The notes beneath the pieces are model-generated. The model worked only from the letters and a program-made list of their open reading frames with translations, made no database searches and had not been told where the DNA came from. A stretch of DNA of 64,000 nucleotides, from positions 868,001-932,000 of the forward strand of contig OZ251247.1 of assembly GCA_965240325.2 (NCBI GenBank). Reading direction: 5' to 3'. Each line of letters starts with the position of its first letter. Positions within the stretch are counted from its first letter, which is position 1. Position numbers and translations under genes: made by a program. Positions 1 through 64,000 of this stretch are shown here, piece after piece. This stretch comes from Rebecca billardiae RCC1528. Lineage: Eukaryota; Protista; Haptophyta.

Positions 1-17
1 CGCCCGCCGCCGCGCAG

Positions 18-1544
18 GCGGGGCCGCATCACGGTTACGGCGGCGGCGGTTACGCCGGTGGCGGTTACGGCGGCGGCGGGTACGCCGGCGGGTACGCGGG
101 TGGCGCGTACGCGGGCGGCGGCGGGTACGCGTGCGGGGACGCCTCGGGCTTCCAGCCGCAGGTCCTGACGGGCTGGGGCGCGCCGCCGCACGCGGCGCAG
201 CAGCAGCAGCAGCAGCAGCAGCGCGCAGCCGGCGCGCCGCCGCCCGCGCCGCAGCCGCAGCCGCAGCCGCTCAGCGGCGCGGCAGCCGGCGGCGGCCGCG
301 CCGCGCCGCCGCCGCCGTCGCAGCAGCAGCAGGCCTGCGCGCTCGGCGGCGGCGGCGGCGCCGCGTACGCCGGCGCCGCGGCGACGAGTGCCTATGGCGC
401 CACCACCGCGCGCATTGTCAACGCCATGGCGCGCGGCGGCGAGCTGACACGCCTTGCCGACGCGCCGCCGCCGGCCGCGCGCGCGGACGGCGGCGCCGAC
501 GAGCAAGGCGGTGGATGCGGGGGCGCGGGCGGGCCCGCGCCGATGGCGGTCGACTCGGAGCAGATGCCGCCGCCCGGCGGCGCGGCCGCCGCCGCGGCGT
601 CGCCGGCCGGCGGCGCGCAGCAGCCGCCGCTCGCGACCGGCGTGAGCTGCGTCGCGCTCGGCGGCGGCGGCGGCGGCGTCGGCGGCGGCGCCGGGGCGGC
701 GGGCCCTGGCCGGCCTGCGCCGCCCGCGCGGCAGCCCTCGCCGCCTGGCGCCGACGGCGGCTCGCCGCCGCCGCGGCCGGGGCTGACGCCGCCGCAGCCG
801 CGCTCGCTCGCGCAGCAGCGCTCGGGCGCGGGCGCGAGCGGCGGTGCCCTCGCGCAAGCGTCGCCGCCGCTCGGCGCGCGCGCGGCGCGCGAGGGCGGCG
901 CCGTCGCGCCGCCGCCGCCCGCCGGCGGCGCAGCGGCCAACGGCTACGCGTCGAACGGCGGCGAGGGCGGCAGCTCCGCCGGCGGGTACGCGACGAACGG
1001 CGGTTACGCGACGAACGGCGGTTACGCGACGAACGGCGGTTACGCCGGCGGTTACAGCGGCGGTTACGCGTCCTCCGCGCACACGGGCGGCGGCAACGGC
1101 CACTCGGCCGCCGCGGCGGCGGCGCAGCAGCAGCAGCCGACGCACGGCGGTGCGCAGCACGCGACGCACGCGGGCGGCCACGGCAACGGCCACTCGGGCG
1201 GCTACTCGGGCTACGTGAGTAACGGCCAGAGTAACGGCCAGAGTAACGGCCACGGCTCGAGCGCAAACAACGGCGGCGGCGGCGGCGCGCGCGGCGGCGG
1301 CGGCGGCGCTGGGCCCGGCGGCGGCGGCACCGCCCACCGCGGCGGCGGCGGCGGCGGCGGCAGCCCGGCGTACTACCAGTCGCTCAACCAGGGCTCGAAC
1401 TCGAACAACGGCGCCCACGGTGGCGGCACGGGCGGCACGCACGGCTCGACGGCCAATAACGGCGGCACCGCCGGCACCGCCAACGGCCAGAGTAACGGCC
1501 AGAGTAACGGCCACGGCCAGGGCTCGAACGGGCACCACCACCAC

Positions 1545-1575
<31 letters not shown>

Positions 1576-2617
1576 CGCGCGGCGACACGGGCGGCGCGCG
1601 CGGCGACCTCTTGTCCCACGCCACCGCCGGCGCCAACGGCGGTGCGTCGGGCCACTCGCGGCGCGCGGGCGGGCGCGGCGGCACGGGCGGCGGCGCGGGC
1701 TTCGCCGCGGGCGAGTCGAACGGGAACGGCCGGCCGCGGCGCTCGCCGCTGCGCGGCGGCGGCTCGGGCGCGGACGGCGGCTCGGGCGGCGCCGCCGAGC
1801 GCGATCGCGACGCGAGCGGCGCCGCCGGCGGCGGAGACGGCTGCGGCGGCGGCGCGGCCGGCGGCGGCTGCGTACACTCGGCGCGCGCGCCCGCGTGTTA
1901 TTGCTCGGCGTCGTGCACGGTGCGCGCCGCGCCGCGCCGCGCCGCGCGTGCGCGCGCCGCCGCGCGTGCGTGCGTGCGTGCGCCGCTGCCGCCGCCGCGC
2001 GCCGCGGGCTGGCCGCTGACGCTGCGTGTGTGTGCGCCCGCGCGCGCCCGCGCCGCCTCTGCCGCCGCGCGCGCGCATGTGTGCTGCCGCTGCCGCTGCC
2101 GCTGCTGCCGCGCGCGCAGGGCGCTATGGAGTCGGCGGCGACGACGACCACGGGCAACGGCACGCGCGTGCGCGCGCGCGACGGCGGCGCCGCTGACGCC
2201 GCCGACGACCTCGCCGACGGCGCGCGCGCGCGCAAGGCCGCGCGGCTCGCGGGGGGCCGCGCGGCCGCCGCCGCCGCGACCGCAACCGCCTACGCCTCGG
2301 ACGCGGTCGGCTCGGGCGACGGCGGCGGCTCGGGCTCGGGCGACGGCGCGGACGCGGACGGCGGCGCCGAGGGCGCCGACGGGCCGGACTCGAGCGTCGA
2401 CGGCTCGAGCCACGGCGGCAATGGCGGCGGCGCGCGTGGCGGCGGCGGCGGTGGTGGCGGCGGGCCGACCGCCGCCGCGCGCCTCTCGCCCGATGGCTCC
2501 GCGGGCGACGGCTCGGCGACCGGCGCGGCGACGGCGACAATGTTGCAGGCGGAGACGGAGGAGGGCGCGCTCTCGCTGCTCACGATGGCGGCGACCGAGC
2601 AGCGCGCGGCGAGCTGA
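18..2617 (+). CDS. 3' part of low-complexity Gly/Ala/Asn/Gln/His-rich protein; join(<18..1919,2120..2617)
   Basis: CAG acceptor at 15-17. The frame is open through GGY/NGQS/NGGY repeats to a GT donor at 1920. CAG acceptor at 2117-2119 resumes in phase 0 (GAMES...EEGALSLLTMAATEQRAAS*). The 5' end lies outside the window; function unknown. Confidence 0.6.
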
Positions 2618-2991
2618 CGGCGCCGCGCCAACGCCGCCGGCCCCCGCCGGGACCGGCCCGGGTCAGTTCCGACTGGCTCAACCGCGCGGACAACCCCGGG
2701 CGGGGGGCGTCACACTTGGTCCGGCGGCTCACGTGTAGTGCGTGTGTACGGTGCCCAACCGTCGGCCCGACGGCGACTGCGCGGGCGCGGGTGTACAGAC
2801 TGCAGACTGCGGACGGGTAGTCATGCGTATGGTACAGTTACGCAGTTTATTTGTTTTATTATAATAACGTGCGTAAGGCTCACGGTGGCGCAGGTTGCCG
2901 CGCCATCCTTCATCGCACGCTCTCCGAAGAGAGACCTGGAAACTGGGGGTTTGAACCCATGCATGACCTCAGACGCAAGAGCACGCCAGTA

Positions 2992-3828
2992 CTCCTATGT
3001 GCGAATCAAGGCCTATATGGCCGGCCATGACCGATGATATTGGCCGCTAGGTGACCATGGCCGATGGTTAGCGGTCGACCATCCATCTCTGGCCGATGGG
3101 TATTGGCCGATGGCCGTCCGGCGGCCGGACCGCCGTACTCGTAGGCCGCGCCGGACGGCGGCACGGCCACGGCGCCGGCGCGTGATGGCCGCGTGAGCAC
3201 GCCGCGCGGGCTGCAGCACTGTCCGACTCTGCACGGTCGTAGTTCGAGAGGGCGGCCCCGGGGCTCGGCCGACCCAACTGGTGGACTTGTTGAGCCCCAG
3301 TGGCGGTCTCGACCGAGCTTGGCAGGTGTGTGTGTGTGCCTGTGTGTGTTAATCTGATATACTATATATATATATATATATATATATCAGTTACAGGCGA
3401 CTATGTCTATTGCGATGTATTTGCCGATTCTGCGCGCCGGCCCGGCGAGTGAAGGACGCGAGGTGCAGCAGGCGGCGAGCCCGGCGAGACTCCGAGGGCG
3501 AGTCAGCGGCCGCACCCGCGCCCGCGACCGCGCCCACGCCCGCGCCCACGACCCCTACTTCTGCCACGGCTCACGCTTGCACTGCCAGCAGCGCTGCGGC
3601 ATCGTCTCACGCAGACCACGTCTGCCGACGCGGCGACTGCGGCAGCCTCGCGGCGAGCGGACCGGAGCGGTGGCTGCCGCGCAGCACAGTAGTACGTCGG
3701 CTGCAAGCAGCTTCTGCGACGAGATCATGCCCAGACAGAGTCAAGCCGACCGCTCGTGGCTCGTTGGGGTACCATACGTTCTGCCCGAGTGGTGAATAAT
3801 CTTTTGCCGAAAAAGAAAAAGGGGTGAA

Positions 3829-3870
<42 letters not shown>

Positions 3871-3982
3871 GTTATTCATTTATTCGTCGTAGTCGGCCAC
3901 TGGCCGATGAACGGGCAAAAGTGGGCATCCTGTGGCCGACGGGTTGGCCGACGCCCGTCGAGGCTTGATTCGCACACAGCAG
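2992..3982. mobile_element. Non-autonomous Tc1/mariner-type MITE (~990 bp)
   Basis: Imperfect TIRs CTCCTATGTGCGAATCAAG (2992-3010) and CTTGATTCGCACACAGCAG (3964-3982). TA on both sides (2990-91, 3983-84). Subterminal TGGCCGA motifs at both ends. Confidence 0.65.
3363..3866. repeat. Two (TA)n microsatellites (~3363-3387 and ~3832-3866)
   Basis: Directly visible; both are followed by TCAGTTA. Confidence 0.85.
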
Positions 3983-4378
3983 TACTCCCACTCGGCCACA
4001 GACTACCGGCGTTTTACGCGGAATGGATCGGACCGGGGCGGTCAGCGTGCGGAAGACGAACTGCACGCAGCCAATCCAGGCGTAATTAGTAATAATAATT
4101 ACGCGTGCTGTCGTCGATCGGACGTCCTGACGGTCCGCATTGACTGCTCACGGACGTGATCATCGGTGGCACGGTGTGACATCGTGCGGGCGCAGCCGCG
4201 TTTTTTTTTTCTGCTTGCGCGAATTCTCGCTGCCAGCAGCAACGCGAGTTTACGGCTCCTAAAACAGGCGTACCCGCGAGAGGTACGACGGCGGGCAGGG
4301 GTATTGTACCGGCCTAATGCCGGTACTCGGTAGCCGCTCACTGCCCATGGATGAAACCCTGGTTCATCAGGTCGCGGG

Positions 4379-6100
4379 TAGGGGGGCCAAAGTGGCACTG
4401 TAGCGTTACTGACGGCCACGAGCGCGGGTCCTAGCGAGTGTTTAGAGCTGATTTCGGGCTGGATCATTTGCCCTCTGGAGGGGTCTGGGCCGGCCATGTA
4501 AAAAAATCAGGTGCACATACCCTGAATATAGGGCGTAACGGCTAGCATATTTACTTATTAGAATGACGAGCCTGAATTTATTGGAAACGGCATGTAACGG
4601 TCGTCCTATATGTGACATATAGACCATGTCGACCTCACTTTGTTAGAGCATCTCAGCGAGATCGTTCTGAGTCCCCAGCAGCAGCAGGTCCCAACATGCG
4701 ATATAGGCTGTGTACTGGCAGGCTGTCAAATATGTAGTTTCCTAGAAGCCACCGATCGTTACATACCCACTGTGTATATAGGCGCCATGCTGATGAATAC
4801 AGCCTCATCTGATCTCGAGCTGCGAGATACGTTTTCAGACTGTGTATACGGCCACGCGTACGGCGTATTGCAGACATATTAGACCCAAAGCACCGGCCCC
4901 ACGTCCTCAGCCCGGGAGTGCTCTCGGTCATAGTCACGGCTTTAAAGTCACTCGAGCCAACCGTCACCGCTCCCTGGCCGAGACCTACGAGGCAGGTCAA
5001 ATCTGTCGTCGTCGCAGTGCGGCACAGTGCCGAGCATGCGATTCGGCAGCAAACGTCTGCTCCAGGCGGTGGCTGGCGTGTCTGCACCAAACCAGGCTGG
5101 ATGGGATTGGTCCACATAGGTACGCACTACCCTGTTCCGCGCTATTTCTGGGCTTAGGGGCGGATATTCGGCCTACAGAGGCTGATCCGGCGTTGTTCGG
5201 CGCTCCTGGCTGGCTGCGCGGAGCCCAACGGCAAGCGCCGGCGTGTGCAAGGTGTCAAGATTGAGACGGTCTCTGACGCTCCCGCCGGTCTTGGGCGCAC
5301 CAGGGTGCATGAGGGCCCATCTGCATCTGCTTCTGCAGGCATGAGCGTCACAGGGGCGCGCTTGCAGGCACGGTCGAGTGCACGTCGGACCTGTCGAATG
5401 AGCCAACCGCTGCCTGCGAGCACGTCCGCGACGTCCTGAGAGGCGAATGGGAGGCGCCCAGACGCCATCAGAGGGCACACGTGACCCATACCCAACGTAC
5501 TGACCATCGCAAGTGCCACGGCAGGTGCAAACACGGGCCCTACAAGCGGAACATGACAGTTGCAAGCTCCGCGGAGGTGCTGTGCGCGAGCTCGCGCCGG
5601 TCTGCTGACGGCGATTCCGGCGCAGTAGGGCAGGTTAGGCGAGCTGGGCATTCACAGACATACATGGACGATTGGTCCGAGCATCGATCTCATTGGTCCG
5701 AGTTGATCATGCGCCACACCGTGCGGTAGCGTAGCGGGCGTACGCAGCGCACCAATTCAAGCCGGCCGACGCGCGCCGCGCACGGCGCGAGGTGGCCAAG
5801 AAGCGGGTGGTGAGCCGCTGGTGGCGCAAAGGCACGGGTCAGTAGCGCCCACCAGCGTCACGCGCGCGCGCACCCGAGACCATCTCGGCGTCTCAAAGGT
5901 CGCGAGCGCGCGGCGGTCCACTGCCTCCGGCCGCTCGTGCTGGAGCGGAACCGAGCTCTGAGCGCCCGAAGGCGTCGGAGCTCGATTTTCGAGCGAGGTC
6001 CGAGAAAAAGGCTCCGCGCCACCCTTAAAAGGCCGAGGGCGGAGCGAAAATGCGACGCGACTTTGCTTTTCATTTTTAAATGGGCGGTTTGGCCCCCCTA
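4379..6100. mobile_element. Non-autonomous TIR DNA transposon, copy 1 (1722 bp, 7-bp TSD)
   Basis: TIR TAGGGGGGCCAAA...TTTGGCCCCCCTA. TSD TCGCGGG at 4372-4378 and 6101-6107. Near-identical copy at 54779-63422. No transposase ORF recognised. Confidence 0.9.
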
Positions 6101-6663
6101 TCGCGGGGTATTCTCGCGGCTCGTATGCGCGGGGCATGCAAAATGCATCAAATAATTATGATGCTGACGACGTGGCAGAGAATCATCAAAAGATTCCGTC
6201 ATCCCACGATCGCGTTCGTGCGCAGCAGGCGCGCGGCGGCCGGGGAAGCTTTGAAAAAGATCGGGGGCTACCGCTAGCTCGCAAGAAAAAATAATGAAGA
6301 TCGATTTCTCTTCGATCTCTCTTCGATCTCGTTTCGATCTGCGAGATTTGGTTGGCGGATCACCACGATGGCCGCCCGTCCGCGATGCCCGCGCGGGGTG
6401 GGCGCGCCAAAAAGGGGCCGCTGCCCCGGGGCGACGGACGCGCCCCTCGCAGTCCCGGCGATGCCATCGCACTCGGCCGCCCGCCGAGCGCTCCGCCGGC
6501 AACGGCAGTCCGTGGGCGTGGGGCACCGGTCACGGATGACGCGCGGCTCAGGCGCGGTGCCCGCGGCGCCCGCGCGGAGCGGCCCGCGGGACCCGGATCA
6601 GCTGAGCAGGCGGCAGACCCGTGCGGCGGCGGCACGCGGCGTGGCCCGCTCGGAGCCTCGGCC

Positions 6664-11839
<5,176 letters not shown>

Positions 11840-12134
11840 CCTGCCGCTGCGTGCTCCGCGGGGCGCGCGCGCGTGTGCGTGCGCGTGCGTGTGCGCGGCT
11901 GGCTCGCTCGCGCAGCGATGGCGTCCGGCGGCTTTTTAATGACGACGCGCGTCGGTGGCTGGCAGTCCGGGCGCGCGGCGCCGCCGCGCCCGGACTCACC
12001 GTTTCAGCGCCAAGCGGCGCAAGCGTCTGTTGCCTGGGCTTGCCTCGACAGCGAGGGTGGCGGCGGCGCTCCACCCGCACCGACCGCAGCGCGGCAACGC
12101 AGCACACGCGCGCGCAGGGCGACGCACGCACGCG

Positions 12135-14775
12135 ATGGCGGAGCACGCGGACGGCGGCGCCGAGCCCACCACCACCACCGCCGCCGCCGCCAGCGGCGGC
12201 GGCGGCGGCGGTTACGCCTCGGCCGAGCAGCCGCCGGGCGGCGGCTCTCTGCCCGTGGGCAACTACAAGGGCGTGATGCTCGTCAACCGTCCGGACGAGT
12301 CCGGCGGTCCGGGCGGCGGCGTCGGCGGCGGCGCGCGGCGCGTGCAGACCAACGCCACCGCCGGCTCCCGCCCCGGCACCAACACCGACGCCCTCGACTC
12401 CGCCGCCCACGACGGCACCGGGCGGTTCCAGCCACACGACGCGGACGGTCCGATCTTCATGCCGGCCGGACTGCCGCCCGAGCGGCTCGGGCTCAACCCG
12501 GCGCGTGACAACGTGGTGACGAACGTGCGCGCGCGCGCGCCCGAGCTCGAGGCGATGCGCGCCTCGCGCAAGGCGCAGGGCCTCCCCAACGACTACATGC
12601 ACCGCCACAAAAAGTGGCTGCACGCGCAGCAGGCCAAGCGGCGCGCGGCCGAGGCGGGCGCGGAGGCGGAGGAGAGGAGGGCGGAGGCGCTGCGCCGCGC
12701 GCTCGCGCGGAAGGCGATGCGCGTGCGCGACAAGATCAACGCGCGCAACAAGGCCGCGGCCGACGCGCCCGCCGCCGCCGCCGCGGAGGCCGCGGCGGGC
12801 GGCGGCGGCGGCGGCGGCGGCGGCGCGGCGGAGGGCGCGGCCGCCGCCGCCGCGCCGCCGCCGCAGCCCGCCGCGCCCACGCCCGCCAAGCCGAGCAGCG
12901 CCGGCGGCGGCGGCAGCGCCAAGCCGGGCGGCGCGGGCCGCCCCATGTGGTCCATGACCGCGGAGCAGGCCGCCGCCGCCGAGAAGGCAGCCGCCAACGC
13001 GGCGGAGGCGGCGGAGGAGGTGCGCCGCGCGCCGCGCGCCGCGCGCCGCCCCGCCGACCCGCCGACGCCGCCACCGACGGCGCGGCGCGCGCCGCCGGCG
13101 CCGTGCCCAGCCCGCACACACACACCCACCCACACACACGCACACACGCTGACGCACGCACCACCCGCACCACCCGTCCCCTCAGGACGAGGTCTCGGAG
13201 CTGCTCGAGTTTGCGCAGGGGCTGGACTACGGCAGTTACGTCGACGACTTTGAGGTGCGCGCTGCGCTGGAGGCGATCAAGGGGGCGCTCACGGGGAGGG
13301 GCGCGAAGAAGGAGCGGCGCGGGGAGCAGCCGCGTGCGGGCGGCGGCGGTAGTGGCGCCGCGCAGGGCGGCAGCGACGACGAGGACGACGACTTTGCCGA
13401 GACATTCGCCGACGCTTGGAACTCGGCGGGCGCGCCGCCCGACTCGGGAGATGACGATCTCGCCGACTTCGACGCGCTCAGCGCCGCCGGCACCGTCGCC
13501 GACCCGGCGGGTCTGCTGCGCGGGCTGCGGCAGCTGCGCGCGGCGAAGCAGAAGGCGGCGGCGGGGCGCGCGGGCTCGACGCGCGGCTCCGACGGACCCG
13601 CCGACGACGCCGCCAACGCCGACGGCGCGGGCGGCGGCGGCGGCGCCGCCGAGCAATGGGACGCCTCCACGACCGTTTCGTACAAGGACGAGGAGGGGCG
13701 CAAGGGCAAGGTGGGCGCAGGGGGGGGTGTGCCGTGGTGTGTGCGTGGGCGCCACCGCGTGTGGTGCTGTGTGGTGCTGTGCGCGGGTGCGCGGGTGCGC
13801 GTGGGCCGTGCGCGCGCGTGCAGCAGTGCGTGTGTGCGCGTGTGTGCGCGCGCGTGTGTGTGCGTGTGTGTGCGCGCGTGTGTGTGTGCGTGTGTGCGCG
13901 CGTGTGTGCGCGCGTGTGTGTGTGTGCGTGCCGCCGCGTGGCAGGCAGCGTGCGCCTCCGTGTGTGCCACTGCGCGCGGCGCCAGCCCTGCGCCTAGCCC
14001 TACCCCGCGCACCGCACCCGCACACCCGCACACCCGCCCGCTCACACGCAGCCACCGCGCCCGCGCCCAACCCTCACCCCCTTACCCTACCCGCCGCAGG
14101 CGCGCGCCGCGCGCGAGAAGGCGCTTGAGCTGCTAGCAGCCAACAAGCGGCTGGGCGCCAAGCACTCGGCCGCGTCGCTGGCGGCCATCATTAGCGCGGA
14201 GGAGGGCAGGGCTGTGGCGGCCGCCGCCGCGCCGCCGCCGCCGGCCGAGGCGGCCGCCGGTGCCGCCGCGCTCGGCGCGCCCAAGCCGCAGCAGCAGCCG
14301 GCGGCCAACCTGCCGTCACTCAAGGTGCGCGCTCGCGAGATCGCGATCTCGCGATCTGGCACGCGCGGCGGCCTCGTGCGCCGCGGGCGCTGCTGCTGCT
14401 GCCGCGGGGGTGCGGTGGTGCGCGGCGGCGGGCGGCGGGCTTGGCGCGACCGCGGCGCGCGCTTCGGCCCGCGCGTTTCGCGCCCGCGCTGCACAGCCGC
14501 CCGCCCCCTCCCCTTGCGGGCACACACGCGTCCACCCGGCCCCGCCGCCTCGTTGCGCTCTCTCACGCACGAACGCCCCTCGCCACGCGCGCGCGCCGCC
14601 CGCTGCCGCCCGTCCGCCCGCCGGCCGTTACGCCGGCCGTTACGCCCGTCCGTTCTCGCCGTGCCGCGCACAGGTGACTGTGACGGACAGGCGCGCGCAG
14701 GGGCCGGCAGACTCGGGGGCGGGCTCGCTCAACGCGTCGACGCTGCCCTACCTGCACCGCAACCCCGCCATCTGA
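12135..14775 (+). CDS. Hypothetical protein, 4 exons: 12135-13019, 13186-13710, 14100-14324, 14674-14775
   Basis: In-phase GT-AG introns with CA/GT-repeat content. Non-repetitive blocks GNYKGVMLVNRP, DEVSELLEFAQGLDYGSYVDDFEVR and C-terminal TLPYLHRNPAI*. Divergent from UGP (295 bp between ATGs). Confidence 0.75.
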
Positions 14776-16944
14776 GCCATCCGAGCCATCTGAGCGGCGC
14801 GCCCGCGCGGCGCCGCCGCGCGTGCCGCGTGCGGCGCCGCCAGCACCTGGCGCGCAGCAGCAGCTGCGCCGCGCGCGCGGTACAGGCGGCGGCTGGACGG
14901 GCCGGCGGGGCCGACGCCGGCTCGGGCGGGGCGGAGGGCGCGCGGCCGCGCCCCGCCGGCGACGCGCACTGGCGACCGATGGCGCTCGCATGCCGTCGCG
15001 TCGGGGCTCGGGCGGGCCGTGGCGTGGCCGGCGGCAGGCGGGGTCGAGCGCTGCTCGCCGGAGCCCGCCGGGCGGCCCGGACGCCGGCGCCCTGCGCCGC
15101 GCGCATTAGCGTAGCCGACGCGTCGAGTCGACCGGCACGACGCAGCGGGCGCCGCCGGTCAGAGTCATCGTCGCGTCCGCGCGTATTATTAGTATCAGCA
15201 GCGCAGTTAAATATATAGGCGCGCGGGCGGGGTCCGACTAATATAATATCGGACAGCGCAGCTTGCACTATATAGGCGGCGAATATATATATATAGCGCA
15301 GCAGTATATTATTTTATATATTATTATATTTCCCGCGATGATCGCGACTGACGAAACTAATCGACGACGATGATATATTACTACGGGGCGCTCTGAGTGG
15401 TCCAACGAGCAAACATCGTTCGCAAGTTTCGCGGAACTTATTCCAACGAAGTGGAACTTCGCTTTTTATTATATGCCCACCGTCCGCCGCCTGAACTCGC
15501 CGCGCGCGAGCGCGTGCGTCACGATGCTCATGCTGCCGGCGCGAGCCGCCAGGTGGGGGCGCGTCATCCAGAGCCTAGTGTTGGCACTAGGCTCTCGGGC
15601 AGCCGCCTGGACCGCAACCGGGTGCCTCGCGGGCGTGGTCGGCGACAGTCGAAGCCGTCTGGCGGCGCGCGCGGCGTGCGCGGTGAGTGGCCAGTACCTG
15701 GTCTTCGCACCCACCGCGCGCGTCGGTCTCCAACGCCTTCCTTCAGTCCCAACACGGGGGCCGTTTGCTGAGCACGTGTCGTCGTCTCTGGGCGCCGCTA
15801 CGTGCTGCTCTTTGAGCACGCGCTCTGGCCGAACGCGAGGGTGCGCATCCTCGCGCGCGCGCCACGCGATTCAATACCGCAAATGCCACCTCCGCACGCG
15901 CGCGTATCACCCTCACCGTCCCGCACGCTCCGCTCGGCAACGCGTCGCGTGCGCAGGCTCGCATCCAGCTGCTCGGCTCAGCTCATTCTCTGCGCGCATG
16001 CGACGAGAAGGCCCTCAGACGCGCACGGTGTTGCCTCTTCGATGTCGCCCAGCCATGGCGAGTGCGCGCAGCAGCACACCGACCATCTCGAACCTGTTCA
16101 CACCAGCACGCGCGCGCGCGCTCGGGCCATCGCTGCACTGTTTCGGCTGTCTCGAAAGGGCTGCCTGAGCTGCGCAGAGCGGCGGCTGGCGCGCAGACCC
16201 TGGTGGCGTTGTCCGCCCTGGTCGTCGGCACGCGTGCTGCCGAACGAACCCAACAAACGCGGCGCCTGCAGCACGTCTGGATCGGCGTCACGGAGCCATT
16301 TGCGGATGGCCGGTTTGGTGCGCGATAAATCTGGCAGCCTGGCCTATTGCCATGACAGCAGCTGTGCTGATGAACTTATAGGCTTAGCGGTGCGACGCTT
16401 GCTTGCGCCTGACCACTGACTTGATGATGCATGGGAAGTGAGGTGAGACCGGGGAGGCCCGACTCAGGTGCCTGCCCAAGCCCGCCAAAGGCGCTGGTTT
16501 CCCCTCTCCCCCACCCGAGCCGAACTGACGGACAGGGACGTCGTACGCTGACCGTACGATGCCGGTGGCCCTGTGGGTGGCCACCGACTGGAGGGAGCGG
16601 GTGCTCAACGTCCAGCAGGGTCCACCCACCAACCCAGCCCCCGAGGGGACAGGGCGGGCACACAGGCGATGCTGGTGCGCAGCAGCGGCGCCGGTCGCCG
16701 CTCACTGCTGAGCAGGCGACGAGCAGCGGTGCCCAGTGGCACTAATTCGGAGTATGCGAGGTCAAGGCCCACAGGGGCACTTGCGCCGACGTGGCGCCGC
16801 CCCACCTGCTTGCACAGCAAAGGCGCGGGCGGCCGCCTGCCTGCCCACATTATGGCCAGAAAGGCACCAGGCCACGTGTTGATCCCAGGCAGGACAAGCT
16901 GGCCGCTCACGCTCCCAAAGGACTGCTCCACGAAGTGGAAGTGT

Positions 16945-17190
16945 CGCCGCGCGAGGGCCTGTCAGCCACATTGGCCCTCGAGCGCACGTACTCAAACCAC
17001 GCGTCACAGTGCGGCCCCGTGGCTGTGTGCACGCTGCGGCAGAGTCGTGCAAAGACGGGTAGCCCTTGATAAGACCAGCGAGCGCGCTCGCGTTGTCAAT
17101 GAAGTGCTTCACCTGCCTGTCAACCAGCAGGTCAGGCTGCGAGTGGTACACTGCCACAGCTGCCAAGAGCTTATAGGCTGCCCGTTGTGC
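16945..17190 (-). pseudogene. DIRS-type RNase H remnant
   Basis: LLAAVAVYHSQPDLLVDRQVKHFIDNASALAGLIKGYPS, then after a frameshift WFEYVRSRANVADRPSRG (DN..AL and N.AD.PSR motifs of DIRS RNase H). Confidence 0.75.
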
Positions 17191-19049
17191 CGGCGTTGTG
17201 CGACGCCACAGCGCTGAGGCTGTCAGCTTGCGCTGGGTCTGCGCCAGCGGCCGCCAGGCGAGCCGACAGGGCAGCAGTCCATGCCGCATGACCCAGCGCG
17301 TCCATATCCAGGGGAGGACCTGGCGGCGAGCTGACCAGTGCCGGTCAGCGCCGGGCCAGTGCAAGCACACCCATTCGGCCGCGGCAAGCACATCGGCGGC
17401 CAGGGCGGAGCCTAAGCCCACCATGTAGAAGGGGTGCTGCATGGCCTTTGCGGCTGCAATCTGCTGCTCGAGCACACCACGCGCCTTTACCGGCGCAGAG
17501 GAGCCATCCTCTCTGGGCATCGATGCTCGCCATTGCACCATTCACTAGGGCAGCGCAGCAGCCGGCCGCTCGTGGCCGACACCAGGAGGAGCGGAGCCGG
17601 AAGGCCGGTGCTGCCGCCTTGACCGATGATGCATGCATGCCTTGGCGCTGGCGCCGGAATGCCGCCCGCCGCGCGGCGTCCGCCGCGAGCGCGGTCTCGC
17701 TGGAACCCATTGCGCAGCAGGGATGAAGCGGGCGCTGACGTCCGTCCGCAGAAGGCCTCTTTGGAGTCTTTGCCCCGTCGCGTAGTGCGGGCCACCCGAC
17801 GAAACTTTAGTGTCGCGCCTGCGGCCCAAGGGTTTCGTCGCCGCGGCGCCAGCCCGGAGCGGAAATCATCGCGCTGACTGCCACATGGGTGCGGACGACG
17901 CTGAGGCCCGCGCAGAGGCCCGCGCCGCGGCGGAGCGGCGGGCCAGAGCGGTGGCCCTGCATGCTGTGCATGGGGGCAGGCCTGCCCGCGCTGGCGCGAA
18001 TGCTGTGCCACCCGATAACTTGCAGGAGGAGCCCACACCGACGGGCGTGGCCCAGCGCGATTATGGCGCTGCTGAGCTGCAGGCGAGCAAGCAGAGCCAG
18101 GTGAAGCCCGCTCGCCCAGCAGGTCTCCATGTCGGGCCCAAGCGTCGGGGCTGCATTGACTTGCAGCGCGCAAGCGCGGCTGACCGTTGAGCGGTACATC
18201 CTTGGGCTGTGAGTGCCACTCGCAAGCGCTCCAACCGGAGCGCTCGTGCCGCCGCCAAGACGGGCGGCAGCTGCAGCGGCGGAGGCGACGGCAGCGGAGG
18301 CCGTGCGCCGACCGGCAAGAGCAAGCAGCACGAGGCATGCCGCGCCTAGCTCCCTCAGGGTGGGTGGGTGGGAAGAAAACGCGCTCGGTGCGCTCCCCCG
18401 CTGGCTCGGCAAGCCATGGAGCCGATGGCTCTGGCGACTGCCTTTTGGTACGGTGCCTGTCGCGCGAGGCGAGCCGCGTGCCTTCACGTGCGGCCTGCGG
18501 CACGCCCGTTTTGCCCGGACGTTCACTGTCCGGCTCAGCCGGTGCGGCTGCAGATTAGTAAGTTACCACGAGCCTTCGGTCGTTTTCACCACACTAATCT
18601 GGCAGCCTGGCCTATTGCCATGACAGCAGCTGTGCTGATGAACTTATAGGCTTAGCGGTGCGACGCTTGCTTGCGCCTGACCACTGACTTGATGATGCAT
18701 GGGAAGTGAGGTGAGACCGGGGAGGCCCGACTCAGGTGCCTGCCCAAGCCCGCCAAAGGCGCTGGTTTGGGCTGGCCCAGTCGGGCTTCCGATCCCCAAC
18801 GCACTGTCCAGCTCACTATCCCAACGCAACCTCACGCTGGGCATGCGCCACTACAGCCGAAAGAGGCCGTGCGGCAGCGCTGCTCTGCCAGCTGCTGAGG
18901 TCATAACTCCGACCCGGCTGGGTAAGGGGGGCAGGCCCTCCAGAATGGAGTAGCCAGACCGGCCCCCAAGCAGGGGATAACTGAGCGCGCGTGTATCGCA
19001 CATGCATCCAGCGACTGCTGTCGCAGGCCAGCACCCGCGCAGCAACATG

Positions 19050-22000
19050 AGGAGCCAACCCCCATGTGTTCCCCCCAAGCGTCAGGGGAGCCAATTCTGC
19101 GTGACAAGGGGCAATAACAGCAAACCACCTTGTGGGGCCGGACCCGCGCTGCGGACCGGACTGTGCCACGCCGCCGGGGCGAGCAAGAGAGGGCGACGAG
19201 CCATCTGCAGCCCCTTGTCCAACCGCAGGGGGAGTCAACCCTATGGCGTGCCTCCCAAGCGTCAGGGGAGCCAACCCGCGTGACGAGGGACTGCAAGCCG
19301 CCAGGGGGGTCACCAGTAGGGCCGGCTGGCAGACGCTAGACGACGCGCCGCCACCGGGACGGGCGGGGAATTGGGAAAGGCGACGAGCCACGCCCGGTGC
19401 CCAGCCACAGGGCAGGGGCGAGCGGGAGATTCGACGGTGCCGATTCGACGAGCCATCCGCCGCCCAGTGTCCAACCGCCGGGGGAGCCATCCCCATGGCG
19501 TGCCGCCCATGCGTCAGGGGAGCCAACCCGCATGACGACCTGGGGACAGCCGCAAAGCGTTCTCGAACCGCCGGGCAGCGGGACGTGCCCGCGGCGCCGG
19601 CAGCAGGGACGAGCGGGGAAAGGCGGCAAGCCACCCGCCGCCCGAAGCCTAGCCGCAGCCGGGGCGAGCGGGAGACTCGACGAGCCATCCGCCACCCCGT
19701 GTCCAACCGCCGGGGGAGCCATCCCCATGGCGTGCCGCCCAGGCGTCAGGGGAGCCAACCCGCATGACGACCTGGGGACAACCGCAAAGCGTTCTCGGAC
19801 CGCCGGGCCGCGGGACGTGCCCGCGGCGCCGGCAGCAGGGACGAGCGGGGAAGGGCGACGAGCCATCCGCCGCCCGAAGCTTAGCTGCCGCCGGGGCGAG
19901 CGGGAGACTCGACGAGCCATCCGCCGCCCCGTGTCCAACCGCCGGGGAAGCCATCCCCATGGCGTGCAGCCCAGGCGTCAGGGGAGCCAACCCGCATGAC
20001 GACCTGGGGACAACCGCAAAGCGTTCTCGAACCGCCGGGCCGCGGGACGTGCCCGCGGTGCCGGCAGCAGGGACAAGCGGGGAAGGGTGACGAGCCATCA
20101 GCCGCCCGAAGCCTAGCCGCCGCCGGGGCGGGCGGGAGACTCGACGAGCCATCCGCCGCCCCGTGTCCAACCGCAGGGGGAGCCATCCCCATGGCGTGCC
20201 GCCCAGGCGTCAGGGGAGCCAACCCGCATGACGACCCGGGGACAACCGCAAAGCGCGTTCTCGGACCGCCGGGCCGCGGGACGTGCCCGCGGCGCCGGCA
20301 GCAGGGACGAGCGGGGAAGGGCGACAAGCCATCCGCCGCCCGAAGCCTAGCCGCAGCCGGGGCGAGCGGGAGGCTCGACGAGCCATCCGCCGCCCCGTGT
20401 CCAACCGTCGGGGAAGCCATCCCCATGGCGTGCAGCCCAGGCGTCAGGGGAGCCAATCCGCATGACGACCTGGGGACAACCGCAAAGCGTTCTCGAACCG
20501 CCGGGCAGCGGGACGTGCCCGCGGCGCCGGCAGCAGGGACGAGCGGGGAAAGGCGGCAAGCCACCCGCCGCCCGAAGCCTAGCCGCAGCCGGGGCGAGCG
20601 GGAGACTCGACGAGCCATCCGCCACCCCGTGTCCAACCGCCGGGGGAGCCATCCCCATGGCGTGCCGCCCAGGCGTCAGGGGAGCCAACCCGCATGACGA
20701 CCTGGGGACAACCGCAAAGCGTTCTCGGACCGCCGGGCCGCAGGACGTGCCCGCTGCGCCGGCAGCCGGGACGAGCGGGGAAAGGCGACGAGCCATCCGC
20801 CGCCCCGTGTCCAACCGCAGGGGGAGCCATCCCCATGGCGTGCCGCCCAGGCGTCAGGGGAGCCGACCCGCATGACGACCTGGGGACAACCGCAAAGTAT
20901 TCTCGAACCGCAGGGCCGCGGGACGTGCCCGCGGCGCCGGCAGCAGGGACGAGCGGGGAAGGGAGACGAGCCATCTGCCGCCCGAAGCCTAGCTGCAGGG
21001 GGGCGATCCCCGTCGATGGCGACGCTCCGGCCAGCTGCCCCGCTGCGCCCGGGCGGGACTGCTGGTACGAGAAAGGCACCCGCTGGGCCAAATGACCAGG
21101 GGCCGACCGTGCTGCGCCGCCGGAAGGAAGGCCCCCCGACGATGCATGAGCCAAGGCGCCGAGCCTAGCCGCAGGAGGAGCCACCCCCCTTGTGTTCCCC
21201 CCAAGCGTCAGGGGAGCCGACCAGCATGACCGGGGGGAACGGCGAACCACCCGCCTGGGCCGTTCTTGAACTGCAAGCCCGGGGGGCGCGCCAGCGGGGC
21301 CGGCCGGCCGACGCTAGAGGACGCGCCGCTGCCGGGGCGAGCGGGGAAAGGCGACGAGCCGTCCGCCGCCCGATGCCCAGCTGCCGGGGGAGCCAACCCT
21401 CCGGCGTTCCCCCCACGCGTCAGGGGAGCCAACCCGCATGACAGGGGGGCAACAGCAAACCACCCAGTAGGGTCGGTCCTGCACTGCGAACCGGCCGCCG
21501 GGGCGAGCGGGAGATGGCGCCGAGCCACCCGCCGCCCCGTGTCCGGCCGCCGGGGGAGCCAACCCTCCTGCGTTCCCCCCACGCGTCAGGGGAGCCAACC
21601 CGCATGACGGGGGGCAACCGCAAACCGCCCAGTGGGGTCGGTCCTGCACTGCAAGCCGGACGGCGCCATGCCGCCGGGGCGAGCTGGAGATGGCGCCGAG
21701 CCACCCGCCGCCCCGTGCCCAGCCGCCGGGGGAGCCAACCCCACGGCGTGCCGCCTAGGCGTCAGGGGAGCCATCCCGCTTGACGGCCTGGGGACGACCG
21801 CAAACCGTCCCATAGGACCGTTCTGGTACCGCAGGGCCGCTGGACGTGCCCGCGGCTCCGGCAGTCCTAGAGGAGGCGCCGCGACGCCGCCGGGGCGAGT
21901 GGCCCTGGACGACGGGCCCTCCGCCTCTCCGTGCCCAATCGGCAGGGGATGCATCCCCATCGATGCTTGCGCAACCGCAAAACACCAGTTGGGACCGTTC

Positions 22001-23340
22001 TGGTACCGCAGGGCCGCGGGACGTGCCCGCGGCTCTGGCAGTCCGAGGGGAGGCGCCGCGACGCCGCCGGGGCGAGGGGCCCCGGACGACGGGCCCTCCG
22101 CCTCTCCGTGCCCAATCGGCAGTGCTGCCGGAAGGCCTGCACATCACCGTGCGAGCGAAAGGGGGGCGGCCGGGCCATGCCGGCCACCTGGTCCCCGCCA
22201 CCAGACAGGGGAGCCATCCCCGCCGATGGCGACGCGCTGGCCAGCTGCCCCGCCGCGCCCGGGCGGGGCAGCTGGTGCGAGAAAGGCACCTGCTGGGCCA
22301 AATGCCCAGGGGCCGACCGTGCAGCGCCGCCGGAAGGAAGGTCCCCCGACGACGCGCGAGCCAAGGCGCCGAGCCCAGCCGCAGGAGGAGCCACCCCCCT
22401 TGTGTTCCCCCCCAGCGTCAGGGGAGCCGACCCGCATGACGGGGGGGGAACAGCGAACCACCCTGCCGGGCCGTTCTTGAACTGCAAGCCCGGGGGGTGC
22501 TCGAGCGGGGCCGGCCGGCCGACGCTACGGGACGCGCCGCCTCCGGGGCGAGCGGGAGATGGCGCCAAGCCACCTGCCGCCCCGTGTCCGGCCGCCGGGG
22601 GAGCCAACCCTCCGGCGCTCCCACCACGCGTCAGGGGAGCCAACCCGCATGACGGGGGGCCACAGCAAACCGCCCCGTGGGGTCGGTCCTGCACCGCGAG
22701 CCGGACGGCGCCATGCCGCCGGGGCGAGCGGGAAATGGCGCCGAGCCACCCGCCGCCCCGTGTCCAGCCGCCGGGGGAGCCAACCCCACGGCGTGCCGCC
22801 TAGGCGTCAGGGGAGCCATCCCGCTTGACGGCCTGGGGACGACCGCAAACCGTCCTGCAGGACCGTTCTGGTACCGCAGGGCCGCGGGACGTGCCCGCGG
22901 CTCCGGCAGTCCGAGGGGGGGCGCCGCGACGCCGCCGGGGCGAGTGGCCCCGGACGACCGGCCCTCCGCCTCTCCGTGCCCAATCGGCAGGGGATGCATC
23001 CCCATCGATGCTTGCGCAACCGCAAAACACCCGTTGGGACCGTTCTGGTACCGCAGGGCCGCGGGACGTGCCCGCGGCTCTGGCAGTCCGAGGGGGGGCG
23101 CCGCGACGCCGCCGGGGCGAGTGGCCCCGGACGACCGGCCCTCCGCTCTCCGTGCCCAATCGGCAGGGGATGAATCCCCATCGATGCTTGCGCAACCGCA
23201 AAACACCCGTTGGGACAGTTCTGGTACCGCAGGGCCGCGGGACGTGCCAGCGGCTCCGGCAGTCCGAGAGGGGGCGCCGCGACGCCGCCGGGGCGAGTGG
23301 CCCCGGACGACGGGCCCTCCGCCTCTCAGTGCCCCATCGG
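19050..23340. repeat. Complex tandem array inside element 1: ~232-bp units (19400-20950), then a ~1.2-kb duplication containing ~177-bp units
   Basis: CATGACGACC(T/C)GGGGACA recurs at ~19530, 19762, 19994, 20227, 20460, 20692. The core GTCAGGGGAGCCA recurs throughout. Confidence 0.9.
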
Positions 23341-23899
23341 CAGGGGAAGAAAACGCGCTCGGTGCGCTCCCCCGCTGGCTCGGCAAGCCATGGAGCCGAT
23401 GGCTCTGGCGACTGCCTTTTGGTACGGTGCCTGTCGCGCGAGGCGAGCCGCGTGCCTTCACGTGCGGCCTGCGGCACGCCCGTTTTGCCCGGACGTTCAC
23501 TGTCCGGCTCAGCCGGTGCGGCTGCAGATTAGTAAGTTACCACGAGCCTTCGGTCGTTTTCACCACAAACACCGAAGGCTGGTGGCAGCTTACTAATCAG
23601 AAGATGGCTCAAACAACCAGAGGTCACAGCACACCATGCATCGTGCCCGGACCGTGCGCGGTCCGGCAGTGCACAGACTCACAGTGGACCGGATGTTCTT
23701 CCGGGTGAGGCGGCACTCGCCGCCGCAAGGGAAAGCGCATCAGCAGGCGGCTCCGAGTCGCAGCTGCAGGGCAAAGAGGCGCGGCTCCGAGTCGCAGCTG
23801 CATCGCGTTACGTTGCCCCCCGGGGGCGCGGCGACGGCCTCGGCGAGCGTGCCCTTGGGGCCGCAGCTGGGCTCGCACAGCGACATGGCCCAGTCCTCG

Positions 23900-26800
23900 T
23901 GGCGCGATGGCCCGCGGGGATAGGGCCTCCCCCGACCGCCGGCTCTTCGCGGGTCGGCGAGGGTTGCCAACAACCTGCAACCCTGCAACCGAGAAGCGCT
24001 CGTTGCATTCCGCGGCGCTGCCGCAGACGGTCGGGGCGAGCGTGCCCTCGGGGCCGCCGTCGGTGTCTCATGGAGACAGGGTCCAGCCCTCGTGGCTCGA
24101 TGGCCCGCTGGCGCTCTGGCCTACCTCAGTCGGCCCTTCGGGAGTCTGTGAGGGTTGCCTGCAACCTGCAACCGGGAAGCTCACGCCGCATATCGCGGTG
24201 CTGCAGCGGACGGTTTGGGCGTGTGCGCCCTTGTGGCCGCCGCCGTTGTCTCATGGAGACAGGGTCCAGCCCTCGTGGCTCGATGGCCCGCTGGTGCTCT
24301 GGCCTGCCTCAGTCGGCTCTTCGTGAGTCGGTGAGGGTTGCCTGCAACCTGCAACCGGGAAGCTCACGCCGCATATCGCGGTGCTGCAGCGGACGGTCTG
24401 GGCGTGTGCGCCCTTGTGGCCGCCGCCGTCGTCTCATGGAGACAGGGTCCAGCCCTCTTGGCTCGATGGCCCGCTGGTGCTCTGGCCTGCCTCAGTCGGC
24501 TCTTCGTGAGTCGGTGAGGGTTGCCTGCAACCTGCAACCGGGAAGCTCACGCCGCATATCGCGGTGCTGCAGCGGACGGTCTGGGCGTGTGCGCCCTCGT
24601 GGCCGCCGCCGTCGTCTCATGGAGACAGGGTCCAGCCCTCGTGGCTCGATGGCCCGCTGGTGCTCTGGCCTACCTCAGTCGGTCCTTCGGGAGTCGGTGA
24701 GGGCTGCCTGCACCTGCAACCGGGAAGCTCACGCAGCGTACAGCTGTGCTGCAGCGGCCGGTTTGGGTGTGTGTGCCCTTGTGGCCGCCGCCGTTGTCTC
24801 ATGGAGACAGGGTCCAGCCCTCGTGGCTCGATGGCTCGCTGGTGCTCTGGCCTACCTCAGTCGGCTCTTCGTGAGTCGGTGAGGGTTGCCTGCAACCTGC
24901 AATTGGGAAGCTCACGCCGCATATCGCGGTGCTGCAGCGGACGGTCTGGGCGTGTGCGCCCTCGTGGCCGCCGCCGTCGTCTCATGGAGACAGGGTCCAG
25001 CCCTCGTGGCTCGATGGCCCGCTGGTGCTCTGGCCTGCCTCAGTCGGCTCTTCGTGAGTCGGTGAGGGTTGCCTGCAACCTGCAACCGGGAAGCTCACGC
25101 CGCATATCGCGGTGCTGCAGCGGACGGTCTGGGCGTGTGCGCCCTCGTGGCCGCCGCCGTCGTCTCATGGAGACAGGGTCCAGCCCTCGTGGCTCGATGG
25201 CCCGCTGGTGCTCTGGCCTACCTCAGTCGGTCCTTCGGGAGTCTGTGAGGGTTGCCTGCACCTGCAACCGGGAAGCTCACGCAGCGTACAGCTGTGCTGC
25301 AGCGGCCGGTTTGGGTGTGTGTGCCCTCGTGGCCGCCACCGTTGTCTCATGGAGACAGGGTCCAGCCCTCGTGGCTCGATGGCTCGCTGGTGCTCTGGCC
25401 TACCTCAGTCGGCTCTTCGTGAGTCGGTGAGGGTTGCCTGCAACCTGCAACCGGGAAGCTCACGCCGCATATCGCGGTGCTGCAGCGGACGGTTTGGGCG
25501 TGTGCGCCCTTGTGGCCGCCGCCGTTGTCTCATGGAGACAGGGTCCAGCCCTCGTGGCTCGATGGCCCGCTGGTGCTCTGGCCTGCCTCAGTCGGCTCTT
25601 CGTGAGTCGGTGAGGGTTGCCTGCAACCTGCAACCGGGAAGCTCACGCCGCATATTGCGGTGCTGCAGCGGACGGTCTGGGCGTGTGCGCCCTTGTGGCC
25701 GCCGCCGTCGTCTCATGGAGACAGGGTCCAGCCCTCGTGGCTCGATGGCCCGCTGGTGCTCTGGCCTGCCTCAGTCGGCTCTTCGTGAGTCGGCGAGGGT
25801 TGCCTGCAACCTGCAACCGGGAAGCTCACGCCGCGTACAGCGGTGCTGCAGCGGACGGTCTGGGCGTGTGCGCCCTCGTGGCCGCCGCCGTCGTCTCATG
25901 GAGACAGGGTCCAGCCCTCGTGGCTCGATGGCCCGCTGGTGCTCTGGCCTACCTCAGTCGGTCCTTCGGGATTCGGTGAGGGTTGCCTGCACCTGCAACC
26001 GGGAAGCTCACGCAGCGTACAGCTGTGCTGCAGCGGCCGGTTTGGGTGTGTATGCCCTTGTGGCCGCCGCCGTTGTCTCATGGAGACAGGGTCCAGCCCT
26101 CGTGGCTCGATGGCCAGCTGGTGCTCTGGCCTGCCTCAGTCCCGGGCTCTTCGTGAGTCGGTGAGGGTTGCCTGCAACCGCCTGCAACCTGGAAGCTCAC
26201 GCAGCATTACATTGCGGTGCTGAGGCGCTGCGGACGGTCTGGGCGTGTGTGCCCTGGTGGCCTGCCGGCGCCGTTCAGTCTCATGCTGAGACACGCGGGC
26301 GGTCCCGGCAGGCCCGTGTGGCTCGATGGCCCGCTGATGCTCGGGCCTACCTCAGTCCCGGGCTCTTCGTAAGTCGGTGAGGGTTGCCTGCAACCGCCTG
26401 CAACCTGGAAGCTCACGCAGCACAACGCGCAAGGCGGTGCTGAGGCGCAGACAGTCTGTATGTGTGTGCCCTCGTGGCCGCCGCAGTTGTCTCACATTAT
26501 ATGATGACAAGTAACTGCTATGAACTGGACAGGGTCCAGCCCGCGTGGCTCGATGGCCCGCAGATGCTTGGGCCTACCTCAGTCCCGGGCTCTTCGTGAG
26601 TCGGTGAGGGCGTTGCCTGCAACCGCCTGCAACCCCTGGAAGCTCACGCTGACACGCAGCACAATGTTGCGCGGTGCTGTTCGGCGCGCGGACGGTCTGG
26701 GCGTGTGCGCCCTGGTGGCCACCGCCATCATGTCTCATGGAGACAGGGTCCAGTCATCTTGGCTTGATGGCCCGCTGGTGCTCGGGCCTCCCTCAGTCGG

Positions 26801-27290
26801 CTCTTCGTGAGTCGTCGGTGAGGGTTGCCTGCAGCCTTTACCTCATTCGACCCTTCGTGCGTCTGCGTGAGGGTTGCATGCCTGCGACTTGCAGCTGAAA
26901 AGCTCGCGCAGCATCACTGCAGCATGCAGCGGTGGCTGCAGCTTACGGTCTGGGCCGATGAGTGTGCCCTCGTGGCAGCTGCGTTGTCTCATGGAGACAG
27001 GGCCCAGCCCTCATGGCTCGATGGCCAGCTGGTGCTCTGGCCTCCCTCAGTAGGCCCTCCGGGAGTCGGTGAGGCTGGCCGAGTGCAGCCTGCAACCAGG
27101 ACTGGCTCACGCTGCATACTGAAGCTGGGCTGCAGCGGGCGCGGGTCCGGTCCGAGTGGGCGTGTGCGCCCTCTGGGCAGTTATCTCCTCATGGAGATAG
27201 GTTTCAGCCCTCGTGGCTCGATGGCCAGCTGGTGCTCGGGCCTACCTCACTCGGCTCTTCGTGAGTCGGTGAGGGGTGCCTGCATCAAGG
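23900..27290. repeat. ~183-bp tandem satellite (~17-18 units) inside element 2
   Basis: TCTCATGGAGACAGGGTCCAGCCC at ~24066, 24249, 24432, 24615, 24797 ... 26076; units degrade beyond ~26150. Confidence 0.92.
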
Positions 27291-28859
27291 CTCGAGCAGT
27301 TCGCGTGCGCTGGACTGACTCGTGTGCACTAGCGGTGGGGCATGCCATTGCTGAGCACACCGGCGGTCAATGGACCGACTCGCCAGCGGGGAGGCAGGAC
27401 TACTCGAACAAGGGACTGCCCCCGCTGCCGCAGCCAGTGCCAGCAGTGGCACTGGCAGCGCAGATAGCACCTGATGGTGCTATCTGGCCGGTGATGGCCA
27501 TCAGGCGTGCATGCTCCACTGATGCATGCGGCACTGTGCTGCATCGTCATACATACTATGCAGCGAGCAGGCCAGAAGTGGCCGAGCAGACCTCTGCAGT
27601 CTCCCTGTGCGCCATCTGAGGCAGCGATGGGAAGGGATGACGCCGGGTGCGGGCAACCGCAGTGGCCAGGAGGGCAATCAATGGGGCTAGGGCGGCCACA
27701 CGCCCGCACTCACACCCGGCCGACGCGGCTGCTGCCGACAGCGCAGCGCCGGTCGGCAGGATGAATGCGGGCGGAGGGGCCGTCCGTTCCTGGCAATGCC
27801 TCATCCCTCTAATCCCATGCAAGCCTCCGCTTAAGGCGGCAGGCAAGGCATAGGGTCTGCTCATCTCTATTCCATATGCTGATCATCAGCAGTTGGATAA
27901 GTGATATGGTTGATTGGCTGACAGCCACGTCAGCGGCGCCGTTGAGGCCCATTTGAGATGGGCAGCGCAGCTGACTCAGTCAGGGGACCTGGTTGACCCA
28001 GATGCCTGATTAGTGGTGCGATAAACACCGAAGGCTGGTGGCAGCTTACTAATCAGAAGATGGCTCAAACAACCAGAGGTCACAGCACACCATGCATCGT
28101 GCCCGGACCGTGCGCGGTCCGGCAGTGCACAGACTCACAGTGGACCGGATGTTCTTCCGGGTGAGGCGGCACTCGCCGCCGCAAGGGAAAGCGCATCAGC
28201 AGGCGGCTCCGAGTCGCAGCTGCATCGCGTCCCACCCAACCCACCCTACACAAGGAAGCTGCAGTGCAGTCATGGCCCGCGGTGCAGGGCGGAGCGCGTA
28301 GCGTGGAGCCCCGCCGGGGGCCCTCACTACGTTGTCAAAAAGATCTTTTGATCAAAGAAAAGGGGACGGGGGACGATTTTTAGGGTTGTTGGAGGGTGAG
28401 TTTTCGCTTTTTTGAGGGGTAGATAGCTCTCTATTACCGCAAGACGCGGTTGACGAAATAGGCGCGCCCGGACGTGAGTAATAAGAAAGATCGAAGGCCG
28501 TCACATTGTCAGTAAAGTTTAGTCATCGTCTCATCGACGTTATTGAAAATTTGGTCGCCGGTCCAAGGGCCGCGTATTGTTTTGACAAAGTGCATGTGCA
28601 TGGGTCATATACTACTACTGTTTCAAACTGCATGTCGGCGTACCGAGCGCGCTGTTTGCCGGTTTGCATTATTTTGCGCACGCGGGGGTTATATTGAAAA
28701 AACCGCCCGGCGCGGCCCCCTACCACCACCAACAGAGCCGGCACTCGCGCCACTCGCCGCCGCGAGTCGGCGCGCGCCGCGCCGCGCTTAGCAGAGCAGC
28801 GAGATCGCGGCGCGCGGGGGCGGAGGGCAAAAACCTGCCCGCGGGCGCGTTCGCCGCTC

Positions 28860-30020
28860 GAGGAGGAGCGCGCAAGGACGAGCCGAGTCCGGAGCACTCG
28901 CGCGAGCTCGTCGCTTGATGAGGACGGGAGCGCGCCGCGAGCACGCAGCGGCAGATGAGCCGGATGCGCCCGGAGCTGTCGACTAGCGCGGCTGACTGAA
29001 GGGCGAGCTCGAGCACGCGAGCTCGCTCCTCGACGCCGAGCGCGAGCTCCTCCTCAACTCGGTCGACGGCGGCGCGGAGGTGCAGCAGCCTGAGGACGAG
29101 CAGGAGCAGTGGAACGCCCGCCGGTTCCGGGTCGCACAGCGGCGCCCAGCTGCACGCGAGCGCGGCCACGTCGTGGCGCGAGGAGCTGCGCGGAGAATGC
29201 GCCGCGCGCATCGACGCGGCGATCACCGGGCTGCAGGCCTCGGTCATCGACGCGTTGCGCACCCTCGCCGCCAGCTGCGACGAGTCCGCCGTCGAGCTGC
29301 AGCAGCTGCGCGCGCAGTGATTGATGGGCGGCCTCACACCGAGGCCGTGCATGACGGCACGTGCGCGCGGGAGGCGCTGCGCGGAGGCGCTGTGGGCGCC
29401 GAGCTGGCGAAGCGCGGCGCCGAGCTCGACGCGCTGCGCGACGCGGCGACGGACGCGCTGGGCGCGCGCGACGCCCTCGTCGCGACGCCCCGTGCAGCAG
29501 CTCGAGCAGCCAGCTGTGGAGTTGACGGCCGTCGAGGCGACCGCGCCGGGTGCCAGCGGCCAGCACGCACGGGCTCAGCCGCTGCCGCTGGCTGACCGCC
29601 GCCGTGGCTTCGAGGCCGACGCGGCGGAGGAGGCGGCGGGCAAGCACGGCGGCGCTGTGGAGCAGGCACGCACGCGCGGCGGCAGGCGCGACGCGCCGTT
29701 CGCCTCGTTCCACCCCGAGCGGACACCCCGAGCTCCGCTCGGTCTCGCCTCTCGATCGGTGCACGGCCGTGCGCAGCGCAGGCCGGGGCAGCAATGGCGC
29801 GCGCTCTCCGGCTCTGCCGGCACGAGTGAGTGACGAGGCGCGCCGGCTGAGCGACCAGCGGCCCGTCGTCGAGCGCATGGCGCAGCGCGAGCACCTCAAG
29901 CAGGTGCGCCCGCACGCCCGCACGCGCCGGCCCGCGCCGCGCGGCGCCTCTCGCCCTGCGCGCGCGCGCCGGCCTCGGCGGCCGCTTCCCCGCGCGGCCC
30001 GCGGCGACAGTCCTCGGCCC
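28860..30020 (+). pseudogene. Host-like coiled-coil gene fragment inside element 2
   Basis: Host-like codon usage (WREELRGECAARIDAAITGLQASVIDALRTLAASCDESAVELQQLRAQ; ERMAQREHLKQ|GTGCGC donor-like site) with stops and frameshifts. Confidence 0.35.
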
Positions 30021-32099
30021 GCCATGTCTGTGAGACTGATGAGACAGCAGCCGACGGAGGTTGCACCGCGGGCCCCTAACTACGTTGGTTCTACGGAAGG
30101 ACCGCGGAACGCGGTCATATCGTCTACTCATCATTGGACGTGTGATCCCCACCTGAGTCTGACCCTGCCTTGCGCTTCCCGCGGCCGTCGCCAGCCTTCG
30201 GCTTTGCTTCTGCTGCACATGGAGGAAGCGGCACCCCACCTTGGGGCAGCTGCCGCTCCGCTGGAACGAGTGGCACACGCCCATGACTGGTCGTCTCGGA
30301 GCGCTGGCACGAGGGCCGTGTCGTTCACCTCGTCCAGCACCATGTGCTCAGGGAGCAGGGCACGCGCACTGCTCACGCCCCTCCGGCGATGGCACGGATG
30401 CCCCGGCGGCGAGGACGTCCGAGAACTGCGGGAACGGCGGCACTTGGCCGCCGGAGATCTCTCCGAGTGCCCGGGGAGCTTCTTCGAGGCGTTGAGCGGC
30501 CCGGGCAGCAGGACGATCGAGACGGTCTGGTCGTTGACAAGGTGGGCCTCCTGCCACACGCAGCCTTTGGTCAGCAGCTGCTGGGGCTTCTCGTCCTTCG
30601 TGGGCCGCGATGGCTCCCGCCGGAGCCGAGGCGCCTCGTCACGCGGCGGCGGCAGTGTTGCGGGCGCCAACGTCGGCATGGCGGCGGCGGTGATCGTTGA
30701 CATCTCCCGCTGCTCCGCCGACCGATCGGCTGATCGTCACTTCGACTTGGCCGTTGCGGGCGGCCAGCGTCGCGCTCTCGAAGGCGTCCGCCCACGGGCC
30801 GTCGCCCGGGGCGGGCGCCGTCCTCAGCGTCTCGATCACCTGGTTCGTCAGGCCGCGGTCGCTCTCGGCGCCGGCGACCCCGAGCAGCTGCAGCAGGCGG
30901 CAGGCCGCGTGCCCGCAGCCCCTGACGGCAGCAGCGCGGCGGGCCGCGCGTGCGCGACGCACCCGGCGCCGGCTCGGCGCCGGTGGCGTCCAAGGCGAGT
31001 TTCACCGCCGCCACCGCGTTCGCGCGAGCGCGCGCCACTGCGGCCGCCAATTCGTCGGGCGCCAGCGGCGCGTCGGCGGGGTTGGGGACGGCTGCCATCG
31101 GGGCGCTCGTTGCGCGGCGGCTGATTTCCCGCCCGCGGCCCCGGCCGCACGGTGACCCTGCGCACCCCGGACACCCGGGGTCTTTCGGTCCCGGATCGGC
31201 CGTCCGCACATGCGGCATGGCGGCCGGTGAGTTCGGAGTCGCAGCGGACGCACAGCGCCGGGAGGCGGTGCGCGCGCAACGCGACGTTATGCGCCGGCCG
31301 CCCGTCCACCAGGCGGCGACGTCGGTCATCCCAGGCCTGGTGGTGGCCACCGCATACCAGCGGCCGACGCTCAAGCAGCAGCAGTGGCACTCCCAGGATC
31401 GAGGCCGCGTGCCAGATGGAGCACCCCTTCAACGCGCCTGTGCTCGGCCTGGCACTCGACATGCGCGCGGCGGCCTCGTGGATCTGTGCACCAAGAGGCA
31501 CCTCGGTCCACGACGCCCGACTGGCTTGGTTCCACACCGTGAGAGGTGGCGGACAGCCTGTCTGGCTGGTCGGCTGAACTGCGTCAGCTCGGACCGGGTT
31601 CCATCCGCCGACCCGAGCGGGTCTTCGGAACGCGGAATGGTAAGACCGTCGGCAAGCCCCATGTGGCTTTCATCTGGTCTGCGGTGTCCAGTGCGTGGGC
31701 AATTGCGCGGACAGCGGAGTCTTCCGAGCAGATGCGCAGCACGCCTGCCTCCGCATGGCGGACCTGGATCACGCCGGGTGGGATGCGGCGGTTGAGGAGC
31801 AACTCCAATCCCAGGCTGCCGGCGCCGCTCACGCAGACGTCCTTGAAGCACTGTGGGCCCACGCCCAGCAGGAGGTGCAGGACTGATGGGCGGCGGAGAT
31901 CGGCTCGTCGCCAGACGTCGATCGCCTCTTCGGCAGGCACAAGTGGCGTGCCCATAATCCGCCGCGGGGTGCCACAAGGCGGCAGGGTCAGCCCATGTGA
32001 CAACGCCAAGGCCTCCTTGCACAACTCGTGTACAACGTTGCACGAACGGCTTCGGTGCACCTTGGGCGATTTCCCGGCAGGGGCGGCTGCCCTGTTCAG

Positions 32100-32960
32100 C
32101 GACGTGCTGGGACAGCTGGGCCACTCTGGATGGTCTATGATGCTGGGCATCGAGGACATGGAAGCAGGGTATCGCCTGATCCAGTGCTCTCAGCCACGAT
32201 TCACGTTGCTCGCGCACTGGGACTACGACCCATTCCGCTGACGTGTGGTGTTCTTTCGCCTCCAGGGGTCAACTCTGGCCTGAAGAGCGCGGTCATCCAA
32301 TTCAATCGCCTGGCTGAGTTCGTCACCAGGGTCGCAGTGCTGGCGCTTCCCATCTGTGTGGGGCACTACTTTGAGTAGGACTTTGCTGTGTGTGAGCCCA
32401 CCTTTGCGAAAGGAGGGCAGGGGCTGCTGGTGGACCTGGGCCTCCTTATGGGCTTCCAGTTCAACCAGGCCAAGTCTAGTGAAAACCTTCCTAAGGGTCA
32501 TACACGACTTCTCTGCTTTTGCTCGCAGCGGCGAGCTCAGGTGCAGCGTGCATGCTGACAGGATCTCTTTGCTGGTGGATACCATCGAATCCATCCTTGC
32601 AGCAGGTTGCATTGCCAAACAGTCGGACATGGGCAGCCTTCTGGGCAAGCTGCAGTGGGCTTCTTACCGCTTCTGCAGGGCCGCCCTGCAGCCTCTGTTC
32701 AGCAGGGCTCTCTCTGGGAAGGATCACTTCCAGCACTAGTCGGGGGCAGTGATGGACTCTCGCCGATCTATGGCCTCTCTCCTATTCATGGCAGTCATGC
32801 TGGGGGCCCTGCGCCCCCGGGTCTTCGGCTTCCGAAAGCACAGGCTCGTCAACACGAGTGCCTTGGCAGGTCTGCTCACTGGCTACTCTGGTGTGCGCGA
32901 CTCGGCCCACATTGTGCACTCGTTCTGGGCCTTGGCAGCTGCTTTGCGCTGTGAGGTCTG
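32100..32960 (+). pseudogene. DIRS-type reverse transcriptase + RNase H remnant
   Basis: DMEAGYRLI; GLKSAVIQFNRLAEF...HYFE (degenerate Y-x-D-D region); SLLGKLQWAS...RAALQPL; NTSALAGLLTGYS; multiple stops and frameshifts. Confidence 0.7.
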
Positions 32961-34239
32961 GTCGACTATGGGCAAGTACATGGTCCAGCCACGCTGGTGT
33001 CGGGGACGCTGCAGCGTGCTGCAGGCCCTCACCCTGTCACCTGGCAGCCGGCATCAACGCCAGGCGGGCAGGTGTCAGGGCAGGGCAGGGCTGGCGGCCC
33101 GCGGCGTGCCCGGCCTGGCCGGGCACGCCGTCAGCGGATAGGATCCGGCAGGACGTGAGCTCAGCTCCCTCCTGTCGGCGGCCGTCCGCAGGGCTGCTGG
33201 CAGCGGTGCTGGGCCTGTTGAGGGCTGCGGCACCGAGGTCGCCCGCCCGAGGGCGGGCGACAGGGGAGGGGCTAGGGCGGCCACACGCCCGCACTCACAC
33301 CCGGCCGACGCGGCTGCTGCCGACAGCGCAGCGCCGGTCGGCAGGATGAATGCGGGCGGAGGGGCCGTCCGTTCCTGGCAATGCCTCATCCCTCTAATCC
33401 CATGCAAGCCTCCGCTTAAGGCGGCAGGCAAGGCATAGGGTCTGCTCATCTCTATTCCATATTCAGCTGATCATCAGCAGTTGGATAAGTGATATGGTTG
33501 ATTGGCTGACAGCCACGTCAGCGGCGCCGTTGAGGCCCATTTGAGATGGGCAGCGCAGCTGACTCAGTCAGGGGACCTGGTTGACCCAGATGCCTGATTA
33601 GTGGCAGTCGCGCCCGGCGCTGCGCACCGACCCCGAACGGAGGCCCGCGGGCCCCAAAATCAGGGTCCGACGCACGGTTGGGGGGCAGGGACCTGGCTCA
33701 GACCACGAGTCCGAGCCCGCCCGAGGTAGCCAGTGACGTCCGACGCGTCAGGCTGCGCCTGACGCGCGATTACAGCGTTTTAGCTAAGTTTGCTCGGTCC
33801 GTCAGTGGCCCGAGTGGGGCCGCCCCGTAGTAATATCGATCTATCGATGATAGGATCGTCACTACTATCATCGGTTTTCGTGCCCGCCTCGACCGGCGGC
33901 ATGCTGCCGGGGTGGCCGCAGCTGCGCTCGGAGCAGCGCGCACGGGCACCGCCGTGTGCGCCCGCCCGCTTTCGCCGCCGCCGAGCTCGAGCACAGCGCT
34001 GCGCGGCCGGGCCGGCGTAACGCCAACCGCAACGGCGCATCAATTTTTTGCCCGGCGCCGAGCGCGCGTCGGCGCGCGCAGCGCGCTCAGGCGTGGCCTG
34101 ATACCAAGGTCTGTGCCACGATTCGACGCGCCTATCGGGTGCGCCGAATTTAGGCGCACCGCTTCAGAACTGTCCGATGATTCGACTAGTGGTGCGGACA
34201 ACTTAAAACGTCACCCTGAGCCGTTTTCCGGCACTGAGT

Positions 34240-37200
34240 GAACGCGCGACGCGCGCGCTATATCGTCGCTGGCGCGCAGTGTTCGCAGCGGCGACCTTGT
34301 TGACGATGCGACTACTTCGATATTGCTGTGCGCGGCATCGTCAGCACTCCCGATTGACAGTTCAAAACAACGCGCGATCGAAGACGCGGCACGAGAAGCG
34401 CGCGCGACCTGGCCAGCGTGTGCGGACGACGTACCGCGGCCGGGCGAGGCGCCTCGGAGTTGGTATTACAGTACAGACCATAGCGTCGTGCGCCACCGCC
34501 GTGGCGACCCACCATCGGGCGCTCATGCTCGTCGGCCTACGAGCCGCCTCCGGCCGCGAGGGTCACCGCCGCCCGCGAGACGGTAACGCCCTGCTGCTCA
34601 CTGCGCGCACAAACTAGCGTACATCGCACAGAAATATGGGGGTATGTATCGGCCACAACCGCCCGACACGCCGCCCGCCTCGTCCCGCCCGCCCCGTCCC
34701 GTGCGCCCGCGCGTGCCGCGTGCGCGCAGCCCGCTTGCAGACGGAGCCTCCGACTGCCGCGGCGATGCGCGTGGCGCGACACGGCAGGGCTGCTGCTGGG
34801 GCTGCGCGCCCAGCGCGACGCGGCTGCCGGCCGAGCCGAGCGCGGCGCCGCGCCTCGCCGACTCCGCGGCGATTGGCGGCGGTGGCGGCGGTGGCGCGTG
34901 CGTGCCGCCCGCGCCCGCGCGCGTGTTGGCAGTGGGTGCATAGGACGCCGAACGAGTCGGGCGGTCGCGCTCAACAGCGTCCCAGAAGATCGATCCGACA
35001 CTGTTACCTCTCAGAGAGCGGATCACGACAGGTACCGCATAGTGAATGGTGATCAATTGATCGACGAGCTCAAATTGTACCATCTACTACTGGTAGTAGT
35101 ATGTAGGTATGCAAATGGGTGAAGTGGTTGAAACGCCAAAGTCATTATGGTCAGCTCGATCGAACGGGCACGTGGCCGATTCACACGCGCTCATCTTTTG
35201 CCAGGCGGCGCCGCCATCAGTCACGCGCGCTCCCCCACCCGCACGAGCATGTGGCTCTACTGCGGCAACCCCCCCTGCGGCGAGCGAGCTGGCGTGCGCT
35301 CCAATGACGAGGAGGAGCGTGGCGACGACGGCGCGCCCGAGGCACCGCCCGATGCCCGCGCCACGCTGCTCCAAGAGGGCGCCGAGCCGAGCGACGCGGC
35401 CGCGGGCGGCGACGACGCGCCGCCCGCGCTGTGGCGGCGGGTGCGCGAGCGGCTCGCGGGCTGGGGCGCGGGGCGGTGGCTGCTCGTCGTCGGCGCCGCG
35501 TGCGGCGCTGTCCTCATCACCGGCGCAGCGTACCACTGGCGGCACCACATCAAGGGCTCGCTCGGCCTGCTGCAGCAGCGAGGGAGGGCGGACGTGCCCG
35601 AGGATGCGCGCTGCCTCGGGCGCGTGGGGCGGCAGGACGGGCAGTGGCTCATGGCGCCGGGCTCGACGGTCGAGCACGCTGCGCGCTGGGCCTTTGTGTT
35701 GGACGCGTCCATCCTCGTCCTCGCCGTCGCCGCGCTGCTGCTGCTGCGCGCGTGGAAGAGCCCGGATGCGGCCACGTCCACGGCGAAGAGCCTCTTCTCT
35801 GCGGCCATGTCCGCGTTCGACCTGTTCACAGACGCGCTGCTGGCGTCGCAGTGGTGGCGGTGCGCGCACCGGCTGTGGGCGGGCCTCGCCTTCGTCTTCA
35901 CCGCCGCGGGCGCGCTGCCCACGCTCCAAGTCGCGCGCGCCGCGGCAGAGGTGGCCGCGCTGCCGCCCAATGCTAACATGTCTGACCGCAAAAGAGCGGA
36001 AGGGAAGCTGCGCGACGCGAAGGCGCTCGAGGCGACGGTGGAGAGCGCGCCGCAGACGTACCTGCAGGGGTACGCGATGCTGCGCATCGGCGCCGCGCAC
36101 GCCACGCCGCTGGCGCTCGCCTCGCTGCTCTTCTCCGCCTCGATGATTGGCCACCACACGTACGTGTACACCACCAGCAGCGTGGCTGTTGATTATTCTG
36201 ATGTTTTTTCTTTTACTACTTTCGGTCGGCCCGCCGTGCAGTGGTGGAGCGTGACCGTGCCCGTGGTCGGCTGGGCGGTGGGCGTGGACGACCTGGCGTG
36301 CCGCGTGGGCACGGCAGCGTCCGTGCTGTGCCGCGCGCTGACGCACGGCCTCTTCGCCTGCGCGTTCCACAGCTGGCTGCTGGCGGCGCTCGCGGCGGCG
36401 GCGCTCGCGCTGGTCGCCTCCGTGCGCTACAGCGGCCACGCCAAGATCATGGGTGCACTCGAAAGCGGAGGGCAGCTGGCGGCCTGGCGGAGCGCGGCGT
36501 GGACGGCGGGCATCGTGTACGCGGCCGTCGGCATGGTCGACCTGAGCGTGGAGGGGTGGCCTGCGCGCACAACGCCCACCCATATCCTGCTCGGCTGCGC
36601 GGAGGCCGCGCTGGCGGTGGCCGCGCTGCGCTGGCCGTCCGAGTGGCGCGAGGCGCAGAGCGCGCCGGCGCTCGCGGCACTCGCGTGGGCGTGGGGCTGC
36701 GCGTGGGTGGTGCACAAGGCCGTCGTCGTGCGCTTGCTGCAGCTCAAGGCAGATCCAGTGTTCGTCGACCTCAGGTGTGCGCGCGCGCGCGTGGCGACGA
36801 CGCGGCGCCTGCCGCGGCGGGTTTGGGCGCGCGCGCGGCGGCGGGCGGGCGGCGCGGCCGCGGGGCGGGGCGCTGTGGCAGCGGCGCGTGCGGCGCGCTC
36901 GCGCGTGCACGGGCGGGCACGCATCGCACGTGCGCGCTCGACACCCACTCACACCCCCGCCGCGCGCCCGCCCCTCCCGCCGCGCCTCCCGCAGTCGCTA
37001 CGCGATCGGCAACGCTGGCGCCACTGCCATCGCGGACGCCGTGCGCCACAGCCGCTCCCTGCAGTGGCTTGACCTCCGGTACGTGTGCACGCGCGCGGGG
37101 GCGGGCGCGGGGGTGGCGCTGAGGGGCGGGGGTGGATGAGCGGGCGCCAGCCGGGGCATGCGCTGCGGACGCACGTCGAGCGCGGCGCGCCGCGCGCGCG

Positions 37201-38995
37201 CGCGCCGCGCGCCCTCGTGCGGTGATGTCCGAGCGTGCGCCGCGCGCGCGGCCGCGTCGGCGGGCTCGGGCATGCGCGCGGCGGCGGGCGGGCGGCGCGG
37301 CCGCAGGGCGCTGTGGCAGTGGCGCAGGCGGCGCGCTCGCGCGTGCTCGGGCGGGCACGCTATGCGCGCGCGCGCTCGACACCCACTCACGCCCGCGCCG
37401 CGCGCCCGCCCCTCCCGCCGCGCCTCCCGCAGTGTCAACCGGATCGGCGCCGCTGGCGCCACCGCCATCGCGGAAGCAGTGCGCCACAGCCCCTCCCTGC
37501 AGAGGCTTGACCTCAGGTACGTGTGCACGCGCGCGGGGGCGGGCGCGGGGTTGGCGCGGAGGGGCGGGGGTGGGTGGATGGGCGCCAGCCGGGGCATGCG
37601 CTGCGGACGCACGTCGAGCGCGGCGCGCCGCGCGCGCGCGCGCCGCGCGCCCTCGCGCGGTGATGTCCGAGCGTGCGCCGCGCGCGCGCCCGCGTCGGCG
37701 GGCTCGGGCGCGCGCGCGGCGGCGGGCGGGCGGCGCGGCCGCGGGGCGCTGTGCCAGCGGCGCGTGCGGCGCGCTCGCGTGTGCTCGGGCGGGCACGCAT
37801 CGCGCGCGCGCGCTCGACACCCACTCACGCCCGCGTCGCGCGCCCGCCCCTCCCACCGCGCCTCCCGCAGTCTCAACCAGATCGGCGACGCTGGCGCCAC
37901 TGCCATCGCGGACGCCGTGCGCCACAGCCGCTCCCTGCAGAAGCTTGAGCTCGCGTACGTGTGCACGCGCGCGGGGGCCGGCGCGGGGGTGGCGCGGAGG
38001 GGCGGGGCTGGGTGGGCGGGTGCCAGCCGGGGCATGCGCTGCGGACGCACGTCGAGCGCGGCGCGCCGCGCGCGCGCGCGCCGCGCGCCCTCGCGCGGTG
38101 ATGTCCGAGCGTGCGCCGCGCGCGCGGCCGCGTCGGCGGGCTCGGGCGCGCGCGCGGCGGCGGGCGGGCGGCGCGGCCGTGGGGCGCTGTGCCAGCGGCG
38201 CGTGCGGCGCGCTCGCGTGTGCTCGGGCGGGCACGCATCGCGCGCGCGCGCTCGACACCCACTCACGCCCGCGTTGCGCGCCCGCCCCTCCCACCGCGCC
38301 TCCCGCAGTGTCAACCAGATCGGCGACGCTGGCGCCACTGCCATCGCGGACGCCGTGCGCCACAGCCGCTCCCTGCAGGAGCTTCACCTCAAGTACGCGT
38401 GTGCACGCGCGCGGGGGCGGGCGCGGGGGTGGCGCGGAGGGGCGGGGCTGGGTGGGTGGGCGCCAGCTGGGGCATGTGCTGAGGACGCACGTCGAGCGCG
38501 GCGCGCCGCGCGCGCGCGCGCCGCGCGCCCTCGCGCGGTGATGTCCGAGCGTGCGCCGCGCGCGCGGCCGCGTCGGCGGGCTCGGGCGCGCGCGCGGCGG
38601 CGGGCGGGCGGCGCGGCCGCGGGGCGCTGTGGCAGCGGCGCGTGCGGCGCGCTCGCGCGTGCACGGGCGGGCACGCGCCGTGCCCGCGCGCTCTGCCCTT
38701 GCTCACGCTCCACCCGCGCGCCCGACACCCGTCCCCCACTGCGCGCCTCCCGCAGTTTCAATGACCTCAGCGAGGCGGGCAAGAAGGCGGTGCGCGAGGC
38801 GTGGGAGCAGAGCGGCAAGGACGTGGTTAAGCTGTGGCTGTGATGTGCAGCTCCGGTGCTGCCGAGAGGCGATGGGTGGGGAGACTGCATGCGTCGGCAG
38901 GGCGTGGGACGAGCACCGGCCCACCCGCGCTGCGCTGGCGCTGCTCGGGCAATGGCAGTGCATGCAGTTGTCGGTGATGCGGGCGCCGCGCGGCA
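34240..38995. repeat. Segmental duplication unit (promoter + XK-LRR gene), paralogous to ~42510-47730
   Basis: Continuous high identity from GACGCGCGCTATATCGTCGCTGG through the 3' UTR ...GATGCGGGC(G/A)CCGCGCGGC. Confidence 0.9.
35249..38843 (+). CDS. XK-related (Xkr-like) multi-pass membrane protein fused to C-terminal RI/NLRC3-type LRRs, paralog 1; exons 35249-36774, 36995-37078, 37433-37516, 37871-37954, 38309-38392, 38756-38843
   Basis: XK-family motifs FDLFTDALLASQWW...WAGLAFVF and EATVESAPQTYLQGY...SLLFS. Four 84-bp phase-2 exons, each xNxIGDAGATAIADAVRHSRSLQxLxL, at an exact 438-bp period, plus a capping exon. An in-frame upstream ATG at 35147 is possible. Confidence 0.8.
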
Positions 38996-39456
38996 GCATG
39001 CGTGCGGCCGCCCGCCATTAGTTCATGTCAGATACTCGGTTAGTGCGCGCGTCAGGCACGTGACAGCGTCGGTGACGACGCACACCACGACGACGATTCC
39101 GCCCCCACACGGTGCCACAGTTAATGGCGTCGTAAAGTATATATATATACTATATAGCGTCACGGCAGCTAATGAGCAGTCGGGGGCCGACTGGCGGACT
39201 GCCCGCGCGATCTCGGCTCGCCCGCATATATATATCGCTCGGCCCATTGCGGCGCCGGGGCCACTCACTACTCAGGCGGCCGGCTCGGCTCGTAGTGAGT
39301 CGTGCCATTATATATTGTCATTGAGCCAATAGGCAATAGCCATCGCGGCAGCTGTGAGAGGGCGGAGGAGAGAGGGCGTGCACACGGCGCGCGAGCGCCG
39401 CCCCCGTGTGCACGCATTGCACTACCGACCCGCCTGGCGACAGAGGGCACCGGCGC

Positions 39457-40965
39457 TCAGCGGAGCGCGTTTGCAAGGGGCGGCAGCTGCCCCACGCGCT
39501 GCGGCGTCGGCTGCCTCCCAACCGGGCCGAGCACGCCGAGGCCGAGCGCTGCCGACTGCTTGCCGCACGCGTACACGGCGCCATCCGCAGTGACGAACAG
39601 CGCGTGGGCGGAGCCGAGCGCGCAACCCGTCACACGCGCACGCGCGAGGGAGCCCGCCCGCGTGGGCCGCGCGTGGGTGCTTCCCAAGCTCGACCGCTTC
39701 AAGCCGAGCTGGCCGTGCTCGTTCTCCCCGAACGCGTACACGCTGCCGTCCGCGTCCAGCACCGCGCTGCTGTGTGCGCCAGTGCTGGCGCGCACCGCGC
39801 GCACGGTAGCGAGCGCCCAAACGCGTTTGGGCAGGTACTGGGTGACCTTGTTGGCAACGCCTAAGCCGAGGGCACCTCGCCCACCCCAGCCGAACGAGTG
39901 CACGCCGCCCTCCGCGTCCACCACCAGGCTGTGCTCACCGCCCGCGCTCACGTGCACGGCGCGCACGCCCGCGAGCGCCTCGATGCGCCTCGGCGTGCGC
40001 TGCGTCACCACGGGATCGCCGCGGCCGAGCGCGCAATCATAGCCGCACGAGTACACGGCGCCGCCGGTTGTGAGGAGCAGCGTGTGGAGCGATCCCGCCG
40101 CCAGGCCGCCGACTCGCACGCCGTCCAGCGCCTCGACGCGCGTCGGCTCCCATCGCTCCTCCGTGTCGCCGTGGCCAAGCTGGCCCCGATAGTTGTTGCC
40201 CCAGCTGTGCGCGCACCCAGCGGCGGTGAGCGCGAGGCTGTGGAAGAAGCCGGCCGAAACGGCCACGATCACGTCGGCGCGCAGGGCTGCGACGACGTCG
40301 AACGTATGGCGCGTAGTCGCATCACCTACGCCGAGCCGGCCGTCCGCGTTCTCGCCGCACGCGTACACCGTCCCAGCATCGCTCAGCGCGAGCAGGTGGC
40401 CCCAGCCAGCGGCCACCGCGACCACGCGCACCGCACCCAGCGAGGGCACGCGCGTCGGTAGGAGCACCGCCGAGACACCCGGATGGCCCGATGCCGCCGG
40501 CGAGCAGTGCTCTCCTGTCGGCGCCGCGGTGGCCGCGTGCCGCACCACCCGCTCGCCGCACGTGTGCAGCCCGCCCTCCGCGTCCACAAACGCGCTGAAC
40601 GCGAGGTGGATCAAATCGCCATCGCCACCGGCAGCGGCCACGCAGGAATGCGCGCACGCGAGCTCGAGCACGCCTTCGCGGGCGAAGAGCTCCTCCGCCC
40701 ACGTGACCACGCCCGCGGGCAGCGTCGGCGACAGCGCGCGCTCGTGGCCGCGCGCGCATGAGCGCTCGCGCAGCGCGTGCTCGACCGGCGAGCGCTCGCC
40801 GGGCGCGCCGCGGAAGAGGCGCGCCGTGGCGTTGGCGGCGGCGAGGCCGCGCACGTCATCAAGGTGGGCGAGGATGCGCGAGATCAGCTCGGGCGGCAGG
40901 TCCTCGAGCCGCAGCGCTCCCGGGTGCGCCGCGCCATGCCCGCGCATCGCCGCTGGTGGTGCCAT
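39457..40965 (-). CDS. F-box + RCC1-repeat protein (intronless)
   Basis: N-terminal LEDLPPELISRILAHLD (F-box). Repeated VSAGFFHSLAL...G..SWGNN..GQLGHGD, VSAGGEHSLVV, STGAHSSAVL...YAFGENEHGQLG. Confidence 0.85.
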   Translation of the reverse strand: MAPPAAMRGHGAAHPGALRLEDLPPELISRILAHLDDVRGLAAANATARLFRGAPGERSPVEHALRERSCARGHERALSPTLPAGVVTWAEELFAREGVLELACAHSCVAAAGGDGDLIHLAFSAFVDAEGGLHTCGERVVRHAATAAPTGEHCSPAASGHPGVSAVLLPTRVPSLGAVRVVAVAAGWGHLLALSDAGTVYACGENADGRLGVGDATTRHTFDVVAALRADVIVAVSAGFFHSLALTAAGCAHSWGNNYRGQLGHGDTEERWEPTRVEALDGVRVGGLAAGSLHTLLLTTGGAVYSCGYDCALGRGDPVVTQRTPRRIEALAGVRAVHVSAGGEHSLVVDAEGGVHSFGWGGRGALGLGVANKVTQYLPKRVWALATVRAVRASTGAHSSAVLDADGSVYAFGENEHGQLGLKRSSLGSTHARPTRAGSLARARVTGCALGSAHALFVTADGAVYACGKQSAALGLGVLGPVGRQPTPQRVGQLPPLANALR

Positions 40966-41049
40966 CCGTCGCGTCGTCGCGAGGCAAGATAGTCGCACTC
41001 GACCCTTGGTCGCACCGACCAAGCCGAGTGGCCGGCGGCGGGCCGCACG

Positions 41050-42258
41050 ATGGGGGTTGCGCACCGCGCCGCCCTGGCGCTGTGCGTGCTCCGCTCCCGT
41101 GCTGACCGCCGAGCCGCCGCGCGCGCGCGGCGACGTCGCGGGTGGCCTGGACGTCGGCGTCACGCCCTCGCCGTGCGCGGTGCTGTGGCGCGCCGCTCGG
41201 CTCTGTCGCTGCTGCACGGCGAGCACGAGCTGCACGCGGGGGCGAAGCAGTCGGTGTTCGACTTGTTCGAGCCCGAGTGGGCGTGCGAGTCGGAGGAGCG
41301 CCTCGGCGGCCCCGTCTTCCCGCAGCTCGACCCGCCGTACCTCGCGTACGGCGACGGCCCCAAGTGTGTGTGCGCCGTGGACAGGCTGCGCGCGCCCTGC
41401 CTGGTGTACAGCGTGGGCAGCGACGACGACTGCACGTTCGAGGCGGCGGTGCGCAGCCGCACGCCGTGCGAGGTGCACACGTTCGACCGCACGCTCGCGC
41501 GCCGCGGGCTCAGCTTCAGCGGCGCCGCCGTCGCCGCCTTCCACCCGCTCGGGCTGAGCGACCGCGACGGCGCAGACGCGGAGGAGGCGGCGGACGCGCG
41601 CCGGGCAGAGGCGCGCGCGGCCGCGGCGGCGGCGGCGCGGGCGGGTGGTGGTGGCGGTGGTGGTGGCAGCGGCAGCAGTGCTGCGCGGCCAGCCTCCGCC
41701 GGCGCCGCGCCCGCCGCGCCAGCAGGCGCGCGGCGCGGCCTAGAGCCCGGAGTGGCCGAGGCGGAGGGCGGGCCTATGCGCACGCTGCAGTCGATGATGC
41801 GCGCGCTCGGGCACAGCGGCCGCGTGCTCGACGTGCTCAAGGTGGACTGCGAGGGGTGCGAGTGGCGCGCGCTGCCGCCCGTGCTGCGCGCCATCCGCGA
41901 CGGCCGGCTGCGCGTCGGCCAGCTGCTCGTGGAGCTGCACATGCAGTGGGAGGCGGGCATCTACGGCCGCCCCAAGTACGCGCGCGCGCTGCGCAACGCG
42001 AGCGCGCTCTGGGTCGGGGCGGACGGCGCGCGGCTGCGCGCGTTCCACAAGGAGCGCAACGGCTGGGGCTGCGGCGGCTGGCGCTGCGCCGAGTACGCCT
42101 TTGTGCACGAGGCGCACGCGTGCAGGGCGTTCGTCTCCACGCACTGCCCGGGGCGCCGCGCCGAGGCGGAGGTGTGCGGCGGCGCCGGCGCCGCCGCCGC
42201 GCGCCGATCTGCTCGACGACGTGCGTCCGCCGCTACTCCGCCTGCAAGATTGCTCTGA
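41050..42258 (+). CDS. SAM-dependent methyltransferase, Methyltransf_22/METTL24-like, copy 1
   Basis: FEPEWAC..EERLG, GDGPKCVC, CLVYSVGS...FE, CEVHTFD, LGH.GRVLDVLKVDCEGCEW, QLLVELH, FHKERN, CAEYAFV. Confidence 0.8.
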   Translation: MGVAHRAALALCVLRSRADRRAAARARRRRGWPGRRRHALAVRGAVARRSALSLLHGEHELHAGAKQSVFDLFEPEWACESEERLGGPVFPQLDPPYLAYGDGPKCVCAVDRLRAPCLVYSVGSDDDCTFEAAVRSRTPCEVHTFDRTLARRGLSFSGAAVAAFHPLGLSDRDGADAEEAADARRAEARAAAAAAARAGGGGGGGGSGSSAARPASAGAAPAAPAGARRGLEPGVAEAEGGPMRTLQSMMRALGHSGRVLDVLKVDCEGCEWRALPPVLRAIRDGRLRVGQLLVELHMQWEAGIYGRPKYARALRNASALWVGADGARLRAFHKERNGWGCGGWRCAEYAFVHEAHACRAFVSTHCPGRRAEAEVCGGAGAAAARRSARRRASAATPPARLL

Positions 42259-43556
42259 TGGGCGGCCTAGTAGTAGTGCCCCGCCGTGAGTCCGCGGCAC
42301 GGCCGCGGCCGCCCTGGTAGCCGTTCCCGTGCTGAGTAGTAGCTAAGTCCCGCGCGGCGCACGCGCGCGTCGTAACGGTCATGTCGCGTCTTCGCGCGGG
42401 CCAAATCACGGGCTGCGTGAATGAGTGGCGGTTCGAGCGAGCAGCTAATGAGCAGCCAGTAGTCGCGTCGTCGTAGTTGCTGCTGCGCCGCGGCTTGACG
42501 ATAACAACACGTGACGCGCGCTATATCGTCGCTGGCGCGCAGTGTTCGCAGCCGCCACCTTGTTGACGCGATGCGACTACTACGATATTGTGCGCGGCAT
42601 CGTCAGCACTCCCGATGTTCAAACAACGCGCGGTCGAAGACGCGGCACGAGAAGCGCGCGCGACCTGGCCAGCGTGTGCGGACGACGTCCCGCGGCCGGG
42701 CGAGGCGCCTCGGAGTTAGTAATACAGTACAGACCACAGCGTCGTGCGCCACCGCCGTGGCGACCCACCATCGGGCGCTCATGCTCGTCGGCCTACGAGC
42801 CGCCTCCGGCCGCGAGGGTCGCCGCCGCCCGCGAGACGGTAACGCCCTGCTGCTCACTGCGCGCACAAACTAGCGTACATCGCACCGCAATATGGGGGTA
42901 TGTATCGGCCACAACCGCCCGACACGCCGCCCGCCTCGTCCCGCCCGCCCCGTCCCGTGCGCCCGCGCGTGCCGCGTGCGCGCAGCCCGCTTGCAGACGA
43001 GCCGCCGTCACCGCGGCGATGCGCGTGGCGCGACACGGCCGGGCTGCTGCTGGGGCTGCGCGCCCGGCGCGATGCGGCTGCCGGCCGAGCCGAGCCGAGC
43101 GCCGCGCCTCGCCGACTCCGCGGCGATTGGCGGCGGTGGCGGCGGTGGCGCGTGCGCGCCGCCCGCGCCCGCGCGCGTGTTGGCAGTGGGTGCATAGGAC
43201 GCCGAAGTCCGAACGAGTCGGGCGGTCGCGCTCAACAGCGTCCCAGAAGATCGATCCGATACTGTTACAAGGGGGCACTGTTATCATACCTCTCAGAGAG
43301 CGGATCACGACAGGTACGCAAATGAATGGTGATCAATTGATGATCGACGAGCACAAATTGTACCGTCTACTACTGGTAGTAGTATGTAGGTATGCAAATG
43401 GGTGAAGTGGTTGAAACGCCAAAGTCATTAACTATTCATTATGTGGTCATTATGGTCAGCTCGATCGAACGAGCACGTACGTGGCCGATCACACGCGCTC
43501 ATCTTTTTCCAGGCGGCGCCGCCATCAATCACGCGCGCTACCCCACCCGCCCGAGC

Positions 43557-46500
43557 ATGTGGCTCTACTGCGGCAAGAACCCCTGCGGCACGCAAGCCGG
43601 CGTGCGCTCCAGTGACGAGGAGAAGCGTGGCGACGACGGCGCGCCCGAGGCACCGCCCGATGCCCACGCCACGCTGCTCCAAGAGGGCGCCGAGCCGAGC
43701 GACGCGGCCGCGGGCGGCGACGACGCGCCGCCCGCGCCGTGGCGGCGGGTGCGCGAGCGGCTCGCGGGCTGGGGCGCGGGGCGGTGGCTGCTCGTCGTCG
43801 GCGCCGCGTGCGGTGCTGTCCTCATCACCGGCGCAGCGTACCACTGGCGGCACCACATCAAGGGCTCGCTCGGCCTGCTGCAGCAGCGAGGGACGGCGGA
43901 CGTGCCCGAGGACGCGCGCTGCCTCGCGCGCGTGGGGCGGCAGGACGGGCAGTGGCTCATGGCGCCGGGCTCGACGGTCGAGCATGCTGCGCGCTGGGCC
44001 TTTGTGTTGGACGCGTCCATCCTCGTCCTCGCCGTCGCCGCGCTGCTGCTGCTGCGCGCGTGGAAGAGCCCGGATGCGGCAGCGTCCACGGCGAAGAGCC
44101 TCTTCTCTGCGGCCATGTCCGCGTTCGACCTGTTCACAGACGCGCTGCTCGCGTCGCAGTGGTGGCGGTGCGCGCACCAGCTTTGGGCGGGCCTCGCCTT
44201 CGTCTTCACCGCCGCGGGCGCGCTGCCCACGCTCCAAGTCGCGCGCGCCGCGGCAGAGGTGGCCGCGCTGCCGCCCGATGCTCACGAGTATGACCGCAGA
44301 CGGGCGGAAGGGAAGCTGCGCGACGCGAAGGCGCTCGAGGCGACGGTGGAGAGCGCGCCGCAGACGTACCTGCAGGGGTACGCGATGCTGCGCATCGGAG
44401 CCGCGCACGCCACGCCGCTGGCGCTCGCCTCGCTGCTCTTCTCCGCCTCGATGATTGGCCACCACACGTACGTGTACACCATCAGCAGCGTGGCTTTTTT
44501 TGAAGGTCGGCCCATGGTGCAGTGGTGGAGCGTGGCCGTGCCCGTGGTCGGCTGGAAGGTGGGCGTGGACGACCTGGCGTGCCGCGTGGGCACTGTAGCG
44601 TCCGTGCTGTGCCGCGCGCTGACGCACGGCCTCTTCGCCTGCGCGTTCCACAGCTGGCTGCTGGCGGCGCTCTCGGCGGCGGCGCTCGCGCTGGTGGCCT
44701 CCGTGCGCTACAGCGGCCACCTCGAGGTCACTGGTGCACTCGAGCGCAAAGGGCAGCTGGCGGCCTGGCGGAGCGCGGCGTGGGAGGCGGGCATCGTGTA
44801 CGCCGCCGTCGGCATGGTCGACCTGAGCTTGACGGGGTGGCCTGCACGCACGGCGCCCACCCACGTCCTGCTCGGCTGCGCGGAGGCCGCGCTGGCGGGG
44901 GCCGCGCTGCGCTGGCCGTCCGAGTGGCGCGAGGCGCAGAGCGCGCCGGCGCTCGCAGCACTCGCGTGGGCGTGGGGCTGCGCGTGGGTGGTGCACAAGG
45001 CCGTCGTCGTGCGCCTGCTGCAGCTCAAGGCCGCCCCGGTGGGCGTCGACCTCAGGTGTGCGCGCGCGCGCGTGGCGGCGTGGCGGCGGCTGCGGCGGGC
45101 TCGGGCGCGCGCGCTGCGGCGGGCGGGCGGCGCGGCCGCGGGGCGCTGTGGCAGCGGCGCGGGCGGCGCGCGCGCGCGTGCACGGGCGGGCACGCGCCGC
45201 ACGCGCGCGCCCGACACCCACTCACGCCCGCGCCGCGCGCCCGTCCCTCCCGCCACGCCTCCCGCAGTCGCAACGGGATCGGCGCCGCTGGCGCCACTGC
45301 CATCGCGGACGCCGTGCGCCACAGCCGCTCCCTGCAGACGCTCATCCTCTAGTACGTGTGCACGCGCGCGGGGGCGGGCTCGGGGGTGGCGCGGAGGGGT
45401 GGGGGTGGGTGAGCGGACGCCAGCCGGGGCATGCGCTGAGGAAGCATGTCGAGCGCGGCGCGCCGCGCGAGCGCGCTGCGCGCCCTCGCGCGGTGATGTC
45501 CGAGCGTGCGCCGCGCGCGCGGCCGCGTCGGCGGGCTCGGGCGCGCGCGCTGCGGCGGGCGGGCGGCGCGGCCGCGGGGCGCTGTGGCAGCGGCGCGTGC
45601 GGCGCGCGTGCACGGGTGGGCACACGCCGCGCGCGCGCGCTCGACACCCACTCACGCCCGCGCCGCGCGCCCGCCCCTCCCGCCGCGCCTCCCGCAGTGA
45701 CAACCAGATCGGCAACGCTGGCGCCACCGCCATCGCGGACGCCGTGCGCCACAGCCGCTCCCTGCAGGAGCTTGAGCTCAGGTACGTGTGCACGCGCGCG
45801 GGGGTGGGCGCGGGGGTGGCGCGGAGGGGTGGGGGTGGGTGAGCGGGTGCCAGCCGGAGCATGCGCTGCGGAGCGGAAGCATGTCGAGCGCGGCGCGCCG
45901 CGCGCGCGCGCGCCGCGCGCCCTCGCGCGGCGATGTCCGAGCGCGCGCCGCGCGCGCGGCCGCGTCGGCGGGCTCGGGCGCGCGCGCGGCGGCGGACGCG
46001 CGCGCGGCGGCGGGCGGGCGGCGCGGCCGTGGGGCGCTGTGGCAGCGGCGCGTGCGGCGCGCGTGCACGGGTGGGCACACGCCGCGCGCGCGCGCTCGAC
46101 ACCCACTCACGCCCGCGCCGCGCGCCCGCCCCTCCCGCCGCGCCTCCCGCAGTGAGAACGAGATCGGCGACGCTGGCGCCACCGCCATCGCGGACGCCGT
46201 GCGCCACAGCCGCTCCCTGCAGATGCTCTACCTCCGGTACGTGTGCACGCGCGCGGGGGCGGGCGCGGGGGTGGCGCGGAGGGGCGGGGCTGGGTCGGTG
46301 GGTGCCAGCCGGAGCATGCGCTGCGGAGCGGAAGCATGTCGAGCGCGGCGCGCCGCGCGCGCGCGCGCCGCGGCCCTCGCGCGGCGATGTCCGAGCGTGC
46401 GCCGCGCGCGCGGCCGCGTCGGCGGGCTCGGGCGCGCGCGCGGCGGCGGGCGCGCGCGCGGCGGCGGGCGGGCGGCGCGGCCGTGGGGCGCTGTGGCAGC

Positions 46501-47579
46501 GGCGCGTGCGGCGCGCGTGCACGGGTGGGCACACGCCGCGCGCGCGCGCTCGACACCCACTCACGCCCGCGCCGCGCACCCGCCCCTCCCACCGCGCCTC
46601 CCGCAGTGACAACCAGATCGGCGACGCTGGCGCCACTGCCATCGCGGACGCCGTGCGCCACAGCCGCTCCCTGCAGAAGCTCTGGCTCAAGTACGTGTGC
46701 ACGCGCGCGGGGGCGGGCGCGGGGGTGGCGCGGAGGGGCGGGGGTGGGTGGGTGGGCGCCAGCTGGGGCATGCGCTGCGGAAGCATGTCGAGCGCGGAGC
46801 GCCGCGCGCGCGCGCGCCGCGCGCCCTCGCGCGGTGATGTCCGAGCGCGCGCCGCGCGCGCGGTCGCGGCGGCGGGCTCGGGCGCGCGCGCTGCGGCGGG
46901 CGGCGCGGCCGCGGGGCGCTGTGGCAGCGGCGCGAGCGGCGCGCTCGCGCGTGCTCGGGCGGGCACGCATCGCGCGTGCGCGCTCGACACTCACTCACGC
47001 CCGCGCCGCGCGCCCGCCCCTCCCACCGCGCCTCCCGCAGTACCAACCAGATCGGCGACGCTGGCGCCACCGCCATCGCGGACGCCGTGCGCCACAGCCG
47101 CTCCCTGCAGGAGCTCAACCTCAAGTACGTGTGCACGCGCGCGGGGGCGGGCGCGGGGGTGGCGCGGAGGGGCGCGGCTGGGTGGGTGGGCGCCAGCTGG
47201 GGCATGCGCTGCGGAAGCATGTCGAGCGCGGCGCGCCGCGCGCGCGCGCGCCGCGCGCCCTCGCGCGGTGATGTCCGAGCGCGCGCCGCGCGCGCGGCCG
47301 CGTCGGCGGGCTCGGGCGCGCGCGCTGCGGCGGGCGGGCGGCGCGGCCGCGGGGCGCGGTGGCATCGGCGCGTGCGGCTTGCTCGCGCGTGCTCGGGCGG
47401 GCACGCACCGCGCGCGCGCGCTCTGCCCTTGCTCACGCTTCAGCCGCGCGTCTGACACCCGCCCCCGTCTGCGCGCCTCCCGCAGTCACAATGACATCAG
47501 CGAGGCGGGCGAGAAGGCGGTGCGCGAGGCGTGGGAGCAGAGCGGCAAGGACGCTGGCAAGCTGTTTCTGTATGTGTAA
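43557..47579 (+). CDS. XK-related membrane protein + LRR, paralog 2; exons 43557-45055, 45268-45351, 45698-45781, 46153-46236, 46607-46690, 47041-47124, 47486-47579
   Basis: Same XK motifs and five 84-bp LRR exons. The junction CTC TA|GT would read TAG unspliced but TAT after splicing, which supports the intron model. Confidence 0.8.
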
Positions 47580-48929
47580 TGCGAGTGCAGCGCCGGTGCT
47601 GCCGAGAGGCGATGGGCCGGGAGACTGCATGCGTCGGCAGGGCGTGGGACGAGCACCGGCCCACCCGCGCTGCGCTGGCGCTGCTCGGGCAATGGCAGTG
47701 CACGCAGTCGTCGGTGATGCGGGCACCGCGCGGCGCCGTGGGCGGCGCCGCCCAACCGACGAGCGCTCGCGCGCCGCACGGCGGCAGTGACGACGGCCGG
47801 CATTGTTCGAGCGCGGCGGGCGTAGACGGCGCGGGCGCAGGTCGGCGCGCACAAGTGGAGGCGTCGTTTCCCATTCGATCGGCGTGGCGCCGTGCGCAGT
47901 GCTCGCCTCCGGCTTCCGACTCGACTCGACTCGGCCCAGCGCGCCGCGGGCTCGGCCGGCGCCGCGGCGCGGCGCGCGGTATTGGCCGAGCTCGCGCGCC
48001 GCACGGCTACGGTGACGACGGGCTCGGCGGAAAGCGGGTGTCGTCAGCGTAGGCGAAGCTCTGCGCGCGCACGGGTGGAGGCGTTTCGACCAGGTCACAT
48101 GGCGTGGAGCCGTGCTCGCTCGCCGGCTTCGGACTCGACTCGGCCGGTCGGCGCTCAGTCAGCAGCGCGTGGCGCGTGGTCCCGCAGAAGAGGCCGCGCG
48201 TGGCCGCTGCAGCTCGGCGCAGTGCTGATGTGAGGCGCCGCAGCTGCTTGGATTATATTCGCGTTCATCAATATACAGTGGGCTGGTCCCACTGGCGGAG
48301 CAGAAATTCAAAACTATCTGACGATCGGCGCGGTCTCAGCGACTCGATCGGCGGAACAAACGGGGTGCGACACGGACTAGCGCCGGCGGGGCCGGAGTAT
48401 GCGCCGGCGTCTGCCAAGCTCACCAGCGCGACTTCACGGCATCAAAGCGCGCGGACGAAAATCAGCGCTCTCCGAGAGGGCCCAGGGCCTGCGCGGGGTC
48501 GCGGTCACGGCGCCGGGCGCGGGGATGCTGTCAGCTTCCGAGCCCGTACAGCTCGTCGCGCGCGCTCGGGGTGCGCGAGGTGACGCGGTACGACGGTGGC
48601 GTGGACCACCAGTCGCACGCCTCAGCTGCGTCGTCAGCGTGTACAGCCCACCGCTGCCACTAGCGCCAATGTGAATGGCACTGCTCGGAACAGCTCGATG
48701 CGTCGCGCGTCGTCGTTTGCGTCGACTAGTCGCTCGGCCGGAGGTGCAGCTGACGCGCTCGCCTAAGCAGCACCGCAGACCCCACTCGATGGTGTGCGCG
48801 GCGTGAAGTTCACATCACCGAACGTCTTCTTGTGGCGAGATATGCGCACCGCCCGCCGCAGCGCCCGCCGCTGCCGAGCCGGCCGCCGCTGCGGCCGCCG
48901 CGCCGGCTGCAGCCGCCGCGACCGCCGTC

Positions 48930-49400
48930 GCTGCGCCATCAGCCGGCCCGGTGCTGCCGCACTCGCCGGGCGACCCCTCGAAGATGCGCGCAGCGTGACG
49001 TGCGCGGCGAGTAACTCCTCGTCGCGAGATGCGCTCCACCCGCCGTCGCGGCCGCCGCCGCGGCGTCCGCCGCCGCGGCGTCTGCCACCGCGCCGCCCCG
49101 GCTACAGTGCCGCGCCAGCGCAGGCGCAGCGCCCGACCGCTGCGGCGCCCGGCCGGCTGTCACGCCCGCATTCAGCAGGCCCGGTGCTGCCGCGCTCGCC
49201 GGGCGACGAATCGATATCGCGCGCGGCGTGACGTGCGAGCCGAGTGACTCCTCGTCGCGAGATGCGCTCTGCCAGCCGCCGCGCCCGCCACCGCTGCTGC
49301 ACTCGCCGCCGCGCCCGGATGCCACCGCGCCCGCCCGACCGTCACGCCCGCCGTCAGCAGGCCCGATGCTGCCACGCTGGCCGGGCGCCGCGGTGGTCGC
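48930..49400. repeat. Degenerate ~230-bp tandem repeat (2-3 units)
   Basis: GCCCGGTGCTGCCGC.CTCGCCGGGCGAC and CTCCTCGTCGCGAGATGCGCTC each occur twice ~235 bp apart. Confidence 0.55.
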
Positions 49401-51276
49401 GGCGTTCGATGCCGTCGCAGACGGCGTGCGAAGCGCGGCGTCGGTACCCACCCACCCTGCTGCACGATGTTGCCGCGCTGCAACCTCAGCTTGATCGCTG
49501 ACTCCACGCCAAGCCAGCTCGCGAAGAGACAGCCCATCCGCACAGTGGCAGTCTTCGCCCAGGAGCGCCGTATGCGTAGCGGTGGGTGCGGAACGCGGCG
49601 CTCGACTCCTCCTCGGCGTCTGAGTCCTGCATCTGCTCCTGCACCAGCCCCTCCCATTCTGCGCGCGGGCGCGGAGTCGGTGGCCGCGCCGCACGAGGTC
49701 GACGCGAGGGGCGCCGCAGCAGATGTCAGGTATGGTGACCGCGCTTCCGGCGGGCGTTTTCAAGCGGAACTTCTGGAACGCGTTGCTCACTGAAACTCGT
49801 GCGGAACCACCGTGCCCGATTTTGCACCCCGCGGACGCACGGTCGGCGCGCCGCGCGAGCGCGCACCGGCGCGGGCACCGGCTTTAGTGCCTCTGGTCGT
49901 GGTGCCAGTCGCCACGATTCGGCGGCGTCTTGAGCTTGCGCGCGTCCGCAATCGCCCAGGTTCGCCTCACAACTCGTGGTGCTCACTTCCCCGCCGGCTC
50001 ACGCGGCGGACTTGCATTCGCCTCGCGCCACAGCGCCCGCGCCTCCTCGCGGGCACGCTTCGAAGCCGCCGCGCCCGGCCGCCGCCGTCCGCCGCGCAAC
50101 CGCCGAAGCTTCGCCAAAACTCGATCCGGTCCGTTGTTTTGCAGGTCCCCCAGTGAGAGCCGCCCACTGTAAATATACTACTACATCAATATATGGGCCA
50201 GGCCCAGCCGCCATGCTGACGCTTATGACTACTGAAGAGTGATGAAGTGACCGACACTGCGGAGCCGGATGAGCTTGAACTTATTCTGCCATCTCGGGCA
50301 CGAATGACGTGCGGCGTGCGCGCGTGTCGTCTCAGTTGAAGGTCGCAGCTTCGTATATAGTAGTTATTACAGTGACACTGCTCGATCTCGTAGTCATCGC
50401 AGCGACGAAGCAGCCCAGTGCCGCGCCCCGTTTCGATCTCGCTGCGCTGCCATCGACACACGATGACAGTGCGGCCAGCGGTGGTGCGCCCACCCCGGAC
50501 GAGCTGGTGCCGTTCGAAACAGCTCAAGTGCACGACGGCGCACGCAAGCAGCTAGTAAGATGGCGCGGCCGAGCAAGCCGTGTGCAGCTACAGCCTACAG
50601 GACAGCGCAGTGGGCGCGCGCCGCACCACCACTGCTGACGACCGCACCGCATCGCACGCTCCGAGCAGCTCGTCGTCAGCGACGCCGCACGGCAGCGCCC
50701 ACAGAACCGAGTGGCCGCCACGGCTCGTCCGGGGCGACGCGAGCGCCGTCGATTCGCGCCGCGGCACCGAGCTCAGCTGCTCCCGCTGCAGCCGCCGCCG
50801 CCGTGAGACTTCACTAGTGCGACATCTCCAACGACGTGCTGCGCGAGCCGTGCACCCTGAAATGGCGGAGGGGGCCGCGCGCGCCATGCTCGCGCGTGCC
50901 TCCCAGCACAGTACAATGAGGATCTGCACGCAGTGTGCGTGTGCGACTAGTGCTGTGCGCGTGCACGCGCATGGTGCCACACGACACGCTCAATCATCAA
51001 GGACAGCCAGCCGCCGCGAGTAACGCCGCCATCGTTGCTCGGCGGCGGAGAAGTACCAGACAGACTACGTGTGTCCTCGTCTGGTTTTGATGACGATGCT
51101 GAAATAAAAGCCGCCCGGGCGCCTCATCCAAAGTGCCGGAGCCACGGGTTGAAATTGCATGATGATTTACAAGTGCGGCTGGCGATTATCTCCGCCGCCG
51201 CCGCAGGAGCCAGGGACGCAGCGATCCGGTGTGAGTGTGTGACGGTGTGAGGCCGGCCCACACGCGACGAGCGACG

Positions 51277-52050
51277 ATGGCCGTCATCACCAGCGTCAGC
51301 TCGGGGGCGGTGGGCGCCGCTGCGCCCACCGCGCGCCCGCACGCGCGTGCGTGGCGGGGAACGCAGTGGCGGGGGATGCCGCGCCGGGGCAACGTCGGCC
51401 CGCGCCCGGCGCCGTGCGCCGCCTCGGCGCCCGCGCGTCGCCCTGCGGCGGCGCCGCGTGCGCGGCTGCTGCTGCTGCCGCTGCTGCTCGGCGGCGCGAC
51501 GGGCGCGGCGGCGGCTGCGGCGGCCGCAGCGCCGCCACCGACGGGCGCGGCGGGGGCGGACGCGCTGCTGCTCGACGACGTGCACGCGGGCGACTTTGTG
51601 CTCGGCGCCCCCGCCAGCCTCGCCACCGCACGGCCGCCGCCGGCCCCGTCCGCGCGCTGCCTCGCCGCGGTGGCCGCGATGCCGCGCGCGCCCGCCGCCG
51701 ACGGCGGCGGCCCCGGCGCCGGGGGCGACGGGGCGGGGCGCGCGCGCCCCGCGCCGCTGCTCCCGCCCGAGTGCGCGTGGCAGGCGGCCGCGCTGTGGGC
51801 GTTCCCCGCCTCGGGGGTGGGCTGGGTGGGCGCGCTGCTGCAGAGGGCGGCGGGCTGGGCGGTGGGGGTGGCGCCGGGCGCGGGGAGGGGCGCGGGCGCG
51901 GCGGGGCGGCAGGGCGGGCGGACGCGCGGGTGCGAGCACCGCGCGCTCGCCGTCGTCGCCGAGTCCACCGCCACGCCGCACGCGGTGCTGCGCCACTGGG
52001 CGGGCGCCAACAGGGCGCGCGCGCTCACGCACGCGGCGCCGCGCGGGCTG

Positions 52051-52086
<36 letters not shown>

Positions 52087-52704
52087 TGGGCGGAGCTGCC
52101 GCCGGTGCAGCCGCGTTCGGCGCGCAACATCCCGTGGCACGGCGCGCAGTCCGAGGCGCTCGCGCCGCACGGCACCGCGCACGCAGCCATCAGGCGAGCC
52201 GCGCGAGCGCGCCGCGCCGCCGCCGCCGCCTCAGCCGCGCCGCGCCTCGCGCTGCTTCGGCAGCTCAGCAGCGCGCGGCCGCCTGCCAACCGAGCGCGCG
52301 CGTGCCCCTCCGTCCGGACACCCACCCCCCGCGCGCCACGCGCCCCCGCAGCCGCCACCTCGCCGAGTGCAGCGCGTGGCGCCCCGCGCGCGCCCTGCTC
52401 GTGGAGCGCTGTCCGTACGCGGCGATCGGCGCGCTGCTCGGCGCACACGCACACGCGGGGGGCGGCGGCGCGGAGGGCGCGGAGGGCGGGGGGGGGCGGT
52501 GTTGAGGATGCGGCGGCGGGGGGCTCGCTCGAGCCGGTGGACGCGGAGGCGACCGCGCTCGAGCTCGCAGCCGACTACGCGGCCGCGTGGGCGAGGTGGG
52601 TGCGCACCGCCCGCTGCTATGTGCTGCTGCGCTGCTGTGTGGAAGCACTGTCTGTGGCGCGTGGCACTGTCAGCACGGGCCCGCAAAGTGTCGCCTTGCA
52701 GTGA
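51277..52704 (+). CDS. Putative sulfotransferase-like (WSCD-type) protein, possibly frameshifted or spliced
   Basis: Hydrophobic leader RLLLLPLLLGG. ALWAFPASGVGWVGALL resembles the LASFPGSGNTW PAPS loop. ALLVERCPYAAI lies in another frame; LAADYAAAWARW follows. Gene model uncertain. Confidence 0.35.
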
Positions 52705-52720
52705 GTTGCGCGGCCCCGCG

Positions 52721-53248
52721 TTACAAGAGCTCGGCGGCATCCGCCTTGGGCTCTGCGCGCGACGCGCCGTCCTGCCGAATCCCACCGCCACCGCCGTCCG
52801 AATCCGCCGCGCCACGCGGGCTGCCGGCGGCGCCGACGAGCGCGCAGCACAGCGCGCCGAGCAGCGCGAGCGAGCCGCCGCACAGCCGCTCGAGCCAGGT
52901 GGCGGCGAGCAGGTTGGCGGCGAAGCTGAGCGCCATGGGCAGCGCGCCGGCCCACGTCGCGGCGGTGAGCGCCGGGCTCCGCACCCCGTCGCGCAGCGCC
53001 ACGCCCTTGCTGTACACGCCCAGCGCGAGCGCGAGCATCACGGGCACGAAGAGGGCGGCGAGCACGCGCAGCGCCCACGGCGAGCGGCCCGTGCGCGGGT
53101 CGTAGTGGCGGCCGCCGTAGGTGACGCGTCCGAGGGGCACGCCGGACGCGATGGCGACCTGGAGGAGGGCCATCCGCCCGAAGATCGCCGCCGCCGCGCG
53201 CGCGCAGGCGAGCACCACCGACGGCGGCAGCGGGCACGGCGACGACAT
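52721..53248 (-). CDS. Small integral membrane protein (~175 aa)
   Basis: Four hydrophobic segments; motifs LQVAIASGVPLGRVTYGG, LRVLAA, ANLLAATWLER. Confidence 0.55.
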   Translation of the reverse strand: MSSPCPLPPSVVLACARAAAAIFGRMALLQVAIASGVPLGRVTYGGRHYDPRTGRSPWALRVLAALFVPVMLALALGVYSKGVALRDGVRSPALTAATWAGALPMALSFAANLLAATWLERLCGGSLALLGALCCALVGAAGSPRGAADSDGGGGGIRQDGASRAEPKADAAELL

Positions 53249-53372
53249 GCCGGCGTCCGTCGGCGTCGAGCTTTGCCGCCACTGTGCGGTGCTGCCCAAA
53301 CGGAAAGGCGGTCCGTCCGGTCCGGCCGCAGCCCGATGGCACGAGGGGCCGGTCGGGGCGGCGGGCCGCACG

Positions 53373-54588
53373 ATGGGGTTCGGGCGCACCGCGCCGCCCT
53401 GGCGCTGTGCGTGCTCGCGCCGCCCGTGCTGACCGCCGAGCCGCCGCGCGCGCGCGGCGACGTCGCGGGCGTCCCGGACGTCGGCGTCACGCCCTCGCCG
53501 TGCGCGGTGCTGTGGCGCGCCGCTCGGCTCTGTCGCTGCTGCACGGCGAGCACGAGCTGCACGCGGGGGCGAAGCAGTCGTCGGTGTTCGACTTGTTCGA
53601 GCCCGAGTGGGCGTGCGAGTCGGAGGAGCGCCCCGGCGGCCCCGTCTTCCCCCAGCTCGACCCGCCCTACCTCGCGTACGGCGACGGCCCCAAGTGTGTG
53701 TGCGCCGTGGACAAGCTGCGCGCGCCCTGCCTGGTGTACAGCGTGGGCAGCGACGACGACTGGACGTTCGAGGCGGCGGTGCGCAGCCGCACGCCGTGCG
53801 AGGTGCACACGTTCAACCACACGCTCGCGCGCCGCGGGCTCAACTTCAGCGGCGCCGCCGTCGCCGCCTTCCGCCCGCTCGGGCTGAGCGACCGCGACGG
53901 CGCAGACGCGGAGGAGGCGGCGGAGGCGCGCCGGGCAGAGGCGCGCGCGGCCGCGGCGGCGGCGGCGCGGGCGGGTGGTGGTGGCGGTGGTGGTGGCAGC
54001 GGCAGCAGTGCTGCGCGGCCCGCCTCCGCCGGCGCCGCGCCCGCCGCGCCAGCGGGCGCGCGGCGCGGCCTAGAGCCCGGAGTGGCCGAGGCGGAGGGCG
54101 GGCCTATGCGCACGCTGCAGTCGATGATGCGCGCGCTCGGGCACAGCGGCCGCGTGCTCGACGTGCTCAAGGTGGACTGCGAGGGGTGCGAGTGGCGCGC
54201 GCTGCCGCCCGTGCTGCACGCCATCCGCGACGGCCGGATGCGCGTCGGCCAGCTGCTCGTGGAGCTGCACCTGCAGTGGGAGGCGGGCATCTACGGCCGC
54301 CCCAAGTACGCGCGCGCGCTGCGCAACGCGAGCGCGCTCTGGGTCGGGGCGGACGGCGCGCGGCTGCGCGCGTTCCACAAGGAGCGCAACGGCTGGGGCT
54401 GCGGCAGCTGGCGCTGCGCCGAGTACGCCTTTGTGCACGAGGCGCACGCGTGCAGGGCGTTCGTCTCCACGCACTGCCCGGGGCGCCGCGCCGAGGCGGA
54501 GGTGTGCGGCGGCGCCGGCGCCGCCGCCGCGCGCCGATCTGCTCGACGACGTGCGTCCGCCGCTACTCCGCCTGCAAGATTGCTCTGA
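53373..54588 (+). pseudogene. Methyltransf_22-like copy 2 (N-terminus frameshifted)
   Basis: Near-identical to 41050-42258. The homologous ATG at 53373 reads out of frame to an early TGA, and HTFD is changed to HTFN. Confidence 0.6.
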
Positions 54589-55319
54589 TGGGCGGCCTAG
54601 TAGCAGTGCCCCGCCGTGAGTCCGCGGCACGGCCGCGGCCGCCCTGGTAGCCGTTCCCGTGCTGAGTAGCAGTAGCTAAGTCCCGCGCGGCGCACGCGCG
54701 TCGTAACGGTCGCGTCCGTTCACGGGCCCGATCACGGGCCGCTCCGTGTGACCCGTGTGGCCGTGTCCGTGAGTAGGGTAGGGGGGCCAAAGTGGCACTG
54801 TAGCATTACTGACGGCCACGAGCGCGGGTCCTAGCGAGTGTTTAGAGCTGATTTCGGGCTGGATCATTTGCCCTCTGGAGGGGTCTGGGCCGGCCATGTA
54901 AAAAAATCAGGTGCACATACCCTGAATATGGGGCGTAACGGCTAGCATATTTTATTGGGATTACCGCAAGCTCCGAGCGTCTCGAGCCCTGCTAAAAGCT
55001 CACCGCGCACGACAGGACGGACGCCACCGCGAGGATCACATGCCTCGCGATCTCATCAGCTCTCAAGCCTCTGAACCTGGCCCTTATTTCCGGCGCTCTT
55101 GCGCCGGGCCAAAACAGCGATCGAGCTCCGATCGCTCCTGGGCTCGGGGCGGTAGTATCATCGCCGTGCCGACTTACCCAGATTTTGCCGCGATCAGCCA
55201 ATCGGCGATCGCACCGTCCGTCCTGTTGCCGCTCAACTTTGTACCACTGCTTCTCGTCCATGTCCGGTGCTGCTCACCTGCTTTCCTTGGACAAATCCAG
55301 TGTACCAGCATGACGCCCG

Positions 55320-55510
55320 CGCTGCTCCGCGCTGCTCCGCGCTGCTCCGCGCTGCTCCGCGCTGCTCCGCGCTGCTCCGCGCTGCTCCGCGCTGCTCCGC
55401 GCGCTCCGCGCTGCTCCGCGCTGCTCCGCGCTGCTCCGCGCTGCTCCGCGCTGCTCCGCGCGCCCCGCGCTGCTCCGCGCTCCCGCGCCGCTGCGCCCGC
55501 GCTGCTCCGC
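55320..55510. repeat. 10-bp minisatellite (GCTGCTCCGC)n in both LTRs (second copy ~61393-61585)
   Basis: Directly visible. Confidence 0.9.
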
Positions 55511-57069
55511 GCTCGCGCGTCTGCTGCCGCGCGTCTGCTGCCGCGCGCGTCCTGGACGCGCGCGCTGCCAGCCACTGCTTCGCAGCAGCTGCTGCCGCCG
55601 GCCCGCCTGATGCGGCGCCAGCCCTGACACCCCAGCGGCAACGCCATCTGCTGAGATGCGTGCCCCAGACTGTGCCAGTTCATCCGCACTGCTGCTCTGC
55701 AGCAGCTGCGCCGCCGGTCTGCCTGCTGCAGCACCGGCCCTGACTCACCGCCGGCGACGCCATCTGCTGAGATGCGCGCCCCTGGCCTCGTCAGCTCAAC
55801 ACCCCCCCTCGACAGCCATAGCCGCGAGCGAGTAGCGCCGCTCATCGCGCGCGCGTCGGGTGTCGCACACCATGATGGCGTCGACGTGCCACTCAAACGT
55901 AGCAGCGTCGTCCGTCGCCTTCGTCATGATGTCGGCGTGGTACATTGACCTCACGCCACGTACTCCGCCTCCGTCGAGCTCAGCTGGGCCGTAACCTGCA
56001 GCCCGCTGCTGTGCCACGACACCGGCGATCCATTGTAGAAGACAATGATGCAGCCACCCGTCGACCTCCACCCGGATTCCCCTGGGTTGTTAGACCAAAC
56101 AGAGTCACCCAAAGTGAGCAAGTCGTCGAGCTCGTCAATCTCCGCGCGCTGGACCAACGCCTTGTCCGCGTCGGTCAGCCTCGCGCGCGCCGCTGCCTCT
56201 GGCAGCCGTATCCGCGTGCTCGCGTTCGTGCCGAATCGCTCGAGCCCGCCATCGATCGCCTCTGCGACCCGCGGCAACCCGCCCGCATCTGCGCGGCGGT
56301 CCCGCGCCAAAGTTGCGCCGGTGGTATCTCATACCACCAGTGCGACTGTGCCCATGGCGCGCCCGCACCGCCCCGATCGCCGGCCTGCGGCATCGGCGGC
56401 TGTGCGCCCGTGCGCCCGCGCTGCTGCGCCCGCGCTGACCCGCGCCCGCGCTGCTGCGCCCGCGCACCTGTGCTACGCGGCGGCCCGCCAGCATCTGCTG
56501 CGGCCCCGCGCCGGGATTCCGTCGGCGGGATCCGACCCTGCCGACCCAGGCTGTGTCGCTGACGCGCCTGCTCCGCCACGCCCGCCCTGCGGCGTCGGCG
56601 TCGACGGCTGTGCGCACGCGCTGCTGCGCCCGCGCGCTGTTCCGCGCCTGCGCTGCCGCGCCCGTGCGCTGTTCCGCACCTGCGCTGCCGCGCCTGCGCG
56701 CTCCGCGCCCGCGCTGCTGCGCTCGCGCGCTGTTCCGCGCCCGCGCTGCTGCGCCCGCGCGCTGTTCCGCGCCCGCGCTGCCGCGCCCGCGCGCTGTTCC
56801 GCGTCCGCGCTGCCGCGCTCGCGCGCCGACGCCGACGCATCTGCGTCGCCGTCGTTCCTGACGTCGAACTCCGTCGCGTCGTCGTCACCGGCGTCGGCCG
56901 GCGGCTCGCCGCCGTCGCCGTCATCGTCCTGCGCCGCGCGGCGGCCCGCCAGCATCTGCTGCGGCCCCGCGCCGTGATTCCGCCGGCGGTATCTGACCCT
57001 GCCGACCCGGCTGCGTCATCGACGCGCCTGTCCCGCCACGCCCGCCCTGCGGCGTCGGCGTCGACGGCT

Positions 57070-57545
57070 GTGCGCCCGCGCTGCTGCACCCGCGCTGTCC
57101 CGCGTCCACGCTGCTGCGCCCGCGCCCCGACGTTGACGCATCTGCGTCGTCGTCGTACCCGACGTCGAACTCTGTCGCGTCGTCATTCCCGGCGTCGGCT
57201 GGCTGCTCGCCGCCGTCGCCGTCATCCGCGCCCGCGCTGCTGCACCCGCGCTGTCCCGCGTCCACGCTGCTGCGCCCGCGCCCCGACGTTGACGCATCTG
57301 CGTCGTCGTCGTACCCGACGTCGAACTCTGTCGCGTCGTCATTCCCGGCGTCGGCCGGCGGCTCGCCGCCGTCGCCGTCATCCGCGCCCGCGCTGCTGCA
57401 CCCGCGCTGTCCCGCGTCCACGCTGCTGCGCCCGCGCCCCGACGTTGACGCATCTGCGTCGTCGTCGTACCCGACGTCGAACTCTGTCGCGTCGTCATTC
57501 CCGGCGTCGGCTGGCTGCTCGCCGCCGTCGCCGTCCTCGTCCTCA
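57070..57545. repeat. 156-bp tandem repeat x3 inside the Copia derivative
   Basis: GACGCATCTGCGTCGTCGTCGTACCCGACG at 57135, 57291 and 57447. Confidence 0.85.
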
Positions 57546-60500
57546 CCGTCGGCGTCACCGCCGACCGGACGATGTCCGCCGCTTACCGCGGCGCCGTCAC
57601 CATCACCCACGTACGCGCCACCGTCAGGTGCGCCCAGCGACGAGTGCCCCCCCTCGACCAGGTCGGTCTCGTCGATGCGTACGTCACGCAAGTGAAGAGA
57701 CGTCCGTCGTCTACACGACATACGTACCAGAGTACGTTGAAGCCACGGAGCTGCTCCGCGCGCGGCGCGCGCTGATCGCCGCCGCCGCTGCCTCCTCCGC
57801 CCTCGCAGCCAGTCGGTATCTCTCCGCCGTCTTGGCCGCCGCCACGATCCCCGCCGTCGCCACCGCCGCCTGAGCCAGGCGATGAGCTTCGTGCGTGGAC
57901 GTGTGGGTGCCGCCGCCACCACCGGGCGTACGACCACCTGGTTCGGTGCGCCCAGCGCCGCCGAGCCACTGCCGCGCGCTGCTGCGCGCACACACGCCGC
58001 ACCGGCGTCCTGCGCCGTGCGTGTGCTTCCGACGCCTCAGCGTCGGGTCCCCACCTGCCGCCGAATGATCTCGGCCCGCAGCATGGAATCGAGCTGAACC
58101 TCCCGGCGTGGGCCGAGTGCCATGCACTGCCCCGCCGTCACCCCGCACTCGCGCCTTGCGCGCGCGCGGATACCGCGACTCAAAGATCGCGCCAGCGCCG
58201 CCGTCTCGGCGGCACTGCCAGCTGCGCCTCGCGTCAGCTGCAGACGTAGTCTCGGCACCGCTGCGCCGCCCCGTCATGATCCCGCGCTCGCGCCTCGCGC
58301 GCGCGCGATTCCCGCGACTCAACAGTCGCGCCAGCGCCGCCATCTCGGTGGCACTGCCAGCTGCGCCTCGCGTCAGCTGCCGGCGTAGGACCAGTGCCAA
58401 GCACTGCCCGCCGCCGTAACGGCGCTCGTGTCGCCAGATTCCACCCGGACGATTCCGATAGATCCGGGTGTGCCAACCGCCGGACCTGTGTCCAGTCCGG
58501 TCGTGCCAGCCGTGCCAGCCGGACCGCAAAACCCAGTCCAGCTGCCAGCCGCCATCCGGTGCCCTAGACCACCGGACAGGTTGATGAGCCAGCCCCTCCG
58601 AGTAGATCGCCGAGCCCGCCGTCGCCGCCGTCAGCTGCCGTGCAGCCACCCGGCGCTCGGGGTGCGTGCTCGCGCCGATCGTGCCAGTAGCGCTGCTCAG
58701 TCATCCGCCGCTGCACGCAGTAGTTCTCCTGCACCAGCTGCATCCGCTCAGATCCAATCGTGAGCTTCCGGGAGGCTGTCGTGTCGGGCTCATCACCGAC
58801 AGGTACTGTTCCTCCCAATCGACGCGAAGTTCCGCGTCCGGGCCATGCGCGGAGATGATGCCGATGATCCCTGGCATCGTAGCGCCATGCCCCATCGAGA
58901 GCGTCGCCAGTTTGCCCGCGCTCTCGGCCAGGAACCTCTGCTGCATTCCATGCGACGCCAGAGTTCCTCGTTCCGCCCATCCTGCAACCGCGGCCGCTCG
59001 TGCCCATCAGCCCAATCGATGAGAAAGGACAGTGCGGACAACTCCCTCTAGGTGGGTCCCTCCCAACTGGGGCGATATTCTGGCGCACTCAGAATGACGT
59101 CCTAGATTTTGTCTCTCACCCAGAATCGACGCTATAAATGCGTCCCATCGGGGCGGAGCAAAAGTTTCGACCTCAAAACCTACTCCGCGTGCCGTCGCGC
59201 GGCCGAGCGCGCGCGCGCCGCGCCAGTAGTGTCACATAGAAATTTTGCGAAGCGTTACTTCATGGTTATGGTGGCTAGATGGCGACATGCGATCGAAATT
59301 ACTTATTGACAACCGTTGACACCCGACCGAACCATTTTATGAAGCAAAGAGTGGGGCTCTATGCTGTGGGCTGATACCTCCAACAAACTACAGCAAGATC
59401 GAGCATATTACCCACTTCATATATAGCCACTTACCCGTATATAGTATGAGTGTTACCCACTTTATATTGACCGTGGATGCGGTTCACTATGTATTCAAAT
59501 TCGTTCCGATATGTGGGTACGTTTGTTGGGTCATCGAATAGGCGCCGAGCGACGCGGACACAGGCAACCCGGGCCGCAACCGGACTGCCTGCGAGTGGCA
59601 GTGTTTGTGGCGGGCTGCGTGCCGAGGCACACACCATCGCCCGCCACCGAGCATGCCACCGTCGTCACACGGGAGCCCTCCGCCGTCGAGGCTGGACTAT
59701 CAGCCAACGCCACCGCCGGAGCTTGCCGCGTTCGGCGGCTTCCGTGCTCGTACTCCGCGTGTGACCGGTCGTCGTATGCCCACCCGCGTGAGGCCGCCAC
59801 CAGTCCATGACTACCGCAGCTGCAGCCCATGCCGCCGACGATGCCTCCTACCATCTTCTCGCCAGGCAGCAATACGATAGGTTCACCGACGCTGCTGCTA
59901 GGCTCAGAGCACTCAGCCAGTTGGCCGGCGAGACGTCAGATGGTTGAGCTGCTGGCCTAGCCATCACGTTGCGGCTTCCGCTCGCTCAAGTACACCCAAC
60001 GTGACGACGAGAACGTGCCGGGCAATCATCAGACATGCGTCTGAGGGGTCTACTACGCCTAGCCGTAGAGTTGCTGAGTACGAGTCTTCGCAGACCACAA
60101 GCGGAACGAGTGGGACCACCCAATGGCAGGAGCAACAGCGTGGGGTGGCACCCGCGCCTGTCAACGCGACCGCGTTCTGTCAAGAATGGACCCATATCCT
60201 GCGACCACCCTCGAGCACCGCATACTATGCCCACACTCGGCATAGGGAAGGATCGCTGAGCGCCTGCTGCCGCTGTCAAAGGCCCTGCTGATCTTCCTGG
60301 CGCTGGATCGTGCACACGGATGGCAAGTCGGCGTGCTCGCCGCACATCGCGGCGGCTTCTCAGCATCCCAAGTCCTCAGTGCACCCATCCTAGGCCTGCT
60401 GGTCGATGATTGGTACCAACCCCCACCAAACACGCCCTCTCGGAAGTCGCCAATCGCTCACATGGCTCCCCGAGAGCCCGGGGCTGGCTGTCGTGCGTTC

Positions 60501-63424
60501 TCACGAGCAGCTTGCGCACAGCCCAAATGTCACCTTCACGGTGCGTTGAGCTGCTCAAGATGGCGGGAGCGTCAAGAGCATGCCCGTGCACGACACTGGC
60601 CCATGCCTCCCGTCGCCTGACCCGCATGTGGCAAAAACTGACCCTGCTCAAAGGCACGGGTCGAACACCCGCCGATCGATTCAAGTTGTCTGTACGCGTC
60701 TAGCCGGGCGAGAGTCAAACATGCGGGCACGTGCCAGGCGGGGGATGTGTGACCACGGATCCCATCCGTGAGCACGCGCAAAGCGCTGGAGCGCGCGATA
60801 GGTGTTGGCTGTGGTCTACCCGACACACGGCGGCTCGGTCGCGCTGGAGAGGCGCTCCGACATCGTCGGGAGCGTTCAGATCGGACCTCGGCCGGCGGCC
60901 CGGCGATTTTCCCGAGCCGCGCCCCGCGCGAAAGAAATCAGGCCAGAAAACCCGGTAAATGTTTAAAAGACCGCTGGAAAATCGCCAGGGACCCACCTAC
61001 TCCCTCCCTGGGGTTGCTGCGCGCATATTGGGATTACCGCAAGCTCCGAGCGTCTCGAGCCCTGCTAAAAGCTCACCGCGCACGACAGGACGGACGCCAC
61101 CGCGAGGATCACATGCCTCGCGATCTCATCAGCTCTCAAGCCTCTGAACCTGGCCCTTATTTCCGGCGCTCTTGCGCCGGGCCAAAACAGCGATCGAGCT
61201 CCGATCGCTCCTGGGCTCGGGGCGGTAGTATCATCGCCGTGCCGACTTACCCAGATTTTGCCGCGATCAGCCAATCGGCGATCGCACCGTCCGTCCTGTT
61301 GCCGCTCAACTTTGTACCACTGCTTCTCGTCCATGTCCGGTGCTGCTCACCTGCTTTCCTTGGACAAATCCAGTGTACCAGCATGACGCCCGCGCTGCTC
61401 CGCGCTGCTCCGCGCTGCTCCGCGCTGCTCCGCGCTGCTCCGCGCTGCTCCGCGCTGCTCCGCGCTGCTCCGCGCGCTCCGCGCTGCTCCGCGCTGCTCC
61501 GCGCTGCTCCGCGCTGCTCCGCGCTGCTCCGCGCGCCCCGCGCTGCTCCGCGCTCCCGCGCCGCTGCGCCCGCGCTGCTCCGCGCTCGCGCGTCTGCTGC
61601 CGCGCGTCTGCTGCCGCGCGCGTCCTGGACGCGCGCGCTGCCAGCCACTGCTTCGCAGCAGCTGCTGCCGCCGGCCCGCCTGATGCGGCGCCAGCCCTGA
61701 CACCCCAGCGGCAACGCCATCTGCTGAGATGCGTGCCCCAGACTGTGCCAGTTCATCCGCACTGCTGCTCTGCAGCAGCTGCGCCGCCGGTCTGCCTGCT
61801 GCAGCACCGGCCCTGACTCACCGCCGGCGACGCCATCTGCTGAGATGCGCGCCCCTGGCCTCGTCAGCTCAACATATTTACTTATTAGAATGAGCCTGAA
61901 CTTATTGGAAACGGCATGTAACGGTCGTCCTATATGTGACATATAGACCATGTCGACCTCACTTTGTTAGAGCATCTCAGCGAGATCGTTCTGAGTCCCC
62001 AGCAGCAGCAGGTCCCAACATGCGATATAGGCTGTGTACTGGCAGGCGGTCAAATATGTAGTTTCCTAGAAGCCACCGATCGTTACATACCCACTGTGTA
62101 TATAGGCGCCATGCTGATGAATACAGCCTCATCTGATCTCGAGCTGCGAGATACGTTTTCAGACTGTGTATACGGCCACGCGTACGGCGTATTGCAGACA
62201 TATTAGACCCAAAGCACCGGCCCCACGTCCTCAGCCCGGGAGTGCTCTCGGTCATAGTCAAGGTTTAAAGTCACTCGAGCCAACCGTCACCGCTCCCTGG
62301 CCGAGACCTACGAGGCAGGTCAAATCTGTCGTCGTCGCAGTGCGGCACAGTGCCGAGCATGCGATTCGGCAGCAAACGTCTGCTCCAGGCGGTGGCTGGC
62401 GTGTCTGCACCAAACCAGGCTGGATGGGATTGGTCCACATAGGTACGCACTACCCTGTTCCGCGCTATTTCTGGGCTTAGGGGCGGATATTCGGCCTACA
62501 GAGGCTGATCCGGCGCTGTTCGGCGCTCCTGGCTGGCTGCGCGGAGCCCAACGGCAAGCGCCGGCGTGTGCAAGGTGTCAAGATTGAGACGGTCTCTGAC
62601 GCTCCCGCCGGTCTTGGGCGCACCAGGGTGCATGAGGGCCCATCTGCATCTGCTTCTGCAGGCATGAGCGTCACAGGGGCGCGCTTGCAGGCACGGTCGA
62701 GTGCACGTCGGACCTGTCGAATGAGCCAACCGCTGCCTGCGAGCACGTCCGCGACGTCCTGAGAGGCGAATGGGAGGCGCCCAGACGCCATCAGAGGGCA
62801 CACGTGACCCATACCCAACGTACTGACCATCGCAAGTGCCACGGCAGGTGCAAACACGGGCCCTACAAGCGGAACATGACAGTTGCGAGCTCCGCGGAGG
62901 TGCTGTGCGCGAGCTCGCGCCGGTCTGCTGACGGCGATTCCGGCGCAGTAGGGCAGGTTAGGCGAGCTGGGCATTCACAGACATACATGGACGATTGGTC
63001 CGAGCATCGATCTCATTGGTCCGAGTTGATCATGCGCCACACCGTGCGGTAGCGTAGCGGGCGTACGCAGCGCACCAATTCAAGCCGGCCGACGCGCGCC
63101 GCGCACGGCGCGAGGTGGCCAAGAAGCGGGTGGTGAGCCGCTGGTGGCGCAAAGGCACGGGTCAGTAGCGCCCACCAGCGTCACGCGCGCGCGCACCCGA
63201 GACCATCTCGGCGTCTCAGAGGTCGCGAGCGCGCGGCGGTCCACTGCCTCCGGCCGCTCGTGCTGGAGCGGAACCGAGCTCTGAGCGCCCGAAGGCGTCG
63301 GAGCTCGATTTTCGAGCGAGGTCCGAGAAAAAGGCTCCGCGCCACCCTAAAAGGCCGAGGGCGGAGCGAAAATGCGACGCGACTTTGCTTTTCATTTTTA
63401 AATGGGCGGTTTGGCCCCCCTAAG

Positions 63425-63757
63425 TAGGGGGGCCAAAGAGGCACTGTAGCGTTACTGACGGCCACGAGCGCGCGTCCTAGCGAGTGTTTAGAGCTGATTT
63501 CGGGCTGGATCATTTGCCCTCTGGAGGGGTCTGGGCCGGCCATGTAAAAAAATCAGGTGCACATACCCTGAATATAGGGCGTAACGGCTAGCATATTTAC
63601 TTATTAGAATGAGCCTGAACTTATCGGAAACGGTATGTAACGGCCGTCCTATATGTGACATATAGACCATGTCGACCTCACTTTGATAGAGCATCTCAGC
63701 GAGATCGTTCTGAGTCCCCAGCAGCAGCAGGTCCCAACATGCGATATAGGCTGTGTA
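63425..63757. mobile_element. 7-bp-TSD TIR transposon, copy 3 (left part)
   Basis: Starts TAGGGGGGCCAAAG and matches copy 1 up to ...GGCTGTGTA. Confidence 0.85.
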
Positions 63758-64000
63758 TAGGGGGTCCAAGCCGCGGAATTAAAAATCGAAAATCGACTGA
63801 CCGATTTCGCGGTGACCATTTCCGAACATTGTTGCCTCGAATTGCGGCAGCACGGGCCGCGGCCGTTCAGAGCACGGTCGAGCCCGAGATCGGGCGAGTA
63901 GCACGCCTGGGCGGTGGACTTCATCGTCGCGTCGGCGCGGCGGAGCGCGCTCTGGCGTCAGAGGCGCGCGGGCGGGCGAGTCAGGGTGGCCACCATGACA
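63758..64000. mobile_element. Left end of a related TIR element (TAGGGGGTCCAA) inserted in copy 3
   Basis: Homology to copy 1 stops abruptly at a TIR-like TAGGGGGTCCAAG; the other end is outside the window. Confidence 0.55.

Follow-up and report, generated by a model that had tools for sequence, protein, structure and literature searches.

Tandem genes in the alga Rebecca billardiae that probably encode XK-like membrane proteins with a tail of one-exon LRR cassettes

Two tandem paralogs in Rebecca billardiae RCC1528, gene A (35249-38843) and gene B (43557-47579), both on the + strand, are probably functional duplicates that encode multi-pass membrane proteins of the XK/Xkr family with a tail of RI-type LRRs; judging from the sequence, we put the probability of this reading at roughly 0.6. 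Positions are those of the window, the whole 64-kb stretch of DNA that was analysed. That the fused XK-LRR architecture is itself real and expressed appears quite likely. The XK family, RI-type LRRs and the exon-shuffled LRR design were known already; what seems to be new is the predicted combination of an XK-like membrane domain with an LRR tail that has one repeat per exon. No description of an XK-LRR fusion, or of XK-related proteins in algae, was found in the literature searched, which agrees with the initial annotation, where no such fusion was known. To our knowledge, the XK family has been described almost exclusively in animals, and only some of the animal members are known scramblases; a few act as apoptotic scramblases, and these are switched on via the C-terminal tail. 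In A and B, this tail position is taken by a fast-evolving LRR module. If expressed, the proteins would be a natural experiment in XK gating and a candidate means of coupling recognition to lipid signalling at the membrane, or to cell death, in phytoplankton, in which bloom collapse is driven by virus-induced death.

Both genes have the same architecture, with a big exon 1 followed by 84-bp exons in a single phase (four in A, five in B) and by a short cap exon that carries the stop codon. This layout had been proposed in the initial annotation and is present in both paralogs, with GT..AG introns throughout and 11 of 11 splice-site pairs intact. The features are as follows:

34252..35248, + strand: upstream region co-duplicated with gene A; matches 42515-43556 at 95%, with 10 indels
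35249..36774, + strand: gene A exon 1, 508 codons + 2 nt, from the ORF and splice donor
35819..35878, + strand: gene A helix-1/2 motif D191-x3-D195-x14-W210, spaced as Xkr8 D26/D30/W45
36020..36073, + strand: gene A motif K258-x2-E261-x3-E265-x-APQ-x2-LQ-x-Y, spaced as Xkr8 K134/E137/E141
36775..36994, + strand: gene A intron 1, 220 nt, from alignment and blastn
36995..37078, + strand: gene A LRR cassette 1, 84 bp
37433..37516, + strand: gene A LRR cassette 2, 84 bp
37871..37954, + strand: gene A LRR cassette 3, 84 bp; Pfam LRR_6 E 0.0017 for the cassette alone
38309..38392, + strand: gene A LRR cassette 4, 84 bp
38756..38843, + strand: gene A cap exon, FNDLSEAGKKAVREAWEQSGKDVVKLWL, then stop (TGA)
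43557..45055, + strand: gene B exon 1, XK-like domain, 499 codons + 2 nt
45268..45351, + strand: gene B LRR cassette 1, 84 bp
45698..45781, + strand: gene B LRR cassette 2, 84 bp
46153..46236, + strand: gene B LRR cassette 3, 84 bp
46607..46690, + strand: gene B LRR cassette 4, 84 bp
47041..47124, + strand: gene B LRR cassette 5, 84 bp; Pfam LRR_6 E 5e-4
47486..47579, + strand: gene B cap exon, HNDISEAGEKAVREAWEQSGKDAGKLFLYV, then stop

Once spliced, the coding sequence of gene A comes to 1950 nt and 649 aa, and the product of gene B to 670 aa; gene A has an alternative ATG upstream, at 35147, and gene B has one at 43392. All nine LRR exons measure exactly 84 bp, and their first base is invariably T, which finishes the codon opened in the preceding exon. 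The donor reads GTACGTGTGC after eight of the nine cassettes and GTACGCGTGT after cassette 4 of gene A, while both exon-1 donors read GTGTGCGCGC and all acceptors CCTCCCGCAG. As exon plus intron, the arrays register in Tandem Repeats Finder with a period of 438 repeated 4.4 times (92% matches) and a period of 454 repeated 5.3 times (90%). No further cassettes of the same type occur elsewhere within the 64-kb window.

The N-terminus of the gene A exon 1 product is acidic; a hydrophobic helix at residues ~75-95, a Cys/Trp motif that is conserved and one additional TM helix at ~147-170 come before the XK-like domain. The presence of an XK-family domain in exon 1 is supported by Pfam's own threshold: the XK-related profile PF09815 is matched at 33.4 bits in gene A (E 3e-8) and 33.9 bits in gene B (E 2.3e-8), above the curated gathering cut-off of 24.8 bits. 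Overall, the matches range over 30.2-33.9 bits (E 3e-7 to 2.3e-8) and fall in two co-linear stretches, profile positions 3-45 and 128-195/237, with the final third of the profile unmatched by exon 1. Only XK-related was found by Pfam in exon 1, and neither a NACHT nor an NB-ARC NTPase was detected there. Besides the Pfam score, the XK-family assignment made in the initial annotation is borne out by an intermediate homolog (P0001, described below), a match in the PDB and language-model features. XKR9 (7p14) is the sole PDB sequence match of the family profile (E 0.086), and the HMM alignment puts both Asp residues on its TDLVAD and also aligns both Glu residues of the E...E..PQ..LQ.Y motif. Among the nearest ESM Atlas clusters, 84 of 100 are XK-related (best score 0.90, 198 shared features). 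Two AlphaFold models reached pLDDT values of 46.6 and 45.8 from shallow alignments of only six and four sequences, respectively, and Foldseek with the first of these low-confidence models gave no match in the PDB at E <0.1, XKR8 ranking 13th and XKR9 19th (E >0.4). The fold used for comparison was a cuboid of eight TM helices with two re-entrant hairpins (7DCE/7P14, structures of the animal Xkr8/XKR9/CED-8 group of caspase-activated phospholipid scramblases, Pfam PF09815).

The two XK-family motifs that had been named at the outset, D.xTD...W and ESAPQ..LQ.Y, are found in both paralogs as DLFTD...W (residues 191-210) and KALEATVESAPQTYLQGY (258-275). What A and B share here with Xkr8, XKR9 and CED-8 is Asp-x3-Asp in helix 1, a Trp at +15 and Lys-x2-Glu-x3-Glu-x-x-Pro-Gln. 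The spacing of D191, D195, W210, K258, E261 and E265 is the same in A, B and the homologs P0001 and P0005; the counterpart of Xkr8 R183 was not placed. In Xkr8, residues D26, D30, W45, K134, E137 and E141 are required for or regulate scrambling, with a proposed lipid path and gating Trp (PMC8500837). The XK-like domain of A and B is divergent, with 63 residues from the second Asp to the Lys versus 104 in Xkr8, and its helix 2-4 segment is ~40 residues shorter than that of Xkr8.

HMMER, run exhaustively against 1.84 billion representatives, returned four matches. The best, P0001 (E 2e-14), is encoded without introns, has 442 aa and no LRR, and ends directly after the XK domain; on its own it reaches 51.8 bits against XK-related (E 8e-14, profile 8-288). 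P0005 (533 aa), which like P0003 comes from an MMETSP transcriptome, has a signal-peptide-like N-terminus and again no LRR. These algal/protist XK-like proteins (P0001, P0003/P0005) are the nearest relatives among the representatives, being 33-39% identical to A and B in the XK domain and sharing with them the N-terminal 'A-x-C-L...G..D..WL.AP' motif and the extra TM helix; unlike A and B, they stop after the last XK helix. L001, a contig of another organism, carries P0002, whose alignment to spliced A and B crosses the predicted exon 1/exon 2 junction and enters the first LRR, and the LRR is followed by a homologous cap, LDLSRNGLSDESKSVVQQAW..., and the stop, in the order XK to LRR to cap and in an uninterrupted ORF. 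The contig has two frameshifts and just one LRR. A related organism has a remnant (L004-L006) that is clearly degenerate, interrupted by stops and by a large deletion inside it. Searches of a protein collection with exon 1, the family alignment and P0001 as queries returned only P0001 itself, blanks that say little as Ala-rich words probably swamped the word filter. Metagenome contigs scanned with the family alignment gave no match, nor did those scanned with the spliced exon-exon junction pattern.

The nine cassettes each consist of 28 codons and read xNxIGxAGATAIADAVRHSRSLQxLxLx. They had been described as 28-aa RI-type LRRs, and in 9/9 both length and consensus agree with the pattern that defines this type, a period of 28-29 residues with the consensus L-x-x-L-x-L-x-x-N-x-I-G-x-x-G-a. 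Single cassettes score 14-20 bits against Pfam LRR_6 (PF13516; E 5e-4 to 0.05) versus a cut-off of 23.4, the exon boundary leaving half of the profile to each. Five codons on the concave face are hypervariable (pN 0.566 versus pS 0.040), whereas the other 23, scaffold codons have pN 0.029 and pS 0.071; nonsynonymous divergence at the five surface codons is ~8x the silent divergence. Cassette introns are 88-97% identical (divergence 0.03-0.12), versus just 83-94% for the cassette exons. The suggestion in the initial annotation that the family diversifies by cassette gain, loss and exchange holds in part: the number of cassettes differs (4 versus 5), and variation is concentrated on concave-face codons, which is what a recognition surface under diversification would show. 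We see about an even chance that the LRR is such a surface. Because all cassettes share one phase, unequal crossing-over or exon skipping could alter the repeat number without breaking the frame.

Genes A and B lie in a segmental duplication, 34252-38994 versus 42515-47734, that is ~91% identical by blastn and includes the region upstream of gene A, which probably holds the promoter and 5' UTR. Exon 1 of gene B has 90.6% protein identity to that of A and one in-frame 27-nt deletion. An intact ORF is weak evidence here, because local GC is 75-80% and long open frames turn up by chance in every frame. Exon 1 as a chance ORF was judged unlikely, since it matches the Pfam profile, retains the conserved motifs and has just one indel, in frame. 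The scarcity of stops at this GC content would also keep frames open if one or both copies were young pseudogenes or unconstrained duplicates, the LRR pattern being inherited from a functional ancestor or donor array. Such a history, which we consider improbable, would fit the exon 1 dN/dS of 0.82 (XK part 0.74; dS 0.06), which is not clearly different from neutral, the substitution density in exon 1 (5.1%), which equals that of upstream non-coding DNA (4.9%), the degenerate remnant in the related organism, and the lack of a gene product in the protein-collection search, a search of limited weight given the Ala-rich words. The distribution of indels and substitutions argues otherwise: exon 1 has one indel, in-frame, in 1.5 kb, whereas the upstream 1 kb has 10, half of them out of frame, and the amino-acid changes in exon 1 are clustered in loops with the TM motifs identical. 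Moreover, no splice-site pair has been lost, and pN remains below pS in the scaffold codons. It would also be conceivable that the model is mis-joined, the XK exon being a complete single-exon gene and the cassette array a separate transcript or a non-coding tandem repeat, as might be suggested by P0001 and P0005, the closest full-length homologs, which end after the XK domain. This is very improbable, as A and B have no stop close to where the XK domain ends, and the unspliced frame continues into intron 1 for ~100 Arg/Ala-rich codons. The donor instead yields a V-x-V-D-L-S-x-x-x-I-G reading, the same as in the uninterrupted P0002 ORF; an independent LRR gene would find neither a start codon nor a first exon in the 220 nt of intron 1, and the junction is conserved in both paralogs.

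With A and B read as functional XK-LRR genes, the LRR domain (4-5 repeats plus cap) would replace the cytosolic C-terminal regulatory tail of Xkr8/XKR9, and would sit at the site of the Xkr8 plug that is under caspase or kinase control. It probably lies in the cytosol: solved structures have the XK C-terminus there, RI-type LRRs occur there too, and the addition of two N-terminal helices leaves the usual XK orientation unchanged. There it might bind a fast-changing partner, and this binding could control the membrane domain, either in lipid scrambling or in an XK-like partnership with a lipid-transfer protein. The idea of a sensor-gated scramblase is plausible; a specific role of the protein as a ligand-gated scramblase is doubtful. 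Decidedly speculative is a ligand-gated scramblase family for recognition, whose hypervariable LRR, in the cytosol, would sense a cue from a virus, another cue inside the cell or one that tells self from non-self, and would directly release the XK-type domain. The collapse of lipid asymmetry would then serve as a cell-death or 'eat-me'/abortive-infection signal from a one-protein sensor-executor that has no NTPase switch and is diversified by cassette exchange and possibly exon skipping. Alternatively, the architecture may be real and the membrane domain not a gated scramblase. In that case, the LRR would act as an adaptor, docking the XK-like protein to a bulk lipid-transfer protein of the VPS13 type (human XK partners VPS13A), to the cytoskeleton or to an organelle contact site, with the variable residues tuning partner choice among paralogs rather than sensing foreign ligands. 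We regard this as unlikely, although most XK-family members are without demonstrated scramblase activity of their own, RI-type LRRs are general protein-protein interaction modules and the segment from helix 2 to helix 4 of the XK domain is shortened. The residues needed for Xkr8 scrambling are kept with the same spacing, and a nonsynonymous excess at surface codons of the kind seen here would be more usual for a surface in an arms race or in allorecognition than for a housekeeping adaptor.

The C-terminal tail of Xkr8 and XKR9 has a regulatory role (PMC10938166, PMC8298096). A and B resemble Xkr8, XKR9 and CED-8 in having a C-terminal element on the membrane domain, regulatory in the animal proteins and putatively so here, as well as in the PF09815 match above threshold. 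Unlike them, they come from an alga, add two N-terminal helices and a conserved Cys/Trp ectodomain motif, and have a domain of 4-5 LRRs in place of the short caspase- or kinase-regulated tail: after the last TM helix, the chain runs straight into the LRR array, with no plugging tail like that of Xkr8. NLR/NOD-like receptors likewise have an RI-type LRR as a C-terminal variable module on an effector or signalling domain, but in A and B the LRR is attached straight to a membrane domain without NACHT or NB-ARC, and the NLR reading was rejected since the NTPase domain is absent. The gene design is that of the brown-algal LRR-ROCO and NB-ARC-TPR candidate receptors, which are products of exon shuffling (Zambounis et al., 2012, PMC3341825; PMC11378527), with one repeat per exon in one phase, repeat number varying among paralogs, variation on the binding face and tandem paralogs. 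Membership in the brown-algal ROCO family was rejected as there is no ROC-COR domain; the partner of the repeats is a ROC-COR GTPase or NB-ARC in those receptors and an XK-like membrane protein in A and B, where the repeat is of the 28-residue RI type and the host is a GC-rich microalga.

Intron 1 of gene A bears on how the fusion came about. Homology to the 3' part of the cassette introns covers its 3' ~195 nt and leaves out its 5' ~25 nt, which are unrelated. Intron 1 is therefore a truncated cassette intron, so that the fusion came about by intronic recombination and predates the A/B duplication.

The region as a whole is very GC-rich eukaryotic sequence (70-80% GC), and an ORF scan of it returned open frames of several hundred codons in all six frames, so that at such a GC content open frames alone are little evidence. 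Indeed, the ORF list is no evidence of genes in this genome; between 34000 and 49000, ORFs of 300-800 codons overlap on both strands (e.g., 35087-36952 and 44708-46990, both on the reverse strand). The compositional extreme of the window lies at 1-2000, where GC reaches 83% and the AT skew is +0.20. The models of the two tandem paralogs, genes A and B, come from direct reading of the DNA together with a scan for CAG-N84-GT units, which picks out the 84-bp exons (cassettes, one LRR each):

35249-36774, forward strand, gene A exon 1 (DNA reading)
36995-37078, 37433-37516, 37871-37954 and 38309-38392, forward strand, four 84-bp exons of gene A (CAG-N84-GT scan)
38756-38843, forward strand, cap exon of gene A, ending in TGA (DNA reading)
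43557-45055, forward strand, gene B exon 1
45268-45351, 45698-45781, 46153-46236, 46607-46690 and 47041-47124, forward strand, five 84-bp exons of gene B (CAG-N84-GT scan)
47486-47579, forward strand, cap exon of gene B

The predicted products are 649 aa (A) and 670 aa (B) long. All 11 introns are of the GT..AG type, and their donors and acceptors hardly differ. Tandem Repeats Finder detects two arrays whose unit is an exon plus its intron, with periods of 438 (4.4 copies, 92%) and 454 (5.3 copies, 90%). The first base of each cassette is a T closing the codon that the exon before it opens, so the gain, loss or skipping of any cassette would leave the frame intact.

The gene structure proposed in the initial annotation, with a large first exon, 4 or 5 cassettes of 84 bp in one phase and a capping exon, is thereby borne out fully, and its assignment of exon 1 to the XK family holds against the Pfam XK-related profile (PF09815): both copies score 30-34 bits (E down to 2.3e-8), above the curated cut-off of 24.8 bits. 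The match consists of two co-linear stretches (profile 3-45 and 128-195/237), the last third of the profile being without a match. Searched exhaustively with HMMER, 1.84 billion cluster representatives yielded only four relatives. The top one, the LRR-less homolog P0001 (E 2e-14), matches XK-related at 8e-14 over profile positions 8-288, and the likewise LRR-less P0003 matches at 8e-13; these intermediates therefore support homology of exon 1 to the family. Among all PDB sequences, the group's profile had a sole match, XKR9 (7p14), with a weak E of 0.086 and an alignment falling on both signature motifs of the family. In the ESM Atlas, XK-related clusters make up 84 of the 100 nearest. AlphaFold, run twice on shallow alignments (6 and 4 sequences), reached a pLDDT of 46, with Foldseek output at noise level. 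Scrambling by Xkr8 depends on D26, D30, K134, E137 and E141, with W45 as the gating residue (Sakuragi et al., PMC8500837). Genes A and B carry counterparts at equal spacing in D191, D195, W210, K258, E261 and E265, a pattern shared by P0001 and P0005, with 63 residues between the second Asp and the Lys in A/B vs. 104 in Xkr8.

It is likely (probability roughly 0.75-0.8), as judged indirectly from sequence, that exon 1 and the cassettes form a single fused XK-LRR gene. Frame, phases and stop are consistent over all exons of each copy (6 in A, 7 in B). The spliced exon-exon junction pattern had no match in metagenome contigs. A 1.17-kb contig of another organism (L001, JGI sample 3300016802) carries the uninterrupted ORF P0002, whose alignment with the spliced A/B proteins crosses the predicted junction of exons 1 and 2 and reaches into the first LRR; after this LRR, the contig has a homologous cap (LDLSRNGLSDESKSVVQQAW...stop). 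L001 is probably transcriptome-derived, since a protein from a sister sample clusters with an MMETSP transcript. It has one repeat only and two frameshifts; along L001:1-1171 (XK C-half, one LRR, cap) the frame changes near nt ~240 and again near ~865, so that the central part is read in another frame than the two ends. The cause could be aberrant splicing, an artefact of assembly or transcription of a pseudogene. Between A and B, exon 1 has one indel in 1.5 kb, in-frame and of 27 nt; ten indels fall in the 1 kb upstream, and the lengths of five are not divisible by three. Most amino-acid changes in exon 1 lie in loops. Its dN/dS of 0.82 (0.74 for the XK part) at a dS of 0.06 counts against functional constraint. 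In a related organism, a degenerate remnant of this gene is found (L004:2990-4125, L005 and L006; Logan ERR14847148/49/52), with 82% DNA identity to exon 1, in-frame stops and loss of the part matching residues ~144-378. This remnant is clearly dead, which fits a birth-and-death family. The same Logan samples also contain intact, LRR-less P0001.

All nine cassettes encode 28 residues (xNxIGxAGATAIADAVRHSRSLQxLxLx), and by this pattern the repeats are LRRs of the ribonuclease-inhibitor (RI) class. Because the exon boundary cuts the repeat inside the beta-strand, one cassette spans just half of the Pfam LRR_6 profile, and single cassettes at this coverage match with E 5e-4 to 0.05. Variable columns number 20 of 84 nucleotides, 16 of them at exon edges. 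The five codons at LQ-x-L-x-L-x-x-N-x have a pN of 0.566 vs. a pS of 0.040; for the other 23, pN is 0.029 and pS 0.071. The introns are more alike than the exons (88-97% vs. 83-94% identical), most so within a gene (0.97 for neighbours), which points to concerted evolution or recent in-array duplication that would postdate the gene duplication. Such a pattern is expected where selection maintains or promotes variation on the concave face and recombination keeps all other parts uniform, and we put a diversifying recognition role for the LRR at about even odds. Intron 1 (220 and 212 nt) begins with ~25 nt unrelated to the cassette introns, and its last ~195 nt share >90% identity with the 3' part of those introns, which means that the join between the XK exon and the array was made at a break within an intron of the cassette type. 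A and B have the same junction, so the fusion predates their duplication.

The XK profile match begins at about residue 181, preceded by two hydrophobic helices (residues ~75-95 and ~147-170) with a motif between them, A-x-C-L...G..D..WL.AP, common to P0001 and P0003/P0005. Residues ~96-170 (35534-35758 in gene A, 43842-44066 in gene B) comprise this N-terminal motif and one extra TM helix, found clade-wide, including P0001 and P0003/P0005. P0005 has a signal-peptide-like N-terminus in place of the first helix, and either arrangement would put the motif on the outside. The XK domain would then start from the cytosolic side, like Xkr8, and its C-terminus, hence the LRR, would therefore be cytosolic, in accord with RI-type LRRs being cytosolic. 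Xkr8 needs the single-pass partner basigin, and, purely as speculation, the N-terminal motif and extra helix may be a built-in counterpart of it. In Xkr8 and XKR9, a cytosolic C-terminal tail keeps the protein inactive until cut or phosphorylated (PMC10938166; PMC8298096). In A and B, the position of this regulatory tail is occupied by the variable LRR. Most economically, binding of a partner to the LRR would control the membrane domain. The output would be scrambling or the recruitment of another lipid machine, as XK works with VPS13A, and sequence alone does not discriminate between them; that the product is a ligand-gated scramblase seems rather unlikely.

Brown-algal LRR-ROCO genes have one LRR per exon in one phase, with variable copy number and a variable binding face (PMC3341825; PMC11378527), and this is the gene design of A and B. 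Design and XK family are thus each known already, and what appears new is the combination, for which the literature search returned no description, just as the initial annotation had known of no described XK-LRR fusion. Among the relatives retrieved, only P0002 has it; the nearest full-length homologs of A and B are without LRRs.

The two loci form a segmental duplication (34252-38994 vs. 42515-47734, ~91% identity), with an RCC1-like and a Methyltransf_22 gene between them. The latter, FkbM-like (ORF 41050-42258), is spanned by a second segmental duplication of 1.39 kb (41034-42413 vs. 53357-54739, 96.8% identity). The RCC1-like gene is a 695-codon ORF at 39457-41544 on the reverse strand. 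Its product has an F-box-like LEDLPPELISRILAHLDD motif followed by a beta-propeller of RCC1-like type (six RCC1 repeats; Pfam WD40_RLD E 1.8e-65), and at its 5' end the ORF overlaps the opposite-strand one that starts at 41050.
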